In this document: piece by piece, positions 1 through 64,000 of the stretch
How positions within the stretch are numbered: position 1 is the first letter of the stretch
Layout of the letters: each line of letters starts with the position of its first letter
Assembly (NCBI RefSeq): GCF_024298765.1
Contig: NZ_CP101210.1
Length of the DNA stretch: 64,000 nt
Direction: 5' to 3' (one strand)
Origin: Escherichia coli
GTDB taxonomy: Bacteria > Pseudomonadota > Gammaproteobacteria > Enterobacterales > Enterobacteriaceae
Notes under the pieces: model-generated
Told to the model about the DNA's origin: nothing
The model's database searches: none
What the model saw: the letters and a program-made list of their open reading frames with translations, nothing else
Made by a program: the position numbers and the translations under genes

Positions 1-451
1 CGCCCATGATCACCAGACGACGAATATACTGTTTACATTCCGGGCATTGTGAAAGTAACAGCGCAATATTGGTTAACGGGCCAATGGCTACCAGCGTAAC
101 AGGCTCTGGTGCACGCAGCAGGGCATCACGAATCGCCAGAAACGCTGGTATCTCGAGTGGCTTTCGGTTGTGCTCAACAAAGTCGTAGCCAGCCATTCCC
201 GATTCACCGTGCACAGATGCCGCATCACGCGGTGCGCGTACCAGCGGTACGGCTGCGCCCTGGGCAAGCGGAATCTCCGCATTCCAGAAATGCAGCAGTT
301 GCAGGGCGTTGCGGGTCGTTTTCTCAACCGAGACATTACCCGCGACGGTGGTCATCAGTTGCAGGTCGAGTTCGGGGGCAAAAATCGCGGCGGCAATGGC
401 GACGGCATCGTCAATGCCGGGGTCAGTATCGAGGAAGATAGGTAAACGCAT
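1..451 (-). CDS. rihC: ribonucleoside hydrolase RihC, 5' portion; gene runs off the window start
   Basis: Minus-strand translation from an ATG near 449-451 reads [22 protein letters not shown]..., the nucleoside hydrolase N-terminus with DTDPGIDD motif; no stop before position 1. Not in the ORF track because it is truncated. Confidence 0.8.
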
Positions 452-461
452 GTTTTCTCCA

Positions 462-535
462 TAAAAAATGCCGGTAACAAGACCGGCATTTTTTATGGAG
501 AAAACATGCCGGTAACAAGACCGGCATTTTCGCAT
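462..535. terminator. pair of GC hairpins (gccggt-aacaag-accggc, present twice) inside a larger inverted repeat, downstream of ispH
   Basis: Two copies of atgccggtaacaagaccggcatttt seen directly in the rihC-ispH intergenic sequence, each followed by a T-run. Confidence 0.4.
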
Positions 536-554
536 AACTTAGGCTGCTAATGAC

Positions 555-1505
555 TTAATCGACTTCACGAATATCGACACGCAACTCTTTCGGCACTTCG
601 AAAACAATGTTTTCTTCACGACCTTCCAGCGGAATGGCTTCGCCACCGCCAAGCTGCTGTAAACGTGCGACTACGTTCTGTACCAGAATATCCGGAGCCG
701 ATGCGCCCGCAGTCACGCCGACGCATTTAACCTCTTTCACCCACTCTTCCTGGATATCTTTCGCATCGTCAATCAAAAACGCGCGTTTGCCCATGCGCTG
801 GGCCAGTTCCGCCAGACGGTTGGAGTTGGAGGAGTTTTTCGAACCGACCACCAGCACCACTTCCGCCTGTTCTGCCAGAGCGCGTACCGCTTCCTGACGG
901 TTAGTAGTGGCGTAGCAGATGTCATCTTTGCGCGGACCGACAATTTTCGGGAAGCGTTTACGCAGCGCGTCGATCACATCAGACGTGTCATCCACCGACA
1001 GCGTGGTTTGGGTCATAAAGGAGAGCTTCTCTTCGTTTTTGACCGTCAGTTTCCACACATCGTCTGGCGATTCGACCAGATACATTCCCCCTTCCGGGTT
1101 GCTGTACTGACCCATTGTCCCTTCCACTTCCGGGTGACCGGCGTGGCCGATGAGAATAGATTCTTCGCCACGGCGACTGGCGCGGGCGACTTCCATATGC
1201 ACTTTGGTCACCAGCGGACAGGTGGCGTCGAATACCGTCAAATCACGGCTTTTCGCTTCGTTACGTACCGCCTGAGAAACACCGTGTGCGGAGAAAATCA
1301 GGATCGCGCCGTCCGGTACTTCGCTAATCTGCTCAATAAAGATAGCCCCACGCTCGCGCAGGCTATCGACCACATAGCGGTTATGCACCACTTCATGACG
1401 GACATATATCGGTGCGCCGTAAATGGCCAGCGCGTTTTCAACAATGCTGATAGCGCGGTCTACCCCGGCACAAAAACCACGCGGGTTGGCCAACAGGATC
1501 TGCAT
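555..1505 (-). CDS. ispH: 4-hydroxy-3-methylbut-2-enyl diphosphate reductase IspH (LytB)
   Basis: ORF 555..1589; known N-terminus [19 protein letters not shown] begins at an internal ATG 28 codons in, giving 316 aa. Confidence 0.93.
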
Positions 1506-1506
1506 G

Positions 1507-1956
1507 TTACGCCTCCAGTGCCGGATCGATTTCCAGCACTTCAATATCAAAATGAACGGTCTGCCCGGCCAGCGGATGGTTGAAATCAACGGTAATAGAG
1601 TCGCCGTTAATTTCGCGGATCACGCCAGGCATCTCACTGCCATCCATTGCGGTAAAAAGCATGATTGCGCCAATTTCTGGCTCGCCTGCATCCATAAATT
1701 CACGGCGGGAGAAGTACTGAATCAGGTCCGGTGACGGCACGCCAAACGCCGCATCTGGCTCCAGCGAGAAGGTGGTTTTATCGCCCACTTTCAGCCCCAG
1801 CAGGTGTTGCTCCAGCCCTTCAGAAAGAGAAGCATCACCCAGGCGGAACAGCGCCGGTTTACCGTTGTTGCGGGTAGACTCGGCGGTGGTGCCATCGTCG
1901 AGTTTTAGCGTGAAATGCACCAGGACGGCGCTATTGCTCTGTACAGATTCAGACAT
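1507..1956 (-). CDS. fkpB: FKBP-type peptidyl-prolyl cis-trans isomerase FkpB (SlpA)
   Basis: 149 aa [31 protein letters not shown]...; position between lspA and ispH. Confidence 0.93.
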
Positions 1957-2043
1957 GCAGGTTTGCTCTTATATTTTGAGGATTTTTGCCGGATGCGGCC
2001 TACGATTTCGCAGCAATCAGTAGGCTGCATCCGGCAGGGTTTA

Positions 2044-2538
2044 TTATTGTTTTTTCGCTTTAGAAGGTAAAAAACCTTCCAGCACAATCAGTGCCGCACC
2101 GACACAAATGGCAGTATCGGCAAGGTTGAAGGTGGCGAAGTGCCAGTCGCCGACGTAGAAGTCGATCATATCGACAACGAAGCCGTGCCACAGGCGGTCG
2201 AACAGGTTGCCCAGTGCGCCGCCAATAATCAGCGCGTAAGCGATATTGTTTAGCTTCTGCGTGGCCTTCGAGCGATACATCATCACTGCCAGGATCACGC
2301 TAATACCAATCGCAATACCGGCAAAGAACCAACGCTGCCAGCCGCCGCTATCGGCAAGGAAACTAAACGCCGCGCCATAGTTACGCGCATAATGCAGATT
2401 AAGCGACGGGAACAGCGGGACCGTATCCCCCAGAGCAAAGTTCTGGAGGATCAGGTATTTGCTGCCCAGATCGATAATCAGCACGACTACCACCAGCCAC
2501 AGCCAGCGTAGCCCTGTTGAACAGATCGATTGACTCAT
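2044..2538 (-). CDS. lspA: lipoprotein signal peptidase II
   Basis: 164 aa membrane protein [27 protein letters not shown]...; 1-nt overlap with the ileS stop. Confidence 0.95.
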
Positions 2539-5354
2539 CAGGCAAACTTACGTTTTTCACCGTCACCGGCGACGTTGCTGACACAGCGGCCGCAGATTTC
2601 TGCGTGTTCCGCCACCTTGCCGACATCCTGGGTGTAGTGCCAGCAGCGTGGGCACTTCTCACCTTCGGCTTTACTCAACGCGACTTTCAGCCCTTTGAGT
2701 ACTTCGCTCTGCTGAGCATCAGCAGGTGCATCGTTATAGTCTGCAACGGTAGCGCCGGAGGTCAACAGGACAAATCGTAATTCATCGCCCAGCGCGGTCA
2801 GTTTCGCCGCCAGTTCCGGTTCTGCATACAAGGTTACTGCCGCTTCCAGCGAGCCACCCACTTTCTTATCGGCACGCGCTTGCTCAATGACTTTGTTCAC
2901 TTCGCCACGCACTTTCAACAGCTCGTCCCAGAACGCATCGTTCATCGCTTCACTGTCTGCCAGACCAAACAGGCCTTCGTACCACTCACCGGTAAAGACG
3001 TATTTTTCACGTTCGCCCGGCAGATAGCCCCACACTTCATCAGCGGTGAAGGAGAGGATTGGTGCCATCCAGCGCACCAGCGCTTCAGCGATGTGATACA
3101 GCGCAGTCTGGCAGCTACGACGCGCCACGCTGTCCGCTTTGGCGGTATACTGACGGTCTTTGATGATGTCGAGGTAGAAGGAACCCATCTCAACGGAGCA
3201 GAAGCGCATCAGACGCTGTACCACTTCGTGGAAATCGTATGCTTCGTACGCCTTGAGGATGTCTTCCTGTGCCGCTTTCGCACAACCTACGGCCCAGCGA
3301 TCCAGTACCACCATCTCTTCCGGTTTCACCATATCTTTTGCCGGATCAAAACCGTTCAGGTTTGCCAGCAGGAAGCGCGCGGTGTTACGGATACGACGAT
3401 AGCTGTCGGCAGCACGTTTCAGGATCTCGTCAGAAACGGCCATTTCGCCAGTGTAGTCGGTTGATGCCACCCACAGACGCAGAATATCCGCACCCAGTTT
3501 GTTCATCACATCCTGCGGCGAAACGGTGTTACCGATGGATTTAGACATCTTGCGACCCTGACCATCCACGGTAAAGCCGTGAGTCAGTACCTGACGATAT
3601 GGCGCTTTGCCCTTCATCGCGGTAGAGATCATCAGGGAAGACATGAACCAGCCACGGTGTTGGTCAGAACCTTCCAGATACATGTCCGCTGCGTGACCGG
3701 CAAATTCCGGACGCACATCAACAACGGAAGAGTGGGTAGATCCGGAGTCAAACCATACATCCAGCGTATCCGGTACTTTCACATACTGGTCAGCTTCGTC
3801 GCCGAGGATCTCTTTCGCATCGAGATCCCACCACGCCTGAATGCCGTCAACTTCAACGCGTTTTGCCACTTCTTCCATCAGTTCGAGAGTACGCGGATGC
3901 AGTTCTTCTGTGTCTTTGTGCACGAACAGTGACATCGGCACGCCCCAGGTACGCTGACGAGAGATACACCAGTCAGGACGGTTAGCAACCATCGACTCGA
4001 TACGCGCCTGGCCCCAGTCAGGGATCCACTGCACACCTTTGATCTCTTTCAGTGACTGCGCACGCAGACCTTTCTGATCCATGCTGACGAACCACTGCGG
4101 CGTCGCGCGGAAGATGATCGGCGTTTTGTGACGCCAGCAGCACGGATAGCTGTGCTGCATTTTCTCAACGTGCAGCAGCGCGCCTTTTTCCTGCAGCAGC
4201 GCAACGACGATGTCGTTCGCTTTGAAGACGTTCACGCCATCCAGCGTCGGGTAAGTGCCCGGCAGATAAGTGCCGTCCGGGCCAACCGGGTTAGCGGTTT
4301 CCAGACCATATTTTTGACCGATCACATAGTCGTCCGGACCGTGGCCTGGCGCGGTATGAACGGCACCGGTACCGGCATCCAGCGTAACGTGGTCGCCGAG
4401 AATTGCCGGAACATCGAAGTCCATAAACGGATGGGTAAAGCGCAACAGTTCCAGCTCGGCACCTTTCACCGTGCCAAGAATGGTGTAATCGCTAACGCCG
4501 ATACGCTGCATTACGCTTTCAACCAGATCTTTCGCGAGGATCACGGCCTGACCGTCGATTTGCACCAGCGCATAATCAAAATCAGGTGCAATGGAGATTG
4601 CGCGGTTAGCAGGCAGCGTCCACGGCGTGGTGGTCCAGATAACCAGCGAAATTGGGCCGTTAACATTGCTTACGCCAAATTTCGTTTTCAGCGCATCCTG
4701 ATCGACCGCCTGGAAAGCGACGTCGATGGACGGAGAAGTTTTGTCGTAATACTCAACTTCCGCTTCTGCCAGTGCAGAACGGCAGTCAACGCACCAGTGC
4801 ACCGGCTTCGCGCCTTTGTGCAGGTGACCGTTGCCGATGATTTTGCCCAGCGCGCGGATGATGTTGGCTTCAGTTTTGAAGTCCATGGTCAGGTACGGGT
4901 GCGACCAGTCGCCCAGCACGCCCAGACGGATAAAGTCTTTGCGCTGACCGTCAACCTGGGTCGCAGCGTATTCGCGGCACTTGGCGCGGAACTCAGCGGC
5001 GGTGAATTTCTCCCCCGGCTTACCGTATTCTTGCTCTACTTTCAGTTCGATTGGCAGACCATGACAGTCCCAGCCAGGCACATACGGCGAGTCATATCCA
5101 GAAAGCCCTTTGGACTTAATGATAATGTCTTTCAGAATCTTGTTAACCGAGTGACCAATATGAATGCTGCCATTCGCATAAGGAGGGCCATCATGCAGAA
5201 TGAAGGTTTTTTTGCCTTTTTTAGCTGCACGAATGATGCCGTACAGATCATCATCAGTCCAACGCGCCAGCATTCCCGGTTCGCGCTTGGCGAGATCGCC
5301 ACGCATCGGGAACCCTGTTTCCGGCAAATTCAGGGTTGATTTATAGTCACTCAT
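2538..5354 (-). CDS. ileS: isoleucyl-tRNA synthetase
   Basis: 938 aa ORF with class I aaRS signatures ([12 protein letters not shown]; KMSKS) and C-terminal zinc-binding cysteines. Confidence 0.97.
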
Positions 5355-5396
5355 CAGATTCTCGGTTCCGTATTTCGGTTTGATTACATAACAGGC

Positions 5397-6338
5397 TTAA
5401 GCCGGTTTTGTTAGCCCAAAAAATTCGCGGGCGGTTAATTCATCACGCGCAATCTGCGCTTTCAGTTCGTCCAGCGATGCAAATCGCTGCTCATTGCGTA
5501 TTTTTTTACGCAGCACTACTTGTATATGGCGACCATAAAGGTCCATTGCAACATCTAACAAATGCACTTCCAGTTGCTGGCGAATACCGGCAACCGTTGG
5601 GCGTGTTCCGATGTTTGCAACGCCGGGTAACGGCTTTTCGCCAAGGCCCAACACTTCTACCGCATAAACCCCTTTCACCGGGGAAACCTGACGGCGTAGC
5701 GGTACATTCGCCGTCGGGAAACCTATAGTGCGCCCTAATTCATCACCGTGGACTACACGCCCGGAGATAGCAAACGGGTGCCCCAGTAAACTTTCTGCCA
5801 GAGCCAGATTGTCATCCGCAAGCGCCTGACGCACGGCGGTGCTGCTGATACGCACGCCACCTTCGCAAAAAGTTTGCGTGCTGGTGATATCGAAGCCGTA
5901 TTCCATGCCCGCTTTCTGTAATAACAAGAAATCGCCTTCACGACCAGCGCCAAAGCGGAAATCGTCACCTACGGCAAGAAATTTTACCCGCAAGTGCTTC
6001 ACCAGAAGATCACTGATGAAGTTTTGCGCGGTTAACGCCGCAAAACGCCTGTCAAAACGCACGCACAGCACGTAATCAACACCACACTCTGCAAGATAAC
6101 GCAGTTTTTCCCGCAGCCGGGTGAGCCGTGCCGGGGCTTTATCAGTAGCAAACAGTTCCAGTGGTTGAGGTTCAAAAAGCATCACCATCACCGGTAAGTT
6201 GCGCTTGCGCCCTTCTTCCTGCAAGCCCTGTAACAGCGCGCGATGACCGCGATGCACGCCGTCGAAATTACCAATAGTCAGCACACACCCTTCTTGCGGG
6301 GCCTGGCTGAGATTATGTATGCCGCGTATCAGCTTCAT
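5397..6338 (-). CDS. ribF: bifunctional riboflavin kinase / FMN adenylyltransferase
   Basis: 313 aa ORF MKLIRGIHNLSQAPQEGCVLTIGNFDGVHRGH... Confidence 0.95.
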   Translation of the reverse strand: MKLIRGIHNLSQAPQEGCVLTIGNFDGVHRGHRALLQGLQEEGRKRNLPVMVMLFEPQPLELFATDKAPARLTRLREKLRYLAECGVDYVLCVRFDRRFAALTAQNFISDLLVKHLRVKFLAVGDDFRFGAGREGDFLLLQKAGMEYGFDITSTQTFCEGGVRISSTAVRQALADDNLALAESLLGHPFAISGRVVHGDELGRTIGFPTANVPLRRQVSPVKGVYAVEVLGLGEKPLPGVANIGTRPTVAGIRQQLEVHLLDVAMDLYGRHIQVVLRKKIRNEQRFASLDELKAQIARDELTAREFFGLTKPA

Positions 6339-6345
6339 GTCTGGC

Positions 6346-6564
6346 TCAAAACAGTGAAAATCGTCCGAGTATACCTTGTACAGCGGTCAAGGTTAACCGG
6401 CGATTGAGTGCCGAAATCAGAAAGAAGTGGCTTTTCATTGCTATGGCGCAAATCATGGGAAGAAACTGACCGCCTGCTGCAATTTTTCTCGCGGAAAAGC
6501 TGTATTCACACCCCGCAAGCTGGTAGAATCCTGCGCCATCACTACGTAACGAGTGCCGGCACAT
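6346..6564 (-). CDS. yaaY: small hypothetical protein at the YaaY position (between ribF and rpsT)
   Basis: 72 aa ORF in the ORF track at the syntenic position; no recognisable domain, may not be a real gene. Confidence 0.35.
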   Translation of the reverse strand: MCRHSLRSDGAGFYQLAGCEYSFSARKIAAGGQFLPMICAIAMKSHFFLISALNRRLTLTAVQGILGRFSLF

Positions 6565-6645
6565 TAACGGCGCTTATTTGCACAAATCCATTGACAAAAG
6601 AAGGCTAAAAGGGCATATTCCTCGGCCTTTGAATTGTCCATATAG

Positions 6646-6930
<285 letters not shown>

Positions 6931-6953
6931 TTGCCTGTTGTTGTCAGCTTTGT

Positions 6954-6982
6954 AAAAAAACCCGCTCTGGCGGGTTTTTTTA
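6954..6982 (+). terminator. rho-independent terminator of rpsT
   Basis: aaaaaaacccgctctggcgggttttttt: GC stem-loop followed by T-run immediately after the rpsT stop. Confidence 0.65.
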
Positions 6983-7025
6983 TATCCATCTGCAGGCCAA
7001 AATTCGGCCTGCAAAGTACAAATGT

Positions 7026-7931
7026 TTATTTTGAAGCTGGAGTAAACAGCGCAGAATAGTCTGTATTGCAGATACGCTGTACTGCAGGGTGCTGAATCAT
7101 CCTTTCGGCAAAAATCGCGTGGTACTCTTCCATCACGTTCTCAACACGGCCTATCTCCACAACCGAGTCATCGTTATAGAAATCATTAGCGTAAAGCGAA
7201 GGTGCAACGAAAATAGCGTTATGCGTCGCCCCAAAGGCTTTCATCAACGCAGCATCATCAAACTCACCCAAAATTTCGACGTTCAAGCCCTGGGAGTTAA
7301 ACCAGTTTAATAGCTTACGCCCCAACATTGAGCGACGCCCCGGAATAAGTAAACGACGCTCTTCAAGACAGGCAGGAAACGGCTTTTCTGGTAGTGGGTT
7401 AGTGCACCAGAAACTGACACCACATTCGCCAATTTTCATGGAAAACAGCCCTTCCTGCTGAGTGGAATCGATCGGACAGTCAGAGATGATCATATCCAGT
7501 TTATGCTGACTCAACTGCTCTAAAAGCATCTCGTGCGTCGATTCGAAACAGCGTAGATGGATCTGCTCGTCTTCCACAACTGCGGCATCCAGAACACTGC
7601 TGACCAGACGTTTGGAAAGTGCATCTGCCACACCAACATCAAACAATAAGTTGGATTCTTTGCGATAGTTCACGATATCCAGCATTTCCTGGCTTAAGGT
7701 GAACATTTTATCGGCATAGCGATAGACCAGCTCTCCCAGCTCGCTGGGCTCGAGGCCACGTCCCTTGCGCTTAAATAATTTGCCTTGCAGGCGCTCTTCC
7801 AGCGCCCGAATCTGTCCGGTAATGGTTTGTGGTGTTAAATAAAGCGCCTCCGCTGCGCCAACCACGGAACCTTCTTTATAGACATGCCAGAAGTAATACA
7901 AGTGGTTGTAATTGATATGAGACATGCTCAT
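7026..7931 (-). CDS. nhaR: LysR-family transcriptional activator NhaR
   Basis: ORF 7026..7949; known N-terminus [30 protein letters not shown] at an internal ATG; 301 aa. Confidence 0.93.
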
Positions 7932-7990
7932 TTCTCTCCCTGATAACAATGAAAAGGGAGCCGTTTATGGCTCCCCGGTAAACCGTCCTG

Positions 7991-9157
7991 TCAAACTGAT
8001 GGACGCAAACGAACGCGTAACCAGCTGTATCCAATTACCGCCGAAGAGATAGAACCGACCAGGATACCGAGTTTCGCCCAGTTAATCAGTTCTGGATCTA
8101 CGCTACCAAAGGCCAGGCTGGCAATAAAGATAGACATAGTAAAACCGATACCGCACAGGATCCCCACCGCCATAATTTGCTGATAAGTCGTTCCCTCAGG
8201 CAGATGCGCCAGTTTCAAACGCAGCGCCAACCAGCAGAACAGACTAATCCCCAGCGGTTTGCCAATCAGCAAGCCAGCGATGATCCCCAATGGCAGAATG
8301 GAGGTCAAGCCATCCAGCGTGACGCCTTGCAGTGAAACGCCAGCATTAGCAAATGCAAACAGCGGTAAAATCAGATACGCCACCCACGGGTGCAACACAT
8401 GCTCCAGTCGCTTCGCTGGAGAACGCCCATGCTTCTCTTTCAAAGGAATAAAGAAGCCGACAATTACCCCCGCCAGGGTTGCGTGAACCCCCGATTTCAA
8501 CACCGCAGTCCACAACACCACGCCAACCAGAATATAGACGCCCGTGCGGCGTACACCACACAGATTCAATACCGCGAGTACCGCAATTGCTACAGCCGCG
8601 ACGCCAAGAGAGGCCATCGATAAGTCATTAGTGTAGAACAATGCGATGATAATGATGGCCCCAAGATCGTCGATAATAGCCAGAGCCATCAAAAAGATCT
8701 TCAGGGCTAACGGAACACGACTTCCCAACAGCGCCAGCACACCAAGTGCAAAAGCAATGTCAGTAGCCGCCGGGATCGCCCACCCTTCGCGGGTAATCGG
8801 ATCGGCATGGTTAAAGGCCAGATAGAGTAATGCCGGCACAATCATCCCACCAATAGCGGCGATAACTGGAAATGCAGCCTGGCGTAAGCTGGCTAGCGAT
8901 CCTTGCATCAGTTCACGTTTAACTTCCAGACCGACTAACAGGAAAAATACCGCCATCAGCGCGTCATTTATCCATAACAGCATGTTTTTGTTGATTTCGA
9001 GTGAACCAACCCGGAGCTGAACCGGCGTCTCCAGAAAGTCGTGATACCATCCACTGGTTGCGCCGCTGTTGGCCATAATCATCGCCAGGATAGCGGCAAT
9101 GATAAGAATAATGCCTCCCGAGGCATCACTGCTAAAGAATCGATGCAGATGTTTCAC
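7991..9157 (-). CDS. nhaA: Na+/H+ antiporter NhaA
   Basis: 388 aa polytopic membrane protein [31 protein letters not shown]... Confidence 0.96.
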
Positions 9158-9654
9158 TTTTTATTTCTCTTTCAGGTGAATAGATCGTTTTTACTATCTT
9201 ACCCCGCACGAATCATCGTTAAAATCAGATTATAGTGTAGGAATAATTCGCTTTTTACGAGGCATTGAAAGATTTGCGTCATCAGTGATGATATGAGTTT
9301 TTGACGGCTGTAAGCGCTGACGTGTGACCCTAAGCCCTGATAATCATAGCTTAAGGTAAGGATTTCTGAGGGATTAATTGGGAAAAGTAATAATTAATTT
9401 GTTGTCAGTCGGCGATGTTTGTTAGGCCAATACTTCAAAAATAATCCAGTTTGTCGTCAATAATTGCGATGAAGAGATAAATTAAAGTTAAATAATTAAA
9501 TCATTAAAAAATTACGCCATAAAAATGCGAGGCGTCTTCAGGATTAGAATCGATAAAACAGAATGGGTTAAAGAGAGCGATATAATAGCGGCGGGTGCTT
9601 GAGGCTGTCTGTCTCAGGCATTAGCTGAACGGCAGATAGAGAAAAGCCCCGAGT

Positions 9655-9720
9655 GATATTTTACTATCAACCCGAGGCCCCCTATATGCAGAACACATGT
9701 AGAGTGCCTCTTACTGACCG
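9655..9720 (-). ncRNA. sokC: putative Sok-type antisense RNA (sokC) overlapping the mokC start region
   Basis: Inferred only from the architecture of hok/sok loci; promoter and ends not located in the sequence. Confidence 0.25.
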
Positions 9721-9895
9721 TAAGGTCAAGGAGAAGAGAGCAATGAAGCAGCATAAGGCGATGATTGTCGCCCTGATCGTCATCTGTATCACCGCCGTAG
9801 TAGCGGCGCTGGTAACGAGAAAAGACCTCTGTGAGGTTCACATCCGAACTGGCCAGACGGAGGTTGCTGTTTTCACGGCTTACGAATCCGAGTAA
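9686..9895 (+). CDS. mokC: Mok-type regulatory reading frame overlapping hokC
   Basis: In-frame extension upstream of hokC reading MQNTCRVPLTDRKVKEKRAMKQHKAM... Confidence 0.55.
   Translation: MQNTCRVPLTDRKVKEKRAMKQHKAMIVALIVICITAVVAALVTRKDLCEVHIRTGQTEVAVFTAYESE
9743..9895 (+). CDS. hokC: Hok/Gef-family type I toxin (small membrane peptide)
   Basis: 50 aa MKQHKAMIVALIVICITAVVAALVTRKDLCEVHIRTGQTEVAVFTAYESE, canonical Hok family sequence. Confidence 0.8.
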   Translation: MKQHKAMIVALIVICITAVVAALVTRKDLCEVHIRTGQTEVAVFTAYESE

Positions 9896-9998
9896 GAGCA
9901 ACGGCGGGGAGTGATTCCCGCCACTTTTCAGGTGCTCGCATATCTTCAACGCACCCTGGTTTTACCCAGGCCTGCCCACGGGCAGGCTTTTGGGGAGG

Positions 9999-11129
9999 TT
10001 AGCGGGTCAGGTCGTCAAAAAACTTCTTCACACCATCAAAGAAGCTCTTTGAGCGCGGGCTGTTGTGCTCGCCGGTTGGGCCACCGAAGCTTTCTTGCAG
10101 CTCTTGCAGCAGCTGTTTCTGCTTCTCGTTCAGGCCTACCGGTGTTTCGACGACAACGCGGCACAGCAAATCACCCTGTGCGCCACCGCGGACAGACTTG
10201 ACGCCTTTACCGCGCATACGGAACAGCTTACCGGTCTGGGTTTCGCCAGGCACTTTCAGTTTGACGCGACCATCAAGGGTCGGTACTTCGATTTCGCCAC
10301 CCAGCGCCGCCATAGCGAAGTTGATCGGGACTTCGCAATACAGGTTGTTACCTTCACGCTCGAAAATCGGGTGCTGTTTAACCTGAACCTGAACGTACAG
10401 ATCGCCTGCCGGTGCGCCATGCTCGCCCGCTTCACCTTCGCCCGCAAGACGGATGCGGTCTCCAGTGTCCACCCCTGCCGGGATTTTAACGGACAGCGTT
10501 TTGCTGCGCTCAACACGACCATGACCATGACATTTGTTGCACGGATCTTTGATCAGCGTACCGCGGCCCTGACAGTGTGGACAGGTCTGCTGCACGGCAA
10601 AGAAACCCTGGCGCATCTGCACCTGACCAGAACCATGACAGGTCGGACAGGTCTGCGGCTGTGTACCTGGTTTTGCACCGCTACCGTGGCAAACGTCACA
10701 CTCTTCCAGAGTCGGAATGCGGATCTCTTTGGTCACGCCACGTACAGCTTCTTCGAGGGTGAGCTCCATGTTATAGCGTAAATCAGCACCGCGCGCCGCA
10801 CGTTGACGACCACGTCCGCCGCCAAAAATATCGCCGAAAACGTCACCAAAAATATCGCTGAAGTCTGCGCCGCCGCCAAAACCGCCGCCGCCCATGCCGC
10901 CTTGATCAAACGCAGCATGACCATACTGATCGTATGCCGCACGTTTTTGCGAGTCGGTCAGAACTTCATAAGCTTCCTTGATCTCTTTAAATTTCGCCTC
11001 GGCCTCTTTGTCACCCTGGTTACGGTCCGGGTGGTATTTCATGGCCAGGCGTTTGTAGGCCTTTTTGATTTCACGCTCTTCCGCTGTTTTGGAAACGCCT
11101 AAAATCTCGTAATAATCTTGCTTAGCCAT
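9999..11129 (-). CDS. dnaJ: chaperone DnaJ (Hsp40)
   Basis: ORF 9999..11159; known start [14 protein letters not shown] at an internal ATG; J-domain HPD motif, G/F-rich region, four CxxCxGxG zinc-finger repeats. Confidence 0.97.
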
Positions 11130-11217
11130 CTTTTTTAAATTGCCCCTAGATGAATGCACGGGCGGAGAGGAAATACCCCTTCGCCCGTGTCAGTATAATT
11201 ACCCGTTTATAGGGCGA

Positions 11218-13134
11218 TTATTTTTTGTCTTTGACTTCTTCAAATTCAGCGTCGACAACATCGTCATCTTTCGCGTTGTTTGCAGAAGCATCAGCACCGG
11301 CAGTCTGCTGCTGGGCATGTTGCTGCTGGGCGATTTCCATCAGTTTCTGGGAAACCTGTGCCAGTTCCTGCATTTTCGCTTCGATAGCGGCTTTGTCTTC
11401 ACCTTTCAGAGCAGTTTCCAGTGCAGTCAGTGCAGACTCGATAGCAGTTTTGTCGTCAGCCGGCAGTTTGTCGCCCGCTTCTTCAACCTGCTTACGGGTG
11501 CTGTGCAGCAGATGGTCGCCCTGGTTGCGAGTCTGTACCAGCTCTTCAAACTTACGGTCAGCTTCGGCGTTAGCTTCTGCGTCGCGTACCATTTTCTGGA
11601 TTTCATCTTCGTTCAGACCAGAAGAAGCCTTGATGGTGATCTTCTGCTCTTTACCGCTGTTTTTATCTTTCGCGGAAACGTGCAGGATACCGTCAGCATC
11701 GATATCGAAGGTAACTTCGATCTGCGGCATGCCGCGCGGTGCCGGGTTGATACCATCCAGGTTGAACTGACCCAGAGATTTGTTATCAGCTGCACGTTTA
11801 CGTTCACCCTGCAGCACGTGGATGGTTACCGCAGACTGGTTGTCTTCAGCGGTAGAGAACACCTGGCTGTGCTTGGTCGGGATAGTGGTGTTTTTCGCGA
11901 TCAGCGTCGTCATCACACCGCCCATGGTTTCGATACCCAGAGACAGCGGGGTAACGTCCAGCAGCAGTACGTCTTTTACGTCACCAGTCAGAACACCACC
12001 CTGAACAGCAGCACCGATTGCTACAGCTTCGTCCGGGTTAACGTCTTTACGCGGCTCTTTACCAAAGAACTCAGCAACTTTCTTCTGAACCATTGGCATA
12101 CGAGTCTGACCACCAACGAGGATAACGTCGTCGATATCAGATACGGACAGGCCAGCGTCCTGCAGTGCAACTTTCAGCGGCTCAATGGAACGGTTTACCA
12201 GATCTTCAACCAGGCTTTCCAGTTTCGCACGAGTCACTTTGATGTTCATGTGTTTCGGACCGGTCGCGTCTGCAGTGATGTACGGCAGGTTAACGTCGGT
12301 CTGCTGAGCGGAAGACAGCTCGATTTTCGCTTTTTCTGCCGCTTCTTTCAGGCGCTGCATTGCCAGCGGATCGTTGCGCAGGTCAATGCCCTGATCTTTC
12401 TTGAATTCTTCAACCAGGTAGTTGATCAGACGGCTGTCGAAGTCTTCACCACCCAGGTGGGTATCACCGTTGGTTGCCAGAACTTCGAAGGTTTTTTCGC
12501 CGTCAACTTCGTCGATTTCGATAATAGAAATATCGAAAGTACCACCACCCAGGTCATAAACCGCGATAGTACGGTTGCCAGTACCTTTGTCCAGACCGTA
12601 AGCCAGCGCAGCTGCGGTCGGTTCGTTGATGATACGTTTTACTTCCAGACCAGCGATACGGCCTGCGTCTTTGGTTGCCTGACGCTGAGCATCGTTAAAG
12701 TATGCCGGTACGGTGATAACAGCTTCAGTTACCGGTTCACCCAGGTAATCTTCAGCGGTTTTCTTCATTTTTTTCAGCACTTCAGCAGAGATCTGCGGCG
12801 GTGCCATTTTCTGGCCTTTAACTTCGACCCATGCGTCGCCGTTATCAGCAGCAATAATTTTGAACGGCATGATGGAAACATCACGCTGTACTTCTTCGTC
12901 CTGGAAGCGGCGGCCAATCAGGCGTTTAATCGCAAACAGGGTGTTTTGCGGGTTCGTCACTGCCTGACGTTTAGCCGGCTGACCAACCAGAGTTTCACCA
13001 TCCTGGGTATAGGCAATGATAGAAGGCGTGGTGCGATCGCCTTCGGCGTTCTCCAGTACACGAGGAGTGGTGCCATCCATAATCGCTACACAAGAGTTGG
13101 TAGTACCCAGGTCGATACCAATTATTTTACCCAT
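11218..13134 (-). CDS. dnaK: chaperone DnaK (Hsp70)
   Basis: 638 aa [21 protein letters not shown]... with Hsp70 signatures. Confidence 0.98.
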
Positions 13135-13179
13135 CTAAACGTCTCCACTATATATTCGGTCATCATGTGGTTGTGAGTC

Positions 13180-13292
13180 TGTAATAGGGGCGAAACGTCT
13201 GGTTTCAACTGCCCAATTTCATTTTTTTGCAGACTCACTCACTGCGGTTGACTACTAAATGGGGTCGTAACCCACGTCATCAAGGGGGAGAT
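13180..13292 (-). promoter_or_regulatory. sigma-32 heat-shock promoters P1 and P2 of dnaK
   Basis: On the minus strand: CCCCCTTGATGACGTG ... CCCCATTT (P1) and GTTGAAACC ... CCCCTATTA (P2), matching the sigma-32 consensus CTTGAAA / CCCCATNT. Confidence 0.7.
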
Positions 13293-13509
13293 GCAAAAAT
13301 TTTTTGTGCTTTTGCGCAGAAATTTCGCGATATGCCAGAACAAGACATGAAACTGACAGCAATTTTATTCATATAGAGAATGAATAGCAGACAAGACATT
13401 CATAGAAAAATTGTAATAAAAAGAAAATATTACGTACCTGAATCTTCTCTTTATCAGCAGTAAACTAGTGGGTATTCATCCCCTACCTCTCCCCACTAAG
13501 AGAATCCTT

Positions 13510-13914
13510 ATGAAATCCGTTTTTACGCTTTCCGCCAGCCTGGCGATTAGCCTGCTGCTGTGCTGCACGGCGCAGGCAAACGACCATAAAATCCTCGGCG
13601 TCATTGCAATGCCACGTAACGAAACCAACGATCTGGCGCTGAAACTTCCTGTTTGCCGAATTGTTAAACGCATACAACTCTCAGCCGACCATGGCGATTT
13701 ACAGTTAAGCGGTGCATCGGTTTATTTCAAAGCCGCCCGTAGCGCCAGTCAGACCCTGAATATTCCTTCAGAAATAAAAGAAGGGCAAACCACTGACTGG
13801 ATCAACATTAACAGCGATAACGACAATAAACGCTGCGTCTCAAAAATCACCTTTTCTGGTCATACGGTGAACTCATCGGATATGGCCACGCTGAAAATTA
13901 TCGGCGACGACTAA
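13510..13914 (+). CDS. yaaI: DUF2541 family secreted protein YaaI
   Basis: ORF 13468..13914; likely start [23 protein letters not shown] (signal peptide); 134 aa. Confidence 0.8.
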
Positions 13915-13939
13915 CGCCAGAATATAGAAGCCACAAAAA

Positions 13940-14653
13940 ATGAATGTTAATTACCTGAATGATTCAGATCTGGATTTTCTCCAGCATTGTAGTGAGGAAC
14001 AATTGGCAAATTTCGCCCGATTGCTCACCCATAATGAAAAAGGCAAAACTCGCCTCTCCAGCGTACTGATGCGCAACGAACTGTTTAAATCGATGGAGGG
14101 ACATCCCGAGCAACATCGCCGCAACTGGCAGCTGATTGCCGGAGAATTACAGCATTTTGGTGGCGATAGTATCGCCAACAAACTGCGTGGACACGGTAAA
14201 TTGTATCGGGCCATTTTGCTCGATGTTTCAAAGCGATTGAAGCTGAAAGCCGACAAAGAGATGTCTACGTTTGAGATTGAGCAACAGTTACTGGAACAAT
14301 TTCTGCGTAACACCTGGAAGAAAATGGACGAGGAACATAAGCAGGAGTTTCTGCACGCGGTCGATGCCAGGGTGAATGAGCTGGAAGAGCTGCTGCCGCT
14401 GCTGATGAAAGACAAATTATTGGCAAAAGGCGTGTCGCATTTGCTTTCCAGCCAATTGACCCGCATTTTACGCACCCACGCAGCAATGAGCGTACTTGGG
14501 CATGGTTTGCTGCGCGGCGCGGGTCTGGGAGGCCCTGTAGGCGCGGCACTAAATGGGGTTAAAGCGGTCAGCGGCATTGCCTATCGCGTGACAATTCCAG
14601 CCGTACTGCAAATCGCCTGCCTGCGCCGGATGGTTAGTGCCACTCAGGTCTGA
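13940..14653 (+). CDS. mbiA: uncharacterised protein YaaW (MbiA)
   Basis: 237 aa MNVNYLNDSDLDFLQHCSEEQLANFARLL... Confidence 0.8.
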   Translation: MNVNYLNDSDLDFLQHCSEEQLANFARLLTHNEKGKTRLSSVLMRNELFKSMEGHPEQHRRNWQLIAGELQHFGGDSIANKLRGHGKLYRAILLDVSKRLKLKADKEMSTFEIEQQLLEQFLRNTWKKMDEEHKQEFLHAVDARVNELEELLPLLMKDKLLAKGVSHLLSSQLTRILRTHAAMSVLGHGLLRGAGLGGPVGAALNGVKAVSGIAYRVTIPAVLQIACLRRMVSATQV

Positions 14654-14801
14654 TACCGGAAACCGGGGAAAATTTTCATTTTCCCCTCAAAAGATCGTAG
14701 ACACTGCCCCACTGGCTGATTATTATGCCGCGCCCTGAAAACACTACAGTTATTCAGGGAAATTATTTCACCATTCATTCGATGATGATTTTTGAGGAAT
14801 T

Positions 14802-15368
14802 ATGGGCAACACTAAGTTGGCTAATCCGGCACCGCTGGGCCTGATGGGCTTCGGCATGACCACCATTCTGCTTAACCTGCACAACGTGGGTTATTTTGCT
14901 CTGGACGGTATTATTCTTGCCATGGGCATTTTCTACGGCGGCATCGCGCAAATTTTTGCTGGTCTGCTGGAGTACAAAAAAGGCAACACTTTCGGTTTAA
15001 CCGCATTCACCTCTTACGGTTCTTTCTGGCTGACGCTGGTTGCGATTCTGCTGATGCCGAAACTGGGTCTGACCGATGCGCCAAATGCACAGTTCCTTGG
15101 TGTCTACCTAGGTCTGTGGGGCGTATTTACGCTGTTTATGTTCTTCGGCACGCTGAAAGGCGCACGCGTTCTGCAATTCGTTTTCTTTAGCCTGACCGTG
15201 CTGTTTGCCCTGCTGGCGATCGGTAACATTGCCGGTAACGCCGCAATCATCCACTTTGCCGGCTGGATTGGTCTGATCTGCGGTGCCAGCGCAATCTATC
15301 TGGCGATGGGTGAAGTACTGAACGAGCAGTTTGGTCGCACCGTTCTGCCGATTGGTGAATCCCACTAA
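14802..15368 (+). CDS. satP: acetate/succinate transporter SatP (YaaH; GPR1/FUN34 family)
   Basis: 188 aa MGNTKLANPAPLGLMGFGMTTILLNLHNVGY..., multi-pass membrane protein. Confidence 0.93.
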   Translation: MGNTKLANPAPLGLMGFGMTTILLNLHNVGYFALDGIILAMGIFYGGIAQIFAGLLEYKKGNTFGLTAFTSYGSFWLTLVAILLMPKLGLTDAPNAQFLGVYLGLWGVFTLFMFFGTLKGARVLQFVFFSLTVLFALLAIGNIAGNAAIIHFAGWIGLICGASAIYLAMGEVLNEQFGRTVLPIGESH

Positions 15369-15377
15369 TTGTTTTGA

Positions 15378-15406
15378 GATCCCCCCGCTCGGGGGGATTT
15401 TTTTAT
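15378..15406. terminator. bidirectional rho-independent terminator between satP and mog
   Basis: gatccccccgctcggggggatttttttatt: perfect G/C stem with a T-run on one side and A/T on the other. Confidence 0.65.
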
Positions 15407-15990
15407 TCGCTAACGTCGCGTCTTGCACTCTTCGGTCTGAATGCTGCAACCACTTCCGGTGCCGTTTCAATGTATGGCCCTTCCAGCAACTGAATGCAGT
15501 ACGGTACGCTGGCAAAAATACCATGCACCACAACGTTACCCGCAGCGTCCTTCACGCCTTCCAGCGTCTCTTTAATCGACTTCGGCTGACCGGGTAAGTT
15601 AAGGATCAGCGCCTGTTTGCGAATCACGCCCACCTGACGCGAAAGGATCGCAGTTGGTACAAAATGCAGGCTGATCTGGCGCATCTGTTCACCAAAGCCA
15701 GGCATCTCGCGGTCCGCTACTGCCAGCGTCGCATCGGGCGTTACGTCACGACGCGCCGGGCCAGTTCCGCCCGTGGTGAGCACCAGATGGCAACTCATTT
15801 CATCCACCAGCTCACACAACGTTTGCTCGATGATCGCCTGCTCATCGGGGATTAAGCGGGTTTCCAGTTCAAACGGCGTGGTTAGCGCCGATGTCAGCCA
15901 TTCTTCCAGCGCAGGGATGCCTTTATCCTGATAAACGCCGCTGGATGCGCGATCAGAGATGGAAACTAAGCCAATACGTAAAGTATTCAT
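15403..15990 (-). CDS. mog: molybdopterin adenylyltransferase Mog
   Basis: ORF 15403..15993; MNTLRIGLVSISDRASSGVY... from the second Met; 195 aa. Confidence 0.93.
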   Translation of the reverse strand: MNTLRIGLVSISDRASSGVYQDKGIPALEEWLTSALTTPFELETRLIPDEQAIIEQTLCELVDEMSCHLVLTTGGTGPARRDVTPDATLAVADREMPGFGEQMRQISLHFVPTAILSRQVGVIRKQALILNLPGQPKSIKETLEGVKDAAGNVVVHGIFASVPYCIQLLEGPYIETAPEVVAAFRPKSARRDVSE

Positions 15991-16104
15991 CAAGATTTTT
16001 CCGTTTAAACAGTCTCGTTAAACAGAATGATACACTGCGAAGGGAGTGACAGACAGGCTTCAGAAGAGGTAGCGTGACCGACTTCCCGGTCACGCTAAGA
16101 ATGA

Positions 16105-17058
16105 TTACAGCAGATCGCCGATCATTTTTTCCAGTTTTTCCTGGTCAACAGCAAACTTACGGATACCTTCCGCCAGTTTATCTACTGCCATTGGATCCTG
16201 GTTATGCTGCCACAGGAACTCGGACTCAGTGATACGCGCCGGACGCGCTTTCACTTCGCCGGTGTAAGACAGTTTACGTTCGATAGCCCCTTCGCTCTCA
16301 GCCAGCTCTTTCAGCAGTGCCGGTGCGATGGTCAGACGGTCGCAGCCTGCCAGTTCCAGAATTTCGCCGATGTTACGGAAGCTTGCGCCCATAACCACGG
16401 TTTCATAACCGTGCTCTTTGTAGTACTGGTAGATTTCAGATACAGAAACCACGCCTGGATCTTCTGCCGGAGCGTACTCTTTCTTATCGGTATTCGCTTT
16501 GTACCAGTCAAGAATACGGCCAACAAACGGCGAGATCAGGAACACGCCCGCTTCCGCACAAGCACGAGCCTGAGCGAAGGAGAACAGCAGGGTCAGGTTA
16601 CAGTTGATGCCTTCTTTTTCCAGCTGTTCTGCAGCACGGATACCCTGCCAGGTAGAAGCCAGTTTGATCAGAATACGATCGTTGCTAATCCCTGCATCGT
16701 TGTAGAGTTTGATCAGGCGTTTTGCTTTCGCAATTGACGCTTCGGTGTCATAGGAAAGACGCGCATCAACTTCAGTTGAGATACGGCCCGGAACCAGTTT
16801 CAGGATTTCCAGACCAATATTTACTGCCAGTTTGTCGGTCGCGTCCACGATCTGCTGCGCGCGATCGTTGCTCTGCTGTTTCGCCCAGGCGACAGCATCA
16901 TCAATCAACTTACGGTATTCCGGAATCTGCGCTGCGTTAAGAATGAGAGAAGGGTTGGTTGTGGCATCCTGCGGTTGATACAGCTTCATTGCCGCGATGT
17001 CCCCAGTGTCGGCCACTACGGTGGTGTACTGACGAAGGGAGGTCAATTTGTCCGTCAT
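16105..17058 (-). CDS. talB: transaldolase B
   Basis: ORF 16105..17121; known start [38 protein letters not shown] at an internal ATG; 317 aa. Confidence 0.96.
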
Positions 17059-17336
17059 GATAGTATTTCTCTTTAAACAGCTTGTTAGGGGGATGTAACC
17101 GGTCTGCCCTGATGATATCACGACGCAACGTCAGCGCAACCGCCGACAAGACGGTTATCGCCAGGCGAGACTGTTTCGGATTTCTGACACTGCGTTGATA
17201 TCGCCCGCCATTTTTATACAAAACCTCATGTATGCTACGCAGAAGTTATCAAGTACCTCGTAGCGTATATACTTCTTAAACAATTGGTAACGTTTACACA
17301 GGAAAGTCATCGCGACCGGCAATAAGAGGGATATGC

Positions 17337-18767
17337 ATGCCAGATTTTTTCTCCTTTATTAACAGCGTCCTTTGGGGATCGGTAATGATTTACCTGCTCT
17401 TCGGCGCAGGTTGTTGGTTCACTTTTCGTACCGGATTTGTGCAGTTTCGCTACATCCGCCAGTTTGGCAAAAGTCTTAAAAATAGCATTCATCCACAGCC
17501 AGGCGGTTTAACCTCATTTCAGTCATTGTGTACCAGTCTTGCGGCGCGCGTGGGTAGCGGCAACCTGGCTGGCGTTGCGCTGGCTATTACCGCCGGTGGA
17601 CCAGGTGCCGTCTTCTGGATGTGGGTTGCCGCGTTTATCGGCATGGCGACCTCGTTTGCCGAATGTTCCCTTGCACAACTTTATAAAGAACGTGACGTTA
17701 ATGGGCAGTTTCGTGGCGGACCGGCATGGTATATGGCGCGCGGGCTGGGGATGCGCTGGATGGGCGTTCTGTTCGCCCTCTTTTTGCTCATCGCCTACGG
17801 CATAATTTTCAGCGGAGTTCAGGCGAACGCCGTTGCCCGAGCCCTGAGTTTTTCTTTTGATTTTCCCCCGCTGGTGACAGGCATTATTCTTGCTGTCTTT
17901 GCTCTGCTGGCAATCACTCGCGGTCTTTATGGCGTCGCCCGGCTCATGCAGGGGTTTGTCCCGTTGATGGCGATAATCTGGGTACTGACCAGCCTGGTAA
18001 TTTGCGTAATGAATATCGGGCAACTTCCCCACGTCATTTGGTCTATTTTTGAGAGTGCTTTTGGCTGGCAGGAAGCGGCAGGCGGCGCGGCGGGATATAC
18101 CTTAAGCCAGGCGATTACTAACGGTTTTCAGCGCAGTATGTTTTCCAATGAGGCGGGAATGGGGTCGACGCCAAACGCGGCAGCGGCAGCTGCGTCCTGG
18201 CCTCCGCATCCCGCAGCGCAAGGGATTGTCCAGATGATTGGCATTTTTATCGACACCCTGGTCATCTGTACGGCAAGCGCCATGCTGATATTACTGGCGG
18301 GTAACGGCACAACCTACATGCCGCTGGAAGGTATTCAGCTTATCCAGAAGGCGATGCGGGTGCTAATGGGCTCCTGGGGTGCGGAGTTTGTTACCCTCGT
18401 GGTTATTCTGTTTGCCTTCAGCTCCATCGTTGCCAACTACATTTATGCCGAAAACAATCTCTTCTTCTTACGCCTGAACAACCCTAAAGCGATCTGGTGT
18501 CTGCGAATCTGCACCTTCGCAACGGTCATCGGCGGCACCTTGCTAAGTCTTCCGCTGATGTGGCAACTGGCAGATATCATAATGGCCTGCATGGCTATTA
18601 CCAATTTGACCGCCATTTTACTGCTCTCGCCTGTGGTTCATACCATTGCCAGTGATTATCTACGCCAGCGTAAACTCGGCGTGCGCCCGGTGTTTGATCC
18701 GTTGCGTTATCCGGATATCAGTCGCCAGCTTTCTCCGGACGCGTGGGATGATGTTTCGCAGGAGTAA
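17337..18767 (+). CDS. yaaJ: alanine/glycine:cation symporter family transporter YaaJ
   Basis: 476 aa polytopic membrane protein MPDFFSFINSVLWGSVMIYLLFGAG... Confidence 0.9.
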   Translation: MPDFFSFINSVLWGSVMIYLLFGAGCWFTFRTGFVQFRYIRQFGKSLKNSIHPQPGGLTSFQSLCTSLAARVGSGNLAGVALAITAGGPGAVFWMWVAAFIGMATSFAECSLAQLYKERDVNGQFRGGPAWYMARGLGMRWMGVLFALFLLIAYGIIFSGVQANAVARALSFSFDFPPLVTGIILAVFALLAITRGLYGVARLMQGFVPLMAIIWVLTSLVICVMNIGQLPHVIWSIFESAFGWQEAAGGAAGYTLSQAITNGFQRSMFSNEAGMGSTPNAAAAAASWPPHPAAQGIVQMIGIFIDTLVICTASAMLILLAGNGTTYMPLEGIQLIQKAMRVLMGSWGAEFVTLVVILFAFSSIVANYIYAENNLFFLRLNNPKAIWCLRICTFATVIGGTLLSLPLMWQLADIIMACMAITNLTAILLLSPVVHTIASDYLRQRKLGVRPVFDPLRYPDISRQLSPDAWDDVSQE

Positions 18768-18836
18768 TCACAACTATCGATCAACTCATTCTCTTTTTTT
18801 GCTAAAGTCGGCATAAATTTCCTGCAAGGACTGGAT

Positions 18837-19613
18837 ATGCTGATTCTTATTTCACCTGCGAAAACGCTCGATTACCAAAGCCCGTTGCCCACCACGCGCT
18901 ATACGCTGCCGGAGCTGTTAGACAATTCCCAGCAGTTGATCCATGAAGCGCGGAAACTGACGCCTCCGCAGATTAGCACGCTGATGCGCATCAGCGACAA
19001 ACTGGCGGGTATCAACGCCGCTCGCTTTCATGACTGGCAGCCAGATTTCACGCCAGAGAATGCCCGACAAGCGATTCTGGCATTTAAAGGTGATGTCTAT
19101 ACTGGCTTGCAGGCCGAAACCTTCAGCGAAGACGATTTCGATTTTGCCCAACAGCATTTGCGAATGCTTTCCGGCTTGTATGGCGTACTGCGCCCGCTCG
19201 ATTTAATGCAGCCTTATCGTCTGGAAATGGGGATCCGTCTTGAGAATGCCCGAGGGAAAGATCTGTATCAATTCTGGGGAGATATCATCACCAACAAGCT
19301 GAACGAGGCGCTCGCAGCACAAGGCGATAATGTGGTGATTAATCTGGCGTCAGATGAGTATTTTAAATCGGTGAAGCCGAAGAAATTGAATGCCGAGATT
19401 ATCAAGCCGGTGTTCCTCGATGAGAAGAACGGCAAATTTAAGATCATCAGCTTCTACGCTAAGAAAGCACGCGGTCTGATGAGTCGTTTCATTATTGAAA
19501 ATCGGCTGACCAAACCAGAGCAACTGACTGGTTTTAATAGCGAAGGTTACTTCTTTGATGAAGCTTCCTCCAGCAACGGCGAACTGGTGTTTAAACGCTA
19601 CGAGCAGCGTTAA
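18837..19613 (+). CDS. yaaA: peroxide stress resistance protein YaaA (DUF328)
   Basis: 258 aa [28 protein letters not shown]... Confidence 0.92.
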
Positions 19614-19625
19614 GTTTGTAGCCAA

Positions 19626-19760
19626 TGCCGGATGCGGCGTGAACGCCTTATCCGGCCTACAAAAGCATGCAGATTCAATATATTGCAGAATTAACGTAGG
19701 CCTGATAAGACGCGCCAGCGTCGCATCAGGCGCTGAATGCCGGATTGTTACCCGGCATTT
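19626..19760. repeat. REP elements in inverted orientation (BIME-like) between yaaA and yaaX
   Basis: gccggatgcggcgtgaacgccttatccggcctac and the inverted copy gtaggcctgataagacgcgccagcgtcgcatcaggc. Confidence 0.8.
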
Positions 19761-19765
19761 GTCAT

Positions 19766-20062
19766 TTAGCGGTGATGTTTGCCTGGACCATGACCGCCGT
19801 GATGATCATGAGGAGCTTTCTTATGGTGGCGCGGCGGTGGCGGCGGTCCGTGTGGGTGCCAGCGATTGCCTCGCCATTCATAATGTTGTTTCCACCAGCC
19901 GTGGTCGCGCCAGTGACCGCCATCCCAGTAATAGCCACGATTATCACGATCGCCTATCTGTAATTTTACTGACGGGACTAGCGTAATTTCCGCAGCCTGC
20001 GCTGCCATGGGAGCGACCAGAACCAGGGAAAGTGCGAGTACGATAGATTGCATCTTTTTCAC
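19766..20062 (-). CDS. yaaX: DUF2502 family secreted protein YaaX with His/Pro/Gly-rich C-terminal tail
   Basis: 98 aa [23 protein letters not shown] (signal peptide) ... [30 protein letters not shown]. Confidence 0.85.
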
Positions 20063-20275
20063 AGGTTACTCCTTTTATCATTGCCCGTTATGGGTCGATA
20101 TCCGGAGATTACGCGATGAGAACGGCAGTTGTTATTCTCCGCAATCCTAATCTCTAAGTTACCGCATTTATTGAGAATTTCTCCTTTTTCCCTGTCGTTT
20201 TTCTCCATATTTTCTTCATAAAAAAGCCGGGCTGCATAAAAGCAAACCCGGCCTGATTGAGATAATGAATAGACG

Positions 20276-21562
20276 TTACTGATGATTCATCATCAATTTA
20301 CGCAACGCAGCAAAATCGGCGGGCAGGTTATGCGAAAGCAAGGGTAAATCAGCACGTTCTGCCAGCTCTTTTGGCAGATCCAACGTTTCACCGAGAATCG
20401 CTTCCACGCTCTCTTTAAATTTCGCCGGATGCGCGGTGCCGAGGAACAAGCCATATTCGCCTGGATTCAACTGGTCACGCAGCGCACGATAAGCTACGGC
20501 AGCGTGCGGCTCCGAGGTATAGCCCAGTTCTTTTAACTCACGCATTGTCTGTTGCGTGGTTTCATCATCCACGGCTGCATACCCCAGCTCTTTCAGTTGC
20601 CAGATTTTGCGGCGGAACAACTCTTCCACACGCGGCCAGTTGTTTGGCTGGCTAACATCCATCGCATTGGATAACGTCGCCTGAGTCGCTTTGGGTGACC
20701 ACTGACCGTCGTGCAGGAAACGTGGCACGGTATCGTTCACGTTGGTCGCAGCAATAAAACGTTTCACCGGCAGACCGAGTGACTTCGCCAGCAGACCCGC
20801 CGTCAAATCGCCGAAGTTTCCGCTTGGCACCGAGACAACCAGCTGGTTGCGCGCTTCCTGCGGCAGCTGCGCAACAGCTTCAAAGTAGTAGCAAATCTGC
20901 GCCAGCAAACGGCTGATGTTAATCGAGTTAGCTGAGTTTAGCCCCAGCGCCACTTTCAGTTCTTCATCATCAAACGCCTGCTTCACCAGCGCCTGACAGG
21001 CATCGAAATCGCCGTCGATGGCAACAGTTTCAATATTGCCGCCCAATGTACAGAACAGTTTTTCTTGCAGTGGACTGATTTTGCCTCGTGGATAGAGGAT
21101 AACCACTTTCACATTCGGCAAACCGTAGAAAGCATGAGCCACTGCCGCTCCGGTATCACCGGAGGTCGCGGTCAGAATGGTCACTGGCTTATCGCCCGCA
21201 ATATGGGTCAGCATTTGTGCCATAAAGCGACCGCCGAAATCTTTAAATGCCAGCGTTGGCCCGTGAAACAACTCCAGACAACCGACATCGCTTTCAACAT
21301 TGGCGACCGGAGCCGGGAAGGCAAACGCCGCGCGTACGCGCTCTTCCAGGATTTCCTGCGGGATTTCATCACCAATAAACGCCGAGAGGATCTTCGCACT
21401 GCGGGTGACAAAATCCAGCTTCAGCATCTCATCAATTTCAGTCAGGCTGAATTCCGGCAGGTCGTGCGGGAAAAACAGCCCCTGATTTTTGCCCAACCCC
21501 TGGGTTACGGCTTGCGCAAAGCTGACCTGCTCATTGTGATCTTTCAGATTGTAGAGTTTCAT
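20276..21562 (-). CDS. thrC: threonine synthase
   Basis: 428 aa MKLYNLKDHNEQVSFAQAVTQGLGKNQGLFFPHDLPEF... Confidence 0.97.
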   Translation of the reverse strand: MKLYNLKDHNEQVSFAQAVTQGLGKNQGLFFPHDLPEFSLTEIDEMLKLDFVTRSAKILSAFIGDEIPQEILEERVRAAFAFPAPVANVESDVGCLELFHGPTLAFKDFGGRFMAQMLTHIAGDKPVTILTATSGDTGAAVAHAFYGLPNVKVVILYPRGKISPLQEKLFCTLGGNIETVAIDGDFDACQALVKQAFDDEELKVALGLNSANSINISRLLAQICYYFEAVAQLPQEARNQLVVSVPSGNFGDLTAGLLAKSLGLPVKRFIAATNVNDTVPRFLHDGQWSPKATQATLSNAMDVSQPNNWPRVEELFRRKIWQLKELGYAAVDDETTQQTMRELKELGYTSEPHAAVAYRALRDQLNPGEYGLFLGTAHPAKFKESVEAILGETLDLPKELAERADLPLLSHNLPADFAALRKLMMNHQ

Positions 21563-22495
21563 TTAGTTTTCCAGTACTCGTGCGCCCGCCGTATCCAGCC
21601 GGCAAATATGAACAAAACCTTCCTGATTTTGCAGGTAGTTCTTACCCAACCAGTCGGCAACGCGCTGGGCGGTATCCGGCTTGTCACACAGAGCGAACAA
21701 AGTCGGGCCGGAGCCGGAGATACCGCTCGCTACCGCGCCGATTTCCGCGACCGCCTGCCGCGCCTGCCGGAAGCCTGGCAGTAACCGTTCACGGTAGGGT
21801 TCAGCGATAACATCTTTCATCAGCTTCGCGGCAAGCTCAGGCTGACGGGAATAGCAGGCGTGAATAAAGCCTGCCAGATGTCGCCCGTGCGCAATGCAAT
21901 CCTGGCGGCGATACTGCGCTGGTAAAATAGCCCGGGCTTCTGCCGTCGAGACTTTAATCCCCGGATACGCCAGCACCCACAGCCACTCATCAAACCCTGG
22001 CACTTGCTGGCTGATGATGTCGTTTTCTTCGATCATCAACTGCATACCACCGAGAAAACACGGTGCCACGTTGTCGTAATGAATGCTGCCGGAGATACGG
22101 CCTTCCAGCTCGCCCATCAAAGCCAGCAAACGAGTGTCATTAAGCGGCTTGCCGCAGTGTTCATTCATCGCCATCAGCGCCGCGACCACCGAACAGGCAC
22201 TGGAGCCTAAGCCCGAACCGATCGGCATATTCTTTTCCAGGGTCATCGCCACTGGAATTTGCTTACCCAGTTCCTGGCAAAAACGCTCCCAGCACTGATA
22301 AACGATATTTTCCCGAGGTTCTGACGGCAGCTTATCGGCAAAGCGTCCGAGGTTATTGAGACTGAATGTCTCTGCCGCCTCAACCGTGACTACATCTCCG
22401 AGCAATGCACCATCAACGGGTGTCACCGCCGCCCCGAGCACATCAAACCCGACGCTCATATTGGCACTGGAAGCCGGGGCATAAACTTTAACCAT
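21563..22495 (-). CDS. thrB: homoserine kinase
   Basis: 310 aa [24 protein letters not shown]..., GHMP kinase motif [10 protein letters not shown]. Confidence 0.97.
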
Positions 22496-22496
22496 G

Positions 22497-24959
22497 TCAG
22501 ACTCCTAACTTCCATGAGAGGGTACGTAGCAGATCGGCAAAGACACCAGCAGCTGTAACGTCATTGCCCGCACCATATCCGCGCAGCACCAACGGCAGCG
22601 GCTGATAATAGTGGCTATAGAAGGCCAGAGCGTTTTCGCCATTTTTCACTTTGAACAGCGGATCATTACCATCCACTTCGGCAATCTTCACGCGGCAGAC
22701 GCCATCTTCATCAATATTGCCAACATAGCGCAAAACTTTTCCTTCATCACGGGCCTTCGCCACGCGCGCGGCAAAGAGATCGTCGAGCTGTGACAGATTC
22801 GCCATAAAAGCGGCAACATCACCCTCGGCGTTAAACTCAGTGGGCAGCACAGGTTCAATTTCAATATCCGCCAGCTCCAGTTCACGTCCCGTTTCACGAG
22901 CGAGAATCAATAGTTTACGCGCCACATCCATACCAGAAAGATCATCTCGCGGGTCCGGTTCGGTATAACCCATTTCCCGCGCCAGCGTGGTCGCCTCGGA
23001 GAAACTCATGCCTTCGTCTAACTTGCCGAAGATATAAGAAAGCGAACCTGAAAGAATGCCGGAGAACTTCATCAATTCATCACCTGCATTGAGCAGATTT
23101 TGCAGGTTCTCAATAACCGGTAATCCAGCCCCAACGTTAGTGTCATAGAGGAATTTACGCCGCGATTTTTCCGCCGCATGACGCAACAAATGGTAGTAAT
23201 CCATCGACGAGGTGTTGGCCTTTTTGTTCGGCGTAACAACGTGGAAACCTTCGCGCAGGAAGTCGGCATATTGATCCGCCACTGCCTGGCTGGAGGTGCA
23301 GTCAACAATGACCGGGTTCAGCAGATGATATTCTTTCACGAGGCGAATTAAGCGCCCGAGATTAAACGGCTCTTTGGCTTGCGCCAGTTCTTCCTGCCAG
23401 TTTTCCAGATTAAGGCCATGTACATTGGTGAGCAGAGCCTTCGAGTTGGCAACACCGCAGACACGTAAGTCGATATGTTTATTCTTCAGCCAGCTTTGCT
23501 GACGCTTCAGTTGCTCCAGCAGCGCACCGCCAACGCCACCGACGCCAATCACAAACACTTCGATAACCTGATCGGTATTGAACAGCATCTGATGAGTAAC
23601 GCGCACGCCAGTGGTCGCATCATCGTTATTTACCACGACAGAGATTGAGCGTTCAGAAGATCCCTGAGCAATGGCGACAATGTTGATATTGGCGCGGGCC
23701 AGCGCGGCAAAGAATTTCGCCGAGATCCCACGCAAGGTGCGCATACCATCACCTACCACCGAGATAATGGCCAGCCGTTCCGTCACCGCCAGCGGCTCCA
23801 GTAAGCCTTCTTTCAGTTCCAGGTAGAACTCTTCCTGCATTGCCCGTTCAGCTCGCACACAGTCGCTTTGTGGAACGCAGAAACTGATGCTGTATTCGGA
23901 AGATGATTGCGTAATCAGCACCACGGAAATACGGGCGCGTGACATCGCTGCAAAGACGCGCGCCGCCATGCCGACCATTCCTTTCATCCCCGGGCCGGAA
24001 ACACTGAACATTGCCATATTATTCAGATTGGAAATGCCCTTGACCGGTAATTCGTCTTCATCACGGCTGGCACCAATGAGCGTACCTGGTGCTTGAGGAT
24101 TTCCGGTATTTTTAATCAGGCAAGGGATCTGGAACTGGGCGATGGGGGTAATGGTGCGGGGGTGAAGAACTTTAGCGCCGAAGTAGGAAAGCTCCATCGC
24201 TTCCTGGTAGGACATCGACTTCAACAACCTCGCATCGGGCACCTGACGCGGGTCGCAGGTATAGACCCCGTCAACGTCCGTCCAAATCTCGCAACAATCG
24301 GCGCGTAAACAGGCAGCCAGCACCGCAGCAGAGTAGTCGGAACCGTTGCGTCCAAGCACCACCAGTTCGCCTTTTTCATTACCGGCGGTGAAACCTGCCA
24401 TCAGCACCATGTGATCAGCCGGAATACGACTTGCCGCAATACGGCGGGTGGACTCAGCAATATCGACGGTAGATTCGAGGTAATGCCCCACTGCCAGCAG
24501 TTTTTCGACCGGATCGATAACGGTAACGTTGTGACCGCGCGCTTCTAATACGCCGGCCATAATGGCGATCGACATTTTCTCGCCACGGCAAATCAGCGCA
24601 GCGTTGATGCTATCCGGGCACTGCCCCAACAAACTAATGCCATGCAGGACATGTTTTATTTGGGCAAATTCCTGATCGACGAAAGTTTTCAATTGCGCCA
24701 GCGGGAACCCCGGCTGGGCGGCGGCGAGTCCCGTCAAAAGTTCGGCAAAAATACGTTCGGCATCGCTGATATTGGGTAAAGCATCCTGGCCGCTAATGGT
24801 TTTTTCAATCATCGCCACCAGGTGGTTGGTGATTTTGGCGGGGGCAGAGAGGACGGTGGCCACCTGCCCCTGCCTGGCATTGCTTGCCAGAATATCGGCA
24901 ACCCGCAGAAAACGTTCTGCATTTGCCACTGATGTACCGCCGAACTTCAACACTCGCAT
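22497..24959 (-). CDS. thrA: bifunctional aspartokinase I / homoserine dehydrogenase I
   Basis: ORF 22497..25001; known start [24 protein letters not shown] at an internal ATG; 820 aa. Confidence 0.97.
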
Positions 24960-24982
24960 GGTTGTTACCTCGTTACCTTTGG

Positions 24983-25016
24983 TCGAAAAAAAAGCCCGCA
25001 CTGTCAGGTGCGGGCT
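24983..25016 (-). terminator. thr operon attenuator terminator
   Basis: Minus strand agcccgcacctgacagtgcgggct followed by a run of eight T, between thrL and thrA. Confidence 0.8.
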
Positions 25017-25039
25017 TTTTTCTGTGTTTCCTGTACGCG

Positions 25040-25108
<69 letters not shown>

Positions 25109-25318
25109 TGTTGTGTACTCTGTAATTTTTATCTGTCTGTGCGCTATGCCTATATTGGTTAAAGTATTTAGTGACCTAAGTCAATAAAATTTTAATTTAC
25201 TCACGGCAGGTAACCAGTTCAGAAGCTGCTATCAGACACTCTTTTTTTAATCCACACAGAGACATATTGCCCGTTGCAGTCAGAATGAAAAGCTGAAAAA
25301 TACTTACTAAGGCGTTTT

Positions 25319-26005
25319 TTATTTGGTGATATTTTTTTCAATATCATGCAGCAAACGGTGCAACATTGCCGTGTCTCGTTGCTCTAAAAGCCCCAGGCGT
25401 TGTTGTAACCAGTCGACCAGTTTTATGTCATCTGCCACTGCCAGAGTCGTCAGCAATACCATGGCTCGTTTGCGTAAAGCTTGCAGTTGATGTTGGTCTG
25501 CCGTTGTGTCACTTTTCGCCGGTTGTTGTATTAATGTTGCTAATTGATAGCAATAGACCATCACCGCCTGCCCCAGATTGAGCGAAGGATAATCCGCCAC
25601 CATCGGCACACCAGTAAGAACGTCAGCCAACGCTAACTCTTCGTTAGTCAGCCCGGAATCTTCGCGACCAAACACCAGAGCGGCATGGCTCATCCATGAA
25701 GATTTTTCCTCTAACAGCGGCACCAGTTCTACTGGCGTAGCGTAGTAATGATATTTCGCCCGACTGCGCGCAGTGGTGGCAACAGTGAAATCGACATCGT
25801 GTAACGATTCAGCTAGTGTCTTGAAAACTTTAATATTATCAATAATATCACCAGATCCATGTGCGACCCAACGGGCGGCTGGCTCCAGGTGTGCCTGACT
25901 ATCAACAATCCGCAGTTCGCTAAAACCCATCGTTTTCATTGCCCGCGCCGCTGCCCCAATATTTTCTGCTCTGGCGGGTGCGACCAGAATAATCGTTATA
26001 CGCAT
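25319..26005 (-). CDS. lasT: SpoU-family tRNA/rRNA methyltransferase LasT (YjtD)
   Basis: ORF 25319..26026; likely start MRITIILVAPARAENIGAAARAMKTMGF; 228 aa. Confidence 0.88.
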   Translation of the reverse strand: MRITIILVAPARAENIGAAARAMKTMGFSELRIVDSQAHLEPAARWVAHGSGDIIDNIKVFKTLAESLHDVDFTVATTARSRAKYHYYATPVELVPLLEEKSSWMSHAALVFGREDSGLTNEELALADVLTGVPMVADYPSLNLGQAVMVYCYQLATLIQQPAKSDTTADQHQLQALRKRAMVLLTTLAVADDIKLVDWLQQRLGLLEQRDTAMLHRLLHDIEKNITK

Positions 26006-26404
26006 ATTGCCACTCTTCTTGATCAAATAACCGCGAACCGGGTGATCACTGTCAACTTATTACGCGGTGCAAATTTACAAACTCTTAACGTAAGTCGCAG
26101 AAAAAGCCCTTTACTTAGCTTAAAAAAGGCTAAACTATTTCCTGACTGTACTAACGGTTGAATTGTTAAAAAATGCTATATATCCTTCTGTTTACTTAGG
26201 ATAATTTTATAAAAAATAAATCTCGACAATTGGATTCACCACGTTTATTAGTTGTATGATGCAACTAGTTGGATTATTAAAATAATGTGACGAAAGCTAG
26301 CATTTAGATACGATGATTTCATCAAACTGTTAACGTGCTACAATTGAACTTGATATATGTCAACGAAGCGTAGTTTTATTGGGTGTCCGGCCCCTCTTAG
26401 CCTG

Positions 26405-26545
26405 TTATGTTGCTGTTAAAATGGTTAGGATGACAGCCGTTTTTGACACTGTCGGGTCCTGAGGGAAAGTACCCACGACCAAGCTAATGATGTTGTTGAC
26501 GTTGATGGAAAGTGCATCAAGAACGCAATTACGTACTTTAGTCAT
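26405..26545 (-). CDS. yjjY: small protein YjjY
   Basis: Hand translation of the minus strand: MTKVRNCVLDALSINVNNIISLVVGTFPQDPTVSKTAVILTILTAT (46 aa); below the ORF-track size cut-off. Confidence 0.6.
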   Translation of the reverse strand: MTKVRNCVLDALSINVNNIISLVVGTFPQDPTVSKTAVILTILTAT

Positions 26546-26640
26546 GTTACGCCGATCATGTTAATTTGCAGCATGCATCAGGCAGGTCAGGGACTTTTGT
26601 ACTTCCTGTTTCGATTTAGTTGGCAATTTAGGTAGCAAAC

Positions 26641-27357
26641 ATGCAGACCCCGCACATTCTTATCGTTGAAGACGAGTTGGTAACACGCAACACGTTGAAA
26701 AGTATTTTCGAAGCGGAAGGCTATGATGTTTTCGAAGCGACAGATGGCGCGGAAATGCATCAGATCCTCTCTGAATATGACATCAACCTGGTGATCATGG
26801 ATATCAATCTGCCGGGTAAGAACGGTCTTCTGTTAGCGCGTGAACTGCGCGAGCAGGCGAATGTTGCGTTGATGTTCCTGACTGGCCGTGACAACGAAGT
26901 CGATAAAATTCTCGGCCTCGAAATCGGTGCAGATGACTACATCACCAAACCGTTCAACCCGCGTGAACTGACGATTCGTGCACGCAACCTGCTGTCCCGT
27001 ACCATGAATCTAGGTACTGTCAGCGAAGAACGTCGTAGCGTTGAAAGCTACAAGTTCAATGGTTGGGAACTGGACATCAACAGCCGTTCGTTGATCGGCC
27101 CTGATGGCGAGCAGTACAAGCTGCCGCGCAGCGAGTTCCGCGCCATGCTTCACTTCTGTGAAAACCCAGGCAAAATTCAGTCCCGTGCTGAACTGCTGAA
27201 GAAAATGACCGGCCGTGAGCTGAAACCGCACGACCGTACTGTAGACGTGACGATCCGCCGTATTCGTAAACATTTCGAATCTACGCCGGATACGCCGGAA
27301 ATCATCGCCACCATTCACGGTGAAGGTTATCGCTTCTGCGGTGATCTGGAAGATTAA
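26641..27357 (+). CDS. arcA: aerobic respiration control response regulator ArcA
   Basis: 238 aa [43 protein letters not shown]..., OmpR-family receiver plus winged helix. Confidence 0.97.
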
Positions 27358-27374
27358 TCGGCTTTACCACCGTC

Positions 27375-27410
27375 AAAAAAACGGCGCTTTTTAGCGCCGT
27401 TTTTATTTTT
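27375..27410. terminator. bidirectional terminator between arcA and creD
   Basis: aaaaaaacggcgctttttagcgccgtttttattttt: hairpin flanked by A-run and T-run. Confidence 0.65.
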
Positions 27411-27415
27411 CAACC

Positions 27416-28768
27416 TTATTTCCAGATACGTAATTCATCGTCCATTGTAACGTCTTTACTGGCTTTCATTTTCGGCAGTGAAAACGCATACCAGTCGATA
27501 TTACGGGTCACAAACATCATGCCAGCCAGCGCCACCACCAGCACACTGGTTCCCAACAACAGCGCGCTATCGGCAGAGTTGAGCAGTCCCCACATCACAC
27601 CATCCAGCAACAACAGCGCGAGGGTAAACAACATGCTGTTGCACCAACCTTTCAATACCGCCTGCAAATAAATACCGTTCATTATCGCCCCAATCAGACT
27701 GGCGATTATCCATGCCACGGTAAAACCGGTATGTTCAGAAAGCGCCAGCAAGAGCAAATAAAACATCACCAATGAAAGCCCCACCAGCAAATATTGCATT
27801 GGGTGTAAACGTTGCGCGGTGAGCGTTTCAAAAACAAAGAACGCCATAAAAGTCAGTGCAATCAGCAGAATGGCGTACTTAGTCGCCCGGTCAGTTAATT
27901 GGTATTGATCGGCTGGCGTCGTTACTGCGACGCTAAACGCCGGGAAGTTTTCCCAGCCGGTATCATTGCCTGAAGCAAAACGCTCACCGAGATTATTAGC
28001 AAACCAGCTGCTTTGCCATTGCGCCTGAAAACCTGACTCACTAACTTCCCGTTTGGCTGGTAGAAAATCACCTAAAAAACTGGGATGCGGCCAGTTGCTG
28101 GTTAAGGTCATTTCGCTATTACGCCCGCCAGGCACCACAGAAAGATCGCCGGTACCGCTTAAATTCAGTGCCATATTCAGCTTCAGGTTCTGCTTCCGCC
28201 AGTCCCCTTCGGGTAAAGGGATATGCACGCCCTGCCCGCCTTGCTCTAACCCGGTGCCGGGTTCAATGGTCAGCGCCGTTCCGTTAACTTCAGGCGCTTT
28301 CACCACACCAATACCACGCGCATCCCCGACGCTAATCACAATAAATGGCTTGCCTAAGGTGATATTTGGCGCGTTGAGTTCGCTAAGACGCGAAACATCG
28401 AAATCGGCTTTTAGCGTTAAATCACTGTGCCAGACCTGACCGGTATAAATCCCTATCTTGCGTTCTTCCACGTTCTGATTGCCATCAACCATCAATGACT
28501 CAGGTAACCAAAAATGGATAAAACTTCGTTTCCGCTCCACGGTTTTATCCTCTTCCTGCACCGTATAAAGCTCGGTCACAGGAATAGCGATGAGCGGCCC
28601 AACGAGTTTTTGCGGCCCGCTGGTACTTTGGCGAATCGCATCTTCCACATCGCTACGGTAATCAGCACGTTCGACAATCACCTGCCGAATCAGCATTATC
28701 GGAATCAACAACAGCAATACTGCACCAAACAGGCTAGTCATTTTCCAGAACAGGGGGGATTTCAACAT
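27416..28768 (-). CDS. creD: inner membrane protein CreD
   Basis: 450 aa MLKSPLFWKMTSLFGAVLLLLIPIMLIRQV... Confidence 0.93.
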   Translation of the reverse strand: MLKSPLFWKMTSLFGAVLLLLIPIMLIRQVIVERADYRSDVEDAIRQSTSGPQKLVGPLIAIPVTELYTVQEEDKTVERKRSFIHFWLPESLMVDGNQNVEERKIGIYTGQVWHSDLTLKADFDVSRLSELNAPNITLGKPFIVISVGDARGIGVVKAPEVNGTALTIEPGTGLEQGGQGVHIPLPEGDWRKQNLKLNMALNLSGTGDLSVVPGGRNSEMTLTSNWPHPSFLGDFLPAKREVSESGFQAQWQSSWFANNLGERFASGNDTGWENFPAFSVAVTTPADQYQLTDRATKYAILLIALTFMAFFVFETLTAQRLHPMQYLLVGLSLVMFYLLLLALSEHTGFTVAWIIASLIGAIMNGIYLQAVLKGWCNSMLFTLALLLLDGVMWGLLNSADSALLLGTSVLVVALAGMMFVTRNIDWYAFSLPKMKASKDVTMDDELRIWK

Positions 28769-28825
28769 AGTCTTCTCCTTTGCAATGGCAGCAGGATACG
28801 AAGACTATGTGGGAAGAATTTGAAG

Positions 28826-30250
28826 CTATGTGAAGTGACGGTGAAGTCGAAGCGAGGCCAGCACGCCACCTTCCTGCACGTTGCGCAGCGTGACTTCGCC
28901 GTTAAACAAACGGGCGACCTCACTGACAAACGCCAACCCCAGACCGCTGCTTTTTTGCCCATTTGCACGCGGCAAAGAGTAAAAGCGTTCAAAAATACGT
29001 GACAGCGCGTAGTCAGGAATACCACTACCGGTATCCAGCACCTTAAGGGTGACGTATTCCTGATCCACTTCGGCGCTTAGCGTTATGCGACCGCTCTCGG
29101 GAGTAAAATCGATGGCGTTATCCAGTAAATTTCCCAGCGCCTGCTCCAGTAACGCCGGTTCAGCAGCAACGTTAACCTCGGTGGGCGTAACATGCAGAGT
29201 GATTTTTTTTTCTGCCAACTGCACGGTGCGCGCTTCGCTGACGCGGCGGAATAATGCCGCCACATCAACAGCAGTCAGAACGACTTCCTGACGATTCTCC
29301 AGTCTTGCCTGGCGTAGTAACGTTTCTACCAATGCCTGCATACGCGCATTTTGCGTCAGAATGTTGTCAGTAAAACGAGCCACCACTTCCGGCGGCGGAC
29401 CTTCGCGTAAAATTTCCGCCGCGCCACGAATCGCCGCCAGTGGGCTTTTTAGCTCATGAGTTAACGCATAAATATATTGCTCAATATAGTTTTTCCCCTC
29501 CAGCTTCACGCGCATACTTTCCAGCGCCTGCGCAAGCTTACGCAGCTCGCTACTGCCGAGTTCAGGAAGAGGAACGGGCTTATTGTCAGTGACGGAATCA
29601 GCATAGCGAGTGAGCCGGGCAATGGAGCGGTTGATCCACCAAACCATGCCTGCGCCAATCACCAGTGCAATCCCCAACAAAATGGCGCTGGCCCATAAAA
29701 TTCGCCGCTCGCTGCGCTTAATGACCGGAGCCATCGCCGCGTTCGGTTTGCCTACGCTCAAAACGCCAATAAGCCGCGAGCCGTCCATAATCGGCGCGGC
29801 AACATACATCACAGAACTTTCGGGATCGGCAGGATTTTGCAACGTGCTGCGCGCACCATACTGACCACGCAACGTTAGCCAGACGTCATTCCAGCGCGAA
29901 TAATCCTGTCCAACGGCTTTATTTGCCGAATCGAACAATACTTTGCCCTGCGCATCGGTCATATAGACATGATATTCATTGCGCACTTTGTTAATGCCAC
30001 CGATATTGGCGCGAAACGGGCGATGTTGTAGCTGATTAAACGCCTGCGCCAGTTGCCCATGCGTTGGGTCCCCAGAGAGCAAATCGGGACGCGCCAGCTC
30101 CGCCAGCAACGTTGCGGTGTCGATCAACGTCCCCTCCGTTGCTCTTCGCACGCCCGGTTTAACTTCTTTGACAAAAATGGCCAGTACGAACCAGGCTGCC
30201 ACCACCACCAGTAAAAAATAGCCCAGCAACAACCGCATGCCGATACGCAT
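28826..30250 (-). CDS. creC: sensor histidine kinase CreC
   Basis: 474 aa with two TM segments and HisKA/HATPase motifs (ELKSPLAAIRG; GSGIPD; GLGLAFV). Confidence 0.94.
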   Translation of the reverse strand: MRIGMRLLLGYFLLVVVAAWFVLAIFVKEVKPGVRRATEGTLIDTATLLAELARPDLLSGDPTHGQLAQAFNQLQHRPFRANIGGINKVRNEYHVYMTDAQGKVLFDSANKAVGQDYSRWNDVWLTLRGQYGARSTLQNPADPESSVMYVAAPIMDGSRLIGVLSVGKPNAAMAPVIKRSERRILWASAILLGIALVIGAGMVWWINRSIARLTRYADSVTDNKPVPLPELGSSELRKLAQALESMRVKLEGKNYIEQYIYALTHELKSPLAAIRGAAEILREGPPPEVVARFTDNILTQNARMQALVETLLRQARLENRQEVVLTAVDVAALFRRVSEARTVQLAEKKITLHVTPTEVNVAAEPALLEQALGNLLDNAIDFTPESGRITLSAEVDQEYVTLKVLDTGSGIPDYALSRIFERFYSLPRANGQKSSGLGLAFVSEVARLFNGEVTLRNVQEGGVLASLRLHRHFT

Positions 30251-30939
30251 TACAGGCCCCTCAGGCTATATCCCATGCCGCGATGAGTATTAATCGGTGA
30301 AAGATCGGGGTTGATGGCGCGCAGCTTGGCACGCAGCGTTTTAATGTGGGTATCGACGGTGCGATCGTAGGTGTCCTGCGCATCTTCCCATACGCTATCC
30401 ATCAGTTGCTGGCGGGACCAGACGCGGCCCGGTGACTTGAGTAACGTCTTCAACAATAAAAACTCATACCGCGTCAGCGCTAATGGCGTGTCAAACCAGC
30501 TGATCTGCGCCGCGGGTTCATTCAATTCAAAATGTCCAATACGGATGACGGGAGACGGCGTCGAGAACTTCTTCACCCGACGCAGTAAGGTGCGCACCCT
30601 GGCGCACACTTCGCGGGGTGAAAACGGTTTAGCCACATAGTCGTCAGCGCCAATTTCCAGCCCAAGCAGGCGATCGACCTCTTCACTTCGGGCCGTCAGG
30701 AACAGTACAGGTAACGCCGGATGGAGCGCCAGTAACTGGCGGCACAATTCAAAGCCACTGATATCAGGCAAACCAACGTCGAGAATCATGACATCGGGAA
30801 CCTGCTGACGAGCTTTATCCAGCACCGGCAAGCCTCGCTCAAAGACCTCGACGGCAAAACCTTCCTGCTGCAACATGTAGACCAGCGTGTCGGCTATCCC
30901 TTGCTCATCTTCCACTAACCAGACCGTTTCCCGTTGCAT
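30250..30939 (-). CDS. creB: response regulator CreB (OmpR family)
   Basis: 229 aa MQRETVWLVEDEQGIADTLVYMLQQEGF...; 1-nt overlap with creC. Confidence 0.94.
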   Translation of the reverse strand: MQRETVWLVEDEQGIADTLVYMLQQEGFAVEVFERGLPVLDKARQQVPDVMILDVGLPDISGFELCRQLLALHPALPVLFLTARSEEVDRLLGLEIGADDYVAKPFSPREVCARVRTLLRRVKKFSTPSPVIRIGHFELNEPAAQISWFDTPLALTRYEFLLLKTLLKSPGRVWSRQQLMDSVWEDAQDTYDRTVDTHIKTLRAKLRAINPDLSPINTHRGMGYSLRGL

Positions 30940-30951
30940 AAATCGCCTCTG

Positions 30952-31425
30952 TTATTGCCGCCACGGCATGACAGGAACCGCGCTAATCGCGTTTTTCGGC
31001 GAACCTTCTACAACTTTGTCGGAGTAAGCCAGATAAGCGAGCGCGTTGCGTTTGGCGTCATAAAAGCGCACGACCTGTAACGACTTAAAGACCAGGGACG
31101 TGCGTTTTTTGAATACTACCTCGCCCTGAGCTTTGCCGTTTTTAATACGATCCGACAGTTCAATCGGCCCGACTTGCTGACAAGAAATGGCCGCATCGGA
31201 GGTATCTTCCGCCAGACCCAATCCCCCTTTAATACCACCGGTTTTCGCCCGGCTCACATAACAGGTGACATTTTTCACATCGGGATCATCAAAGGCTTCC
31301 ACAACAATTTTGTGATCCGGGCCGATCATTTTAAATACGGTGTCGACCGAACCAATCTCTTCTGCATGAGCCAATGGCCCCAGCATTATCAGGCTTAAAG
31401 ACAGGATCAAATGCTTGTATTTCAT
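30952..31425 (-). CDS. creA: periplasmic protein CreA
   Basis: 157 aa [32 protein letters not shown]... Confidence 0.92.
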
Positions 31426-31635
31426 ATTGTTACCATTTTTATCTATTACACGAGCAATTAGTTCGTCACGGTAAATAACATATTGATTAAGAACAAAATC
31501 TCAATACTTTTATTTCCGTCAAGTCCTAAAACATACTCTACTAAGAAAAAAACACTGAATGCTAAAACAGCAAAAAATGCTATTATCCAATTACCTGATG
31601 TCAGGTGCTCGTTGTTGAAAGGATGAGGATATTTT

Positions 31636-32505
31636 ATGGATCAGGCCGGCATTATTCGCGACCTTTTAATCTGGCTGGAAGGTCATCTGGATCAGCCCCT
31701 GTCGCTCGACAATGTAGCGGCGAAAGCAGGTTATTCCAAGTGGCACTTACAGAGAATGTTTAAAGATGTCACTGGCCATGCTATTGGCGCGTATATTCGT
31801 GCTCGTCGTTTGTCGAAATCGGCGGTCGCACTACGCCTGACTGCGCGTCCGATTCTGGACATCGCGCTGCAATACCGCTTCGACTCTCAACAGACATTTA
31901 CCCGCGCATTCAAGAAGCAGTTTGCCCAGACTCCTGCACTTTACCGCCGTTCTCCTGAATGGAGCGCCTTTGGTATTCGCCCGCCGCTACGTCTGGGTGA
32001 ATTCACTATGCCAGAGCACAAATTTGTCACCCTGGAAGATACGCCGCTGATTGGTGTTACCCAGAGCTACTCCTGTTCGCTGGAGCAAATCTCTGATTTC
32101 CGCCATGAAATGCGTTATCAGTTCTGGCACGATTTTCTCGGCAACGCGCCGACCATTCCGCCGGTGCTCTACGGCCTGAATGAAACGCGTCCGAGTCAGG
32201 ATAAAGACGACGAACAAGAAGTATTCTATACCACCGCGTTAGCCCAGGATCAGGCAGATGGCTATGTACTGACGGGGCATCCGGTGATGCTGCAGGGCGG
32301 CGAATATGTGATGTTTACCTATGAAGGTCTGGGAACCGGCGTGCAGGAGTTTATCCTGACGGTATACGGGACGTGCATGCCAATGCTCAACCTGACGCGC
32401 CGTAAAGGTCAGGATATTGAGCGATACTACCCGGCAGAAGATGCCAAAGCGGGAGATCGCCCAATTAATCTGCGCTGTGAACTACTGATTCCGATCCGTC
32501 GTTAA
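31636..32505 (+). CDS. rob: AraC/XylS-family regulator Rob
   Basis: 289 aa MDQAGIIRDLLIWLEGHLDQPLSLDNVAAKAGYSKWHLQRMFK... Confidence 0.96.
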   Translation: MDQAGIIRDLLIWLEGHLDQPLSLDNVAAKAGYSKWHLQRMFKDVTGHAIGAYIRARRLSKSAVALRLTARPILDIALQYRFDSQQTFTRAFKKQFAQTPALYRRSPEWSAFGIRPPLRLGEFTMPEHKFVTLEDTPLIGVTQSYSCSLEQISDFRHEMRYQFWHDFLGNAPTIPPVLYGLNETRPSQDKDDEQEVFYTTALAQDQADGYVLTGHPVMLQGGEYVMFTYEGLGTGVQEFILTVYGTCMPMLNLTRRKGQDIERYYPAEDAKAGDRPINLRCELLIPIRR

Positions 32506-33149
32506 CGCTGCAGCTCATCTAATGCAGGGGCGTCCAGATGCGAGATGTCCCCTGCGGTTTCAACGACCCAGCCAGACGCCAGCCACAGGCTTTCCTGATA
32601 ATCCACGCGCGAAATAGAACAGTTACGCAGACGTAAGCGGCGCTCTGCCCATGCTGGTAATCCGAGAATCGTACTCACCAGACATCCCAGTGCAATACCA
32701 TGGCTCACCAGCAGCGGTCGGCTTCCCTGCGGTAAGTCCCGGCAAGATTCCAGTGCCGCATTGACGCGATCGCTGAGCTCCTGCATTGACTCGCCTTCAG
32801 GAATACGCCCGTCAACGGTGCCATTGACCAGCTGCCGACGCCAGTTCTCTTCTTCTTCGGTGAGTGAATCGATATTTCTTGTTTCCAGTACACCCATATT
32901 TAATTCACGCAGGCGAGAATCAAAGATGATGTCACAGCCGCAGGCCTGGGCGATGATTTCCGCCGTGCGCCGGGTCCGTCCTAAATCGCTACTGATGATA
33001 TGCGTAATGCCAAGCTCTTTGGCACGGGTTGCCACCTGCATCGCCTGTTGCTCACCTTTGGCGGTCAGCGGGCTGTCAGACTGGCCCTGAATACGTCGCT
33101 CGGCGTTCCACTGCGTTTCACCGTGGCGGACTAGGTATACCTGTAACAT
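32502..33149 (-). CDS. gpmB: probable phosphoglycerate mutase GpmB (YtjC)
   Basis: 215 aa MLQVYLVRHGETQWNAERRIQGQSDSPLT..., histidine phosphatase RHGE motif. Confidence 0.94.
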   Translation of the reverse strand: MLQVYLVRHGETQWNAERRIQGQSDSPLTAKGEQQAMQVATRAKELGITHIISSDLGRTRRTAEIIAQACGCDIIFDSRLRELNMGVLETRNIDSLTEEEENWRRQLVNGTVDGRIPEGESMQELSDRVNAALESCRDLPQGSRPLLVSHGIALGCLVSTILGLPAWAERRLRLRNCSISRVDYQESLWLASGWVVETAGDISHLDAPALDELQR

Positions 33150-33188
33150 GCTTTTTTTCCGTATACTGCTGTAACGTTAATTTTCTGA

Positions 33189-34051
<863 letters not shown>

Positions 34052-34125
34052 TTAGCGGGGGAAGCAAAATGCCTCCCCCGGTTGTACTCGCTAAAGAGTA
34101 CGATAGCATATCATAAACGTGCGGA

Positions 34126-36063
34126 TCAGTAACGACGTCCCCATTCCGTGGCGCTCATCAACGTCGGTTTATCCCCCATGAAATAGCGGTAGTAAGCGTC
34201 ATAAGCCAGCACGTTCTTCACATAACCGCGCGTCTCGGAGAACGGAATACTCTCGACAAATGCCACAGCGTCGATACGCCCGGCGCTGTTGCCAAGCCAG
34301 GTTCGCACCCGTCCAGGTCCGGCGTTATAAGCTGCTGAGGAGAAAATACGGTTATTGCCAAACTGCTGATAAACATATTGCAGGTAACTGGTGCCAATGT
34401 TGATGTTCGTTTCCGGATCCAGCAATTGCCCAGGGCTGCTATAACCAGGAATAGAGAACATCTTCACCGTATGGGTCGCCGTGCCCGGCATAATCTGCAT
34501 CAGGCCGCTGGCCCCTACCGGTGATTTCACTTTCGGATTCCAGGCGCTCTCCTGACGGGCAATCGCCATCGCATAGCTTTGCGGGATCTCCTTCCCACTG
34601 GTGTAACGTTTGAAAAGATCGTTGTAGGCCAGCGGGAACCTCTCTTCCAGATGATCCCAAAGCTTCCCGGCGATCGTTGCCTGAACGCTAAGATCCCACC
34701 ATTGGTTATTGAAAGCATACCGAGCCAGTTGCGCCTGCTCTGTTTTTGACTTGCTCTTCACCAGATTGGCCCACTCGCTACGCGCGGTATTATCGAGATT
34801 CCAGTACATCAACTCGCGCACGCGCGCCATCTCCGGCCCCTGAGTCAGGGCGCTGTCAACATTCTGCGGCGCTTTATCAATCTTCAGCTCATACTCTTCA
34901 CCGATGCGTTGTGCTGCAACCATCGGGTAGAAACCACGCTGTTGCATGAGTTGATGCAAAATCTCTTTTGCTTCAGCTTCACGTCCGCGTTCCAGCAGTA
35001 AATCCGCCTGCCAGTAACGCCATTCATCTTTCTCTTTCGCCTCCATCGGCAAACGCGCCAGCCAGGTATTCAGGCCGCGACGATCGCCGGTGCCAAGCGC
35101 CATTCGCACGCGCCGTTCAATAAGCGAAGTAGATTGCGAACGCATAATGGCGTCATCGCGCCATTTCGCCTGCTCATCGGTGACATCATTGCCCATCAAA
35201 CGCCAGGCGACGATATCGCGCAGCTCCTGAATCTGATCTTCATTAAGCTGCTGCGCCTGGGCAAGCGACGGGATCATCAGCCGTGCATTTTCAGCATCCT
35301 GCCGCGCCACACTGGCAAACGCCACCGCCGCCATTTGACGGGTAAAATCGGTCGCTCCGGTTGTACGCGCGAAGGTCAGTACCGTATTAGGGTTGTTCGC
35401 CAGTGAAATGATTGCCGAGGCGATAGTCTGGTAATCGGCAGGCATCTGCCCTGCCAGCACTGTTACGAGTCCAGTGTTACCCGCTTTCATCGCCAGACGG
35501 ATACGCTCTAAATACGCCAGCGGATCTTGTTTACCTGACGCACGCCAGACGCTAAATAACTTGTCACAGGCGTTAGGCTGGCTCTTGCCGGTTAGCCACA
35601 GCTCTTTCGCCCCTTGCCAGGCTTCTTCACTCTGCCCGGTGTTCCATTTCGCATAGTAGTAATTACATTGCGCTTCGGTAGTTCCGGGCTTTTCCGGACT
35701 AAAGGCTAACAAGCCACGCCAGTCTTCACGCCGCGCCAGTTCATTGACGAAACGAGATTGCAGCGTGCGAGCGGGAGGAAGCGTGGGGTTAGCGCGAACA
35801 AAGTTAGTCACCGTCACCGCCGGTTGATTCATCAGGTCATCGGTGATCTGGCGGTATTCCAGGTAGGGATAAAGCGGATAATCCTTCAGTCCAGGCATCA
35901 TTTGTTCGACCACATCCATTTGTCGATTATCCCAGGCCTGCTTGATTTGGGCGTAGCGGCTACGCTGCTCATCCAGTGAGTCGGCTCGCGCCACGCTGCT
36001 GACCGTCAGCAGACAGACACCGGCAGCCAACAGCCGCCAGGTAACTTGTTTGGCTTTTTCCAC
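34126..36063 (-). CDS. slt: soluble lytic murein transglycosylase Slt70
   Basis: ORF 34126..36093; probable GTG start at VEKAKQVTWRLLAAGVCLLTVSSVARA (signal peptide); C-terminal lysozyme-like domain. Confidence 0.93.
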   Translation of the reverse strand: MEKAKQVTWRLLAAGVCLLTVSSVARADSLDEQRSRYAQIKQAWDNRQMDVVEQMMPGLKDYPLYPYLEYRQITDDLMNQPAVTVTNFVRANPTLPPARTLQSRFVNELARREDWRGLLAFSPEKPGTTEAQCNYYYAKWNTGQSEEAWQGAKELWLTGKSQPNACDKLFSVWRASGKQDPLAYLERIRLAMKAGNTGLVTVLAGQMPADYQTIASAIISLANNPNTVLTFARTTGATDFTRQMAAVAFASVARQDAENARLMIPSLAQAQQLNEDQIQELRDIVAWRLMGNDVTDEQAKWRDDAIMRSQSTSLIERRVRMALGTGDRRGLNTWLARLPMEAKEKDEWRYWQADLLLERGREAEAKEILHQLMQQRGFYPMVAAQRIGEEYELKIDKAPQNVDSALTQGPEMARVRELMYWNLDNTARSEWANLVKSKSKTEQAQLARYAFNNQWWDLSVQATIAGKLWDHLEERFPLAYNDLFKRYTSGKEIPQSYAMAIARQESAWNPKVKSPVGASGLMQIMPGTATHTVKMFSIPGYSSPGQLLDPETNINIGTSYLQYVYQQFGNNRIFSSAAYNAGPGRVRTWLGNSAGRIDAVAFVESIPFSETRGYVKNVLAYDAYYRYFMGDKPTLMSATEWGRRY

Positions 36064-36171
36064 AAGCGCATCCTCTAAGTGTAAATACATCAATGCAGCG
36101 TCATGCCGCGTAATAGATTTATGCTAACCAGTCATTGCCGTTTACGCCACGTTACGGACACTTTTTTACTT

Positions 36172-36300
36172 TTATACTCTAAATAATTCGAGTTGCAGGA
36201 AGGCGATAAGTGAGTGAGTCCCCAGGAGCTTACAGAAGTAAGTGACTGGGGTGAGCGAGCGTAAGCGCAGCACATGCAACTTGAAGTATGACGAGTATAC
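36172..36300. repeat. ERIC (IRU) intergenic repeat element
   Basis: gtgagtccccaggagcttacagaagtaagtgactggggtgagcgagcg...gcaacttgaagtatgacgagtat matches the ERIC consensus core. Confidence 0.75.
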
Positions 36301-36398
36301 TGCGAGGGTGATCGACCGGCTGGGATTAGATAAGGAAACAGGCTACACTTCGCCTTTGAAAACTCATCATCACGATAAACATAGAGGCGAAGTCCAAC

Positions 36399-38066
36399 GT
36401 GGCTCAATTCGTTTATACCATGCATCGTGTCGGCAAAGTTGTTCCGCCGAAACGTCATATTTTGAAAAACATCTCTCTGAGTTTCTTCCCTGGGGCAAAA
36501 ATTGGTGTCCTGGGTCTGAACGGCGCGGGTAAGTCCACCCTGCTGCGCATTATGGCGGGCATTGATAAAGACATCGAAGGCGAAGCGCGTCCGCAACCGG
36601 ATATCAAGATTGGTTATCTGCCGCAGGAACCGCAGCTGAACCCGGAACACACCGTGCGTGAGTCCATTGAAGAAGCGGTTTCTGAAGTGGTTAACGCCCT
36701 GAAACGCCTAGATGAAGTGTATGCGCTGTACGCCGATCCGGATGCCGATTTTGACAAGCTGGCCGCTGAACAAGGCCGTCTGGAAGAGATCATTCAGGCT
36801 CACGACGGTCACAACCTGAACGTTCAGCTGGAGCGTGCGGCGGATGCGCTGCGTCTGCCGGACTGGGACGCGAAAATCGCTAACCTCTCCGGTGGTGAGC
36901 GTCGTCGCGTGGCGTTGTGCCGCCTGCTGCTGGAAAAACCAGACATGCTGCTGCTCGACGAACCGACGAACCACCTGGATGCCGAATCCGTGGCGTGGCT
37001 GGAACGCTTCCTGCACGACTTCGAAGGCACCGTTGTGGCGATTACCCACGACCGTTACTTCCTCGATAACGTGGCGGGCTGGATCCTCGAACTGGACCGT
37101 GGTGAAGGTATTCCGTGGGAAGGTAACTACTCCTCCTGGCTGGAGCAGAAAGATCAACGTCTGGCGCAGGAAGCTTCACAAGAAGCTGCGCGTCGTAAGT
37201 CGATTGAGAAAGAGCTGGAGTGGGTACGTCAGGGGACTAAAGGCCGTCAGTCGAAAGGTAAAGCACGTCTGGCGCGTTTTGAAGAGCTGAACAGCACCGA
37301 ATATCAGAAACGTAACGAAACCAACGAACTGTTTATTCCACCGGGACCGCGTCTTGGCGATAAAGTGCTGGAAGTCAACAACCTGCGTAAATCCTATGGC
37401 GATCGTCTGCTGATTGATGACCTGAGCTTCTCGATCCCGAAAGGAGCGATCGTCGGGATCATCGGTCCGAACGGTGCGGGTAAATCGACCCTGTTCCGTA
37501 TGATCTCCGGTCAGGAACAGCCGGACAGCGGCACCATCACTTTAGGTGAAACGGTGAAACTGGCATCGGTTGATCAGTTCCGTGACTCAATGGATAACAG
37601 CAAAACCGTTTGGGAAGAAGTTTCCGGCGGGCTGGATATCATGAAGATCGGCAACACCGAGATGCCAAGCCGTGCCTACGTTGGCCGCTTTAACTTTAAA
37701 GGGGTTGATCAGGGTAAACGCGTTGGTGAACTCTCCGGCGGTGAGCGCGGTCGTCTGCATCTGGCGAAGCTGCTGCAAGTTGGCGGCAACATGCTGCTGC
37801 TCGACGAACCGACCAACGACCTGGATATCGAAACCCTGCGTGCGCTGGAAAACGCCCTGCTGGAGTTCCCGGGCTGCGCGATGGTTATCTCGCACGACCG
37901 TTGGTTCCTCGACCGTATCGCCACGCACATCCTGGACTACCAGGATGAAGGTAAAGTTGAGTTCTTCGAAGGTAACTTTACCGAGTACGAAGAGTACAAG
38001 AAACGCACGCTGGGCGCAGACGCGCTGGAGCCGAAGCGTATCAAGTACAAGCGTATTGCGAAGTAA
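36399..38066 (+). CDS. ettA: energy-dependent translational throttle ABC-F ATPase EttA (YjjK)
   Basis: 555 aa MAQFVYTMHRVGKVVPPKRHILKNISLSFFPGAKIGVLGLNGAGKSTLLRIMAG..., two ABC cassettes. Confidence 0.96.
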   Translation: MAQFVYTMHRVGKVVPPKRHILKNISLSFFPGAKIGVLGLNGAGKSTLLRIMAGIDKDIEGEARPQPDIKIGYLPQEPQLNPEHTVRESIEEAVSEVVNALKRLDEVYALYADPDADFDKLAAEQGRLEEIIQAHDGHNLNVQLERAADALRLPDWDAKIANLSGGERRRVALCRLLLEKPDMLLLDEPTNHLDAESVAWLERFLHDFEGTVVAITHDRYFLDNVAGWILELDRGEGIPWEGNYSSWLEQKDQRLAQEASQEAARRKSIEKELEWVRQGTKGRQSKGKARLARFEELNSTEYQKRNETNELFIPPGPRLGDKVLEVNNLRKSYGDRLLIDDLSFSIPKGAIVGIIGPNGAGKSTLFRMISGQEQPDSGTITLGETVKLASVDQFRDSMDNSKTVWEEVSGGLDIMKIGNTEMPSRAYVGRFNFKGVDQGKRVGELSGGERGRLHLAKLLQVGGNMLLLDEPTNDLDIETLRALENALLEFPGCAMVISHDRWFLDRIATHILDYQDEGKVEFFEGNFTEYEEYKKRTLGADALEPKRIKYKRIAK

Positions 38067-38076
38067 TGCGTAAAAT

Positions 38077-38108
38077 GCCGGATGCGGCGCGCCAGCATCG
38101 CATCCGGT
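38077..38108. terminator. hairpin terminator downstream of ettA (REP-like)
   Basis: gccggatgcggcgcgccagcatcgcatccggt inverted repeat 11 nt after the ettA stop. Confidence 0.45.
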
Positions 38109-38121
38109 ATTAGTTAAATGA

Positions 38122-38406
38122 TTAATGGGAGGCAAGTTCCCGGAAAAAGGCAGGATTTTCTTTAATTGTGGCAAGTACTTTTGCAGCCAATCCCGTAGGA
38201 TTTCTTCGCTTCGATTCCCAGCTTTTAATGGTATCCACACTGGTTCCCAGAGCTTTTGCCATCTCACTTTGCGAAACGTTGAGTTGCTCACGAATAGCTT
38301 TAACATCCGCAATTTCGTAGCGGGTCACCCGTGCAGGTTCTTTTAAACCTTGTTTAATCTCGACAGCCTCTTCCAGAGAGGTTTTCAACTCATCAAAAAA
38401 ACTCAT
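38122..38406 (-). CDS. HigA-2-like antitoxin with C-terminal XRE-type HTH
   Basis: 94 aa MSFFDELKTSLEEAVEIKQGL...IREQLNVSQSEMAKALGTSVDTIKSWESKRRNPTGLAAKVLATI; XRE-type HTH with the W-E-x-x-R-R-x-P turn seen in HigA/MqsA-type antitoxins; start 1 nt after the toxin stop. Confidence 0.75.
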   Translation of the reverse strand: MSFFDELKTSLEEAVEIKQGLKEPARVTRYEIADVKAIREQLNVSQSEMAKALGTSVDTIKSWESKRRNPTGLAAKVLATIKENPAFFRELASH

Positions 38407-38407
38407 T

Positions 38408-38740
38408 TTATATCTCGCCTTTGAGCAGTTTCGTCAACTTCTTTAGTTGAGCTTTTTCCGTATCTGTCAGACTATCTTTGGCATTTTTCGGATAGGCCAT
38501 AATCAAATAAATAATCTCTTCCGTCGCCAGAAAGTAAATTATTCTGACACTGCCACTTTTTCCCTGTGAACCCGCAACCATTCGGACTTTACGCAATCCA
38601 CCAGTCTGCTGAATGAGATCACCTTTATCGGGAGTTCCGATGAGTTCTTTTTGCAATTCCTTTAATTCATCATCGGTTGCAATCTGCTTGATCTGACGCG
38701 TAAACATTGGCGTCTCTATAAATATTATCGCCTTACCCAT
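38408..38740 (-). CDS. HigB-2-like toxin (RelE/ParE superfamily)
   Basis: ORF 38408..38818; likely start MGKAIIFIETPMFTRQIK preceded by GGGAGGGG RBS (110 aa); conserved core LIQQTGGLRKVR...GSVRIIYF...IIYLIMAYPKNAKDSLTDTEKAQLKKL resembles Vibrio cholerae HigB-2 as recalled from memory. Confidence 0.75.
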   Translation of the reverse strand: MGKAIIFIETPMFTRQIKQIATDDELKELQKELIGTPDKGDLIQQTGGLRKVRMVAGSQGKSGSVRIIYFLATEEIIYLIMAYPKNAKDSLTDTEKAQLKKLTKLLKGEI

Positions 38741-38757
38741 TACCCCTCCCTGGCAGG

Positions 38758-38768
38758 TACATTGTACA
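38758..38768. promoter_or_regulatory. GTACA-N-TGTAC inverted repeat upstream of the toxin gene; candidate operator
   Basis: Palindrome gtacattgtac about 20 nt upstream of the toxin ATG, with a further GTACA copy near 38786. Confidence 0.35.
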
Positions 38769-38831
38769 CCAAAATGGAGTGCTAAGTACACTTTTGAATC
38801 AGTAATCCCACTCAACATCTTATAAAGATGA

Positions 38832-40064
38832 TTATCTTTGCTCCCCCATCATCTCCCGCACCAGCTCTACGCAGCGCAGGAAACGGCTGTCATAATCGTC
38901 TTCTTCAACCCGCACAAATTCGATATTGTTCTCTTCCAGCATCTCCACCAGCAAGTTCTGGAACTCTTTGCGATCCACCGAACTGCCGAGGCTGCGTAAA
39001 CCATCCGCCACCCAAGGGGTGTTGTTCTCCAGCAAGATAACCAGATCAAAACGGTATTCATCGATCAGCGCCTGCACGAACGGATGCTCCCGCCCTTCGT
39101 ACTTTTTGCAGAACGCCTGGGTAGTGACAAAATCAGTGTCGATAAACGCCACTTTATTGGCATATTTCACTGCAAAATCAATGTATTGTGCGTGTCCCAG
39201 CGCGATTTTATCGTAGTCGGAATACTGCAATGCGATCTCATCACCGCCGAGGTGTGAAAAGACATAATCGCGACCATATTCCCACGCACTGGTGGTATTG
39301 AAGATATTGGCAAGTTTGTTTACCAGGGTGGATTTACCGCTCGACTCGCCGCCAAGGATCGCCACGGTACGCACAAAAAACGGCTTCACTTCAGTGGGGA
39401 TATATTCCCAGTAGCGGAACGGGTTTTCGCGGATCTGCGCACCGCTGATACTCATAAAGGTGCGTTTCGGATCGACCAGCACCGTTTCGATCCCCAGATG
39501 TTCCATATACTGTGGCGCATCGGCTTCTTCCGAGGTGTAGATCAGGTCCGGCTGGATCCCCTTTTCAGCCATAAACTTTTTGATGCCGTTGCTCCACACA
39601 TCCCAGCCGTGCGGATACGGCTCCATGCCCTCTTCGTTGAAGGCATGAATACGGATATTTTTCTGATATTTAAAGGTTTGCAATAACCAGCGCAGACGAT
39701 CCGGCACGGTGGGCTGCTGCGACATGGCGCTGTCTTCAAACAACGCGCGGTCGCGGGTATCGTCAAAGCCCATAATGATATGCAGCTCGTCAACCTGGCT
39801 ACAGGCGCGCTGGATAAGGTAGATATGTCCGGTATGTAGCGGGTAGAACTTACCGAATACGACACCAATGGTTTTCTTTTGGCGGGGAAATTCAAGCCCC
39901 AAAAAACGGTGCAACGCCTCCAGCTTTTGCGCGCTGGGGCTTTTAATTTTGGCATTCAGTAACTGGCTTAAATACCCTTTGGTCATACCGCTGGCATCAG
40001 CTACCTGCTGTAGCGTGCAGCCCTGTTGCTTGATGGCAGTTTTCAGGTAATCAAATGACGACAT
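38832..40064 (-). CDS. nadR: bifunctional NMN adenylyltransferase / ribosylnicotinamide kinase / repressor NadR
   Basis: ORF 38832..40085; known start MSSFDYLKTAIKQQGCTLQQVADASGMTKGYLSQLL at an internal ATG; 410 aa. Confidence 0.95.
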   Translation of the reverse strand: MSSFDYLKTAIKQQGCTLQQVADASGMTKGYLSQLLNAKIKSPSAQKLEALHRFLGLEFPRQKKTIGVVFGKFYPLHTGHIYLIQRACSQVDELHIIMGFDDTRDRALFEDSAMSQQPTVPDRLRWLLQTFKYQKNIRIHAFNEEGMEPYPHGWDVWSNGIKKFMAEKGIQPDLIYTSEEADAPQYMEHLGIETVLVDPKRTFMSISGAQIRENPFRYWEYIPTEVKPFFVRTVAILGGESSGKSTLVNKLANIFNTTSAWEYGRDYVFSHLGGDEIALQYSDYDKIALGHAQYIDFAVKYANKVAFIDTDFVTTQAFCKKYEGREHPFVQALIDEYRFDLVILLENNTPWVADGLRSLGSSVDRKEFQNLLVEMLEENNIEFVRVEEDDYDSRFLRCVELVREMMGEQR

Positions 40065-40084
40065 ATCTCCCTCCGTATCTCTCA

Positions 40085-41467
40085 TTATAAGTCGTCGAAC
40101 ACGCTAAGCGCGTCGGAGAGTTTTTTAACGCCAAAAATCTGCATCCCTTCCGGCGCTTTTTTCGGCACGTTAGCCGCCGGAACAATCGCCCGCCGAAAAC
40201 CGTGTTTCGCCGCTTCAGAGATTCGTTCCTGGCCGCTGGGCACCGGGCGGATCTCCCCTGCCAGCCCGACTTCACCAAACACCACCAGATCCTGCGGCAG
40301 CGGTCTGTCGCGCAGGCTGGAAACCATCGCCAGCAGTAACGCTAAGTCGGCGCTGGTTTCCGTCACCTTCACGCCGCCGACCACGTTAACAAATACATCC
40401 TGATCGGCCATTTGCAACCCACCGTGACGGTGCAGCACCGCCAGCAGGATTGCCAGACGGTTTTGCTCCAGCCCCACTGCCACGCGGCGTGGGTTCGCCA
40501 TCATCGAGTGATCGACCAATGCCTGAATCTCCACCAGCAGTGGACGCGTTCCTTCCCATACCACCATCACTGAGCTACCGGAGGTCACTTCATCACCGCG
40601 GCTTAAAAAGATGGCGGAAGGGTTGCTAACTTCACGCAGCCCCTGTTCGGTCATCGCGAAGACGCCCAGCTCATTCACCGCGCCGAAGCGGTTTTTATGG
40701 CTGCGTAAGGTGCGAAAACGGGAGTCGGCATCGCCATCCAGAAGCACTGAACAGTCGATACAGTGTTCCAGCACTTTAGGGCCAGCCAGCGAGCCATCTT
40801 TGGTTACGTGCCCCACCATGACAATCGCCACGCCGCGCGTTTTGGCGAAGCGCGTCAGATAAGCCGCCGTTTCACGCACCTGCGCCACGCTGCCAGGCGA
40901 TGATTGTACATCCGCCATATGCATCACCTGGATCGAGTCAATTACCATCAGCTTCGGTTGCTCTTCTTCGGCAATCAGGCAGATTTGTTCGATGCTGGTT
41001 TCCGACAACATATTGAGATTGTCAGTCGGCAGGCCAAGGCGATGAGCGCGCATTGCCACCTGTTGCAGCGACTCTTCGCCAGTGACATACAGCGTTTTCA
41101 TCTGCTGCGCCAGTTTGCACAGCGTTTGCAACAGCAGCGTGGATTTCCCGGCACCTGGGTTACCGCCAATCAGAATGGCACTTCCCGGCACCACGCCGCC
41201 GCCTAGTACGCGGTCGAACTCTTTAAATCCGGTGGAAAAACGCGGCAGCTCTTCAAGGCTGATGTCGGAAAGTTTCTGGACTTTTGCCACTCCGGCGCTA
41301 CCGGCATAGCCACTGAGACGCTCGTTACGCGCCACCGTTGGCGACGCAGCAAGACGCACCTCGGTGATGGTGTTCCAGGCATGACAGGCGCTGCACTGCC
41401 CCTGCCAGCGCGGATAATCGGCCCCGCATTCATTACAAACAAAGGCGCGTTTTGGAGCTTTTGCCAC
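40085..41467 (-). CDS. radA: DNA repair protein RadA (Sms)
   Basis: ORF 40085..41515; probable GTG start at VAKAPKRAFVCNECGADYPRWQGQCSACHAWNT; 460 aa; Walker A GNPGAGKST. Confidence 0.94.
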   Translation of the reverse strand: MAKAPKRAFVCNECGADYPRWQGQCSACHAWNTITEVRLAASPTVARNERLSGYAGSAGVAKVQKLSDISLEELPRFSTGFKEFDRVLGGGVVPGSAILIGGNPGAGKSTLLLQTLCKLAQQMKTLYVTGEESLQQVAMRAHRLGLPTDNLNMLSETSIEQICLIAEEEQPKLMVIDSIQVMHMADVQSSPGSVAQVRETAAYLTRFAKTRGVAIVMVGHVTKDGSLAGPKVLEHCIDCSVLLDGDADSRFRTLRSHKNRFGAVNELGVFAMTEQGLREVSNPSAIFLSRGDEVTSGSSVMVVWEGTRPLLVEIQALVDHSMMANPRRVAVGLEQNRLAILLAVLHRHGGLQMADQDVFVNVVGGVKVTETSADLALLLAMVSSLRDRPLPQDLVVFGEVGLAGEIRPVPSGQERISEAAKHGFRRAIVPAANVPKKAPEGMQIFGVKKLSDALSVFDDL

Positions 41468-41515
41468 GGTGTACCTCGTTAATGCTGTGCCGCCCGCAGG
41501 ATGACGGGCAGGCAA

Positions 41516-42484
41516 TTACTTCTGATTCAGGCTGCCAGAGAGGATGCAGAATACACCCATCAGGTCAGCGTGACGGATGGTGACTTCCGTTTTTTCATTC
41601 ACTTTTGGCTTGGCATGGTAGGCAATCCCCAGCCCTGCCGCTTTGATCATCGGCAGGTCATTGGCTCCATCGCCAATCGCCACGGTCTGCGCCAGCGGGA
41701 TTTCATACTCCTGCGCGAGGCGAGTCAGAGTTTTCGCTTTGTACTGCGCGTCAACGATGTCGCCGATCACATTGCCGGTAAATTTACCGTCCATGATCTC
41801 CAGTTCATTGGCTACCACGGCTGTCAGGCGCAGCTTGTCGCGCAGGTATTCAGCAAAGAAAGTAAAGCCGCCGGAGGCAATCGCCACTTTCCAGCCCAGC
41901 GTTTCCAGCTTGAGTACCAGCTGCGTTAAGCCTGGCATCATCGGCAGATTTTCACGCACCTGTTGCAGGATATTGGCGTCAGCGCCTTTCAGCGTCGCCA
42001 CACGGCTGCGCAGGCTGGCGGTAAAATCGAGTTCGCCGCGCATCGCCCGTTCGGTTACCTCCGCCACCCTCTCGCCCGTTCCGGCCAGTTTGGCAATTTC
42101 ATCAATACATTCAATCTGGATGGCGGTGGAATCCATGTCCATCACCAGCAAACCCGGCGTGCGCAGGTGCGGGATTTTCCCCAGCGGCGCGACATCCAGC
42201 TGCGCTTCGTGGGCCAGGCGCGTAGCCCGCGCGGTGAGTGAACCTGCCAGACGAATCACCTGATAATCTTCCACGCACCAGGCGGCAACAATCACCATCG
42301 CCGCGCCCAGTTTGCTCTGGTATTGGGTCAGACGTTGTTTATCCAGCCCACGACCATACAGCAGCCAGCCGCTACGACCTGCGTGGTAATCCAGTGGCAT
42401 CACTTCATCACCACTTAATGAAAGAGGCAGACCGGGCCATAAAGAGACATCTTCAGGCAGGTCGCACCAGGTAATGTTAGGCAT
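41516..42484 (-). CDS. serB: phosphoserine phosphatase
   Basis: ORF 41516..42622; known start MPNITWCDLPEDVSLWPGLPLSLSGDEV at an internal ATG; 322 aa; HAD motif DMDST. Confidence 0.95.
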   Translation of the reverse strand: MPNITWCDLPEDVSLWPGLPLSLSGDEVMPLDYHAGRSGWLLYGRGLDKQRLTQYQSKLGAAMVIVAAWCVEDYQVIRLAGSLTARATRLAHEAQLDVAPLGKIPHLRTPGLLVMDMDSTAIQIECIDEIAKLAGTGERVAEVTERAMRGELDFTASLRSRVATLKGADANILQQVRENLPMMPGLTQLVLKLETLGWKVAIASGGFTFFAEYLRDKLRLTAVVANELEIMDGKFTGNVIGDIVDAQYKAKTLTRLAQEYEIPLAQTVAIGDGANDLPMIKAAGLGIAYHAKPKVNEKTEVTIRHADLMGVFCILSGSLNQK

Positions 42485-42589
42485 TAAGGCTCCTGTAAAA
42501 TCGTTCGAAGCAGGGAAAATAACGCATGAGGCTACCTTGTATCCATTGCTTCTGGCAACATTAAGTCTCAAATTTTCAAAGGGTGGAAG

Positions 42590-43234
42590 ATGGCTCGCAC
42601 AAAACTGAAATTCCGGCTGCATCGGGCAGTGATTGTCCTGTTCTGTCTTGCCTTGTTAGTGGCGCTGATGCAGGGAGCGTCATGGTTTAGTCAAAACCAC
42701 CAGCGACAGCGTAATCCGCAGCTGGAAGAACTGGCCCGCACCCTGGCGCGTCAGGTGACGCTGAACGTTGCACCGCTGATGCGTACCGAGTCACCAGATG
42801 AAAAACGCATTCAGGCGATCCTCGATCAGTTAACGGATGAAAGCCGTATCCTCGACGCGGGCGTATATGATGAACAAGGCGATCTTATCGCCCGTTCTGG
42901 CGAAAGCGTCGACGTGCGCGACCGGCTGGCGCTCGACGGCAAAAAAGCGGGCGGCTATTTTAACCAGCAGATTGTCGAACCCATTGCGGGTAAAAACGGA
43001 CCGCTCGGCTATCTGCGCCTGACGCTCGACACCCATACGCTCGCCACCGAAGCCCAACAGGTGGATAACACCACTAACATTTTACGCCTGATGTTGCTGC
43101 TCTCGCTGGCAATCGGCGTAGTGCTGACCCGCACGCTGCTACAGGGTAAACGCACCCGCTGGCAGCAATCGCCCTTCCTGTTAACCGCCAGTAAACCGGT
43201 GCCGGAAGAGGAAGAAAGCGAGAAAAAAGAGTGA
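42590..43234 (+). CDS. ytjB: SMP-family membrane protein (YtjB)
   Basis: 214 aa MARTKLKFRLHRAVIVLFCLALLVALMQGASWF... Confidence 0.9.
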   Translation: MARTKLKFRLHRAVIVLFCLALLVALMQGASWFSQNHQRQRNPQLEELARTLARQVTLNVAPLMRTESPDEKRIQAILDQLTDESRILDAGVYDEQGDLIARSGESVDVRDRLALDGKKAGGYFNQQIVEPIAGKNGPLGYLRLTLDTHTLATEAQQVDNTTNILRLMLLLSLAIGVVLTRTLLQGKRTRWQQSPFLLTASKPVPEEEESEKKE

Positions 43235-43261
43235 CCCATTACTACAAGAAAGGAAATCGTT

Positions 43262-44278
43262 ATGTCCACATTACGCCTGCTCATCTCTGACTCTTACGAC
43301 CCGTGGTTTAACCTGGCGGTGGAGGAGTGTATTTTTCGCCAGATGCCCGCCACGCAGCGCGTTCTGTTTCTCTGGCGCAATGCCGACACGGTAGTGATTG
43401 GTCGCGCGCAGAACCCGTGGAAAGAGTGTAATACCCGGCGGATGGAAGAAGATAACGTCCGCCTGGCGCGGCGCAGTAGCGGTGGCGGCGCGGTGTTCCA
43501 CGATCTCGGCAATACCTGCTTTACCTTTATGGCTGGCAAGCCGGAGTACGATAAAACCATCTCCACGTCGATTGTGCTCAATGCTCTGAACGCGCTCGGC
43601 GTCAGCGCCGAAGCGTCCGGACGTAACGATCTGGTGGTGAAAACCGCCGAAGGCGACCGCAAAGTCTCAGGCTCAGCCTATCGCGAAACCAAAGATCGCG
43701 GCTTCCATCACGGCACCTTGCTACTCAATGCCGACCTTAGCCGCCTGGCAAACTATCTCAATCCGGATAAAAAGAAACTGGCGGCGAAAGGCATTACCTC
43801 AGTGCGTTCCCGTGTGACCAATCTGACCGAATTGCTGCCGGGGATCACCCATGAGCAGATTTGCGAGGCCATAACCGAGGCCTTTTTCGCCCATTATGGC
43901 GAGCGCGTGGAAGCGGAAATCATCTCCCCGGACAAAACGCCAGACTTGCCAAACTTCGCCGAAACCTTTGCCCGCCAGAGTAGCTGGGAATGGAACTTCG
44001 GTCAGGCTCCGGCATTCTCGCATCTGCTGGATGAACGCTTTACCTGGGGCGGCGTGGAACTGCATTTCGACGTTGAAAAAGGCCATATCACCCGCGCCCA
44101 GGTGTTTACCGACAGCCTCAACCCCGCGCCGCTGGAAGCCCTCGCCGGGCGACTGCAAGGCTGTCTGTACCGCGCGGATATGCTGCAACAGGAGTGCGAA
44201 GCGCTGCTGGTTGACTTCCCGGAACAGGAAAAAGAGCTACGGGAGTTGTCAGCGTGGATGGCAGGGGCGGTAAGGTAA
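43262..44278 (+). CDS. lplA: lipoate-protein ligase A
   Basis: 338 aa [57 protein letters not shown]... Confidence 0.96.
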
Positions 44279-44309
44279 CTCGCTGATTAAAATATCCAGG
44301 GAAGGAAAT

Positions 44310-44573
44310 ATGATCGATCTGGAAAACCAGGAACGGGAGATTATCAATTTAATGTTCAGCCAGGGTATATCCTGGCTAACCGCCGTGCGTATCAGGCATA
44401 AATTATCGCTTGCTGAAGTAAGTAAAATGTTAGGTATCTCCATTAATTCTCTAAAACAGATCGAAAAGACGGAACGGCTTAGTTCAAACATCAAAAGCAA
44501 AATGGCAGGAATTTATGGTTGTCCACCAGAGTTGCTGATATGCCCTTCCTGGATGACGGCTGAACATAAATGA
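44310..44573 (+). CDS. small HTH (XRE-like) DNA-binding protein, uncharacterised
   Basis: 87 aa MIDLENQEREIINLMFSQGISWLTAVRIRHKLSLAEVSKMLGISINSLKQIEKTERLSS...; AGGAA RBS about 7 nt upstream of the ATG; HTH-like LSLAEVSKMLGISINSLKQIE. Confidence 0.6.
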   Translation: MIDLENQEREIINLMFSQGISWLTAVRIRHKLSLAEVSKMLGISINSLKQIEKTERLSSNIKSKMAGIYGCPPELLICPSWMTAEHK

Positions 44574-44603
44574 ATAGATTCGTGAATAGATACTTGAATG
44601 GAT
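44572..44603. repeat. tandem 9-mer TGAATAGAT repeated at 12-bp spacing (third copy TGAATGGAT)
   Basis: tgaatagattcgtgaatagatacttgaatggat read directly; an extra TGAATAGAT copy lies near 44660. Confidence 0.6.
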
Positions 44604-44675
44604 TTTATTTTCTATCCATATGAAAAATAATAGTAAATCTATAAATCAGTTGCTATTGATGAATAGATACTAAAA

Positions 44676-44701
44676 AGCCGGAGCAGTCTCCCGCTCCGGC
44701 T
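44676..44701. terminator. hairpin terminator downstream of deoD
   Basis: gccggagcagtctcccgctccggc perfect inverted repeat about 30 nt after the deoD stop. Confidence 0.55.
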
Positions 44702-44733
44702 TCACAAGGCAATCGCCTTTCAGCAAAACACAA

Positions 44734-45453
44734 TTACTCTTTATCGCCCAACAGAACGGATTCCAGTGCGATTTTGATCATGTCGTTGAAGGTGGTCTGA
44801 CGCTCAGCGGCAGTGGTCTGCTCGTGAGTGCGGATGTGGTCAGACACGGTGCAGATGGTCAGGGCTTTCGCGCCAAATTCTGCAGCGACGCCGTAGATGC
44901 CAGCGGCTTCCATTTCCACGCCGAGGATGCCGTATTTTTCCATCACGTCGAACATTTCGCCGTCCGGAGAGTAGAACAGGTCAGCGGAGAACAGGTTACC
45001 AACGCGAGCATCAACGCCCAGTGCTTTAGCCGCGTCTACCGCGTTACGCACCATGTCGAAGTCAGCGATAGCGGCAAAGTCATGGTCTTTAAAACGGATG
45101 CGGTTAACTTTGGAATCGGTGCAGGCACCCATACCGATAACGACGTCGCGCAGTTTTACGTGCGGCAGAACAGCGCCACAGGAACCAACGCGGATAATTT
45201 TCTTCACGCCGAAATCGGTGATCAGTTCTTTGGTGTAGATGGAGCAGGACGGGATACCCATACCGTGGCCCATTACGGAAATTTTGCGGCCTTTGTAAGT
45301 ACCGGTGAAGCCCAGCATACCGCGAACGTTGTTCACTTCACGGGCATCTTCAAGGAAAGTTTCAGCAATATACTTCGCACGCAGCGGGTCGCCTGGCATC
45401 AAAACTACGTCAGCGAAATCGCCCATTTCTGCATTAATGTGTGGGGTAGCCAT
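44734..45453 (-). CDS. deoD: purine nucleoside phosphorylase
   Basis: 239 aa [69 protein letters not shown]. Confidence 0.97.
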
Positions 45454-45464
45454 TGTTTTATCCT

Positions 45465-45530
45465 TATCAACATGTTTTCACCCTCTCCCTGTGGGAGAGG
45501 GCCGGGGTGAGGGCATCAAGCCGCACCCAT
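45465..45530. repeat. BoxC-like intergenic repeat
   Basis: caccctctccctgtgggagagggccggggtgagggcatcaagccgcaccc between deoD and deoB. Confidence 0.55.
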
Positions 45531-45532
45531 TA

Positions 45533-46777
<1,245 letters not shown>

Positions 46778-46807
46778 TCAAATTTAAATGATCAGATCAG
46801 TATACCG

Positions 46808-48130
46808 TTATTCGCTGATACGGCGATAGACAGTTGGTGTGCTTTCCGGTGCTTTATCGGCAAGTTTAATTGCCGCTTTCACCGCTTTCGCCGCTTCCTG
46901 CCAGCTGTTTTCGTCTTTCGCGTGGATAACTGCCAGCGGACGCTGACCGTCTACCTGGTCGCCCAGACGCGCCATATCAGTAAAGCCGACGCTGTAATCG
47001 ATGGTGTCAGATGCCTGACGGCGTCCGCCGCCCATTGCAACCACTGCCATCCCCAGCGCGCGGGTATCCATTTCACTGACAAACCCTTCGGTATCAGCAT
47101 AGACTGCTTTCGTCAGCATCGCTGTCGGCAGATACTTCGCGTAGTTCTCAACGAAGTCGGTCGGGCCTTTTTGTGCCGCTACCATACGACCAAAGACTTC
47201 TGCCGCTTTACCGTTGTCCAGCACCGCCTGCAATTTCGCGCGCGCTTCGGCGTCATCTTTCGCCAGTTTGCCGGAGATCAGCATCTCCACGCACAGTGCC
47301 ATCGTGACATCAAACAGACGCGGGTTACGATATTCACCCGTCAGGAACTGCACCGCTTCACGAACTTCAACCGCGTTACCTGCACTGGAGGCCAGTACCT
47401 GATTCATATCGGTGAGCAGCGCGGTGGTGCGCACGCCAGCGCCGTTAGCCACGCCAACAATCGCTTCGGCAAGGGCTTCAGAGAGTTCGTAGGTCGGCAT
47501 AAACGCGCCGCTACCTACTTTCACGTCCATCACCAGCGCGTCCAGACCTTCCGCCAGTTTCTTCGCCAGAATAGAGGCAGTGATCAGCGGGATGGAGTCC
47601 ACGGTTGCGGTAATATCACGGGTCGCGTAGAAACGTTTATCCGCCGGAGCCAGTGAGCTGGTCTGGCCGATAATCGCCACGCCGACGTCTTTAATAATTT
47701 CGCGGAAACGGTTGTCATCCGGGAAAATGTCGAAGCCAGGGATGGATTCCAGTTTGTCGAGCGTACCGCCAGTATGACCGAGGCCGCGACCGGAGATCAT
47801 CGGAATATAGCCGCCGCAGGCTGCGACCATCGGCCCCAACATCAGCGAAGTGACATCGCCGACGCCGCCGGTCGAGTGTTTATCAACAATCGGGCCATTC
47901 AGATGCAGGCTTTTCCAGTCGAGAACGGTTCCTGAATCTCGCATAGCCATGGTCAGCGAGACACGCTCAGGCATTGTCATATCGTGGAAGAAAATGGTCA
48001 TCGCGAGGGCGGCAATCTGCCCTTCGGAGATAGTGTTGTCGCGAATACCGTTGATAAAGAAACGAATTTCTTCATCGCTTAGCGCATGACCATCACGTTT
48101 TTTACGAATAATTTCTTGTGCGAGAAACAA
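46808..48130 (-). CDS. deoA: thymidine phosphorylase
   Basis: 440 aa [48 protein letters not shown]... Confidence 0.97.
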
Positions 48131-48164
48131 GGTAACCTCCCGAGGAAAAGAGTATGAGGCGGCT

Positions 48165-48245
48165 TTTGCCGGATGCGTCTACGCCTTATCCGGCCTACGG
48201 GTAGATACGTCTCGTAGGCCTGATAAGCGCAGCGCATCAGGCGTA
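48165..48245. repeat. REP elements (inverted pair) between deoA and deoC
   Basis: gccggatgcgtctacgccttatccggcctac ... gtaggcctgataagcgcagcgcatcaggcg. Confidence 0.8.
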
Positions 48246-48256
48246 AAGCATCTTAC

Positions 48257-49036
48257 TTAGTAGCTGCTGGCGCTCTTACCGTCACCGTGGCCCAGCGCTT
48301 TCAACAGGCTTGCCAGCAGGCTGGAAGCACCAAAGCGGTAGTGACGCGCATCTGCCCAGTCAGCACCGAACAGTTCATCTGCGATGGCGAGATATTTCTG
48401 CGCATCTTCCGCAGTACGCACGCCGCCCGCTGGTTTGAAACCAACGGTTTTTTCTACGCCCATATCACGGATCACTTCCATCATGATGCGCGCGCTTTCC
48501 GGCGTCGCGTTCACAGCCACTTTACCGGTAGAGGTTTTGATGAAGTCCGCACCCGCTTTGATGGAGATTTCAGACGCTTTACGGATCAGCGCTTCGTCTT
48601 TCAGTTCGCCGGTTTCGATGATCACTTTCAGCAGTACATTCGCTGCCGCGCAAGCCTCTTTACAGGCTTTCACCAGGTCAAAACCAACCTGCTCGTTACC
48701 CGCCATCAGCGCGCGGTACGGGAACACAACGTCAACTTCATCAGCACCGTAGGCGATTGCCGCACGGGTTTCTGCCAGCGCGATTTCGATGTCATCGTTA
48801 CCGTGTGGGAAGTTGGTTACCGTAGCGATTCGGATTTCCGGGGTGCCCTGCTCTTTCAGCGTTTTGCGAGCAATCGGGATAAAGCGAGGATAGATACAGA
48901 TAGCGGCGGTATTGCCGACCGGAGTTTTGGCCTGATGACACAGAGCAATTACTTTCTCGTCGGTGTCGTCGTCATTCAGGGTGGTCAGGTCCATCAATTT
49001 CAGTGCACGCAGGCTGCTTGCTTTCAGATCAGTCAT
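48257..49036 (-). CDS. deoC: deoxyribose-phosphate aldolase
   Basis: ORF 48257..49060; known start [29 protein letters not shown] at an internal ATG; 259 aa. Confidence 0.96.
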
Positions 49037-49293
49037 TTCATTCTCCTGGCTTGTCGCCAATAAAATTCACCTTGCGAGTTTGTTAGTATTCTAACATCTA
49101 CTCCGCAACACACTTCGATATACATCACAATTAAGGAAATCTACTTACAAGTTTGCATCACTGTAATGCGATCTGGTTCAAATAATTCACTTTCAAATGA
49201 ATGCGTCAGTGGTGGCAAACGCATCAGGATCAAAGTGAACATCACGAAACTTCTTACAATGGCGCATCACCTTCGGCATAAAAGGAAAAGAAG

Positions 49294-50844
49294 ATGCCCA
49301 CTTCTCATGAAAATGCACTGCAACAACGTTGCCAGCAAATTGTCACCAGCCCAGTGCTTAGCCCGGAGCAGAAGCGCCATTTTCTGGCTCTGGAAGCAGA
49401 AAACAATCTGCCTTATCCGCAGCTTCCTGCCGAAGCCCGCCGCGCGCTGGATGAGGGTGTAATCTGCGATATGTTTGAAGGTCATGCGCCGTACAAACCG
49501 CGCTATGTCTTACCCGATTACGCCCGTTTTCTGGCGAACGGTTCCGAATGGCTGGAGCTGGAAGGCGCGAAAGATCTTGATGATGCACTCTCTCTGCTGA
49601 CCATTCTTTACCACCACGTACCATCGGTCACATCGATGCCGGTCTACCTGGGGCAACTGGATGCGTTGTTGCAACCGTATGTTAGAATTCTAACACAAGA
49701 CGAGATCGATATTCGAATAAAACGTTTCTGGCGTTACCTCGACAGAACCCTGCCAGACGCCTTTATGCACGCCAATATCGGCCCGTCTGATTCGCCCATT
49801 ACCCGCGCGATCTTACGTGCAGACGCAGAGTTGAAGCAGGTTTCACCGAACCTGACCTTTATCTACGATCCTGAAATCACCCCTGATGACCTACTGCTGG
49901 AAGTGGCGAAGAACATCTGTGAATGTAGCAAACCGCACATCGCCAACGGTCCGGTGCATGATAAAATTTTCACAAAAGGGGGCTACGGGATTGTGAGCTG
50001 TTACAACTCACTGCCGCTGGCGGGTGGTGGCAGCACGCTGGTACGCCTTAACCTGAAAGCCATTGCCGAGCGCAGTGAATCGCTGGATGACTTCTTTACA
50101 CGCACTCTACCGCACTACTGCCAGCAGCAGATCGCCATCATCGATGCGCGGTGTGAATTCCTCTATCAACAATCACACTTCTTTGAGAATAGCTTCCTGG
50201 TGAAAGAAGGGCTGATTAACCCTGAACGTTTTGTGCCAATGTTTGGCATGTACGGATTGGCGGAAGCAGTTAACTTACTGTGTGAGAAAGAAGGAATTGT
50301 CGCACGTTACGGTAAAGAAGCCGCTGCAAATGAAGTGGGTTATCGCATCAGCGCGCAACTGGCGGAGTTTGTCGCCAATACCCCCGTGAAATATGGCTGG
50401 CAAAAACGCGCCATGCTACACGCACAGTCGGGGATCAGTTCCGATATTGGCACCACGCCGGGTGCACGCTTGCCGTATGGTGATGAGCCAGATCCGATCA
50501 CCCATCTGCAAACCGTCGCCCCGCATCATGCTTATTATTATTCCGGCATCAGCGACATTCTGACGCTCGACGAAACCATCAAACGTAATCCGCAGGCGCT
50601 GGTACAGCTTTGCCTCGGTGCCTTTAAAGCCGGAATGCGTGAATTTACCGCCAATGTCAGCGGTAACGATCTGGTTCGCGTTACCGGTTATATGGTGCGT
50701 TTGTCGGATTTAGAAAAATATCGCGCCGAAGGTTCACGCACCAACACCACCTGGCTGGGAGAAGAAGCCGCACGCAACACTCGTATTCTGGAACGCCAGC
50801 CGCGCGTGATAAGCCATGAACAGCAGATGCGCTTTAGTCAGTAA
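49294..50844 (+). CDS. yjjI: glycyl-radical-enzyme-like protein YjjI (DUF3029)
   Basis: 516 aa [44 protein letters not shown]... Confidence 0.88.
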
Positions 50845-51679
50845 GATTATCCCCTTCTCCTGCGTTGACGGGCCAGGCAGTCGTCTGGCTCTGTTTTTGC
50901 AGGGCTGCAATCTGCGCTGCAAAAACTGTCACAATCCGTGGACGATGGGGCGCTGTAATGATTGCGGAGAGTGCGTGCCGCAGTGTCCGCATCAGGCGTT
51001 GCAGATTGTTAACGGCAAAGTGGTGTGGAACGCTGTGGTTTGCGAGCAATGTGATACCTGCCTGAAGATGTGCCCGCAACATGCCACGCCAATGGCGCAA
51101 TCCATGAGCGTGGATGAGGTGCTTAGCCATATCCGCAAAGCAGTGCTGTTTATTGAAGGGATAACGGTGAGCGGCGGCGAAGCCACGACCCAGCTGCCGT
51201 TTGTGGTGGCGCTGTTTACTGCCATCAAAAACGATCCGCAACTGTGCCATCTCACCTGTCTGGTGGACAGTAACGGTATGTTGAGCGAAACCGGCTGGGA
51301 AAAATTACTTCCGGTGTGCGACGGCGCAATGCTCGATCTCAAAGCGTGGGGGAGCGAATGTCATCAGCAATTAACCGGACGCGATAATCAGCAGATTAAG
51401 CGCAGCATCTGTTTGCTTGCCGAGCGCGGCAAGCTGGCAGAACTGCGTTTGCTGGTAATCCCTGGCCAGGTGGATTATTTGCAACACATCGAAGAACTGG
51501 CGGCGTTTATCAAGGGACTTGGCGATGTTCCGGTACGCCTGAACGCGTTTCATGCCCACGGCGTGTATGGCGAAGCGCAAAGCTGGGCGAGCGCCACGCC
51601 GGAAGATGTTGAGCACCTGGCTGGCGCTTTACAGGAGCGCGGGGTGAGCCGGTTGATATTTCCGGCGCTATATTTGTGA
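50816..51679 (+). CDS. yjjW: radical SAM glycyl-radical enzyme activase YjjW
   Basis: 287 aa; N-terminal CxxxCxxC ([12 protein letters not shown]) plus ferredoxin-like cysteine clusters; overlaps yjjI by 29 nt. Confidence 0.88.
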
Positions 51680-51683
51680 CATG

Positions 51684-51900
51684 CCGGATGTGGCCTACGG
51701 ATCGGCACAGACCTGTAGGCATGATAAGACGCGTCAAGCGTCGCATCAGGCATTGTGCGCCAGCTGCCGGATGCGGCGTGAACGCCTTATCCGGCCTACG
51801 GTTCGGCACAGACTTGTAGGCATGATAAGACGCGTCAGCGTCGCATCAGGCATTGTGCGCCAACGGCCGGATGCGGCGTAAACGCCTTGTCCGGCCTACG
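51684..51900. repeat. BIME: three REP copies separated by two copies of a roughly 65-bp spacer unit
   Basis: Repeated gccggatg(c/t)ggc...cctacgg(a/t)tcggcacagac(c/t)tgtaggcatgataagacgcgtca...gcgtcgcatcaggcattgtgcgcca units. Confidence 0.85.
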
Positions 51901-52675
51901 GCACGTTAAACAACGTATACGTGTTATTAAGCAACACTTCGGCAATTTCATCTTCTGGTTCCGGGCGTAACTCGCAAAGCACGGCAAACACCCGCGCGGC
52001 CTGTTCCGGGCGATTAGGCTGCCCCTGAAAACCGTTGAGCGGCATATCCGGCGCGTCGGTTTCCAGCAACAACGATGCCAGCGGTAATTTTGCGATGACA
52101 TCGCGGGTTTTACTGGCGCGTGGATAGGTGATAGTACCGCCTACGCCGATTTTGTAGCCCAGCAGTACAAACCGTTCGGCCTGTTGCAGGCTGCCGGAAA
52201 AACCGTGAACCACGCCAGTGCGTGGCAAATCGTGGCGTTTAAGATGCATCGCCAGTTTGTCGTGTGTGCGCCGTGAATGCAGGATCACCGGCAGATCGTA
52301 GCGTTTCGCCAGTTTCAGTTGTTCGTCGAGTAACCACTGCTGCCTCTCAAATTGCGGATCGTCGCCGAAGAGATCCAGACCGATCTCCCCCACCGCCACC
52401 ACCTTCGCCGGACGCCTTTCCAGCGCCTGCTGTAGCTGATCAAGAGACACATCGCTATGTTTTTTCAACATACCAGGATGCAAGCCCAATGCGGCATACA
52501 GCGGTTGATATTTTTCCGCTAACGCCTGCACGCGGGCAAAATTTTCCGCCTCTGTCGCCGGAACAATGATCTTGCCTACGCCCGCTTGTGCCGCGCGTTG
52601 CAGGCTGGCCTCTTCATCGCCACTAAACGGCGGAAAATCAAAATGGCAGTGGGTGTCGATAAAACGGCAAATCAA
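51896..52675 (-). CDS. yjjV: TatD-family metal-dependent hydrolase YjjV
   Basis: 259 aa MICRFIDTHCHFDFPPFSGDEEASLQRAAQAGVGKIIVPA..., TatD HxH motif. Confidence 0.9.
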   Translation of the reverse strand: MICRFIDTHCHFDFPPFSGDEEASLQRAAQAGVGKIIVPATEAENFARVQALAEKYQPLYAALGLHPGMLKKHSDVSLDQLQQALERRPAKVVAVGEIGLDLFGDDPQFERQQWLLDEQLKLAKRYDLPVILHSRRTHDKLAMHLKRHDLPRTGVVHGFSGSLQQAERFVLLGYKIGVGGTITYPRASKTRDVIAKLPLASLLLETDAPDMPLNGFQGQPNRPEQAARVFAVLCELRPEPEDEIAEVLLNNTYTLFNVP

Positions 52676-53745
52676 GCCAGATCCTCATTGTTAAATGTCG
52701 GGTCGTTCGCCTGCGGAGCATCGCTCACTTCGGCAACCAGCGTATCGTTGGCGACTGGCGCAGGCGGAATAACGATCGATTCCGGCGTCATCACTGGCAC
52801 CAGATGGCGGGTAAGCGGCGCTTTTTCAGTTAATAACTTACCGACCGTTGCCAGAAAATAACGACCGCATAAACGCCCAAGTTTATAGTCTTCACGCAGC
52901 GCCGGAATCCGACTGCCAAGCGCGATACTATGCAACGGCTTCGGCGGATAAATTTCGAATATCCGCAGCTGGCCCGGTGGTTTCTCAATAAATTGCTGAA
53001 TCTCACGATAGCTGGTTTCATGATGCTGCACCAGATTGACCAGCGGCTGCAGGCTACTGTCACCCAGCCAGCGTTCCATGCGTTTGAACCACTGCGGCGT
53101 GTAGTACATTTGTGACGGCACAGTGCGAATGACGACCAACGTTTTAGCGCCCTGCCTTGCCGCCTCTTTAACCGGAATCGCATCACTGATCCCACCATCC
53201 AGGTAGTTAATGCCTTCCAGCGACACTCCGCTACGATAAAAGCCAGGTATCGCACTGGAGGCGCGAATCACATCCAGCCAGTTTTGTTTGGTTGGTAAAA
53301 AGTAATTCGGCGCATAGTCATCCTGACGACAGGCGCACATATAAAACGATTTGCCGCTGTCAAACAACCGCGCGGCGGTATCCATTTGCAACGGCATCTG
53401 GCTTGCGGTGGCCTCCACCAGCCAGTCGAGATCGATAAGATTTCCTCCACGGACAAAGCGCAATGGATCGAAAAATTCGCGTTTTGTGGTATAGCGCATG
53501 ATGACTTTGCGCGCGTAACCGGGCTGATTGCAGATATACGCCGAGAGGTTCTGCGCCCCGGCAGATGTGCCGAGATAAAGATCGAAAGGATTAAACTGCG
53601 CGCGCATAAACTCATCCAGCACGCCAGCCGTGAAAATTCCACGCTGCCCGCCGCCTTCGCACACCAGAGCTATTCGTCCAGGCTGGAACGGCCTTAGCGA
53701 CAACGGCGCAATGTTACCAAGCGTTACAGGTATTCGCTGCCCCAC
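52672..53745 (-). CDS. yjjU: patatin-like phospholipase YjjU
   Basis: ORF 52672..53781 starts at a TTG; a GTG start at VGQRIP gives 357 aa (chosen from memory of the usual length); patatin motifs GGGQRG and GTSAG. Confidence 0.85.
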   Translation of the reverse strand: MGQRIPVTLGNIAPLSLRPFQPGRIALVCEGGGQRGIFTAGVLDEFMRAQFNPFDLYLGTSAGAQNLSAYICNQPGYARKVIMRYTTKREFFDPLRFVRGGNLIDLDWLVEATASQMPLQMDTAARLFDSGKSFYMCACRQDDYAPNYFLPTKQNWLDVIRASSAIPGFYRSGVSLEGINYLDGGISDAIPVKEAARQGAKTLVVIRTVPSQMYYTPQWFKRMERWLGDSSLQPLVNLVQHHETSYREIQQFIEKPPGQLRIFEIYPPKPLHSIALGSRIPALREDYKLGRLCGRYFLATVGKLLTEKAPLTRHLVPVMTPESIVIPPAPVANDTLVAEVSDAPQANDPTFNNEDLA

Positions 53746-53866
53746 CTCTGCCTTCCTGTTTTTGTTGTGAAAGAATGACAAAGTAACGCAATTTATTATT
53801 CGCTAAAACCGCAAAAGCCAGTCCGCTGGACTGGCTTTGGATAAAATTTTCTTAATGGTCTGAAAT

Positions 53867-54028
53867 CTAGGGTCGTTTTCGGCCCATGAACAAACTCACC
53901 AGGAACAGAATAATCCCGACGACAAAGACAATTTTAGCTGCGCCTGCAGCAGTACCGGCCAGACCACCAAACCCAAGTGCGGCGGCGATTAACGCGATAA
54001 CCAGAAATATGATGCCCCAACGAAACAT
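53867..54028 (-). CDS. ytjA: small membrane protein YtjA (DUF1328)
   Basis: ORF 53867..54058; likely start [53 protein letters not shown]; 53 aa. Confidence 0.8.
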
Positions 54029-54154
54029 AAGCGTCTCCTTTACCATAGTTAATGTCACCGCTTGATATGAGCGTGAAAATCACTCAACGCGATATTTTTA
54101 GTGTGGTGCACATCGCGCCTCCCGACAAAGTTCGGGAGGTCGAATTACGACGAA

Positions 54155-54760
54155 TTACTTAGTTTTCAGATCATTTTTAACGCTTTTCACACCATCTACC
54201 GCTTTGGCGATACTTTCAGCACGGTCGCTCTGTGCATGGGAATCGACGGTACCGGAGAGCTGAACCACGCCGTCGGTGGTTTCAACTTTCACATGACGGG
54301 AAGGGACAATGTCATCCGCCAGCAGTTTGGCTTTGATTTCACTGGTGGTGGCGGTGTCACCCGCGTAGCCCTTCACAGAGCCTTCTTTAGCGTCGCGAAC
54401 GTGCAGTTTGTCGCTGACAGAGGTCACCCCTTCAACGCCTTTCGCCACTTTCACTGCCTCTTCGGCCTGAGCCTGGCTTTCAACGAAACCGCTCAGGGTC
54501 ACGACTTTTTGATCGGTTTTGACAGAGATATCGGTGCTCTTGATGTTGTCATGATCCACCAGGGCCGCCTTCACTTTCGCGGTGATGGCGCTGTCATCCA
54601 TGAAATTACCGACTTTATTCATAGAGCTATCGACTTTTTGCCCTGTGCTTTCATTGGTAGTCTGCGCGTTGTTTTCCGCGTAGGCAGAGCCGGTCGCGAC
54701 GGCAGAGGTCAACATTACAGCCAGCAGAGTTTTCGAAATCTTCAGTCTTGTCATAGTCAT
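54155..54760 (-). CDS. osmY: osmotically inducible periplasmic protein OsmY (two BON domains)
   Basis: ORF 54155..54838; known start [28 protein letters not shown] at an internal ATG; 201 aa. Confidence 0.95.
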
Positions 54761-55115
54761 CGATTTATTCCTGTATGTTTGCTCGTAATTTGAGCCTGGC
54801 AACACGAGGTTGCATTGCTGAATAGGGAGAGACTTCACCCTCTACAGAAGTCAATGGCCGCCATCACAAAAGCGATGGGTGATGAATAACGACCATTACA
54901 GCCTCTGAATCAGTTATTAATATCGGTAGAATGACAATCAACGGCTTTAGATACTGATATCTACGCATTGAACGGTATTTAACGCCGTCAGAAATGTCAT
55001 TACTTTGTTAAATATAGATCACAATTTTGAAACCGCTCGGGATATCAGCGAAAACATAAGCAAAAGTGAATGTTTTAAGAACATTCCGTAAGCGGCTAAT
55101 AAGGAAGGGAAATTG

Positions 55116-55142
55116 ACAGGGCGCAGCGGCTACCGCGCCCTG
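55116..55142 (-). terminator. hairpin downstream of prfC
   Basis: cagggcgcagcggctaccgcgccctgg inverted repeat about 10 nt after the prfC stop. Confidence 0.4.
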
Positions 55143-55152
55143 GAGGCAAGAA

Positions 55153-56742
55153 TTAATGCTCGCGGGTCTGGTGGAACTGAACGTCTGGATAACGTTCCTG
55201 CGCCAGGCGCAGGTTGACCATGCTGGTAGCGATGTAAGCGAGGTTATCGCCGCCATCAAGCGCCAGTTGGCTTTCGTTCTTACGCTTGAACTCTTCGAAT
55301 TTCTTCGCGTCCGCACATTCTACCCAGCGGGCAGTGGCAACGTTGACTGACTCATACACTGCTTCAACGTTGTATTCGCTCTTCAGACGCGCTACCACCA
55401 CATCAAACTGCAGCACACCAACCGCACCAACGATCAGATCGTTGTTGGAGATCGGACGGAACACCTGCACCGCGCCCTCTTCGGAAAGCTGTACCAGCCC
55501 TTTAAGCAGCTGTTTTTGCTTCAGCGGATCTTTCAGGCGGATACGACGGAACAGTTCTGGCGCGAAGTTCGGAATACCGGTGAACTTCATCATCTCACCC
55601 TGGGTAAAGGTGTCGCCGATCTGAATGGTGCCGTGGTTGTGCAGACCAAGGATATCGCCAGGATACGCTTCTTCAACGTGCGAACGGTCACCCGCCATAA
55701 AGGTCAGCGCGTCGGAGATCACCACATCTTTCGCAGTACGCACCTGGCGCAGCTTCATGCCTTTTTCATATTTACCGGACACCACACGCATAAACGCCAC
55801 GCGGTCGCGGTGTTTCGGGTCCATGTTGGCCTGAATTTTAAATACGAAGCCGGTAAATTTGTCTTCGCTCGCCTCTACGGTACGGGTATCAGTCTGACGC
55901 GGCATCGGCGCAGGAGCCCACTCCACCAGGCCATCCAGCATATGATCAACGCCGAAGTTACCCAGCGCAGTACCGAAGAATACCGGAGTGATTTCGCCCG
56001 CAAGGAACAGCTCTTTGTCGAACTCGTTAGACGCGCCTTTCACCAGTTCCAGTTCGTCACGTAGCTGCTGTGCTAGATCTTCACCAACCGCAGCGTCGAG
56101 ATCCGGGTTATTCAGCCCTTTAACAATGCGGACTTCCTGAATCGTGTGGCCTTTACCGCTCTGATAGAGATAGGTTTCATCTTTATAAAGGTGGTAAACG
56201 CCTTTAAACAGCTTGCCGCAGCCAATCGGCCAGGTGATCGGTGCGCAGCCGATTTTCAGCTCGTTCTCAACTTCATCGAGCAGCTCCATCGGGTCGCGGA
56301 TATCACGGTCAAGTTTGTTCATAAAGGTGAGGATCGGCGTGTCGCGCAGACGGGTAACTTCCATCAGCTTACGGGTACGATCTTCAACACCTTTTGCGGC
56401 GTCGATAACCATCAGGCAGCAGTCCACCGCCGTCAGGGTACGATAGGTATCTTCCGAGAAGTCTTCGTGCCCCGGGGTGTCGAGCAGGTTAACCAGGCAA
56501 TCGTGATACGGAAACTGCATCACAGACGTAGTAATGGAGATCCCACGCTGCTTTTCCATCTCCATCCAGTCCGACTTAGCGTGCTGGTTGGAACCACGGC
56601 CTTTTACTGTACCGGCGGTCTGAATGGCCTGTCCGAACAGCAGCACCTTCTCGGTGATGGTAGTCTTACCGGCGTCCGGGTGAGAAATAATGGCAAAAGT
56701 GCGGCGCTTCGCCACCTCTTGCAAATAAGGAGACAACGTCAT
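55153..56742 (-). CDS. prfC: peptide chain release factor 3
   Basis: ORF 55153..56769; known start [37 protein letters not shown] at an internal ATG; 529 aa; GTPase G1-G4 motifs. Confidence 0.97.
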
Positions 56743-56832
56743 AATTCTTTCTTCTTGAGTAAGCGGCATCGCGCCGCGCTTGTTGAAAACGAAAAATTGC
56801 GGCTATTTTACCCATCAACGGGGGGGAGGCAA

Positions 56833-57510
56833 TCAGTGTTTACACAGGAGCTGCTCCAGTTCGTGCAACGAAGAAACGGTCCAGGTGGGCGCGATGCCTT
56901 CTGGTTGCTCGCGATTGTGCGCATTCAGCCAGCAGGTCGCAAGCCCGGCGTTGATGCCACCGAGAATATCGGACTCAGCTGTGTCGCCAACCATCAGCAC
57001 ACGCGAACGGTCAGGATTGCCTGCCTGTTCCAGCGCATAATCGAAAATTTTCTTATTCGGTTTGGCAACGCCAACTTCTTCGGAAATCACCAGCAAATCG
57101 AAATAATCACGCAGGCCCGTGCGTTCCAGACGCACTTGCTGCAAGGCGCTAAAGCCGTTGGTGATGATGCCAATTTTAGCGTTGCCACGAATGGCGTTAA
57201 GCAGAGAAACCGCGCCCGGCAGTGGCGTACAGATTTCCGCCATCGCATTAATAAAGGCTTCGTTGAGTTTACCCGGCTCGACGTTCAGCCGTTCGGCCCA
57301 GCTCTCAAACCGCCCGTGCTGAAGCTGTAATGAAGTGATCGCGCCGTTTTGATAATCCACCCACAGTGGCTTGTTAACGGCCTGATAGTCCTGAAAATCT
57401 TCAGCGGTAAAGGTGACGCTGTAATCAAGAAACATCCGCTGCAAGCCGGTGAATGAGTCAAAGGTAAACAGCGTTTCATCGGCATCAAAGAAAATCCAGT
57501 CCCACTTCAT
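56833..57510 (-). CDS. yjjG: HAD-family pyrimidine 5'-nucleotidase YjjG
   Basis: 225 aa [20 protein letters not shown]..., HAD motif I DxDxT. Confidence 0.92.
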
Positions 57511-57524
57511 TATTCCACCTTGTC

Positions 57525-57971
57525 TTACATACTGATTGGCAACGCCATGATGATGGCGTCTTCGCGACCGTCCGTGGTGGGGTAGTAATTGCGGCGAATT
57601 GTCGCCTCGTTAAAGCCTAAACTTTCGTACAGGGCAATGGCGGCAGCGTTTGAAGCACGGACTTCCAGCCATAGCGTCGCCACGCCGCGTTTTTCCAGTT
57701 CGTCGATCAGATGTTCCAGCAGCGCCCTTCCCAATCCCTGACGCTGATAGTCAGGATCGACCGCAATATTGAACAATGTAGCTTCATCCAGCACCACTTG
57801 CGTAATCGCAAACGCCGCCATTTTGCCGTTTTGCGTTAACTGAAAGTTGAGATAACGCTCGCCCTGGTTGCTGGCAAAGGTTTTTTCACTCCACGGAAAG
57901 GCGTGGGCGCGTTGTTCAATGTGGTAAGCCGCTGGTAAATCAGTCGTTTCGAGGGAAGAAATCGTGTTCAT
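57525..57971 (-). CDS. rimI: ribosomal protein S18-alanine N-acetyltransferase
   Basis: 148 aa [42 protein letters not shown]..., GNAT fold. Confidence 0.95.
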
Positions 57972-58353
57972 ATGTGCAAATTTGTTGCCATAACGCGGCG
58001 CGTGCCGTTGGGTTTGCCCGTAATTCGGTGAGCGCCGGTGATGCCACCTGAGCGCCTTCCAGTGATAGCGGTTCGTCAGTACCCAACCGCCAGCTGTTGC
58101 AGCGACTGCCTTGCGGCAGCATCGCGATTTTTTCTGGCGTCAGTTGCAGCACTTGATCGGGGCTGACGGTTAACGCGCGCAGAACATCGCTCACTATAGG
58201 ATCGGTCAGGGCGGGAAGATCGTTTGCCACCATCACCAGACGGACGTGTGCCGGGATCGCAATGGCAATCTCCCCCTGCAACGCGCCAGGGCGACGCAGC
58301 GACCACTGGGTAATGCCCAGTTGCTGTAACTGCCAGTCTCGTCGGGATGTCAT
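57940..58353 (-). CDS. holD: DNA polymerase III psi subunit
   Basis: 137 aa MTSRRDWQLQQLGITQWSLRRPGALQGEIAIAIPAHVRLVMVAND...; overlaps rimI by 32 nt. Confidence 0.94.
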   Translation of the reverse strand: MTSRRDWQLQQLGITQWSLRRPGALQGEIAIAIPAHVRLVMVANDLPALTDPIVSDVLRALTVSPDQVLQLTPEKIAMLPQGSRCNSWRLGTDEPLSLEGAQVASPALTELRANPTARAALWQQICTYEHDFFPRND

Positions 58354-58455
58354 AGCGAATCGCTCCTGTTGTCAGGGGCGCAAATATAGCAAATTCGTCG
58401 ATACCGCGCCAACATATGGCTATAATCGCCGCCAGTATTAATTGAGGAGCATTCC

Positions 58456-59487
58456 ATGTCTGCATTTACCCCGGCAAGTGAAGTCTTGCTGCGTCACAGT
58501 GATGATTTCGAACAAAGCCGTATTCTTTTTGCCGGAGACTTACAGGATGACCTGCCCGCGCGTTTAGATACCGCGGCCAGCCGTGCTCATACCCAGCAAT
58601 TCCACCACTGGCAGGTGTTAAGCCGCCAGATGGGGGATAACGCCCGTTTTAGTCTGGTCGCCACGGCGGATGATGTCGCAGATTGCGATACGCTGATTTA
58701 CTACTGGCCGAAGAACAAACCGGAAGCCCAGTTCCAGTTGATGAATTTACTTTCTCTGCTGCCAGTGGGCACGGATATTTTTGTCGTTGGCGAGAACCGC
58801 AGCGGCGTGCGCAGCGCCGAGCAGATGCTGTCAGATTATGCGCCGTTGAATAAAATGGACAGCGCTCGTCGCTGTGGCCTCTATTTTGGTCGTCTGGAAA
58901 AACAGCCAGTATTTGATGCCGATAAATTCTGGGGCGAATACAGCGTCGATGGCCTGACGGTCAAAACGCTGCCTGGCGTGTTTAGCCGCGACGGTCTGGA
59001 TGTCGGTAGCCAGTTGCTGCTCTCGACGTTAACCCCGCACACGAAAGGTAAAGTGCTGGATGTCGGCTGTGGCGCGGGCGTACTTTCGGTTGCCTTTGCG
59101 CGCCATTCGCCGAAAATTCGTCTCACTCTGTGCGATGTCTCTGCACCAGCGGTAGAAGCCAGCCGCGCAACACTTGCGGCCAACGGTGTTGAAGGTGAAG
59201 TCTTTGCCAGTAACGTCTTTTCCGAGGTGAAAGGTCGTTTTGATATGATCATCTCCAACCCGCCGTTCCACGATGGGATGCAAACCAGCCTGGATGCCGC
59301 GCAAACGCTGATTCGCGGCGCGGTGCGTCATCTTAATAGCGGCGGCGAGCTGCGAATTGTAGCGAACGCCTTCCTGCCTTATCCGGACGTGCTGGATGAG
59401 ACATTTGGCTTCCACGAAGTGATCGCGCAAACCGGGCGCTTCAAGGTGTATCGCGCCATTATGACCCGCCAGGCGAAGAAAGGTTGA
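58456..59487 (+). CDS. rsmC: 16S rRNA (guanine1207-N2)-methyltransferase RsmC
   Basis: 343 aa [38 protein letters not shown]..., SAM motif [12 protein letters not shown]. Confidence 0.95.
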
Positions 59488-59627
59488 GTATCTGATATAT
59501 GTCGCCGCATACCGTGTCGGATGCGGCGTACACGCCTTATCTGACCGACAAACGAATTATCCACAATCCGCTGATGGACATTTTTCCAGCAATTACACCT
59601 CTGTCGATAATTAACTATTGACGAAAA

Positions 59628-59655
59628 GCTGAAAACCACTAGAATGCGCCTCCGT
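59628..59655 (+). promoter_or_regulatory. sigma-70 promoter of the tRNA-Leu operon
   Basis: TTGACG, 16-nt spacer, TAGAAT, then GC-rich discriminator gcgcctccg, about 30 nt upstream of the first tRNA. Confidence 0.55.
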
Positions 59656-59686
59656 GGTAGCAATTCTTTTTAAGAATTGACGGTAT

Positions 59687-59773
59687 GCGAAGGTGGCGGA
59701 ATTGGTAGACGCGCTAGCTTCAGGTGTTAGTGTCCTTACGGACGTGGGGGTTCAAGTCCCCCCCCTCGCACCA
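59687..59773 (+). tRNA. leuQ: tRNA-Leu (anticodon CAG)
   Basis: 87-nt gcgaaggtggcggaattggtagacgcgctagcttcaggtgttagtgtccttacggacgtgggggttcaagtcccccccctcgcacca with CCA end and long variable arm; copy name assigned by operon order. Confidence 0.93.
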
Positions 59774-59801
59774 AAAACCACGTTGATATTGCTCGCACTG
59801 G

Positions 59802-59888
59802 GCGAAGGTGGCGGAATTGGTAGACGCGCTAGCTTCAGGTGTTAGTGTTCTTACGGACGTGGGGGTTCAAGTCCCCCCCCTCGCACCA
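59802..59888 (+). tRNA. leuP: tRNA-Leu (anticodon CAG)
   Basis: Second 87-nt copy; differs from the flanking copies by one base in the variable arm (gtgttc versus gtgtcc). Confidence 0.92.
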
Positions 59889-59922
59889 AACGAGGCAATA
59901 TCAAAAAAAGTAAGATGACTGT

Positions 59923-60009
59923 GCGAAGGTGGCGGAATTGGTAGACGCGCTAGCTTCAGGTGTTAGTGTCCTTACGGACGTGGGGGTTCAAGTCCCCCCC
60001 CTCGCACCA
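59923..60009 (+). tRNA. leuV: tRNA-Leu (anticodon CAG)
   Basis: Third 87-nt copy, identical to the first; coordinates cross-checked against the overlapping spurious ORF 59929..60123. Confidence 0.93.
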
Positions 60010-60047
60010 ATTATCTTTACTTCCTTTCTTGTTTCTTCCCTGTTTTA

Positions 60048-60284
60048 TCATCCCTGCTTCAAATTCATTATCATCAGCATGATGCCAGCAATAAGCGCCA
60101 GGCACGATGGCAGCAAAACGTAATGCCGCAACTGTTTGTGATACAGCATCACCGGCGTCAATACTAATCCCATCAGAATGATAATCCGCCATTGATCCGG
60201 CGATAAATCCGCATACATCAGCCCTGCAATCAGCAATCCCGGCAGCAACACTCCCCAGCCACTGCCCAGCGTACGTTGCAACAT
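60048..60284 (-). CDS. yjjZ: small membrane protein YjjZ (DUF1435)
   Basis: ORF 60048..60395; likely start MLQRTLGSGWGVLLPGLLIAGLMYADLSPDQWRIIILMGLVLTPVML; 78 aa. Confidence 0.8.
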   Translation of the reverse strand: MLQRTLGSGWGVLLPGLLIAGLMYADLSPDQWRIIILMGLVLTPVMLYHKQLRHYVLLPSCLALIAGIMLMIMNLKQG

Positions 60285-60300
60285 GGTTTCATCTCTTTCA

Positions 60301-60345
60301 TTGATAATGATAACCAATATCATATGATAATTTTTATCATTTGCA
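60301..60345. promoter_or_regulatory. Fur boxes in the fhuF promoter region
   Basis: ttgataatgataaccaatatcatatgataatttttatcatt matches the Fur consensus GATAATGATAATCATTATC. Confidence 0.7.
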
Positions 60346-60424
60346 AGCCAGAGAAATCCCTTGCTATCGGGTAAACCTATCGCTAGGATTAGCAATCATT
60401 ATCATTTAGATTACTATCACGATT

Positions 60425-61213
60425 ATGGCCTATCGTTCCGCACCGCTCTATGAAGATGTTATCTGGCGAACGCATCTCCAGCCGCAGGATGCTGGGCTTG
60501 CACAAGCCGTACGGGCGACGATCGCCGAACATCGTGAACATTTGCTGGAGTTTATCCGTCTGGATGAACCCGCACCGCTCCGTGCCATGACGCTGGCGCA
60601 ATGGTCATCACCGAATACGCTAAGTTCTCAACTGGCGGTCTATTCCGATCATATCTACCGCAACCAACCCTTGATGATCCGCGAGAACAAACCGCTGATC
60701 TCACTATGGGCACAATGGTATATCGGCCTGATGGTGCCACCATTAATGTTGGCGCTGCTGACGCAGGAAAAAGCATTAGATGTGTCGCCGGAACATTTCC
60801 ACGTTGAGTTTCACGAAACCGGACGCGCCGCCTGTTTCTGGGTCGATGTGTGTGAAGATAAAAACGCAACACTACATTCGCCGCAGCAGCGAATGGAAAC
60901 GTTAATCAGCCAGGCGCTTGTTCCGGTAGTGCAGGCATTAGAAGCGACGGGAGAGATCAACGGCAAACTTATCTGGAGCAATACCGGTTATTTGATCAAC
61001 TGGTATCTGACTGAGATGAAACAGCTGCTTGGCGAGGCGACGGTTGAATCGCTGCGCCATGCCCTCTTTTTTGAGAAAATGCTCACGAACGGTGAAGATA
61101 ATCCACTCTGGCGTACCGTGGTACTGCGCGACGGCCTGCTGGTGCGCCGCACTTGCTGCCAGCGTTATCGCTTACCGGATGTGCAGCAATGTGGCGATTG
61201 TACGCTGAAATGA
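60425..61213 (+). CDS. fhuF: ferric-siderophore reductase FhuF (2Fe-2S)
   Basis: 262 aa MAYRSAPLYEDVIWRTHLQPQDAGLAQAV... with C-terminal CCQRYRLPDVQQCGDC cluster motif. Confidence 0.95.
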   Translation: MAYRSAPLYEDVIWRTHLQPQDAGLAQAVRATIAEHREHLLEFIRLDEPAPLRAMTLAQWSSPNTLSSQLAVYSDHIYRNQPLMIRENKPLISLWAQWYIGLMVPPLMLALLTQEKALDVSPEHFHVEFHETGRAACFWVDVCEDKNATLHSPQQRMETLISQALVPVVQALEATGEINGKLIWSNTGYLINWYLTEMKQLLGEATVESLRHALFFEKMLTNGEDNPLWRTVVLRDGLLVRRTCCQRYRLPDVQQCGDCTLK

Positions 61214-61249
61214 AGCACTGCCGGGGAAGTAAACCCGGCATCATGTGGA

Positions 61250-61927
61250 TTAATAGGGATGCAACACATTACTTGCTTCGCAATGCCGCATACATAACAG
61301 AATATCTGCGGCCTCCAACAACCCTGCATCAGAACTGACGCCCAGTTTCGACATTACATTAAATTTATGCGCGCGGATCGTTTTGATATTGCGTTTAAGC
61401 TGCTCGGCAATTTGTGTCATTGAGTAGCCACGCGACATAAAGCGCAATATTTCTCTCTCCGTCGGGCTTAGCGTCCGGCTTTGGTTAATGTACCACTGAT
61501 TGTTCAGTCGGTCGGTCGCCTGACGCACACCATTTAATGACAAAAAGAGTTCCTGATGAAAAATCTCCAGCGTCGACGCTTTACTTAATACACCGTCCAG
61601 CGGTGATGGCGACAATGAACCAATCAGCCGAGCTTCAATATCATCATCCGCAATAACTAAACGTCGGGTACGCGGAAACTTAATCGCCAGTTCAGTCAGG
61701 CAAGATAATCCCTCTCTGCGTTTACTTCTCATGGCAGAAAAAGAAAAAATGACCGCCGCAAACGAGATCCGCGACATGGCATCCTGAAATGACTCCTGAC
61801 TGGTATAGATATGGAGCTTATAAGGGTTACCTGCAAACTTTCTGAATAAACTCTCAATACCGATACTGCTCATGACGCATTTTTCTATGAGTGCGACATT
61901 TCTCTTCTTAATTCGGCTGTGTTCCAT
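61250..61927 (-). CDS. bglJ: LuxR-family transcriptional regulator BglJ
   Basis: 225 aa with C-terminal LuxR-type HTH ([45 protein letters not shown]). Confidence 0.9.
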
Positions 61928-62610
61928 TCTGCGGCATCTCCATAAACAGAAGGCAAGTTAAGTTCTCTTGCACCCTGCGCGCTATTTATCCATGCATACA
62001 TTTCAGCGTTACTGTGAATTGCCAGTCGACGCATCGCACTGTTTTTTTGGGCGCTGATAGTTTTATTACTTTTCTTAAGCAATGAAGCTATCTGGTTGAT
62101 GCCCCATCCTTTACCTAATAGCCGCAGTACCTTGCGCTCTGAAAGAGTGAGAATGACTGAGCGATAGCTAAAATCATGAGTTTCAGTCATTGCCGGAGAG
62201 GTCAGCATGGCGCTGATACGCTCTGCGTGCGTATTGCCGGAACGTACGGTCTTGACCAGATTCTCAATGGGTTCAACATCAGACAATAACGTCGCCGTAG
62301 GGCACATGAGCAATTCTACTGCCTGGGAATACCAGGAGCGTGACACCATGAAAACCCAGTGAATTTCCCGATATTGTGAGATTAAAGAGTAATAATGCTC
62401 ACAAACGGAACGTGGATCTTCACTTTCACCGGCCAAATCAGCAATGACTAATCCGGAACGACGTAATTGTAATAAGGTAAGGTCCTCCGCAGAGGCGCTG
62501 GATATTATTTCATATTCAGGGAAGTGAGTCCTCATGACCTCTTTTAACCCTGCTTGCATAACAGGTATTTTACTGATAACAATTCCATTTTTGCAGCATC
62601 CTGGCAACAT
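61885..62610 (-). CDS. yjjQ: LuxR-family transcriptional regulator YjjQ
   Basis: 241 aa with C-terminal LuxR-type HTH ([41 protein letters not shown]); overlaps bglJ by 43 nt. Confidence 0.9.
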
Positions 62611-63229
62611 ATTTCCTCCACATCCACTGTCTAAAAATCATGATGGTTTATTCAAGGTATTCATTCCTTAAATATTCTCAGCAAATTAATAGATTAAGTG
62701 AATAAATTATCCTTAGCATTCACTTTCATATCAGCATACTCCTGCTGCACAACAACTCCACTGCATGTGTCAGAAGGTTAGCATCAAATGATAACCTGGT
62801 GAAATAGCCTGGAGACATTTAAAATATCTACATTAAGTTGTTAGAAATACTTAATGAAAAACAGAGATCTCATTCATTTAATTTATAATTAAATGATATC
62901 TCTTCCCGCAGAATGCGGGAATCACACAATCAATATTTATTCAATAAAATCTGATGGTTTTAACTTGTTAACATTAAAAAACGCGCCCAGCTATCTATTA
63001 TCCTGACTCGTAAAGGCCAAATAACAAATTCATTATAGTGATAATATTCATGCGATAGTTTGTTTACGGCGAGAGATAATTCGCTTTTTATCACCGAGCA
63101 TCTCCCGATAACCAGGATTAATCAGCGCAATTTTGATCTTAACCTACCGCAAAACAACCGTGCTTCATGATACAAATGGATTCTCATTAACTGAACAATA
63201 CGCAGCACGTCTATGACAAAGGGCGAGTT

Positions 63230-64000
63230 ATGCAAACTGAGCAACAGCGAGCCGTAACACGGCTTTGTATCCAGTGTGGATTATTTCTTTTGCAACATGG
63301 TGCGGAAAGCGCGTTGGTTGATGAGCTTTCCTCACGACTGGGTCGGGCGTTGGGAATGGACAGCGTCGAAAGTTCTATCTCTTCGAACGCCATCGTGCTG
63401 ACAACCATTAAAGATGGGCAATGCCTGACATCGACACGTAAAAATCACGATCGCGGCATTAATATGCATGTGGTGACTGAAGTCCAGCACATTGTAATTC
63501 TGGCGGAGCATCATCTGCTGGATTACAAAGGCGTAGAGAAACGATTTAGCCAAATTCAGCCATTACGTTACCCAAGATGGCTGGTAGCCTTAATGGTTGG
63601 CCTTTCCTGCGCCTGTTTCTGTAAACTCAATAAAGGTGGCTGGGATGGTGCCGTCATCACCTTCCTGGCCAGTACGGCCGCGATGTATATCCGCCAGCTG
63701 CTGGCACAACGTCATCTTCATCCACAGATCAACTTTTGCCTCACCGCTTTCGCCGCCACCACCATTTCCGGATTGCTTTTGCAACTTCCCACTTTCAGCA
63801 ATACCCCCACCATTGCGATGGCCGCCAGCGTTCTGCTGCTGGTGCCGGGTTTTCCGTTGATTAATGCCGTCGCCGATATGTTTAAAGGCCACATCAATAC
63901 CGGACTGGCACGCTGGGCGATCGCCAGTCTGCTGACACTGGCTACCTGCGTCGGCGTCGTGATGGCACTGACGATTTGGGGGCTACGCGGATGGGTGTGA
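63230..64000 (+). CDS. yjjP: ThrE-family inner membrane protein YjjP, 5' portion; runs off the window end
   Basis: [47 protein letters not shown]...; no stop before the window end. Confidence 0.88.

Follow-up and report, generated by a model that had tools for sequence, protein, structure and literature searches.

A 38-nt insertion between ispH and rihC of Escherichia coli, probably generated by template switching at a terminator hairpin

The spacer between ispH and rihC in the Escherichia coli DNA analysed here (the window, a stretch of 64,000 nt of contig NZ_CP101210.1, assembly GCF_024298765.1) contains a strain-specific 38-nt insertion which, very probably, originated from one replication template switch at the terminator hairpin of ispH. 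As such it would constitute a clean example of template switching from a natural population, in which one replication error converted an ordinary terminator into a 28-bp perfect RNA/DNA hairpin.

The repeat between ispH and rihC and its distribution

In this region of the window, every gene is encoded on the minus strand. The 5′ part of rihC (ribonucleoside hydrolase C; 1-451), delimited by its ORF translation, is truncated by the start of the window and begins with an ATG that is the reverse complement of 449-451; its Shine-Dalgarno sequence GGAG (457-460, minus strand), located from sequence and folds, lies 5 nt upstream of the AUG. The upstream gene, and the one whose terminator is affected, is ispH (4-hydroxy-3-methylbut-2-enyl diphosphate reductase; 555-1505, stop codon the reverse complement of 555-557), beyond which follow fkpB, lspA and ileS. 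Both gene names were confirmed from annotated homologous records, five of which have rihC annotated at the matching place.

A repeat search identified a perfect inverted repeat at 448-509, with two arms of 28 nt each (448-475 and 482-509; 100% complementary) separated by the 6-nt spacer AACAAG (476-481). Its 28-bp stem has a predicted folding energy of -45.2 kcal/mol as sense RNA and -32.3 kcal/mol as DNA, and its left arm includes the rihC start codon and Shine-Dalgarno sequence. This palindrome is the longest among the close inverted repeats of the window and lies far beyond chance expectation. The runner-up among perfect ones, at 24988-25021 (AAAAAAGCCCGCAC / GTGCGGGCTTTTTT, 14-nt arms, 6-nt spacer), has the look of a terminator, being a symmetric hairpin with A and T tracts that is built like the ancestral ispH hairpin described below.

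The original prediction had described a hairpin occurring twice, in a string that corresponds exactly to 449-530, and an inverted pair overlapping the rihC translation start. Both observations hold, with palindrome arms longer than the 12-nt pair first noted; the range 455-554 given for the feature was loose, the structured part being 448-530. The two copies of the hairpin, GCCGGTAACAAGACCGGC, lie at 470-487 and 508-525, both read on the minus strand. The copy nearest rihC forms the tip of the long stem and is followed on the sense strand by AUUUUUU, like the ancestral ispH terminator, while the copy nearest ispH is followed on the sense strand by AUGUUUUCUCC and is terminator-like according to a consensus scan. 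Between the copies lies a 20-nt segment, ATTTTTTATGGAGAAAACAT (488-507), which is the exact reverse complement of 450-469, i.e. of the rihC leader with its Shine-Dalgarno sequence and start codon (20/20 positions, up to 22 counting GC). An exact 25-nt direct repeat, ATGCCGGTAACAAGACCGGCATTTT, is present at 468-492 and 506-530, and deletion of one 38-nt unit restores exactly the ancestral sequence. The repeat search also reported a period-38 direct repeat, the two 38-nt units of which share just 84% identity. The earlier interpretation as a local duplication of the terminator is therefore upheld in that the ispH terminator hairpin has been rearranged locally and in a strain-specific way, but it was not a simple duplication, given the 84% identity of the units and the reverse-complement segment between the hairpin copies. 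The label “bidirectional” is not needed for this terminator, since ispH and rihC share one strand.

Alignment with the genome of strain K-12 MG1655 showed an ispH-rihC spacer of 65 nt there, against 103 nt in the window, the K-12 spacer being otherwise identical. The 38 nt without counterpart in K-12 or in any close sibling are placed by alignment at 468-505, with equivalent placements up to 493-530 owing to the 25-nt repeat. The full 82-nt variant was detected in 4 of 5426 complete E. coli genome records, representing three strains, HNSQ2209, D97-1 (deposited twice) and CH4799, and all four full-coverage matches were 100% identical. The 44-nt ancestral part of the query was matched in 5086 of the 5426 genomes, and the ancestral sequence of 211 nt aligned colinearly in 5414 of 5425. 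The frequency of the variant allele is thus about 0.07%, and exactly these 38 nt are absent from K-12 and from about 99.8-99.9% of complete E. coli genomes, so that the outcome that would have spoken against strain specificity, namely the same sequence in K-12 and all strains, is not what the genomes contain. A junction-specific 25-mer had no match in metagenome contigs or in contigs of species-representative genomes, which added no further lineages within limited denominators (at least 80 ancestral metagenome contigs); the 31-mer spanning the junction of the variant is GGAGAAAACATGCCGGTAACAAGACCGGCAT.

The hairpin 22-mer is single-copy and in the same context in nearly all metagenome contigs among the matches listed (at least 80), and other Escherichia, namely E. 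albertii, E. whittamii and Escherichia sp. MOD1-EC7003, likewise have one copy of the hairpin, which in E. albertii and E. whittamii sits in a spacer of 65 nt, as in K-12. Judged from its occurrence in K-12, in the metagenome contigs and in other Escherichia, a single hairpin is therefore the ancestral state for the genus, and the 38 nt are a derived insertion. This distribution refutes the reading of the structure as a conserved terminator. The broader proposal that the structure is conserved and under selection, as a duplicated bidirectional terminator or attenuator kept to regulate rihC, draws on its location over the rihC ribosome-binding site and on the high stability of its RNA; with the structure absent from K-12, from about 99.9% of E. 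coli and from other Escherichia species, confined to branch tips and without a match to any Rfam family above threshold, the probability left to this proposal is close to nil.

Other kinds of variation were also noted at this locus. In the complete genome of strain 6EVA (NZ_CP138428.1; 220-1425 of the locus compared), an extra 1.2-kb gene annotated as ‘XAC2610-related protein’ lies between ispH and rihC, together with a terminator hairpin of another sequence (AAAAAAAAACCAGCAACGAGTGTGCTGGTTTTT) and a rihC gene whose 5′ end diverges; the ispH-rihC spacer can therefore host a gene-sized insertion as well. Some 558 genomes align at 90-95% identity to the ancestral 211 nt, e.g. strain E41-1 (150-260 of the locus compared), with several flanking SNPs, including a change of rihC codon 2 from CGC to CAT (Arg to His) and changes in the spacer part distal to ispH; neither the hairpin nor the Shine-Dalgarno sequence is affected.

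Probable origin by template switching, and independent recurrence

In the orientation of the window, the ancestral order is ...ACG CATGTTTTCTCCATAAAAAAT (GCCGGT AACAAG ACCGGC) ATTTTCGC... With X for CATGTTTTCTCCATAAAAAAT (the rihC leader and start codon in reverse complement) and H for the hairpin, the ancestor is X-H-ATTTTCGC and the variant X-H-X′-H-ATTTTCGC, in which X′ is the exact reverse complement of X and the orientation of the loop is kept in both copies of H. This duplication-inversion-duplication layout is a signature of a replication template switch. Further hallmarks of such events are present. As noted above, the added bases exactly match the reverse complement of sequence close by; a hairpin with a 6-bp GC stem (11 bp including the A/T tracts) pre-exists at the switch point in K-12, in siblings and in outgroups; the palindrome was lengthened and perfected from an 11-bp stem to a perfect stem of 28 bp; and one departure and one return, each with pairing (the hairpin stem, and ATGC within an 8/9 match), account for the product.

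In the proposed scenario, the nascent strand, having just copied the hairpin, would fold back on its own 6-bp GC stem or switch across the fork, whereupon about 20 nt of the rihC leader would be copied as the reverse complement, ATTTTTTATGGAGAAAACAT(GC). The strand would then re-anneal to its proper template just upstream of the hairpin (AAAACATGC against AAAAAATGC, 4 nt exact and 8/9 overall), and the hairpin would be copied a second time. The expected product is a duplication-inversion-duplication in which the ancestral 11-bp stem has become the 28-bp perfect palindrome with a second hairpin copy adjacent to it. When such a two-switch event was simulated on the ancestral sequence (copying through H, fold-back on the stem of H, self-copying to 448-452 and template return at 468-472), with ATGC as the return microhomology, the sequence of the window was obtained base for base.

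A cross-fork event on the other strand, with the first switch via GCAT/ATGC and the return via homology of AAAATGCCGGT, would give the same product, so that the sequence is compatible with both versions. On the K-12 map, the locus lies on the clockwise replichore with its genes co-directional with the fork. With this position, the fold-back version would have occurred on the lagging strand and the cross-fork version on the leading strand.

Other routes to the insertion were considered. Plain tandem duplication is ruled out by the 84% identity of the units, whose differences are exactly those of a reverse complement, and no allele of the type X-H-X-H was found among the 5426 complete E. coli genomes. 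One could also imagine a 38-nt tandem duplication of leader and hairpin followed by inversion of the segment between the hairpin copies. The period-38 direct repeat would be in keeping with such a sequence of events, and an inversion could in principle proceed through the hairpin arms, which lie as inverted repeats on either side of the middle segment; these arms, however, are at 6 bp very short for recombination, two rare events would be needed in each of four lineages, the perfect tandem-duplication intermediate occurs in 0 of 5426 genomes, and a single template switch already yields the exact product. We consider this two-step route barely credible. A mobile element of REP or MITE type, which would be expected in multiple dispersed copies with terminal inverted repeats and a target-site duplication, is ruled out as well: outside the carriers, each genome or contig has a single copy of the hairpin 22-mer, the insert consists entirely of local sequence, and the junction 25-mer occurs nowhere else in the collections searched.

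The carriers of the insertion are not close relatives of the genome studied here. Over 6 kb, the window differs from HNSQ2209, D97-1 and CH4799 by 186-188 mismatches, and these three differ among themselves by 28-47; the window is thus distinct from each of them, and the four carriers represent four haplotypes. Each has near-identical siblings devoid of the insertion. Between the window and its closest relatives, e.g. strain 104, there are 0 mismatches over 6 kb, and the sole difference is a gap of 38 columns. The same 38 columns are the sole gap between HNSQ2209 and KTa005 (3 mismatches in 12 kb), between D97-1 and CP66-6_Sichuan (0 mismatches over 6-12 kb) and between CH4799 and JE86-ST05 (3 mismatches over 6-12 kb). 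These sibling comparisons rule out common descent of the carriers. The variant allele is found at branch tips only, and the presence of one allele in unrelated backgrounds whose nearest relatives are without it is the pattern of a mutational hotspot. Since each of the four haplotypes has non-carrier siblings, the alignments indicate at least four independent gains of an identical 38-nt allele in unrelated E. coli lineages. Template switching would produce the same product repeatedly, as both the hairpin and the homology used for the return are permanently present at the locus.

A single event followed by spread through homologous recombination of a very short patch is the other way to obtain identical alleles. 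The sequence right around the insert is indeed identical in all carriers, the nearest distinguishing SNPs being at 377 and 584 between the window and the others, and at 242/245 and 621/756 among the three other carriers. A patch of no more than 207-510 nt would leave no trace, so that this identical tract, of about 207-510 nt between the SNPs, is uninformative on import. Such spread would, however, call for at least three separate imports of tiny patches at the exact site into unrelated backgrounds, which is less parsimonious, into recipients otherwise only 0-3 mismatches from their non-carrier siblings over 6-12 kb, and from donors that are scarce at an allele frequency of about 0.07%. A deterministic templated mechanism accounts for the identity of the alleles without any transfer, and we regard short-patch import as unlikely.

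The evidence for the insertion is drawn from genome assemblies, and palindromes can provoke template switching by polymerases in vitro, which brings up fold-back chimeric reads, or polishing errors at the hairpin, as a source of the variant. Against such an artefact, the same 38 nt were recovered in four strains that different laboratories had sequenced independently (two in China, one in Sweden, and the source of the window), while about 5400 other assemblies of the same hairpin are without them. Moreover, no other terminator in the 64-kb window has an extended palindrome, and in-vitro chimeras form a minority of reads that should lose to the consensus. An artefactual origin thus seems very improbable, and a template switch in the cell remains our preferred explanation.

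The same set of genomes differs at further intergenic sites. The fkpB-lspA spacer (window approx. 1974-2028) displays a length polymorphism of about 37 nt, with 87 nt in the window and 124 nt in K-12 and HNSQ2209, which have extra REP-like sequence (CGGCGTAAACGCCTTATC...CGGATAAGATGCGTCAGCAT) missing from the window, D97-1 and CH4799. The rpsT-nhaR interval (window 6984-7035) comprises about 52 nt, compared to a 4.4-kb segment with espX1 and fimbrial usher and subunit pseudogenes in D97-1, CH4799 and HNSQ2209, and to IS1A in K-12. Between mokC/hokC and dnaJ (window approx. 9907-9919), K-12, HNSQ2209 and CH4799 carry a copy of IS186/IS421, which the window and D97-1 do not have.

Predicted effect on rihC and stability of the allele

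Directly after ispH, the ancestral hairpin (AAAAUGCCGGU-CUUGUU-ACCGGCAUUUUUU in the sense RNA) has the classic form of an intrinsic terminator. As sense RNA, the ancestral spacer is predicted to adopt this single terminator-like hairpin (-23.7 kcal/mol), leaving the Shine-Dalgarno sequence GGAG and the AUG of rihC essentially free. For the variant, the RNA structure prediction suggested along with the original observation gave two hairpins and -56.8 kcal/mol, compared to -26.2 +/- 3.4 for shuffled sequences (z = -9.1). The second of these hairpins is the 28-bp perfect stem, which encloses both the Shine-Dalgarno sequence, lying in its 3′ arm, and the AUG. The ensemble cost of opening the region from Shine-Dalgarno to AUG rises from 4.4 kcal/mol in the ancestor to 17.8 kcal/mol in the variant, and that of the region from -20 to +13 from 16.1 to 31.5 kcal/mol. 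By established relationships between structure and translation, such increases imply that initiation drops by several orders of magnitude, so that in these models translation of rihC from read-through RNA is predicted to collapse and the gene is probably silenced.

A perfect stem of 28 bp may also be a substrate of RNase III. The ispH transcript of the variant would now meet two predicted terminator hairpins in tandem. On the sense strand, GCCGGU/ACCGGC is followed by AUUUUUU; the copy proximal to rihC retains the ancestral U6 tail, and the sequence following the copy proximal to ispH is GUUUUCUCC. The consensus scan, which absorbs the A/T tracts into the stem, flagged the ispH-proximal copy of the variant only and not the ancestral hairpin. 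We judge this omission to be a limitation of the scanner and not counterevidence, the putative terminator function being read from the sequence. A consensus scan for promoter-like sites found none in the spacer or in the 3′ part of ispH, a weak negative; rihC therefore probably depends on read-through, which two predicted terminators would lower further. In HNSQ2209, D97-1 and CH4799, rihC is annotated as intact, which is consistent with recent events. The gene is reportedly hardly expressed, with low basal expression; if so, the phenotypic effect of its silencing would be small. The practical biological effect, a predicted lack of the non-essential nucleoside hydrolase RihC, is probably small.

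No Rfam family was found at or above its gathering threshold: all 17 matches were sub-threshold, the best being mir-9449 (45.2 bits against 100, E = 4e-8, window 448-512). These matches are mostly to eukaryotic miRNA precursors and bacterial sRNAs, and we read them as reflecting hairpin shape only. E-values against hairpin-shaped families can appear significant for any long perfect stem. In the literature collection searched, no paper joined rihC, ispH and the terminator.

With its 25-nt direct repeats and its palindrome, the variant allele should be prone to precise loss, as far as its layout allows a prediction. In E. coli, comparable structures of the duplication-inversion-duplication type undergo precise elimination that depends on SbcCD and Rep (PMC13334657). 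Repeated gain followed by ready loss would explain both the rarity of the allele (about 0.07%) and its confinement to branch tips. It is possible to go further and to regard the spacer as a reversible toggle controlling expression of the nucleoside hydrolase, akin to phase variation by palindrome extension. Hairpin-primed template switching, with gain of 38 nt and occlusion of the ribosome-binding site, would turn rihC off, and a precise deletion between the 25-nt direct repeats, through slippage or provoked by SbcCD, would turn it on again. Two sequence prerequisites of phase variation are present, namely recurrent gain and a 25-nt direct repeat permitting precise loss. Such a toggle would differ from known phase variation in its use of palindrome extension instead of repeat-tract slippage or invertases; we consider it quite improbable as an account of this locus.

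Relation to known template-switch events

The mechanism invoked here is known already, and the ispH-rihC insertion is a new natural example of it, not a new kind of element. Its interest lies in the suggestion that intrinsic terminators can serve as hotspots for templated insertions, and that such insertions can, as predicted here, silence a downstream gene in one step by burial of its ribosome-binding site. It also implies that identical complex indels across lineages should not be read as evidence of shared descent or of recombination. With a junction detectable by PCR at a non-essential chromosomal locus, the site would be convenient for assaying both template switching and palindrome loss. 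Stalled replication (AZT, DNA-protein crosslinks) promotes template switching of the quasipalindrome type, and ExoI/ExoVII limit it.

Ripley-type template switching at hairpins and quasipalindromes, with its hotspots, has been described in E. coli (PMC7202029, PMC5941160), and its genetic dependence can be addressed by fluctuation- and amplicon-type assays (PMC7202029). The event proposed here resembles quasipalindrome-type mutation in its pre-existing hairpin, the reverse-complement copy of adjacent sequence, the longer perfect palindrome that results, hotspot recurrence, and two switches with microhomology. In classical cases, however, few bases are changed or added within the arms, whereas at ispH-rihC the copying apparently extended 20 nt past the stem, with a return upstream of the point of departure that duplicated the hairpin as well (net +38 nt). 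Furthermore, the classical cases concern a selected reporter, and the present one an intergenic terminator in natural isolates.

Perfect stems created by one template-switch event have been reported by Monttinen & Loytynoja 2022 (PMC8794818) under a four-switch-point model, and the likeness is close: in one event, a reverse-complement repeat is added beside an existing hairpin and a long perfect stem results, with loop sequence and orientation retained at ispH-rihC as expected for priming by a nascent-strand hairpin. Their examples come from inference across deep phylogenies of rRNA and microRNA genes, whereas ours is a recurrent within-species polymorphism in an mRNA leader and terminator. 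Small inverted triplications, or DUP-INV-DUP structures (Lei et al. 2026, PMC13334657), have the same layout and short junction microhomology. By analogy with these, studied on E. coli plasmids with SbcCD/Rep dependence, precise elimination via the flanking direct repeats and the hairpin may be expected for the ispH-rihC allele, which is bacterial and chromosomal and about 10x smaller (25/13-20/25 nt versus approx. 148/160/148 bp). The ancestral ispH hairpin, finally, is like any intrinsic (Rho-independent) terminator with flanking A and U tracts; the variant departs from the ordinary form in having two copies, the rihC-proximal one of which tips a 28-bp stem reaching over the ribosome-binding site of the next gene.

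Follow-up and report, generated by a model that had tools for sequence, protein, structure and literature searches.

A compact rpsT-nhaR junction with a divergent nhaR block in a non-K-12 Escherichia coli, at the place where K-12 carries IS1A

The chromosome of E. coli K-12 MG1655 carries IS1A between nhaR and rpsT (19796-20563, 768 bp) and IS186A between dnaJ and mokC/hokC (15387-16731, 1,345 bp). A stretch of 64,000 nucleotides of another E. coli chromosome (the window) contains neither element, raising the question of whether both places are simply vacant targets in a strain poor in insertion sequences (ISs) or whether the junction between rpsT and nhaR has a history of its own. A sequence-only reading of the window had named the two K-12 positions, and the MG1655 annotation showed that it was right, in agreement with published accounts (PMC12428005, PMC3562002). 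It had gone on to propose a non-K-12, IS-poor background with possible consequences for nhaAR read-through.

The whole-window alignment to MG1655 that it had suggested was carried out with BLASTN. The window was colinear with MG1655 from 4,602,088 through the origin to 27,741, in the reverse of the K-12 orientation, and IS186A and IS1A were the only two ISs of the K-12 counterpart. The identity between both sequences was ~95-99%, which bore out the proposed non-K-12 source. The nearest complete genome, that of D10 (NZ_CP010157.1), differed from the window by 5 SNPs and one 38-bp indel, and strain 104 was 99.9% identical to it. Near-identical isolates (D10, strain 104 and O78:H4 APEC strains) came from dog, avian and human sources. 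The lineage of the window is putatively ST117/phylogroup G, a name that follows from O78:H4 APEC strains being ST117, and no MLST or Clermont marker lies within the 64-kb window. Annotated genes occupy 88% of the window (Table 1), which we regard as an ordinary piece of a non-K-12 E. coli chromosome related to D10 and strain 104; this forms part of an overall explanation, given below, that we hold with high confidence.

Table 1. Positions of the genes and sequence features discussed in the text, numbered from the first nucleotide of the window.
Feature	Position	Strand	Basis or remarks
rihC-ispH-fkpB-lspA-ileS-ribF-yaaY	first genes, before rpsT	-	annotation of D10 and strain 104
rpsT (30S ribosomal protein S20), 87 aa	6667-6930	+	ORF; WP_001274021.1 in strain 104, D10 and ATCC 11775
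Convergent rpsT-nhaR intergenic spacer, 95 bp	6931-7025		rpsT stop ends at 6930; nhaR stop at 7026-7028 (-)
Hairpin 1, predicted bidirectional intrinsic terminator common to rpsT and nhaR	6954-6981		A7-CCCGC-TCTG-GCGGG-T7; fold
Divergent mosaic block, ~617 bp	6984 to ~7600		spans hairpin 2 within 42 bp of spacer and the part of nhaR that encodes the effector domain
Hairpin 2, GC-rich stem-loop	~6988-7016		fold; ~10 nt beyond the nhaR stop codon
nhaR (LysR-type activator of nhaA), 301 aa, intact	7026-7931	-	Pfam; WP_000062878.1
nhaA	7991-9157	-	annotation
hokC/mokC-sokC type I toxin-antitoxin locus, 3' end uninterrupted	9593-9895	+	Rfam, annotation
mokC/hokC CDS	9743-9895	+	annotation
Unoccupied IS186A target, hairpin GGCGGGGAGTGATTCCCGCC just 3' of hokC	9903-9922		overlap of K-12 alignment blocks
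dnaJ, dnaK, thr operon, arcA, cre; yjjP at the window end	after hokC		annotation
NadS/HTH_3 antitoxin-like gene	38122-38406	-	Pfam HTH_3, annotation
RelE/ParE-family toxin gene	38408-38740	-	Pfam RelE, annotation
87-aa HTH_3/Sigma70_r4-like ORF	44310-44573 (region 44278-44564)	+	Pfam; between lplA and deoD

Several differences were found along the window away from the two IS sites. The ispH-rihC intergenic region (449-508) carries 38 bp more than D10 and strain 104, inserted at ~468-505. The insertion repeats the start region of rihC in inverted and the terminator hairpin in direct orientation, which yields the long perfect palindrome CATGTTTTCTCCATAAAAAATGCCGG-TAACAAGA-CCGGCATTTTTTATGGAGAAAACATG and looks like a hairpin template-switch event. 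The same variant was present in complete genomes beyond the D10-like matches listed (HNSQ2209, D97-1 and CH4799), showing that it is a real polymorphism. Against K-12, patches of low identity (87-93%) were seen at ~1-1000, 2000-2300 and 3700-4700 (rihC 86.8%, the lspA-fkpB spacer ~90% and parts of ileS 92-93%), the housekeeping genes being otherwise 97-99% identical; these patches are further mosaic segments. A toxin-antitoxin-like gene pair lies between ettA and nadR (38092-38831), where K-12 has only 282 bp, and between lplA and deoD the 87-aa ORF stands in place of the 1.3-kb hipH (yjjJ) gene for a HipA-family kinase toxin present in K-12 and ATCC 11775. Tandem REP-type elements at 51692-51901, with Rfam naRNA4 matches at 51718-51796 and 51819-51896, differ in copy number between the window and K-12 as well as between the window and ATCC 11775, and a related 88-bp copy was located in the lspA-fkpB spacer of K-12 (25709-25796). 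The 3' ends of yjjX and trpR overlap in the window (33710-33718) where K-12 has 158 bp extra between them, and the window has 123 bp more (36175-36297) between slt and ettA.

The statement that no transposase or IS occurs anywhere in the 64 kb agreed with the annotation of the relatives, with the sizes of the unannotated gaps and with BLASTN against the IS regions of K-12. The PGAP annotation of D10 and strain 104 contained no transposase or mobile element across the counterpart of the window, only housekeeping genes, small toxin-antitoxin genes and tRNAs. The largest unannotated gap (619 bp) is shorter than IS1 (768 bp in K-12), Pfam searches of the small accessory ORFs of the window gave HTH_3 and RelE only, with transposase domains absent, and a BLASTN comparison of K-12 1-30,000 and 4,598,000-4,641,652 with the window returned the syntenic blocks plus one REP-like match of 88 bp and no IS-derived match. 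An IS-poor background cannot be supported from 64 kb. The K-12 chromosome has about one IS per 100 kb, and a random stretch of 64 kb is free of them roughly half the time; the absence of ISs in a single stretch of this length is not statistically remarkable. IS1-like sequence was found in 5,293 of 5,426 complete E. coli genomes, at a median of 10 places per genome. The lack of IS1A and IS186A in wild E. coli is ordinary natural variation, expected and already known, and the lineage of the window would simply never have acquired these two insertions of the K-12 lineage.

That the window equals K-12 minus its ISs at both sites was true of IS186A, whose target is clean and empty, and untrue of IS1A, where the DNA of an island scar present in K-12 is absent. 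At the first of these sites the K-12 flanks of IS186A meet in the window, overlapping by 12 bp (9907-9918) inside the hairpin just 3' of hokC. This 12-bp sequence is present once in the window and is duplicated on either side of IS186A in K-12, showing that the window has a true empty target; the K-12-type dnaJ-IS186 junction was found in 672 of the 5,426 genomes. The sok family of Rfam (RF01794) matched 9593-9745 with 118.8 bits. The 3' element responsible for fold-back inhibition of hokC, which IS186 is thought to disrupt (PMC3562002), is uninterrupted in the window, and hokC/sokC thus retains here the 3' end that is interrupted in K-12. This effect on hokC is a better-documented consequence of the K-12 ISs in the region than nhaAR read-through.

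The second site was different. The junction beyond the rpsT terminator measures 1,151 bp in K-12 versus 52 bp in the window (6984-7035, comprising spacer and the end of nhaR), and 383 bp of the K-12 interval remain as non-IS sequence when IS1A is subtracted. These 383 bp matched E. coli O157:H7 at two points 6.5 kb apart, on either side of espX1 and a chaperone-usher fimbrial operon. The flanks of IS1A mapped to positions 9582 and 16089 of the O157 locus, and no target-site duplication was found around the K-12 element, indicating that IS1A marks the scar of an island deletion: it stands in place of ~6.5 kb of the espX1 and fimbrial island that is intact in O157:H7. Nothing in the window corresponds to the flanking K-12 segments (19611-19795 and 20564-20761), and the IS1A site was consequently rejected as a simple empty target, the remnant of the fimbrial island that forms those flanks being absent. 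What K-12 has between nhaR and rpsT is the scar of an IS1-associated deletion of the espX1/fimbrial island, and this interval therefore serves poorly as a reference for the locus. Another state was seen in E. coli BL21-RIPL (9814-10290 of its locus): after rpsT come a fragment of an espX1 pseudogene and 56 bp of an IS1 end, and the sequence then jumps to tRNA-Gly/queG, which points to a large rearrangement anchored at the rpsT-nhaR junction.

In the window, the spacer between rpsT and nhaR had been described as about 95 bp long and as containing only terminator hairpins. Its length is exactly 95 bp, and the rest of the description fits one of its two hairpins, the second having no U tract. Folding of the whole spacer gave two hairpins whichever strand was used (-38.4 and -36.9 kcal/mol; z = -5.5 and -6.0 versus shuffled sequences). 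Hairpin 1 (-19.4 kcal/mol, z = -5.5 versus shuffled sequence) has a 5-bp GC stem lengthened by A/U pairs, with T7 on the plus strand and T7 on the minus strand, and it reads as a predicted Rho-independent terminator, that is, a GC-rich stem-loop followed by a U tract. It is homologous to the rpsT terminator of K-12, and the homology with K-12 stops at 6983. A simple consensus terminator scan did not report it, probably as an artefact of the tool, since its A tract is paired with its T tract. Hairpin 2 (-18.7 kcal/mol, z = -5.0 versus shuffled sequence) has a stable stem with a U tract on neither strand and so does not qualify as an intrinsic terminator. No homologue of it was found in K-12, O157 or the 80 Enterobacteriaceae loci listed, and K-12 has a different, non-homologous hairpin at this position after nhaR. 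No Rfam family reached its gathering score in the spacer, and its sole ORF (42 aa) is spurious.

From this arrangement, the rpsT and nhaA-nhaR transcripts would converge on hairpin 1 as a shared bidirectional terminator that ends both of them, a use by rpsT and nhaR that is predicted from the sequence. Beyond the nhaR stop codon, the 3' untranslated region has hairpin 2 and then the putative terminator within ~75 nt in the window, versus a non-homologous hairpin, then island remnants and then IS1A in K-12. The rpsT terminator has been described as strong, conceivably blocking read-through from rpsT into the downstream IS1A (PMC12428005). Because this terminator is homologous and intact in K-12 and in the window, read-through from rpsT towards nhaR should be blocked in either case, and the presence or absence of IS1A should therefore not alter the antisense pressure on nhaR. 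The consequences for nhaAR read-through that had been suggested for the lack of IS1A are thus a matter of speculation.

The junction itself adjoins an unusual nhaR allele. The reading frame is uninterrupted, and its product has an HTH_1 domain (residues 9-67, 2.5e-17) and a LysR_substrate domain (residues 98-287, 6.9e-12) according to Pfam. The mosaic block, which covers roughly codons 110-301 (the last ~575 bp of the gene), was only 79.9% identical to K-12, versus 96.4% for the 5' part of nhaR. Dense mismatches start at 7035-7042, adjoining the unalignable 6984-7035, and end at 7599. Within the block 91 of 192 third codon positions differ from K-12 and only 15 residues are changed, all of them from residue 115 onward, showing that nhaR is intact and under purifying selection. 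The window residue corresponds to the non-Escherichia consensus at 8-10 of these 15 positions. Neighbour-joining trees of the block and of the 5' part of nhaR were discordant, with boundaries at 6983/6984 and ~7600: the 5' part grouped normally with Escherichia and the block lay on a long branch, placed with weak support as sister of the Escherichia clade. The sharp local divergence and the tree placement discordant with the flanks, taken together, suggest that the block is a recombinant allele.

Carriers of the ATCC 11775 type apart, the block was 76-81% identical to that of every taxon tested, Escherichia included (78.1% to E. albertii), a level at which synonymous sites are near saturation and the phylogenetic placement is imprecise. 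The K-12-type block, for comparison, gave 87% with E. albertii and with Escherichia sp. E1V33, 90% with a divergent E. coli representative and 97% with the B2 strain 4/4. No near-identical donor was found among the 80 species-representative loci listed (NhaR contig search, BLASTN), the best nucleotide match being 82%. The block was found at an identity of at least 99% in 556 of the 5,426 complete genomes, and the contiguous compact form of rpsT, spacer and nhaR was likewise found in 556, with only 3 extra places, so every copy of the divergent block goes with an empty spacer.

Some further observations concern nhaR. Its 5' part and the nhaA-nhaR spacer (7656-7983) show 19 mismatches in 328 bp (5.8%) with ATCC 11775, adjoining a 1.2-kb stretch identical to that strain; B2 strain 4/4 has the ATCC 11775 pattern, and the segment looks like a second recombination patch. 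In Escherichia sp. MOD1-EC7003, nhaR (5051-5953) has a third type of 3' block, which shares ~78% identity with the K-12 type and with that of the window and grouped with Kluyvera and Klebsiella by neighbour-joining while its 5' part was of a normal Escherichia type, suggesting that such replacements recur at the rpsT-nhaR junction. The 20%-diverged 3' half was missed by megablast in most genomes and can defeat nucleotide-based calls of orthologues. The nhaR gene has been reported 'absent' in Escherichia strains of environmental and animal origin (PMC3466228); we speculate that this might be allele divergence and not gene loss.

The junction between rpsT and nhaR is a variable hotspot for gene islands in E. 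coli, of which we found no relevant explicit description in the literature. Among the 5,426 complete genomes, in classes that overlap slightly and whose sum slightly exceeds the number of genomes, the espX1 and fimbrial island occurred in some form in 3,791 (1,193 near full length), as in O157:H7; a cassette encoding an MFS transporter and a GH31 glycosidase in 640, as in B2 strain 4/4 and ST131; the K-12-type IS1A junction in 562, comprising K-12 and its relatives; and the compact form of the window in 556 (~10%), including CFT073, UM146, NC101, E2348/69, ATCC 11775, 'Seattle 1946' and the D10-like strains. In every comparison the homology on the rpsT side stopped at 6983, where the terminator ends. 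The spacer measured ~48-210 bp in most of the 66 species loci that had rpsT inside the fetched sequence (drawn from the 80 nhaR loci listed, GTDB species representatives), among them those of Salmonella, Citrobacter, Enterobacter, Klebsiella, Kluyvera and Buttiauxella, so that a compact architecture is the norm in Enterobacteriaceae.

Taken as a whole, we are confident of an explanation in which the window is an ordinary non-K-12 stretch that never acquired the K-12 insertions, and has a compact junction at an island hotspot next to a recombined block. For the origin of that block, we propose homologous recombination with DNA of a donor that lay outside the Escherichia clade sampled, one crossover falling where the rpsT terminator ends and the second within nhaR. 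Such an import would have replaced the effector-binding domain of NhaR and removed any island present at the junction, and the imported block with its empty junction would then have spread within E. coli. We judge this import and spread to be about evenly balanced to slightly probable; the direction of the transfer and the foreign origin are what the phylogenetic position of the block most likely indicates, and an ancient, deeply diverged Escherichia allele is possible. A more specific version, which we put forward tentatively as somewhat less than evenly probable, is that an import from another genus swapped the effector domain of NhaR, erased an island and spread in ExPEC-associated lineages (CFT073-like B2 and avian O78:H4-like). 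Under this version, the block of MOD1-EC7003 suggests that the junction repeatedly loses islands through 'empty' alleles from other genera; if this is true, swaps of the NhaR effector domain might alter Na+/pH sensing, and the locus would be an example of island loss through allelic replacement.

Alternatively, the compact junction and the 3' block of nhaR could be the ancestral state of E. coli, vertically inherited, with the K-12-type block having arrived together with the islands. The compact spacer common across Enterobacteriaceae, the match of the window residues to the family consensus at most variable positions and the weak sister position of the block to the Escherichia clade are all consistent with it. 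Nevertheless, it is the distances of the K-12-type block that track the phylogeny of the genus, as expected from vertical descent, and this type is common to E. coli bearing two unrelated islands (that of O157 and, at 97%, that of strain 4/4). Moreover, the window and ATCC 11775 (B2) are 2-6% different in the flanks and 100% identical in the block, a pattern indicative of recent lateral spread and not of old vertical inheritance. We therefore consider an ancestral state to be unlikely.

Less probable still is the idea that both sites are merely empty IS targets of an IS-poor strain, in which the missing IS1 alters nhaAR read-through with respect to K-12. IS1A and IS186A are indeed both absent, the IS186A target is clean and the 64 kb are IS-free, but one window of this size has no power to show IS poverty, the fimbrial-island remnant that received IS1A in K-12 is lacking, the spacer and the 3' part of nhaR are a different, ~20% diverged allele, and the rpsT terminator is kept in both strains (PMC12428005). 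For IS1A this idea is already refuted. Finally, K-12 shows that IS1-associated deletion of an island does happen at this junction, but a deletion within the lineage (IS-mediated or illegitimate) followed by local divergence is effectively refuted, because neither island, nor any IS, has left a remnant in the window, and a mostly synonymous divergence of ~20% within ~600 bp with sharp boundaries cannot build up in place.

When the proposed import of a divergent block into an island hotspot is set beside the known forms of the locus, K-12 MG1655 has the same flanking genes in the same order, a homologous rpsT terminator and the IS186A target sequence; it differs in having IS186A, IS1A, the 383 bp of espX1/fimbrial-island remnants and an Escherichia-type 3' half of nhaR. 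In O157:H7 and most A/B1/E-type E. coli, the espX1 and fimbrial island is placed at the same point, directly after the rpsT terminator; this island (~6.9 kb) has one gene for a type III effector and four for fimbriae, none of which is in the window. The MFS and GH31 cassette occupies the same junction in ST131 and other B2 strains, the Citrobacter freundii group, Klebsiella spallanzanii and Escherichia sp. E1V33. The rpsT-side flank of B2 strain 4/4 is identical to the window up to 6983, but this form differs from it by the presence of the 3.8-kb cassette and of the Escherichia-type 3' half of nhaR.

Outside the genus, Salmonella arizonae/diarizonae, Citrobacter, Enterobacter, Klebsiella, Kluyvera and Buttiauxella resemble the window in having convergent nhaR and rpsT genes separated by a gene-free spacer of ~48-210 bp, and differ from it in the sequence of the block (76-81% nucleotide identity) and in that hairpin 2 was not found in them. 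The closest counterparts are in E. coli itself. ATCC 11775 is 100% identical to the window over 6600-7400, with the same 95-bp spacer, the same hairpins and the same NhaR (WP_000062878.1), although the surrounding chromosome is ~2-2.6% diverged and a sulfatase/OmpK insertion between nhaA and hokC is present there and not in the window. The B2 references as a group (CFT073, UM146, NC101, E2348/69, ATCC 11775 and 'Seattle 1946') are 99.4-100% identical to the window over 6984-7630, and the genomes of CFT073, E2348/69 and the type strain made the sequence of the compact junction publicly available long ago.

Follow-up and report, generated by a model that had tools for sequence, protein, structure and literature searches.

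An uninterrupted hokC/mokC/sokC locus in Escherichia coli, probably an ancestral type I toxin-antitoxin module with R1-type regulatory architecture

In Escherichia coli K-12 the chromosomal toxin gene hokC is described in the literature as inactivated by an insertion 22 bp after its reading frame, which raises the question of what a copy of the locus without that insertion retains, and of whether it should be expected to behave like the hok/sok system of plasmid R1. Such a copy lies in the window, the stretch of 64,000 nucleotides of an E. coli chromosome analysed here, which shows 100% identity, over the 853 bp tested, with the chromosome of strain 104, a chicken isolate. The locus occupies the plus strand between nhaA (7991-9157) and dnaJ (9999-11159), flanked farther out by nhaR (7026-7949) and dnaK (11218-13134), all four of these genes being on the minus strand and the orientation of the window opposite to that of the K-12 map. 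The other RNA features of the window are ordinary for the region and comprise tpke11 in the dnaK-dnaJ interval (11130-11207), the thr leader (24985-25104), two naRNA4 elements of the REP type (51718-51896) and three tandem tRNA-Leu(CAG) genes (59687-60009). The coding features of the locus are:

9743-9895, plus strand: hokC (gef) toxin reading frame, 50 aa; match to Pfam HOK_GEF (PF01848), E 1.8e-24
9686-9895, plus strand: mokC frame, 69 aa, in frame with hok; Shine-Dalgarno sequence GAGG at 9674-9677
9881-9884, plus strand: UACG motif at the Tyr47 codon (GGCUUACGAAUCC), a candidate TadA A-to-I site (Tyr to Cys)

The 50-aa translation scores 85.5 bits against PF01848, for which the cut-off is 22, as befits a small hydrophobic toxin of the Hok/Gef type, and the Mok translation matches the same family (E 4.6e-24); with both matches in hand, a chance open reading frame was rejected. 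The two frames share the stop codon at 9893-9895, lie inside the listed open reading frame 9653-9895 on the plus strand, and display an arrangement (an upstream frame with its own Shine-Dalgarno sequence, in frame with hok) that is also present in the R1-type locus, by analogy with which translation of hok would be coupled to that of mok. The mokC frame is as long as that of K-12 (210 nt), and the Hok protein, WP_000809168.1, is identical in strain 104 and in strains whose locus is interrupted by an insertion sequence. The original prediction had placed a 50-aa Hok and its in-frame Mok extension between nhaA and dnaJ, with the two stop codons about 100 bp apart and no transposase between them, and this description holds: the spacer from the hok stop to the dnaJ stop measures 103 bp (9896-9998), and no transposase reading frame was found in it. 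As regards annotation, the 50-aa, 153-nt hok frame of strain 104 (locus L012, 3086-3238), like that of many other genomes, bears the RefSeq/PGAP name “mokC: type I toxin-antitoxin system toxin MokC”, and neither sokC nor the 69-aa mok frame is annotated alongside it. The UACG motif at the Tyr47 codon is kept in all ten aligned hok-family loci; A-to-I editing by TadA with Tyr to Cys recoding has been reported for hokB, and a similar phenomenon for hokC, hokD and hokE.

The elements of the hokC transcript that correspond to those of R1-type systems can be assigned as follows:

9581-9586, plus strand: putative -10 element TATAAT of the hokC/mokC promoter, read from the sequence, with a weak -35
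9593-9991, plus strand: predicted full-length hokC mRNA, about 399 nt up to the terminator U-run
9593-9604, plus strand: tac element GGGUGCUUGAGG at the mRNA 5′ end, paired with 9944-9956 in the full-length fold
9644-9650, plus strand: ucb-like box AAGCCCC, with which tac pairs in the alternative predicted folds
9903-9922, plus strand: GC-rich hairpin GGCGGGG-AGUGAU-UCCCGCC after the hok stop, present in every fold
9944-9956, plus strand: fbi element CUUCAACGCACCC, pairing with tac from the 3′ side
9970-9991, plus strand: hairpin GCCUGCC-CACG-GGCAGGC resembling a terminator, with UUUU after it, shortly ahead of the dnaJ stop

The 5′ end at about 9593 was set from the start of the match to Rfam family RF01794 and from where the R1-type hok mRNA begins in an alignment, and the TATAAT motif, invariant in seven E. 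coli alleles, sits 6 nt upstream of this conserved end. The interval 9640-9998 originally ascribed to the locus therefore misses its 5′ part. The Rfam match itself (9593-9745; 118.8 bits, gathering score 59) lies on the mRNA-sense strand, so that it marks the hok leader and does not by itself show an antisense gene; the family is named “sok antitoxin (CssrC)”, yet its model describes the stretch between the start of the hok mRNA and the AUG of hok.

The full-length transcript (9593-9991) has a minimum free energy of -163.2 kcal/mol, with z = -6.05 relative to shuffled sequences, and in this fold tac and fbi form 12 bp with one bulge, leaving the 5′ end with an unpaired probability of 0.01; fbi is invariant in the seven E. 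coli alleles. In predicted folds of a 336-nt form (9593-9928), as well as of the leader alone, 9593-9600 pairs instead with 9644-9650, a tac-ucb pairing that the RF01794 consensus structure likewise draws. Truncation at 9928, just 3′ of the GC-rich hairpin, was chosen as the homologue of the R1 processed end, and replaced an arbitrary cut at 9943, discarded after it gave the 5′ end another partner (9926-9937). No clear opening of the mok Shine-Dalgarno sequence and AUG upon truncation was seen in these thermodynamic folds, in which their unpaired probability stayed low. The hairpin at 9903-9922 is presumed to be the point at which 3′ trimming stops. That at 9970-9991 probably acts as the hokC terminator, although it was not called by a consensus scan and its U-run comprises only four U.

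On the opposite strand, two features complete the locus:

9636-9694, minus strand: SokC antisense RNA, 59 nt, located by transferring K-12 sokC (16952-17010) through an ungapped alignment
9701-9729, minus strand: SokC promoter, with -35 TTGACC (9729-9724) and -10 CACTCT (9706-9701) separated by 17 nt

SokC differs from its K-12 counterpart by three substitutions (9665, 9680 and 9690) and its predicted fold (-22.6 kcal/mol, z = -4.2) leaves the 5′ tail, which complements the mok Shine-Dalgarno sequence and AUG, single-stranded ahead of a terminator-like hairpin followed by the U-rich UUUUCUCU. Its promoter is identical in K-12 and can be aligned to the Sok promoter region in loci of the R1 type; a consensus promoter scan missed it, the -10 being weak with two of six matches. 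Since such scans failed to call both this promoter and the hokC terminator, the two assignments rest on homology to K-12 and to R1-type loci. With a promoter of its own, complementarity to the mok start and a terminator hairpin, the minus-strand segment has the sequence attributes of an antisense Sok gene.

How the locus differs from that of K-12 follows from direct alignment. In MG1655, IS186A (15387-16731, insL1) lies between dnaJ and hokC, and the statement of the original prediction that K-12 has IS186 just downstream of hokC and that the locus is deemed inactivated there is confirmed by this sequence and by the literature. The uninterrupted arrangement of the window was looked for in K-12 as well and is not present there. 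The window aligns without gaps to both flanks of the K-12 IS186, with eight substitutions in all across the locus, and the alignment puts the insertion point inside the hairpin (window 9903-9922), so that 1.3 kb of IS186 cuts the K-12 hok mRNA off from the hairpin's 3′ arm, from fbi and from the terminator; according to a cited account, the K-12 transcript ends within the insertion sequence. K-12 hokC/mokC/sokC (b4412/b0018/b4413) shares with the window the nhaA-dnaJ site, an identical Hok and the length of the Mok frame, whereas residue 2 of Mok is Q in the window and L in K-12 (as implied by the codon CTG), and the sequence that is continuous in the window is interrupted by IS186A in the K-12 hairpin after the stop. 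Farther along, the rpsT-nhaR spacer (6931-7025) measures 95 bp in the window versus 1194 bp, with IS1A, in K-12, and the window is thus without both insertion sequences that K-12 carries in this neighbourhood.

The uninterrupted arrangement is nothing special. A 161-nt probe across the IS186 site (window 9850-10010), for which a continuous match denotes an uninterrupted locus, matched without a break in 3814 of 5426 complete E. coli genomes (about 70%), and in the remaining ~1611 the match broke at query positions 58-65, where the hairpin lies. Intact hokC is hence the majority state and IS-carrying K-12 the exception. Among E. coli genomes, IS186/IS421 has entered the hokC hairpin in one orientation or the other, which implies at least two independent insertions. 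The K-12-type junction is found in at most 829 genomes and the opposite one, as in LD27-1, in at most 939, both figures (from 170-nt queries) being upper bounds in which cross-hits to IS186 next to other hok loci were reduced but not removed; 100-nt junction queries were contaminated by those same copies. In LD27-1 the element lies inside the hairpin, with a target duplication of ~11 bp over the hairpin centre, and equivalent insertion sites map to ~488 and ~1832 in locus L001 and to ~870 and ~2226 in that of LD27-1 (L013). Repeated insertion fits a hot spot of the form GGGG-N6-CCCC. The LD27-1 locus has been hit twice, as it also carries IS150 in the leader/SokC region (L013, 2472-3900; about window position 9668). 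IS186/IS421 is also found directly downstream of other hok loci, chromosomal or plasmid-borne (Hok/Gef, hokE and hokD), with junctions ~88-91% identical to that of hokC (L014, 965-2425; H201, H217 and H259), which suggests that their homologous hairpins attract the same insertion sequence.

Seven diverse uninterrupted alleles, that of the window and others that include O157 and urinary isolates, show a mean column identity of 98%, with tac, ucb, the Sok promoter, the start sites, the hairpin, fbi and the terminator invariant or nearly so. Four substitutions, at 9665, 9802 (synonymous), 9916 and 9928, are private to the window, occurring in none of the six other alleles, and none of them breaks an element. 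The C-to-T change at 9916 turns the G-C pair that closes the hairpin into G-U and the GGGG-N6-CCCC motif into GGGG-N6-TCCC. No disabling change in the regulatory elements emerged from alignment with K-12, which had been proposed along with the original prediction, or with the six other alleles. An intact native 3′ region, as that prediction envisaged, is supported: hairpin, fbi and terminator are in place, and in the predicted full-length fold the 5′ end pairs with fbi.

A wider comparison, of the window with nine plasmid hok loci (one R1-type, whose Hok is 100% identical to R1 Hok, three hokD-like, two IncHI-type, and one each from Photobacterium, Aeromonas and Kosakonia), reveals a single order of elements common to all ten. 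Each has a GC-rich hairpin just past the stop, whose arms differ among loci but stay complementary, that is, they covary, and each has a complement of its 5′ end 47-61 nt after the stop. The tac motif of the window recurs in six of the ten, with covarying variants in the other four; cognate 5′/3′ pairs outscore cross-type pairs, and compensatory changes are evident in the R1-type loci (GGGUGC:GCACCC versus GGCGC:GCGCC, U:A to C:G) and in locus L007 (U:A to G:C). The energy of the tac-fbi duplex is ~2.5-5 sd better than that of mononucleotide shuffles, the best of which equal it, and because energy separates the duplex so weakly from shuffled sequences, the case for this pairing rests on position and covariation. 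An analysis of the hok family by Gultyaev, Franch and Gerdes in 1997 reportedly argued from position and covariation as well.

Set beside R1 hok/mok/sok (parB), the window has the same succession of promoter, tac, first hairpin, ucb, Sok target, mok and hok, continuing with the hairpin after the stop, fbi and the terminator, and the same in-frame mok extension. The full-length R1 hok mRNA is 398 nt long, compared with the ~399 nt predicted for the window. The two loci differ in that R1 Hok has 52 aa and a clearly different sequence from the 50-aa Hok of the window, R1 has GGCGCUUGAGG as tac and GAAGCGCC as the fbi that matches it, unlike the pair in the window, and the Sok -10 is TATCCT in R1 and CACTCT in the window; the R1 locus fell below the E-value cut-off in a BLASTN search with the window locus.

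Judged on sequence, every element of an R1-type hok/sok system is present, and the locus is very probably an ancestral, uninterrupted hokC/mokC/sokC type I toxin-antitoxin module with the R1 regulatory architecture. Transcription, processing, control by Sok and toxicity in strain 104 would follow by analogy, and the mechanism sketched here draws on homology, with the fold predictions in support. A constitutive promoter (-10 at 9581-9586) would yield a full-length mRNA of ~370-400 nt, in which pairing of tac (9593-9604) with fbi (9944-9956) would lock the molecule, preventing both translation and Sok binding. Slow exonucleolytic trimming from the 3′ end would take off fbi and halt at the hairpin (9903-9922), leaving ~336 nt, whereupon the 5′ end would re-pair with ucb (9644-9650) and the mok start would become accessible. 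SokC would then bind the mok Shine-Dalgarno/AUG region, blocking translation of mok and of the coupled hok, and the duplex would be degraded; were SokC to fall, Hok, a 50-aa inner-membrane toxin, would be made. In K-12 and in ~30% of E. coli genomes, IS186 has split the hairpin and parted fbi from the mRNA, and the window has been spared this.

Could the continuity of the locus be an artefact of assembly, with a repeat collapsed or skipped and the real genome carrying the insertion as K-12 does? Draft assemblies do sometimes collapse insertion sequences, but nothing specific to this locus points that way, whereas the window agrees with a complete genome at 100% identity, the same continuous junction recurs in the 3814 complete genomes noted above, and the hairpin is single and unduplicated, without the scar of a target-site duplication. 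The complete-genome identity and the matching junctions led us to reject this explanation, whose probability we regard as negligible. The main rival is of another kind, being compatible with the same anatomy and differing only in outcome: the locus may be structurally intact but physiologically silent, for instance because the balance between SokC supply and mRNA activation prevents toxin synthesis, and would then persist as the relic of an addiction module once borne by mobile elements, either neutral or in slow decay. That an IS186 insertion is tolerated in ~30% of genomes is in keeping with such silence. It is harder to reconcile with the strong conservation of seven diverse alleles, non-coding elements included, with the identity of the Hok protein in many lineages, and with the toxicity on overexpression reported for HokC, as for other Hok-family frames. 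A CRISPRi preprint, moreover, found knock-down of sokC to be deleterious even in K-12, most strongly in minimal medium, with the caveat that a dCas9 block at sokC also covers the hokC leader; harm in a strain with an interrupted locus means that the IS186 insertion is not a clean on/off switch of activity. On balance we consider physiological silence unlikely, while still deserving attention. The insertions could also be read in the opposite sense, their occurrence in both orientations and in ~30% of genomes reflecting, beyond target-site preference, selection to disarm an active and costly toxin. We hold this to be improbable; if true, it would imply that the intact allele is physiologically active in wild strains. 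Within the same reading, the private change at 9916 could make this allele a poorer target for IS186.

To return to the reading of the window as an intact ancestral module, its arrangement is the norm of the species and already known, having been described in wild strains in 1999. As later papers summarise that study (Pedersen and Gerdes, Mol Microbiol 32:1090), it characterised an IS-free hokC in strain ECOR24 that has the tac, fbi, mok and sok features and gives an mRNA of ~330 nt, in agreement with the 336-nt truncated form predicted for the window; this allele reportedly mediated neither post-segregational killing nor rifampicin-induced killing. R1 hok/sok, by comparison, stabilises plasmids through post-segregational killing, and the suggestion in the original prediction of a functional hok/sok system is overstated in the light of the reported ECOR24 results, the absence of killing and of activation by rifampicin making R1-like killing by an intact hokC under native control doubtful.

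The significance of the uninterrupted locus extends little beyond its correct annotation. It does indicate that verdicts of inactivity reached for chromosomal hok loci in K-12 should not be transferred uncritically to wild strains of E. coli.

Follow-up and report, generated by a model that had tools for sequence, protein, structure and literature searches.

A predicted secreted DUF2502 protein of Escherichia coli, YaaX, joins a conserved Trp/Arg core to a variable, histidine-rich C-terminal tail

Small secreted proteins with an odd amino acid composition invite guesses about their function, and the question is how far composition can carry such a guess. The gene yaaX, the fifth of the E. coli K-12 map, raises this question in the stretch of E. 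coli DNA analyzed here (64,000 nucleotides, hereafter the window). The original prediction, made from the letters of the DNA, described a secreted protein of 98 amino acids ending in a His/Pro/Gly-rich low-complexity tail, and suggested metal binding (Ni, Zn, or Cu) or a periplasmic chaperone-like role. The feature is real, and the metal hypothesis is a reasonable and unoriginal one.

RESULTS

yaaX is a conserved gene between thrC and yaaA

The open reading frame listing and its translation give a 98-amino-acid frame with a GTG start on the minus strand of the window (Table 1). Its translation equals the strings that had been quoted for the Trp/Arg/Gly-rich segment and the tail, and the gene is indeed yaaX, as claimed. 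The window holds the E. coli thr region in reversed orientation. Both the window ORFs and the E. coli annotation place yaaX between thrC and yaaA, with yaaX and yaaA convergent, and the order thrABC-yaaX-yaaA-yaaJ is common to Enterobacter, Citrobacter, Yokenella, and Salmonella. By its position between thrC and yaaA and its convergence with yaaA, the gene is a member of the yaaX orthologue group. A 681-nt segment around it is 100% identical at the DNA level to several E. coli chromosomes, where it is annotated as "yaaX: DUF2502 domain-containing protein," and the gene was found in 5,414 to 5,425 of 5,426 complete E. coli genomes. This is a known, annotated gene, yaaX (b0005).

TABLE 1 Positions of yaaX, its parts, and the neighboring features in the window
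Feature	Position	Strand	Basis
yaaJ	17337-18767	+	window gene order
yaaA	18837-19613	+	window gene order
REP/BIME elements	19592-19757	.	spacer of convergent yaaX/yaaA; Rfam matches
Antisense ORF, 72 aa, spurious	19745-19963	+	codon-aligned antisense frame of yaaX
yaaX coding sequence	19766-20062	-	98 codons plus TAA stop (19766-19768), GTG start; Pfam DUF2502, annotation
C-terminal tail, predicted disordered, His/Pro/Gly-rich (codons 69-98)	19769-19858	-	composition, pLDDT
Penta-proline run CCG CCG CCA CCG CCG (codons 73-77)	19832-19846	-	codon reading
DUF2502 core (codons 24-68)	19859-19993	-	family-defining motif, near-invariant
Predicted signal peptide (codons 1-23)	19994-20062	-	KK n-region, hydrophobic h-region, predicted cleavage AQA/AE
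Shine-Dalgarno AGGAG	20069-20073	-	6 nt before GTG start
63-nt upstream block	20131-20193	-	nearly invariant in E. coli, Salmonella, Citrobacter, Enterobacter, Yokenella
thr operon terminator hairpin	20220-20253	-	GCCGGG...CCCGGC then T-run; parts thrC from yaaX
thrC	20276-21562	-	window gene order

With a score of 52 bits (E = 8.4e-14), the protein exceeds the gathering score of the Pfam family DUF2502 (PF10697), which is 27 bits, and its residues 25 to 73 match positions 1 to 61 of the 90-position profile. No other Pfam family matched YaaX at E ≤ 1. The GTG start is supported by the Shine-Dalgarno sequence AGGAG 6 nt upstream together with the ATG start codons found at the same alignment position in Salmonella, Citrobacter, Enterobacter, and Yokenella. 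The longer string AAGGAGT is kept in four of the five aligned genera, Yokenella having GAGGGCGT in its place.

Three further overlapping frames are also open, as might be expected if the ORF were not a real gene and its odd composition were a translation artifact of GC-rich DNA. We regard this as vanishingly improbable: synteny and conservation extend across genera, the core is under strong purifying selection, the protein matches a Pfam family, several studies report induction of the transcript, and the alternative-frame ORFs are accounted for by the amino acid sequence of YaaX. The pattern of conservation refutes the idea that yaaX is a non-gene. As to the overlapping ORF on the plus strand, it runs until the antisense of the Leu34 codon TTA closes it, and it stays open up to that point because residues 35 to 98 include no Leu or Ser, and thus no TTA, CTA, or TCA codons. 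Tandem Repeats Finder (minimum score, 30) reported no tandem repeats in 19600-20200, and synonymous-codon resampling of YaaX reproduced the open lengths in all five alternative frames. A codon-aligned antisense ORF of equal length is present in 60% of ordinary 99-codon gene slices. The overlapping ORFs had been called spurious, which stands, and had been put down to repeat-like codon runs, which does not: there is no tandem repeat, amino acid composition suffices, and the length is ordinary. The Tandem Repeats Finder null and the codon resampling together rule out DNA repeats as their cause.

YaaX consists of a signal peptide, a conserved core, and a tail

The protein falls into three parts, namely, a signal peptide (residues 1 to 23), a core rich in Trp, Arg, Asp, and Gly (about residues 24 to 68), and a tail predicted to be disordered (residues 69 to 98). 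The first part looks like a classical Sec-type signal peptide, with cleavage predicted from the sequence pattern. The A-x-A cleavage pattern is conserved in an alignment of 24 orthologues and, with the n-region, h-region, and cleavage site of Table 1, is consistent with the prediction that the protein is secreted. AlphaFold2 placed a low-confidence helix over residues 5 to 20.

The core is the most conserved part of the family. YaaX has the signal peptide followed by the core motif G-D-R-D-x-x-G-x-Y-W-D-G-x-x-W-R-D-x-x-W-W, which is seen in 77 of 99 family representatives. When 24 Enterobacteriaceae orthologues are aligned, 22 columns are invariant, among them W46, D47, G48, W51, R52, W57, Y61, W63, R64, and W68. 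Six tryptophans in a 45-residue core would be rare by chance (P = 2e-5). In the full-length AlphaFold2 run, residues 31 to 70 reached pLDDT values of 86 to 93; when the core was modeled in isolation, the mean was 89. Taken over both runs, the core spans pLDDT 86 to 96. The core model showed no resemblance to any solved structure.

Ten of the 30 tail residues are histidine (33%), and proline and glycine make up a further 27% and 17%. Against the background histidine frequency of 2.1%, taken from the 28 long ORFs of the window, the probability of at least 10 His in 30 residues is 3.4e-10, and 0 of 11,829 background segments of 30 residues exceeded 4 His. The tail is therefore a strongly non-random His/Pro/Gly-rich low-complexity region, as had been described. 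AlphaFold2 gave mean pLDDT values of 66, 49, and 48 for residues 71 to 80, 81 to 90, and 91 to 98, respectively, on which basis the tail is predicted to be disordered. The tail of the window type carries a net charge of +4, with Lys and Arg present and a single acidic residue (Asp). For mature YaaX, the calculated net charge is about +5 at pH 7.5 and climbs to about +15 at pH 5.5. The PPPPP run occurs in Escherichia/Shigella-type tails only.

The tail varies between genera and has two haplotypes in E. coli

The tail does not align between genera but stays rich in His: its histidine fraction ranges from 0.16 to 0.41 (mean, 0.28) over all 24 orthologues. Its length in these orthologues is 25 to 43 amino acids, and its end, PG(P)(D)xKHH(R), is semi-conserved among them. 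Tails outside Escherichia are rich in His, Asp, and Arg, and next to these the window tail stands out as Pro/Gly/Lys-rich, with only one Asp.

Within E. coli, yaaX occurs with two mutually exclusive tail haplotypes (74% versus 26% of genomes). The window carries the K-12-type tail, found in 4,034 genomes, and the other haplotype, which reads ...PPPSPRHNKHNDHRGDHRPGPDKHHR, was found in 1,393. Two compensating 6-nt indels separate them, so that both proteins are 98 amino acids long, and their 28 aligned tail codons show about 10 nonsynonymous differences. A rough hand alignment gives a tail pN/pS of about 0.5. Codons 1 to 68 show 0 nonsynonymous and 2 synonymous differences in the same comparison. 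When the window was compared with strain A26, 28 differences, along with the two 6-nt indels, fell inside the roughly 80 nt of 19772-19852, against a background of 0 to 11 differences per 250 nt, and the adjoining 650 bp (19853-20500) were identical. Strains with the other tail haplotype are missing a 113-nt BIME segment (19635-19749).

Window-like tails are also found in the more distant Escherichia-like proteins P0008 and P0012, and the tails of E. marmotae resemble the other E. coli allele. The occurrence of similar alleles in other Escherichia lineages indicates that the tail dimorphism is either old or introgressed. Gene conversion from a second genomic copy was considered as a source of the window-type tail and rejected: at megablast sensitivity, each genome has a single copy of the 93-nt tail DNA, so that E. 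coli offers no close donor of its own. This localized dimorphism is only a mildly surprising by-product.

DUF2502 is a small family with diverse tails

Of 1.84 billion representative proteins, only 104 matched a profile of the core. Those with source names came from Enterobacterales (Brenneria, Rouxiella, Serratia, and Chimaeribacter) and from one gammaproteobacterial MAG; DUF2502 is almost confined to Enterobacterales. Ten diverse relatives of YaaX matched nothing but DUF2502 in Pfam at E ≤ 1. Proteins of the family carry one or two copies of the core motif, and behind these comes a low-complexity, hydrophilic tail. In the 48 representatives whose tails are clean, the histidine fraction has a median of 0.12; it is at least 10% in 28, against the background of 2.1%, and less than 10% in 20. 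Tails rich in Gly/Gln or in Lys/Thr also occur, and the proteins of one subclass have CPPGQAKKGxC at their end. Many members outside Enterobacteriaceae have two core copies or the CPPGQAKKGxC end, unlike YaaX.

Ile/Thr/Met/Ala-rich C-termini are present in 24 of 72 motif-bearing DUF2502 representatives (P0009-P0011, P0019, P0125-P0137, P0163-P0172, and others), and they have the look of His/Asp-rich tail DNA translated after a frameshift. NCBI assemblies with long contigs are the source of some of these representatives. The frameshifted forms may be assembly errors or real pseudogenes. Relatives of the Yersiniaceae type (for example, P0190, P0207, P0188, and P0175) have a tail of repeated PPP(x)RWH or GPPPxRW units that echo the core-tail junction of the E. 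coli protein, and more than one separate lineage has poly-proline immediately behind the core. In the MAG (GCA_016218365.1, locus L005, 2834-6375), a two-repeat DUF2502 gene whose product ends in CPPGQAKKGRC lies behind three unannotated same-strand genes. Its distance to a BufA1/MbnB/HvfC/DoxX operon, which comes with an ECF sigma/anti-sigma pair, is about 3 kb. Being a single instance, this context was given no weight.

E. coli has a second member of the family, YpeC (b2390). Like YaaX, it has a signal peptide, a DUF2502 core with the EITL(V/L) string, and a hydrophilic Gly/His/Arg-rich C-terminal end, DDHRGKGRGHGHRH (...GRGHGHRH). It differs from YaaX in its longer Trp/Tyr/Arg/Lys/Glu-rich linker, in having no poly-proline run, and in being additionally a MarA/SoxS target. 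The gene adjoins mntH; the two are convergent, so their adjacency is synteny and not an operon. The Rouxiella homologue shows the same ypeC-type synteny with mntH, and the neighbors of the Brenneria DUF2502 locus are unrelated.

A conserved block upstream of yaaX is a candidate promoter region

Downstream of the thr terminator lies a 63-nt block that is better conserved than the yaaX tail (Table 1). To judge by this conservation, the block is probably a regulated promoter or operator of yaaX, and it fits an autonomous regulated promoter. A sigma-70 consensus scan found no match on the yaaX strand. The consensus of the RcsB box is TNRGANNNNTCYNA. No match to it with one mismatch or fewer was found in 20063-20275, the consensus being loose and the window matches falling below shuffled expectation, and by eye the best candidate in the 63-nt block has 2 to 3 mismatches to this loose consensus. 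Given that no RcsB-box consensus was found upstream, Rcs control of yaaX may be indirect.

Just 5' of the Shine-Dalgarno sequence, a (G)CCC-N4/5-GGG(C) hairpin (20084-20094, minus strand) keeps its position in all five genera. It probably lies in the 5' UTR of yaaX, and its sequence is conserved with little covariation. Farther upstream, the arm CCCGGCTTTTTT of the thr terminator is conserved in Citrobacter and Enterobacter. The terminator scan missed this hairpin because its loop is longer than the limit of the scan.

At its 3' end yaaX is without a canonical intrinsic terminator, having a GCCGG-N8-CCGGC hairpin with no T-run that is followed by REPs. The Rfam family ES036 (CssrF) matched 19661-19703 with 38.7 bits against a gathering score of 37.6, naRNA4 gave two sub-threshold matches in the yaaA-yaaX spacer, and the Rfam scan of the yaaX flanks returned REP-related families only. 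The genomic context was rejected as a clue to function, the thr operon, yaaA, and yaaJ being unrelated to yaaX and set apart from it by terminators or convergent orientation.

Published expression data place yaaX among envelope stress genes

No paper in the searchable literature assigns a function to yaaX, which agrees with the earlier statement that the function is uncharacterized, and none links the gene to a metal regulator. For both reasons, metal binding is only plausible. The gene is listed in the RcsB regulon with a 1.9-fold change (PMC2731931), and colicin M induces it in a study that groups it with Rcs targets (PMC3599342). An inhibitor of LolCDE raised yaaX 8- to 12-fold and ypeC 42- to 60-fold, in a study that annotates yaaX as "RpoS stress induced" (PMC5105897), and the promoter of the Serratia homologue serves as an Rcs reporter (PMC8470065). 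Both yaaX and ypeC are induced by Rcs-activating stress, and ypeC is a direct target of MarA/SoxS (PMC5684230, PMC10268841). The sole metal-related mention of yaaX that we found concerns cusS mutants in LB, in which it is differentially expressed along with zraP and cus genes (PMC10920338). A review refers to a "proline-related pause in yaaX" detected by nascent-chain and ribosome profiling (PMC13410324).

DISCUSSION

The explanation that we favor, tentatively and with somewhat less than even confidence, is that YaaX acts in envelope-stress protection modulated by pH or metal rather than in dedicated metal homeostasis, with the core as the working module and the tail as an appendage selected for its composition. 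The three-part architecture, the pattern of conservation, and the published regulation support a periplasmic envelope-stress protein whose core is conserved and whose tail, predicted to be disordered, keeps its composition while its sequence varies freely. On this account, yaaX encodes a small, probably Sec-exported protein of the DUF2502 family, belongs to the Rcs (reportedly also RpoS) envelope-stress response, and would be transcribed from a conserved control region of its own that follows the thr terminator. The core would be the working module and would bind some envelope component. The His-rich tail, selected for composition and not for sequence, may serve as a titratable segment that binds cations or protons, and it would probably modulate whatever the core binds. 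Chemistry predicts that a segment with 10 His in 30 residues would almost certainly bind Zn, Ni, or Cu in vitro. Two points speak against our explanation. A highly variable tail with two alleles and with frameshifted forms in the databases may be weakly constrained, and the RcsB-box consensus was not found in the region upstream (20063-20275).

A dedicated periplasmic buffer or metallochaperone for Zn, Ni, or Cu, with the tail as a functional metal-binding site, would account directly for a tail that is one-third histidine and for orthologue tails that are all His-rich, usually His/Asp-rich, a composition like that of the ZnuA His/Asp loop and the ZraP Gly/His motifs. It would also fit the differential expression that yaaX shares with zraP and cus genes when cusS is mutated (PMC10920338), the gammaproteobacterial MAG in which a DUF2502 gene lies near the BufA1/MbnB/HvfC/DoxX operon, and the position of ypeC next to mntH. 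We nevertheless consider this rather unlikely. The regulation reported for yaaX is all that of envelope or general stress, not of Zur, ZraR, CusR, CueR, NikR, or RcnR; ypeC and mntH are convergent and thus syntenic without forming an operon; and the MAG context is a single case. Moreover, His makes up less than 10% in 20 of the 48 clean tails of the family, some being Gln/Gly- or Lys/Thr-rich, the E. coli tail has a net charge of +4 and one acidic residue, and the conservation of the family sits in the Trp/Arg core and not in the tail. The failure of the tail to align between genera, its predicted disorder, the many database variants frameshifted within it, and the two 6-nt indels and about 10 nonsynonymous differences per 28 codons that separate the E. 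coli alleles there, as opposed to none in the core, might suggest that the tail has no specific function and is a tolerated low-complexity extension drifting under weak constraint, with only the core of importance. We hold such drift to be unlikely: histidine is 8 to 20 times above background in 24 of 24 orthologues, the length is bounded at 25 to 43 amino acids with both E. coli alleles at exactly 98 residues through compensating indels, the PGPxKHH(R) end is semi-conserved and resembled by the end of YpeC, and the tail pN/pS from the rough hand alignment is about 0.5, not ≥1.

The tail could also matter at the level of translation. The PPPPP run at codons 73 to 77 contains at least three consecutive prolines, as EF-P-dependent stalling sequences do, and a proline-related pause in yaaX is reported from two methods (review PMC13410324). 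PPP(P) also stands just after the core in the distant relatives P0175, P0188, P0207, P0178, and P0150. The PPPPP of YaaX fits poly-proline stalling sequences, given the run itself and the reported pause, with EF-P dependence putative. That such a pause regulates the synthesis or export of YaaX seems very improbable, however, as the run is missing from most genera, PPPSP stands in its place in the second E. coli haplotype (26% of genomes), and yaaX is monocistronic and convergent with yaaA, leaving no downstream gene placed for regulation. A more ambitious form of our own explanation, in which the tail is a selected pH/metal switch on a new Trp/Arg fold that binds an envelope polymer and the dimorphism arose from balancing or diversifying selection and not from drift or a chance import by recombination, strikes us as quite improbable.

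Other systems offer analogies to such a role. In ZraP, Gly/His-rich motifs at the termini bind Zn, and Zn raises the chaperone activity of the protein. YaaX may be loosely like ZraP, which is its nearest functional analogy. The LTXXQ proteins ZraP, Spy, and CpxP share with YaaX their small size, signal peptide, induction by envelope stress, and periplasmic location, and spy is coinduced with yaaX (PMC3599342, PMC5105897, PMC2731931). YaaX is not homologous to them, however, as it has no LTXXQ motif and its predicted fold is not a helical hairpin. The NCBIfam Spy model scored 11.9 bits against a cutoff of 174 and covered residues 1 to 28 only, the signal peptide, and the NCBIfam matches of YaaX were discarded as signal-peptide noise.

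His-rich disordered segments that bind metal include the His/Asp loop of ZnuA, the N-terminus of ZinT, the tails of SlyD and HypB, the GHHPH repeats of vertebrate histidine-rich glycoprotein, and the prion octarepeat PHGGGWGQ. A His/Pro segment that works as a pH/Zn switch of polyanion binding has a precedent in histidine-rich glycoprotein. The YaaX tail resembles all these segments in having dense His in a disordered region, often with Asp, Gly, or Pro. The likeness is one of composition alone, with no sequence homology, and the YaaX tail is unusually basic, with Lys and Arg and one Asp.

Together with ypeC, yaaX belongs to the small periplasmic proteins that are induced when Rcs fires, most of which are uncharacterized. 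If the tail proves to be pH- or metal-responsive on a new envelope-binding fold, a small gap in enterobacterial envelope protection would be filled, and a pH/metal switch would be the first function for DUF2502.

Follow-up and report, generated by a model that had tools for sequence, protein, structure and literature searches.

Whether ERIC elements are mobile in Escherichia coli is debated, and we know of no transposase established as their cognate enzyme. The family is represented by the 127-nucleotide E. coli consensus of Wilson and Sharp, reprinted by Delihas (2007; PMC2759123, Table 1a), and an estimate cited in a review puts the number of copies in K-12 at about 30. According to reviews, ERICs that lie within Yersinia transcripts change mRNA levels via an RNase E site. 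Presence or absence of an element at a given site is a known kind of polymorphism; the slt-ettA locus analysed here is, as far as could be searched, undescribed, and we found no paper linking ERIC with ettA, yjjK or slt in the literature searched.

Identity, extent and fold of the element

The window (the whole 64,000-nucleotide stretch of E. coli DNA that we analysed) carries a complete ERIC element of 127 bp, counting both terminal TAs, in the spacer flanked by the divergent genes slt (-) and ettA (+), where the sequence-only reading had located it (Table 1). No RefSeq feature covers the element. That reading gave its extent as 36172-36300; the element is indeed there, and its true ends lie one base inside each of these limits. 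The ERIC core that had been recognized, cccaggagcttacagaagtaagtgactggggtgagcg, is located at 36221-36257, and a 32-nucleotide ERIC core pattern matches the window once and 100 shuffles not at all. The ERIC2 primer site is conserved at 22 of 22 positions and the ERIC1R site at 20 of 22, using the primer sequences of Versalovic et al. 1991.

The identification had been made to depend on a full-length alignment, and the element aligns with the published E. coli consensus from end to end, with identity at 111 of 127 positions and one compensating pair of 3-nucleotide indels, and without gaps with the Salmonella copy SeRU-1 (113/127). The imperfect palindrome of roughly 127 bp described from the sequence is exactly that long and consists of 25-nucleotide terminal arms, 80% complementary, that enclose a central hairpin. 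As RNA, the + strand is predicted to fold with -55.7 kcal/mol (z = -5.6) and the - strand with -39.8 kcal/mol (z = -4.0), and no shuffle of either strand was as stable. When seven ERIC copies (this element and six others from E. coli, Kluyvera, Enterobacter and Citrobacter) were folded together, the hairpin was kept, with both-sided changes at 9 of the 39 pairs. The element combines several features of a MITE, namely terminal inverted repeats, a target-site duplication and a presence/absence polymorphism with a clean empty site; MITEs lack a transposase and are moved in trans by a cognate one. Within the known ERIC family of mobile repeats, the slt-ettA element is an ordinary copy of full length.

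A stable hairpin in a spacer could also be an independent small-RNA gene or a palindrome that arose by chance, with no mobile element involved. Our Rfam search covered 35500-37000 at permissive thresholds, and Rfam holds no ERIC family. The best match, RF02818 (V_AS5), spans the whole element and scores 36.3 bits against a gathering score of 96; a fragment of isrH scores 17.7 bits against 45, and a match to sroD is likewise sub-threshold. An annotated RNA family was rejected on these scores. What speaks for a small RNA are the weak matches to V_AS5 and isrH, both far under their gathering scores. The model of V_AS5, the Vibrio antisense RNA AS5, aligns over its positions 1-129 with the same hairpin layout; given the score, the slt-ettA element is not a member, and V_AS5 is probably itself a Vibrio ERIC-like repeat. 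A chance palindrome is ruled out by the full-length identity to a known multi-locus repeat together with the clean empty site. The empty site, the consensus alignment and the copies at multiple loci already effectively refute both versions, and we give them virtually no credence.

The two open reading frames that overlap the element had been suspected of being artefacts of the repeat, and this suspicion holds: neither is annotated in RefSeq, and no Pfam family reaches its threshold in either of them, the plus-strand frame giving only a weak match (E 0.095, 13 bits vs a cut-off of 27). In the empty allele the minus-strand frame ends at the target TA (TAA) after 117 aa, so that ERIC lengthens a pre-existing frame by 42 aa, followed by 13 aa past the element. 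The stop-free reverse frame of ERIC responsible for this extension, YTRHTSSCMC...NSNYLEY, was already known (Delihas 2007, PMC2759123, Table 1a). We rejected the coding hypothesis for both frames on the sub-threshold Pfam results, the lack of annotation and the composition of the frames. The element encodes nothing, its coding capacity being limited to the 42-codon stop-free frame.

Table 1. Coordinates of the ERIC element, the flanking genes and the spacer features in the window
Feature	Position	Strand	Basis or remark
slt/sltY	34126-36063	-	GTG start; annotated in a 100%-identical RefSeq record, E. coli 2014C-3338
Conserved spacer blocks	36098-112; 36122-33; 36146-53		75-species profile
Spurious ORF	36132..36650	-	84 aa antisense to ettA + 33 aa leader + 42 aa ERIC stop-free frame + 13 aa
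Conserved T-rich block GGACACTTTTTTAC	36157-70		75-species profile
Full-length ERIC element	36173..36299	+ (strand of the ERIC2 primer)	Alignment, fold
TA target site, left copy of duplication	36173..36174		Filled/empty-site alignment
Left terminal inverted repeat	36173..36197		Pairs with right arm in seven-copy consensus fold
Conserved ERIC core	36214..36257		ERIC1R site 36214-35 (-), 2 mismatches; ERIC2 site 36236-57 (+), exact
Central hairpin	36220-33/36238-51		Repeat analysis
Spurious ORF	36242..36532	+	Starts within ERIC, enters ettA out of frame
Right terminal inverted repeat	36275..36299		Repeat analysis and seven-copy consensus fold
TA target site, right copy of duplication	36298..36299		Filled/empty-site alignment
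Conserved block GCTGGGATT	36320-28		75-species profile
Conserved block GGCTACACTTCGCC	36341-54		75-species profile
ettA -10 hexamer TACACT, preceded by GC	36344..36349	+	Outside ERIC; block >=90% conserved in 75 species
ettA transcription start	36355	+	44 nt before the GTG at 36399; converted from the published -44
Conserved Shine-Dalgarno region	36384-97		75-species profile
ettA	36399-38066	+	GTG start; annotated in a 100%-identical RefSeq record, E. coli 2014C-3338

Insertion polymorphism and history of the filled allele

The slt-ettA spacer measures 335 bp in the window and 206-210 bp in K-12, O157:H7, EC958 and Nissle. The comparison of spacer lengths among strains that the sequence-only reading had proposed resolves into a clean 125-bp insertion (335 bp filled vs 210 bp empty): aligned to the window, the empty spacers of K-12 HST04 and 266917_2 (210 bp each) and of EC958 (206 bp) leave a clean gap of this length. 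The empty site, CTTTTACTGCG, has a single TA, and the filled site reads CTTT-TA-(123 bp)-TA-CTGCG. Because one TA in the empty site corresponds to two that flank ERIC in the filled site, we assign the TA as a target-site duplication.

A 935-bp query of the locus matches nearly all of the 5,426 complete E. coli genomes; in most of them it is 87% covered, in two pieces spanning 810 bp, and a 187-bp query that spans the junction is covered to at least 80% in only 125 genomes (2.3%). The earlier statement that ERIC copies are variably present is strongly borne out at this locus, where about 98% of complete E. coli genomes have an empty site. Filled strains include E. coli C, WG5, PCN033, APEC O2-211 and APEC O78:H4. 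An 810-bp query from which ERIC had been deleted was unable to separate the two states, as filled sites were joined as one place and ranked first; a 72-bp query with only 27 bp left of the junction did separate them, and several hundred genomes have the empty site on the window's identical 72-bp local haplotype. E. albertii and two Salmonella subspecies have slt-ettA spacers of 206-208 bp, and the empty site is therefore ancestral. ERIC, a non-autonomous miniature transposable element, would then have inserted at the TA within the E. coli lineage.

Small changes also occur around the target. EC958-type strains lack 4 bp right beside the target TA (CTTTTAC----GGGGTG), and Z135-3 carries three substitutions at 36300-36303; even apart from ERIC, variation has a small hot spot in the gap between the conserved blocks.

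In E. coli the filled allele is found on no fewer than three flank backgrounds, about 2% divergent in slt and ettA and represented by the window and the APEC strains, by the C/RM9088/STEC276 group and by PCN033; ERIC together with about 490 bp around it is identical in every one of them. Only 5 sites in 1.8 kb of slt distinguish the empty strain 510016 from the filled strain C. SCPM-O-B-8794, which came from a scan of species-representative genomes and whose record is titled E. coli, has flanking slt and ettA about 5% diverged and carries ERIC at the same TA, identical at 127 of 127 positions; its right flank departs from the window from 7 bp beyond ERIC. In the filled strain 23CRST022, ERIC contains two substitutions. 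The closest other E. coli copies that we found, both full length, lie between yeiS and preT (strain SE11, 95.3%) and between cusF and cusC (K-12, 93.7%), 6-8 substitutions from the slt-ettA copy; among the best matches of empty genomes there was no identical donor copy elsewhere in E. coli, the best reaching 95.3%. The cusF-cusC copy lies within an operon and is presumably co-transcribed, whereas that in the slt-ettA spacer is upstream of the ettA promoter as mapped. A megablast search, which undercounts divergent copies, places ERIC in 5,425 of the 5,426 genomes, at a median of 5 sites per genome and 9 at most.

The finding of an invariant element on diverged flanks (at least four haplotypes), with no identical donor in view, favors spread by homologous recombination. 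On this comparison of haplotypes, the filled allele most likely moved between lineages in this way; repeated insertion at the same TA is possible, and the flank break in SCPM-O-B-8794 is awkward for one simple recombination tract. The same distribution over four diverged haplotypes would also arise if the element were ancestral in E. coli and had been precisely and repeatedly lost, so that the roughly 2% of genomes with the filled allele would be relics and not recipients. ERICs reportedly evolve more slowly than their surroundings, which also speaks for such a history. The outgroups E. albertii and Salmonella are empty, however, and nothing longer than the 2-bp TA repeat flanks the 125 bp. 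Loss by slippage would be expected to proceed via the 6-bp TATACT repeat (36173-78 and 36296-301) and to leave a 2-bp footprint (TTTTATACTGCG), which occurs in none of the empty alleles compared in the spacer alignment and by the 72-bp query. Moreover, an absence of substitutions over 127 bp in lineages 2-5% diverged is unlikely for an old insertion. We regard ancestral presence with repeated loss as very improbable and retain recent insertion with spread by recombination as the preferred history.

Two other differences among strains lie close by. At the yjjX-trpR junction (about 33713), 2.4 kb from ERIC, the window lacks a palindromic pair of the REP/BIME type of about 97 bp that is present in 510016, Z226-5, C, RM9088 and STEC276, a second repeat presence/absence polymorphism. 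Downstream of ettA (window 38122-38818, -) E. coli strains have three alternative gene contents: a short nadS, nadS with a RelE/ParE-family toxin, or a LysR / aldo-keto reductase / SDR island. The version with nadS and the toxin occurred in strains whose flanks match those of the window exactly.

Position relative to the ettA promoter

A degenerate DNA pattern for the EttA N-terminus collected 120 loci from other species, 93 of which show the divergent slt-ettA arrangement, with spacers mostly of 200-255 bp. In a conservation profile of 75 normal spacers from 75 enterobacterial species, the insertion point lies in the only poorly conserved stretch of the spacer, about 25 bp long, and in two other species the same gap holds unrelated extra DNA. 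ERIC would thereby have landed in a permissive gap between the slt-proximal and the ettA-proximal conserved blocks.

Mendoza-Vargas et al. (2009; PMC2760140, Table S1) report a start of yjjK (= ettA) at -44 with the -10 box aaagGCTACACTtcgc (GCTACACT); this start is a single K-12 454 read of the lowest quality class. It coincides with the most conserved block of the spacer. Relative to this one-read start, the only one published for ettA, the right end of ERIC is at -56, and the ettA core promoter, the 55 bp upstream of it and the whole slt side are untouched by the insertion. The supplements of Kim 2012 and of the Shigella M90T study gave no start for ettA, and neither these nor Mendoza-Vargas 2009 gave one for slt. 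Reading the sequence by eye, we saw nothing convincing as a sigma-70 or sigma-54 promoter of slt. A promoter scan reported no promoter-like site in the region and was too insensitive to find even the mapped ettA promoter; a terminator scan yielded one terminator-like site, inside the slt coding sequence.

Nine bases of the ettA -10/+1 region (36347-36355) are perfectly complementary to nine in the Shine-Dalgarno region (36385-36393; ACTTCGCCT / AGGCGAAGT), and both arms are conserved in the 75 species. A role for this pairing in RNA is doubtful without a start farther upstream, since the mapped ettA start comes just after its left arm.

Because it ends 56 bp short of the published start, ERIC is probably absent from the ettA mRNA, and the core promoter is probably intact. 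A small effect on expression is what its place suggests, upstream of the start and within the segment of the spacer that is conserved least, and the insertion is probably near neutral. Judged from position and conservation, we think it likely that a mobile element inserted passively in a permissive gap and affects slt and ettA little, if at all. The insertion does put an extra 125 bp (about 12 helical turns) between the T-rich block GGACACTTTTTTAC and the ettA promoter, and this block could be a functional upstream site for ettA. Additional promoters further upstream, which would transcribe ERIC, are possible.

A stronger effect would be expected if ERIC were transcribed, either in a longer leader of ettA or slt or from a promoter made at one of its junctions, so that the hairpin altered mRNA stability or translation. 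The strand with the very stable predicted fold is the ettA sense strand, the RNase E site in Yersinia offers a precedent for co-transcribed ERICs, and elements of the ERIC type lie inside the ettA leader in other genera (see below). In addition, -10-like hexamers arise from the insertion: TATACT on the + strand at either junction, and TATAAA on the - strand at the left one. Yet good -35 partners are missing for these hexamers, and no promoter-like site came out of the scan; ettA has a single mapped start, 56 bp downstream of the element, and the start-site data do not support an upstream promoter. Since the Yersinia-type mechanism needs co-transcription, it applies to the slt-ettA element only if this element is co-transcribed. 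An action through the leader is therefore, in our estimate, unlikely, and passive insertion into the permissive gap is the reading we prefer.

Elements in the ettA leaders of other genera and comparison with known ERICs

In several Citrobacter species, and in Kluyvera ascorbata, Klebsiella indica, Kosakonia and Phytobacter, the ettA leader contains an ERIC or ERIC-like element, placed after the -10 block and ahead of the Shine-Dalgarno sequence, in the 150-330 bp that precede the start codon. These elements use at least two TA sites other than that used in E. coli and share one orientation relative to ettA, and sister taxa of their carriers have empty sites. In C. amalonaticus ku-bf3 and Citrobacter sp. 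HRGM_0066 the element, which has internal insertions, sits at CTC-TA-TTCATCAC. A TA 8-12 nt before the Shine-Dalgarno sequence is occupied in Kluyvera ascorbata, C. youngae and C. braakii, by a divergent ERIC subtype in C. gillenii, Citrobacter sp. Res13 and Klebsiella indica, and by a short ERIC form in Kosakonia and Phytobacter. With an nhmmer profile built from seven copies, 8 of the 15 ERIC matches in 1.06 Mb of these loci fall within the slt-ettA spacer; all 8 are on the ettA sense strand, and the 7 elsewhere divide into 3 (+) and 4 (-). This count of spacer enrichment was made post hoc, on species that are not independent samples, and is suggestive of a hot spot for ERIC insertion, or retention, upstream of ettA.

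The leader elements resemble the E. coli copy in belonging to the ERIC family or to a divergent relative of it, in their orientation relative to ettA and in their TA targets. They differ from it in having inserted at other TA sites, which precede the Shine-Dalgarno sequence by 8-30 nt and follow the -10 block, and some carry internal insertions of about 70-140 bp. Being downstream of the conserved -10 block, they should be part of the ettA mRNA. Across Enterobacteriaceae the apparent tally is at least five separate insertions at no fewer than three TA sites, in one orientation. EttA is a translational throttle, a regulator of translation under energy stress. One could picture the region upstream of ettA as a recurrent landing site where ERICs are retained because the hairpin tunes EttA expression, with the E. 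coli copy an advantageous young allele spreading by recombination; we hold this to be distinctly unlikely.

As an ERIC copy the element is routine. As a polymorphism it is clean and datable, with matched empty sites and several haplotypes, and provides a useful test case for whether a repeat spreads by transposition or by recombination. It adds a variable priming site for ERIC-PCR typing, and the natural filled (E. coli C) and empty (K-12) strains are a ready-made comparison beside the ettA promoter. The cross-genus pattern of leader elements is the only part that might repay more work.

Compared with known ERICs, the slt-ettA copy has the same length of 127 bp, the conserved core and primer sites, terminal inverted repeats of the form TATAC...GTATA and the TA duplication. 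Like them it is intergenic, one of several copies per genome, has a stop-free frame on the reverse strand and differs in presence or absence among strains. ERICs are characterized by an extragenic position inside transcribed regions; this copy is intergenic, and it ends 56 bp upstream of the one mapped ettA start, a single read. No ERIC occupies this locus in K-12, O157:H7 or the B2-type strains examined. The termini and the segment TGCATGTGCTGCG are closer to Salmonella SeRU-1 than to the E. coli consensus, and in structure the copy does not differ from known ERICs.

Follow-up and report, generated by a model that had tools for sequence, protein, structure and literature searches.

A predicted toxin–antitoxin operon of the HigB2/HigA2 kind between nadR and ettA in Escherichia coli

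Gene organisation of the nadR–ettA interval

The window analysed here, a 64-kb stretch of E. coli DNA, carries two minus-strand open reading frames between nadR and ettA, at 38408-38740 and 38122-38406, in the arrangement that an earlier note had read from the letters of the sequence. The first frame encodes a 110-aa protein of the RelE PF06296/HigB-2 toxin family (RefSeq WP_001317608.1), and the second encodes the 94-aa antitoxin NadS (NCBIfam NF041265; RefSeq WP_000007436.1). The two genes are separated by a single nucleotide, with a junction in the window sequence that reads GAG ATA TAA A ATG. The stop codon of nadR at 38832-38834 leaves a 91-nt spacer ahead of the toxin gene, and on the other side ettA, which converges on nadS, ends at 38066 and leaves a 55-nt spacer between the two stops that contains a REP-like hairpin (38074-38111, an inverted repeat with 13-nt arms that are 92% complementary). 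The ettA-proximal part of this hairpin aligns with both the K-12 allele and the "empty" allele of the interval, and the hairpin is a probable end or stabiliser of the transcript. GC content is 41-42% over the toxin–nadS pair compared with 50-60% in its flanks, and the neighbours of the pair in the window are nadR, radA, ettA and slt.

The longest open reading frame in the toxin frame spans 38408-38818 on the minus strand and would give 136 aa from its first ATG at 38818, whereas the ATG at 38740 gives the 110-aa toxin. We adopt the shorter protein, as the earlier note had done, because RefSeq places the start at the same codon, because homologues with measurable starts begin at the position of the 110-aa reading, and because a conserved box lies inside the 136-aa extension. 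Direct reading of the minus strand also places the Shine-Dalgarno-like sequence GGGAGGGG at 38743-38750, 2 nt 5' of the ATG at 38740, and the peptide motifs that had been quoted for the two proteins are all present. Highly significant family and structure matches, together with about 80 homologous pairs in other species, indicate that both genes are real rather than chance reading frames, and the identical arrangement of 110 aa, 94 aa and a 1-nt gap recurs in 63 of 90 homologous pairs. Plus-strand reading frames across the pair were considered as alternatives and are without support. No Rfam RNA family was found in the 38-39 kb portion of the window.

Family assignment and catalytic residues of the toxin

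Residues 13-106 of the toxin match the Pfam RelE family PF06296 (E 3e-9, 37.6 bits), which bears out the suspected similarity to the RelE/ParE/HigB families, and a weak Gp49 match accompanies this assignment. Neither of the canonical HigB profiles, PF05015 and PF09907, was matched in the Pfam scan of the toxin, and no toxin-specific NCBIfam model matched; a precomputed PF06296 match is present on almost all of the homologues listed. The only significant matches among solved structures are the Vibrio cholerae HigB-2 chains (PDB 5JA8/5JAA/8A0X; E 2.7e-16, residues 6-102), with which the toxin is identical in 36 of 98 columns (37%). In the HMMER alignment, R53, R66, Y83 and K85 of the toxin align with R51, R64, Y82 and K84 of VcHigB2, the four residues that VcHigB2 needs for activity (Hadži et al., PMC5416850) and of which K84A and Y82A lower that activity 3,000-fold and 1,200-fold, respectively (PMC5416850). 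All four positions are invariant in 11 homologues from eight genera, and the IIYF that follows R66 matches the IIYY of VcHigB2, the repeat that permits strand sliding (PMC5416850). By analogy with this structurally resolved relative, the toxin is predicted to be a ribosome-dependent mRNA endonuclease.

A different activity is implied by the label "ParE-3" that has been given to the NRG857c copy, namely that of a ParE-type gyrase poison. This label follows an assignment to the "ParE_toxin superfamily (cl21503)" in PMC7232551, and the RefSeq name of WP_001317608.1, "type II toxin-antitoxin system RelE/ParE family toxin", spans both possibilities as an umbrella term. We consider a gyrase poison very improbable indeed: the Pfam scan returned PF06296 and the weak Gp49 match with no match to PF05016 (ParE), no ParE structure appeared among the PDB matches of the toxin, where the significant ones were HigB-2 mRNases only, the RelE-type catalytic residues are conserved, and toxins of PF06296 are grouped with those that degrade mRNA in a ribosome-dependent manner (PMC11980606).

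The predicted mRNA endonuclease was also modelled with AlphaFold2 as a toxin-(GGGGS)5-NadS fusion from a paired 26-row alignment, which gave a mean pLDDT of 51 and, unreliably at that value, toxin elements in the order H, H, E, E, E, E, H, H. A RelE-type fold consists of two N-terminal helices, a four-stranded sheet and a C-terminal helix. The alignments behind the models of the fusion and of NadS alone, at about 80% identity, were too shallow, and neither model is usable.

NadS and its relationship to HigA2

NadS matches the NCBIfam model NF041265 ("NadS") across positions 1-94 of 94 with a score of 182.6 bits, the cut-off being 60, and it also matches the YiaG model NF007481 at a score under that model's own cut-off. 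The XRE-type helix-turn-helix that had been recognised by eye in the 94-aa protein is recovered by Pfam HTH_3 (E 6e-10) and is C-terminal, at residues 35-93. Residues 33-91 match HigA-2 (PDB 5JAA/5J9I; E 2.2e-6, 32% identity), and a profile search of the NadS HTH against HigA-2 gives E 1.3e-7. The resemblance to HigB-2/HigA-2 that the earlier note had described, with the toxin gene first, is thus upheld for both proteins, through the structure matches and through PF06296 and HTH_3.

The N-terminal residues 1-32 of NadS are strongly conserved within the family and are presumed to be the toxin-binding part of the protein. No similarity between the NadS N-terminus and HigA2 residues 1-36 was found, either by profile search or by search with an isolated 40-residue peptide, so that toxin binding by this segment is proposed from the architecture shared with HigA2 and not from likeness to its neutralising disordered segment. 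The low-confidence models place a helix at NadS residues 3-18 followed by an extended segment, with a pLDDT of 51 in the fusion and 64 in the AlphaFold2 model of NadS alone.

HigA2 contacts bases through R68, E71, N72 and R77 (PMC11006873), and the counterparts of these residues in NadS are D58, K61, S62 and R67, so that only the last is kept. With three of the four base-contacting residues different, the operator chemistry of HigA2 is not simply transferable to NadS, and the differing residues would fit with recognition of a different operator sequence.

A candidate operator overlapping the putative promoter

Two operator-like boxes lie on the minus strand 5' of the toxin gene. Box 2, GGTGTACAATGTACC at 38756-38770, contains the core GTAC-N3-GTAC at 38757-38767 and overlaps a -10-like TACAAT at 38761-38766, and it is the sole occurrence of GTACNNNGTAC in the 64-kb window. 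Box 1, GTACTTAGCAC at 38779-38789, lies 22 nt 5' of box 2 and is degenerate in the window allele, where a C at 38781 gives GCAC in place of the GTAC formed by the T of five other E. coli alleles.

The proximal box recurs across the family. In a survey of 80 homologous loci drawn from one-genome-per-species contigs, GTAC-N3-GTAC occurred within 100 nt 5' of the toxin gene at 70 loci, at 29-53 nt from the start codon (median 37), compared with three occurrences elsewhere in 396 kb of flanking sequence from the same 80 loci. At ten of the 70 loci another box lies 19-22 nt 5' of the proximal one. The consensus of the box is GGTGTACtATGTACaC, a near-palindrome of the form GGTGTAC-tAT-GTACaC whose centre reads as a -10-like TAnnAT hexamer. 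The footprinted HigA2 operator, TGTACGC-N5-GCGTACA, covers a -10 element (PMC11006873) and has a TGTAC core in common with the NadS-family box. From this correspondence we infer that NadS binds the GTAC-N3-GTAC boxes.

A sigma-70 consensus scan called no site in the nadR–toxin spacer and two sites at chance level, both within the toxin gene; because the scan called none in the spacer, the position of the promoter given here is a putative one. No terminator lies between nadR and the pair, so that read-through from nadR is possible.

Distribution of the module outside E. coli

Across Gammaproteobacteria the module is widely distributed and mobile, with protein identities of roughly 70-84%. The 94-aa partner directly follows the toxin gene on its 3' side in 79 of 80 species loci, and the 80th locus ends at a contig edge. 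The Serratia and Kluyvera copies have an iron ABC transporter on one side and metK on the other, the Salmonella copy lies in a plasmid-like region, and mobilisable (Mob/Rep) plasmids of 5-9 kb as well as an IncN plasmid of E. coli also carry the module. Relatives occur in 885 plasmid records and in a few phage records. Adjacency to nadR was considered as a family trait and rejected: neither nadR nor ettA occurs within 3 kb of any of the 80 other-species loci, so the name NadS reflects the E. coli position only.

The relatives in phage records bear on a further reading, compatible with a toxin–antitoxin pair, in which the main role of the module would be anti-phage abortive infection, with the arrest of host expression by the phage depleting NadS and freeing the RNase. 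Matches of both proteins to PHROGs (phrog_5869, E 3.9e-28; phrog_2104, E 7e-22) point in the same direction, and RelE/ParE-superfamily toxins have been discussed as defence toxins (PMC11980606). We nevertheless judge such a main role improbable, as PADLOC returned no defence-system match, its hits being weak and generic CARF (E 0.008) and HTH models (E 1e-5 or worse), the neighbours of the module (nadR, radA, ettA and slt) place it outside any defence island, and no experimental link to phage defence was found in the literature searched.

The K-12 interval as a deletion derivative

The earlier note had taken nadR and ettA of K-12 to be almost abutting, and had seen in the pair strain-specific content inserted into such an interval. 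The first of these points does not hold, as 307 bp separate the two K-12 genes and contain a scar of the module. Following the nadR stop, this gap holds in order the terminal 27 nt of the toxin gene, nadS codons 1-38 and REP sequence, and the relic is read by PGAP as a 55-aa "NadS family protein" that matches the NadS model with 69 bits at positions 1-46 only. The comparison of intervals that had been suggested thus finds K-12 without an intact pair and with a broken remnant only. Because the 307-bp gap holds the 3' end of the toxin gene and a truncated nadS, we interpret the K-12 state as a deletion derivative of the full module, in which, judging from the aligned sequences, a deletion has removed the promoter together with most of the toxin gene, and the HTH-coding half of nadS has been replaced. 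A recent study reported expression of the K-12 nadS beside nadR and counted its product as a newly detected small protein (PMC12350097).

Five aligned relics have the upstream junction in common. The EC556 relic, which is annotated as frameshifted, retains more of nadS, and this suggests that the toxin deletion came earlier. In an ATCC 25922-type genome, in 06_3288 and in E1624 the relic ATG has become ATA and one T of a T-run has been lost.

About one in eight of the complete E. coli genomes (672 of 5,426) has the intact toxin gene, always as a single chromosomal copy with at least 95% identity. The K-12-type interval is present in 3,764 genomes, and the remainder include an "empty" nadR–ettA interval of 120 bp. 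The pair is therefore accessory, as had been proposed, but the idea of an insertion into a K-12-like site gives way to one in which K-12 is the deletion derivative. On this reading of the alleles, the allele ancestral to the K-12 type had the module in this interval, and most lineages are losing or disabling it.

Divergent toxin alleles beside an invariant antitoxin

Six alleles were compared, those of the window and of five fetched genomes. The NadS protein (WP_000007436.1) is identical in all six, and the five fetched alleles encode five different toxin proteins, none of which is the same as that of the window. The DA61218 allele carries K85I at the catalytic lysine, and the 04-00955 allele carries K85I together with a frameshift. 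In allele counts taken from the identity bands of BLAST searches with short probes, K85I is present in 223 of the 672 carriers, including AIEC LF82 (identical matches to an 80-nt probe around codon 85), and the window-type Lys sequence is present in 281 (identical matches to an 80-nt probe, toxin codons 72-98). The window toxin has valine at position 55, where alanine is nearly invariant in the family and is found in each of the five other E. coli alleles; A55V is a conservative exchange, and the position starts a loop that is disordered in VcHigB2 (PMC5416850).

Invariant antitoxin with eroding toxin is the usual pattern of chromosomal toxin–antitoxin pairs. As judged from these alleles, the toxin is visibly subject to relaxed or negative selection in E. 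coli, and there is real doubt that any given E. coli allele would be toxic; the window allele looks to be among those that are still catalytically competent. These same observations could be accommodated by an attenuated relic, in which both reading frames are intact but the toxin is harmless or poorly expressed and the pair is a neutral passenger heading for loss, in the manner of the relics of most other E. coli. Retention of the toxin gene in only 672 of 5,426 genomes would agree with such a passenger, as would a K-12-type scar in 3,764 genomes that is itself decaying further, the share of carriers with K85I, the frameshift in one sampled allele, the identity of NadS across six alleles while the toxin differs in five, and, in the window allele itself, valine in place of the nearly invariant Ala at position 55 and the mutated operator box 1. 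The window allele, however, keeps all four catalytic residues, the ribosome binding site, box 2 and both reading frames intact, its exchange at position 55 is conservative and falls at the start of the loop disordered in VcHigB2, and the 281 carriers identical to it around codon 85 include the lysine. We weigh the attenuated relic seriously but regard it as unlikely.

A further proposal turns on NadS rather than on the toxin. An "anti-addiction" role is conceivable for chromosomal NadS, which may neutralise plasmid-borne HigB2-type toxins and would thereby let cells lose such plasmids unharmed. HigB2-type toxins on small mobilisable and IncN plasmids of Enterobacterales are 77-80% identical to the chromosomal toxin, and the role, if true, would explain why the antitoxin is invariant and the toxin is decaying. 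It would perhaps extend to the 55-aa K-12 relic, which of NadS retains only the presumed toxin-binding N-terminus and is reported to be expressed. The prospect of an anti-addiction role is, in our estimate, decidedly slim.

A model for the operon

The reading that we favour, and that we consider likely, takes the pair as a type II toxin–antitoxin operon of the HigB2/HigA2 kind, a mobile two-gene unit of which the chromosome has an intact copy here. Under this model the toxin gene and nadS would be co-transcribed from a promoter in the 91-nt nadR–toxin spacer, possibly also by read-through from nadR, and their 1-nt spacing suggests that translation of the two would be coupled. Free toxin would enter the ribosomal A site and cleave translated mRNA by means of R53, R66, Y83 and K85, and growth would stop. 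Neutralisation of the toxin would fall to the N-terminal segment of NadS (residues ~1-32), and a NadS dimer formed through the C-terminal HTH domain would occupy the GTAC-N3-GTAC boxes over the -10 region and thereby autorepress the operon. Were synthesis to stop, the more labile antitoxin would be lost and the toxin would be freed. Cleavage, neutralisation, DNA binding and the lability of the antitoxin are each what we infer from work on the V. cholerae proteins (PMC5416850, PMC11006873).

Significance

The system is already known, as RefSeq annotates both genes, PMC7232551 lists the pair and PMC11980606 describes relE-yiaG modules. With the family structurally and biochemically characterised in V. 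cholerae and the locus described in AIEC and UPEC genomes, the present work carries small weight as a discovery, and its by-products are modestly useful. The additions made here are the K-12 scar with the accompanying reinterpretation of nadS, the operator consensus and the frequency of the K85I allele. What is annotated as "nadS" in K-12 is the shortened remnant of an antitoxin gene that runs on into codons derived from REP sequence, and it should not be taken for a conserved NAD-related small protein. The candidate operator of the family, GTGTAC-N3-GTACAC, is well defined and directly testable. Finally, in one third of carriers, AIEC LF82 among them, the catalytic lysine is replaced, and the presence of the gene in toxin–antitoxin surveys that cover pathogenic E. 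coli therefore does not equate to an active toxin.

Comparison with known systems

The HigB/HigA pair of Proteus vulgaris Rts1 and that of K-12 (ygjN-ygjM) are likewise toxin-first and likewise combine an mRNase of the RelE superfamily with an HTH antitoxin. Their toxins nevertheless belong to other Pfam families (PF05015/PF09907), which the toxin described here does not match, and Proteus HigB is without the C-terminal helix and is neutralised differently (PMC5416850). Relatives on Acinetobacter plasmids (~50% identical) were considered as possible copies of the characterised HigBA-Ab system (PMC5906591), and this identification was rejected because gene sizes and families differ: HigBA-Ab has Gp49-like genes of 357 and 303 bp (PMC5906591), and the Acinetobacter plasmid relative that was inspected has genes of 321 and 273 bp annotated as RelE/ParE and NadS.

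The bicistronic relE-yiaG modules (Gerdes 2025, PMC11980606) have the same layout as the pair in the window, with a PF06296 toxin gene 5' of a YiaG-like antitoxin gene that encodes a HigA2-like HTH. The subfamily highlighted in that study has toxins with long disordered N-terminal extensions, whereas the toxin here is of the minimal 110-aa form. A still more direct correspondence exists with "parE-3/yiaG-2" (TA30) of AIEC NRG857c and UPEC CFT073 (PMC7232551), which is the same locus with the same genes, of 333 and 285 bp. Bustamante & Vidal 2020 placed that pair in the nadR-"attA" interval and gave the K-12 interval as 307 bp (PMC7232551). Their study calls the toxin ParE and regards K-12 as simply without the genes, whereas we assign the toxin to HigB2/PF06296 and find the scar of the module in K-12.

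V. cholerae HigB2/HigA2 (VCA0468/0469) is also toxin-first, and its toxin agrees with the one described here in the four catalytic residues and in the hydrophobic repeat that follows the second Arg. HigA2 and NadS are alike in having an N-terminal extension and a C-terminal XRE HTH. In both systems the operator, in E. coli a candidate one, is an inverted repeat around TGTAC that overlaps a -10 element, here a putative one. The two operators differ in that GTGTAC-N3-GTACAC is often present here in two copies about 21 nt apart, whereas V. cholerae has a single TGTACGC-N5-GCGTACA. The genomic setting differs as well, the E. coli pair occupying an intergenic site of the core genome and V. cholerae HigB2/HigA2 residing in the superintegron.

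Results

In the nadR-ettA interval of K-12 MG1655 (L001), the gene named nadS (55 aa; L001:1624-1791) is a relic of the antitoxin gene, in which antitoxin codons 1-38 are fused to REP-derived codons; this segment of MG1655 matches window 38293-38436 together with REP sequence. Upstream of this relic the nadR-ettA interval still keeps the final 27 nt of the toxin gene, and in several genomes the relic carries ATA as its start codon and has lost a single T. A 2025 paper reports expression of the K-12 nadS product, newly detected there as a small protein associated with nadR (PMC12350097).

Among the E. coli genomes that bear the toxin gene, the catalytic lysine is replaced (K85I) in 223 of 672, including that of AIEC LF82; codon 85, at window 38486-38488, was compared with the alleles L107 and L105, and one K85I allele additionally has a frameshift at toxin codons 6-7. 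The NadS protein, by comparison of the six sampled E. coli alleles, is the same in all. Set against the five other alleles, that of the window has two peculiarities: a T-to-C change at 38781 that breaks the GTAC of candidate operator box 1, upstream of the toxin gene, and a valine at toxin residue 55 (38576-38578) where the family-wide residue is alanine.

An HTH gene of 87 aa in the window (44310-44573, plus strand) is flanked by lplA and deoD, an arrangement that 4,057 of 5,426 E. coli genomes share, while in K-12-type genomes the site is occupied instead by yjjJ, a HipA-family toxin gene; the lplA-deoD site is a second polymorphism that involves a toxin gene and lies 6 kb away from the toxin-nadS pair. 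Elsewhere in the window, an Rfam sok antitoxin RNA match of 118.8 bits (9593-9745, plus strand) marks a predicted hok/sok-type type I toxin-antitoxin locus. Two tandem matches to the REP-derived naRNA4 (51718-51896, minus strand) and three tandem tRNA-Leu(CAG) genes (59687-60009, plus strand) are ordinary features in this region of the E. coli chromosome.

Discussion

The relatives of the pair extend to plasmids. Small mobilisable Mob/Rep plasmids of Enterobacterales (5-9 kb; L008-L012) that carry a homologous toxin-NadS pair also encode a reverse transcriptase (RVT_1, ~380 aa), adjoined on L010-L012 by a 67-aa cold-shock-domain gene; this arrangement resembles an RT module of the retron or defence type. 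Of the 885 plasmid records in which relatives occur, 306 are of Acinetobacter plasmids. Their toxin is ~50% identical and 321 bp long, overlapping a 273-bp 'nadS' by 8 nt (L095:1507-2092, A. pittii pTCM-2), whereas the genes of the characterised A. baumannii HigBA measure 357 and 303 bp. Because of this difference in gene size, the Acinetobacter plasmid pairs seem to form a TA lineage of their own, uncharacterised and separate from A. baumannii HigBA.

Follow-up and report, generated by a model that had tools for sequence, protein, structure and literature searches.

Among the closest described systems is the higBA2 toxin-antitoxin module of Vibrio cholerae (PMC11006873; PDB 8a0w, 8a0x, 5jaa). 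The footprint of its antitoxin HigA2 covers a 24-bp region with TGTACGC-N5-GCGTACA, located just after the −35 element and across the −10 element, and in the crystal structure the residues R68, E71, N72, and R77 contact the ACGC part of each half-site (PMC11006873). PDB 8a0x shows the HigB2-HigA2 tetramer bound to operator DNA. HigA2 of Acinetobacter baumannii represses its own promoter, more strongly with the toxin as a co-repressor (PMC5906591); in that study the autorepression was shown by reporter assay, and the operator was unmapped. In Coxiella, the promoter is bound by the antitoxin and also by the toxin-antitoxin complex (PMC10098735). Autorepressed type II toxin-antitoxin operons are a well-known kind, and the operon described here belongs to it by its sequence, with a predicted operator class that differs from that of the characterized relative.

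The genes themselves seem to have been catalogued before. The entry "parE-3/yiaG-2 (TA30)" in a bioinformatic catalogue of the adherent-invasive Escherichia coli (AIEC) NRG857c and the uropathogenic CFT073 is placed in the nadR-ettA intergenic region and is absent from K-12 (PMC7232551). It appears to be the same chromosomal islet as the toxin-nadS pair, matched by the described position and gene classes, not by sequence. For TA30, the genes were listed only, without promoter or operator analysis, and the toxin was labelled ParE, not HigB2-like. A literature search for this module turned up no data on binding, footprints, transcription starts, or reporters from any organism, and a search on NadS found only a mention of the K-12 remnant in a study using PIRT-seq.

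The window, a 64-kb stretch of chromosomal E. coli DNA, shows 100% identity to strain 104 across the region. The minus strand carries radA, nadR, a 91-nt spacer, the toxin gene, and nadS in this order, and ettA is convergent from the plus strand. The nadR stop codon is at 38834–38832, and the nadR-toxin intergenic spacer, the putative promoter and operator region, occupies 38741–38831; on the operon (minus) strand it reads ...AAAAGTGTACTTAGCACTCCATTTTGGTGTACAATGTACCTGCCAGGGAGGGGTAATG. The toxin gene (38408–38740, minus strand; 110 aa, HigB2-like RelE/ParE, PGAP WP_001317608) starts with the ATG at 38740–38738 and is preceded by a Shine-Dalgarno GGAGG at 38745–38749, read from the sequence. The antitoxin gene (38122–38406, minus strand; 94 aa, NCBIfam NF041265) is annotated as nadS by PGAP. 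The toxin is upstream of the antitoxin on the same strand with a 1-nt gap, which is the reverse gene order. The start at 38740 matches the PGAP annotation and the homologous starts in the 57 loci described below. An in-frame upstream ATG on the minus strand (38816–38818, giving a 136-aa ORF) was rejected as the toxin start because homologues and PGAP start at the 38740 position and the extension is unconserved; a start at 38818 would put the operator within the coding sequence.

The first-pass annotation treated the two genes as a putative toxin-antitoxin pair, and they can now be assigned to a family. The toxin matches Pfam PF06296 (E 2e-9) and V. cholerae HigB-2 in the PDB (E 3e-16). In the alignment to HigB-2, the residues equivalent to K49, R51, R64, Y82, and K84 are kept in the toxin; the list of HigB2 catalytic residues was taken from PMC10098735. 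NadS matches NCBIfam NF041265 with 182.6 bits (cutoff 60) over residues 1–94 of 94, and its sequence identity across genera is 74–98%. The phmmer match of NadS to HigA-2 has an E of 2e-6, with an identity of only ~30% in the HTH domain. The AlphaFold2 model of NadS (pLDDT 80) includes an N-terminal helix at residues 3–18, a low-confidence linker at residues 21–30 (pLDDT 61), and a C-terminal XRE helix-turn-helix. The C-terminal domain of the model superimposes on that of HigA2 (5j9i) with an rmsd of 1.0–1.4 Å over ~60 residues and a TM score of 0.78–0.84. By sequence and predicted fold, the toxin-nadS pair is a HigB2/HigA2-type type II toxin-antitoxin module.

The next structural matches to the NadS model include the controller protein C.Kpn2I and the C-terminal domain of MqsA. 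The MqsR-MqsA operon of E. coli (PMC4894380) is likewise toxin-first, with a compact palindrome, AACCT-N3-AGGTT, that has a 3-bp centre, and the XRE helix-turn-helix at the C-terminus of MqsA (TIGR03830, E 1e-9) resembles that of NadS with an rmsd of 1.5 Å over 57 residues. MqsA differs in its N-terminal zinc-binding domain, which takes the place of a disordered tail, and in its toxin family and half-site. Membership of NadS in the MqsA family was rejected: NadS has no cysteines and so no zinc-binding CxxC...CxxC, and its matches to TIGR03830 and PF15731 are below the cutoff and limited to the C-terminal HTH.

The likeness to V. cholerae higBA2 includes the toxin-first order, the HigB2-like toxin, and an antitoxin whose XRE HTH is C-terminal and preceded by an N-terminal tail. 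It extends to a GTAC-containing inverted-repeat operator overlapping the core promoter and to an antitoxin acting as an autorepressor, both of which are predictions for E. coli.

In the spacer, the inverted repeat GTACA-T-TGTAC (GTACATTGTAC) is found at 38757–38767. The first-pass annotation had recognized this repeat between the nadR stop and the toxin ATG; its presence is correct, while the position given, 38758–38768, was one base off. Within the window, GTACANTGTAC matches only here, and none of 100 shuffles that preserve dinucleotides contains it. GTAC is self-complementary, and the element is therefore better written as GTAC-N3-GTAC; in this form, one perfect copy is present in the window, close to the chance expectation. 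Read on the minus strand as TGTAC-AA-TGTAC, the proximal element is as good a direct repeat as an inverted one. A repeat search with seed 6 reported nothing in the spacer, as the arms are only 4–5 bp long. In a full-text search with six variants of the 11-mer, the 25 matches listed of 105 were all unrelated sequences from primers and viruses.

Two putative operator sites are designated as O1 and O2. The proximal site O2 (GTACAATGTAC; 38757–38767, minus strand) is a perfect GTAC-N3-GTAC, 27 nt upstream of the toxin ATG. The distal site O1 (GTACTTAGcAC; 38779–38789, minus strand) has one mismatch at 38781 (C on the minus strand, G on the plus strand); O2 follows 22 bp downstream of it, and the ATG 49 nt downstream. 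O1 contains the extra GTACA (38786–38790, plus strand), 22 nt from the GTACA at 38764. This copy had been noticed before as lying about 20 nt upstream, which holds, but it had been interpreted as a third half-site, and it is instead half of a second 11-bp site. One-mismatch sites number 15 in the window against 11 expected, which is not significant alone; O1 is accepted as a site because of its spacing to O2 and the perfect GTACTTAGTAC in other E. coli, not because of this count. Six other E. coli spacer variants have the perfect GTACTTAGTAC at the O1 position. O2 is invariant in the seven E. coli variants, and so is the TACAAT within it, while neighbouring bases vary. The ancestral state in E. 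coli is two sites 22 bp apart, in contrast to the single site of V. cholerae.

A lineage-specific point mutation at 38781 turns O1 from GTACTTAGTAC into GTACTTAGCAC. At most 81 of the 673 E. coli genomes carrying the module are ≥99% identical to the spacer allele of the window. O1 in the form of GTACTTAGCAC might be a natural operator mutant that loosens repression in the strain of the window, and it can be compared with the strains that have perfect sites.

Homologous loci were collected by scanning one genome per species, which yielded 80 nadS loci. The 57 loci analyzed, 56 from the scan plus the window, encode the toxin in full length and have its start codon at the homologous position. These loci are from Enterobacterales, Halomonadaceae, Nitrosomonas, and others, and in each of the 57 the 120 nt before the toxin start contain one or more copies of GTAC-N3-GTAC, with the sites located 27–64 nt upstream. 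In total, 70 sites are present in 6.8 kb of upstream DNA, against 0 in the remaining 174 kb of the same loci. In an unbiased count of all 4-N(0–8)-4 dyads between −120 and −16, GTAC-N3-GTAC ranks first (57/57) and the runners-up are its overlapping sub-patterns, whereas the top dyad of the control region reaches only 13. Two perfect sites 19–22 bp apart, most commonly 21 bp, are present in 13 related loci. The 57 loci are not 57 independent observations because of their mutual kinship, and ~33 flank classes remain.

When sites with similar flanks were removed, 33 de-duplicated sites were left. Their flanks are near-random (~0.1–0.3 bits per position). Exceptions are an rGT immediately before the site on its 5′ side, a T as the last of the three central bases, and a C two bases beyond its 3′ end. 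A T precedes both GTACs, and the dyad partner positions are unconserved. This asymmetry is not predicted by the simple symmetric binding of a dimer; it could stem from the −10 within the site, from the antitoxin tail touching one side only, or from binding that is not symmetric.

Four plasmid-borne relatives have the motif ahead of the module as well. They are on a 5-kb E. coli Col plasmid, on Shewanella pSx1, on a V. navarrensis plasmid, and on a Klebsiella IncF plasmid, where the motif is more divergent. On the last of these (L095, ~358–400), three GTAC dyads, GTACCACGTAC, GTACGTGGTAC, and GTACTAGTAC, are nested in a larger inverted repeat with 10-bp arms, an architecture more elaborate than that of the chromosomal copies. 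Orphan nadS genes that have no toxin retain one or two copies of GTAC-N3-GTAC directly upstream (L066 at ~1468, L070 at ~1465, L004 at 1367 and 1389, and L014 at 1334). This arrangement suggests that a toxin-less nadS can persist as a self-regulated stand-alone repressor.

The palindrome is best explained as the autorepression operator of the antitoxin in the module's own promoter, with a probability of roughly 85%. The first-pass annotation had proposed an antitoxin operator overlapping a type II toxin-antitoxin promoter, and the proposal gains indirect support from four sources: the HigBA2 homologues, the motif in 57/57 loci, its overlap with or adjacency to the best promoter-like match, and its covariation with the recognition helix. 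The competing idea that the palindrome is unrelated to the toxin-antitoxin pair, being a site for NadR or another host factor, a terminator hairpin of nadR, or a scar of recombination or insertion, is extremely improbable. The palindrome does adjoin nadR, and it lies in a variable islet missing from most E. coli. However, the motif accompanies the module into other genomic contexts and onto plasmids, independently of nadR. It is also inside the islet, 10–20 nt from the ribosome-binding site and away from the boundaries of the K-12 deletion. A structured-RNA or terminator reading of the spacer was rejected as well, as the RNA stem of the palindrome is only 4–5 bp and the fold of the spacer is no better than those of shuffles (z = −0.58, no significant structure).

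An AT-rich hairpin, CATCTT-TAT-AAGATG, is present on the minus strand at 38816–38830 directly after the nadR stop, and is invariant in the seven E. coli variants. No T-run follows the hairpin, and it is thus no canonical terminator.

A strict consensus scan for promoters and terminators found neither in the spacer 38741–38831. The promoter assignment consequently relies on a laxer script, and it is marked as weak. Within 120 nt before the toxin start, TGTACT-18-TACAAT scores best as a sigma-70-like promoter; it is a weak match of 8/12 that is below the threshold of the strict scan and overlaps both sites. The candidate −10 TACAAT (38761–38766, minus strand; 5/6 to TATAAT) is inside O2, and the candidate −35 TGTACT (38785–38790, minus strand; 3/6 to TTGACA) overlaps O1, with an 18-nt spacer between the two. 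The odds that this is the exact promoter are roughly even, while the odds that the sites are located in the core promoter region are much higher than even.

Across the relatives, the best promoter-like match from the laxer script overlaps or abuts a site in 57/57 loci, although the site itself resembles promoter hexamers and thereby biases the scoring. The −10 is a TACNNT inside the site in 30 loci, the −35 overlaps the site in 11, the site is just downstream of the −10 in 14, and it fills the spacer in 3; these classes are non-exclusive, and a locus with two sites may be counted in more than one. On the V. navarrensis plasmid, the promoter-like match is TTGACA-17-TAAAAT, and the site occupies precisely the gap between its two hexamers.

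The similarity to promoter hexamers raises the alternative that GTAC-N3-GTAC is merely a promoter element needed by RNA polymerase, and no repressor site. The centre of the site is often the −10-like TACwAT, the best −10 is inside the site in the 30 loci mentioned above, and TGTACA resembles TTGACA. Nevertheless, the second GTAC (+8 to +11) is invariant and yet outside any −10 hexamer, and a site downstream of a better −10 (14 loci) or filling the spacer (3 loci) is at an operator position, not at a position of polymerase contact. The motif moreover varies with the recognition helix of the antitoxin and not with the host, and the homologues are autorepressed by experiment. Together, these observations make a pure promoter element very improbable.

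Another alternative is that the E. coli pair is promoterless and transcribed by read-through from nadR, with the GTAC sites as relics or a roadblock. Read-through is possible in E. coli because no terminator-like site or significant RNA structure is found between nadR and the toxin, and the weakness of the promoter match is in line with it. K-12 offers a further point in its favour. The intact spacer and toxin are present in 673 of 5426 complete E. coli genomes (~12%), and the K-12-type deletion begins 3 nt past the nadR stop and spares only the last ~26 nt of the toxin gene, so that the spacer with the promoter region and the two GTAC sites is lost together with almost the entire toxin. The K-12 "nadS" (55 aa; L001 774–941, aligned to 38122–38440 of the window) shares the ATG and the first ~37 codons, and its HTH is replaced by unrelated sequence. 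By sequence comparison, it is a decayed antitoxin gene that has lost operator, promoter, toxin, and HTH. It is reported to be expressed by PIRT-seq (PMC12350097), and as the promoter interval is deleted there, this expression would have to come from nadR read-through.

Against a promoterless pair, O2 and its TACAAT are invariant across the E. coli variants while adjacent bases vary, and the same element is found on plasmids and beside divergent neighbours, where read-through is impossible. The upstream neighbour is on the opposite strand in 16/57 loci; there, and likewise on the small plasmids, the module must have a promoter of its own. A purely read-through operon is therefore improbable in E. 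coli. An own promoter does not preclude read-through, and read-through from nadR may add to the transcription of toxin-nadS in E. coli.

According to the autorepression reading, the 91-nt spacer would carry the promoter and the autoregulatory operator of the toxin-nadS operon. The operator unit would be the 11-bp GTAC-N3-GTAC, represented by the perfect O2 and by the one-base-mutated O1 about two helical turns (22 bp) upstream. A NadS dimer would bind each unit through the XRE helix-turn-helix, with D58, K61, S62, and R67 predicted to occupy the base-contacting positions. O2 would hold the likely −10 and O1 would overlap the likely −35, and it is proposed that occupation of O1 and O2 excludes RNA polymerase and thus represses the operon. 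The toxin-antitoxin complex probably binds too, and it may bridge O1 and O2.

The residues D58, K61, S62, and R67 of NadS correspond to R68, E71, N72, and R77 of V. cholerae HigA2, a correspondence taken from the HMMER alignment alone. Three of the four base-contacting residues differ (R68 to D58, E71 to K61, and N72 to S62), while R77 and R67 are the same. The operators differ as well: GTAC-N3-GTAC of 11 bp in E. coli versus TGTACGC-N5-GCGTACA of 19 bp in V. cholerae. An operator of the V. cholerae HigA2 type was rejected for E. coli, since the spacer has GTAC-N3-GTAC and not TACGC-N5-GCGTA.

Recognition helix and operator covary among the relatives. Antitoxins with the helix [DE][TL][IV][KR]SWE are accompanied by GTAC-N3-GTAC in all 80 genome loci and on the four plasmids. 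The helix [RG]T[LY]xNWEQG is accompanied by TACGC-N5-GCGTA in V. cholerae, A. baumannii, Pseudomonas, Comamonas, and Ralstonia, which are the only five examples of this second class. Three relatives with other helices (L093, L098, and L099) have other repeats. From this covariation, the best indirect evidence available, it is inferred that the antitoxin reads the GTAC-N3-GTAC site.

In the broader HigA2/NadS superfamily, the two operator classes segregate with the helix type, TACGC-N5-GCGTA in the plasmid relatives L083, L094, L096, and L097, and GTAC-N3-GTAC in L084, L091, L092, and L095. The HigBA2 module of A. baumannii pAB120 (PMC5906591) has a toxin ~54% identical to the E. coli toxin. 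On the A. baumannii plasmid L083, the homologous antitoxin is called NadS family by PGAP, and it differs from the E. coli module in its V. cholerae-type operator GTACGCCATTGACGTAC upstream and its helix SPRTLQNWEQGR.

The objection that two GTACs 7 bp apart are too close for one HTH dimer was rejected on contact geometry and on the precedent of MqsA. The contacts of V. cholerae HigA2 are at −6 to −3 from the dyad, and the GTAC of the NadS site is at −5 to −2. As these offsets are similar, and as MqsA has the equally spaced AACCT-N3-AGGTT (PMC4894380), the compact spacing poses no geometric problem.

Two further ideas concern how the compact site is read. It is conceivable, though rather unlikely, that the NadS clade switched from TACGC-N5-GCGTA to the compact 11-bp GTAC-N3-GTAC, which doubles as a −10 and is often duplicated two helical turns apart, through the substitutions R to D, E to K, and N to S. 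If true, this would provide a natural, sequence-defined pair of orthogonal repressor and operator specificities within one fold. The other idea, which goes with the first, starts from the self-complementary GTACs and the asymmetric flanks: NadS on GTAC-N3-GTAC (for example GGTGTACAATGTACC) might bind head-to-tail or with a one-sided contact of its disordered tail, not as a symmetric dimer. If true, the module would be a test case for the contribution of a fuzzy tail to reading an asymmetric site.

The comparison offers a testable operator definition for the whole family, GTAC-N3-GTAC, either single or paired 19–22 bp apart. It also points to the residues that probably set the specificity relative to the crystallized HigA2-DNA complex of V. 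cholerae. The module is widespread and little studied, and its carriers include extraintestinal pathogenic E. coli (ExPEC) and AIEC, many Enterobacterales, Halomonadaceae, and both small Col-type and large conjugative plasmids. In other respects, the predicted operator is what one would expect to find in a type II toxin-antitoxin operon.

At the other end of the islet, an inverted repeat, CCGGATGCG...CGCATCCGG, is located at 38078–38107, where nadS and ettA converge. K-12 has the same 3′ arm and the same sequence downstream of it. This repeat probably represents either a bidirectional terminator or a REP-like element.
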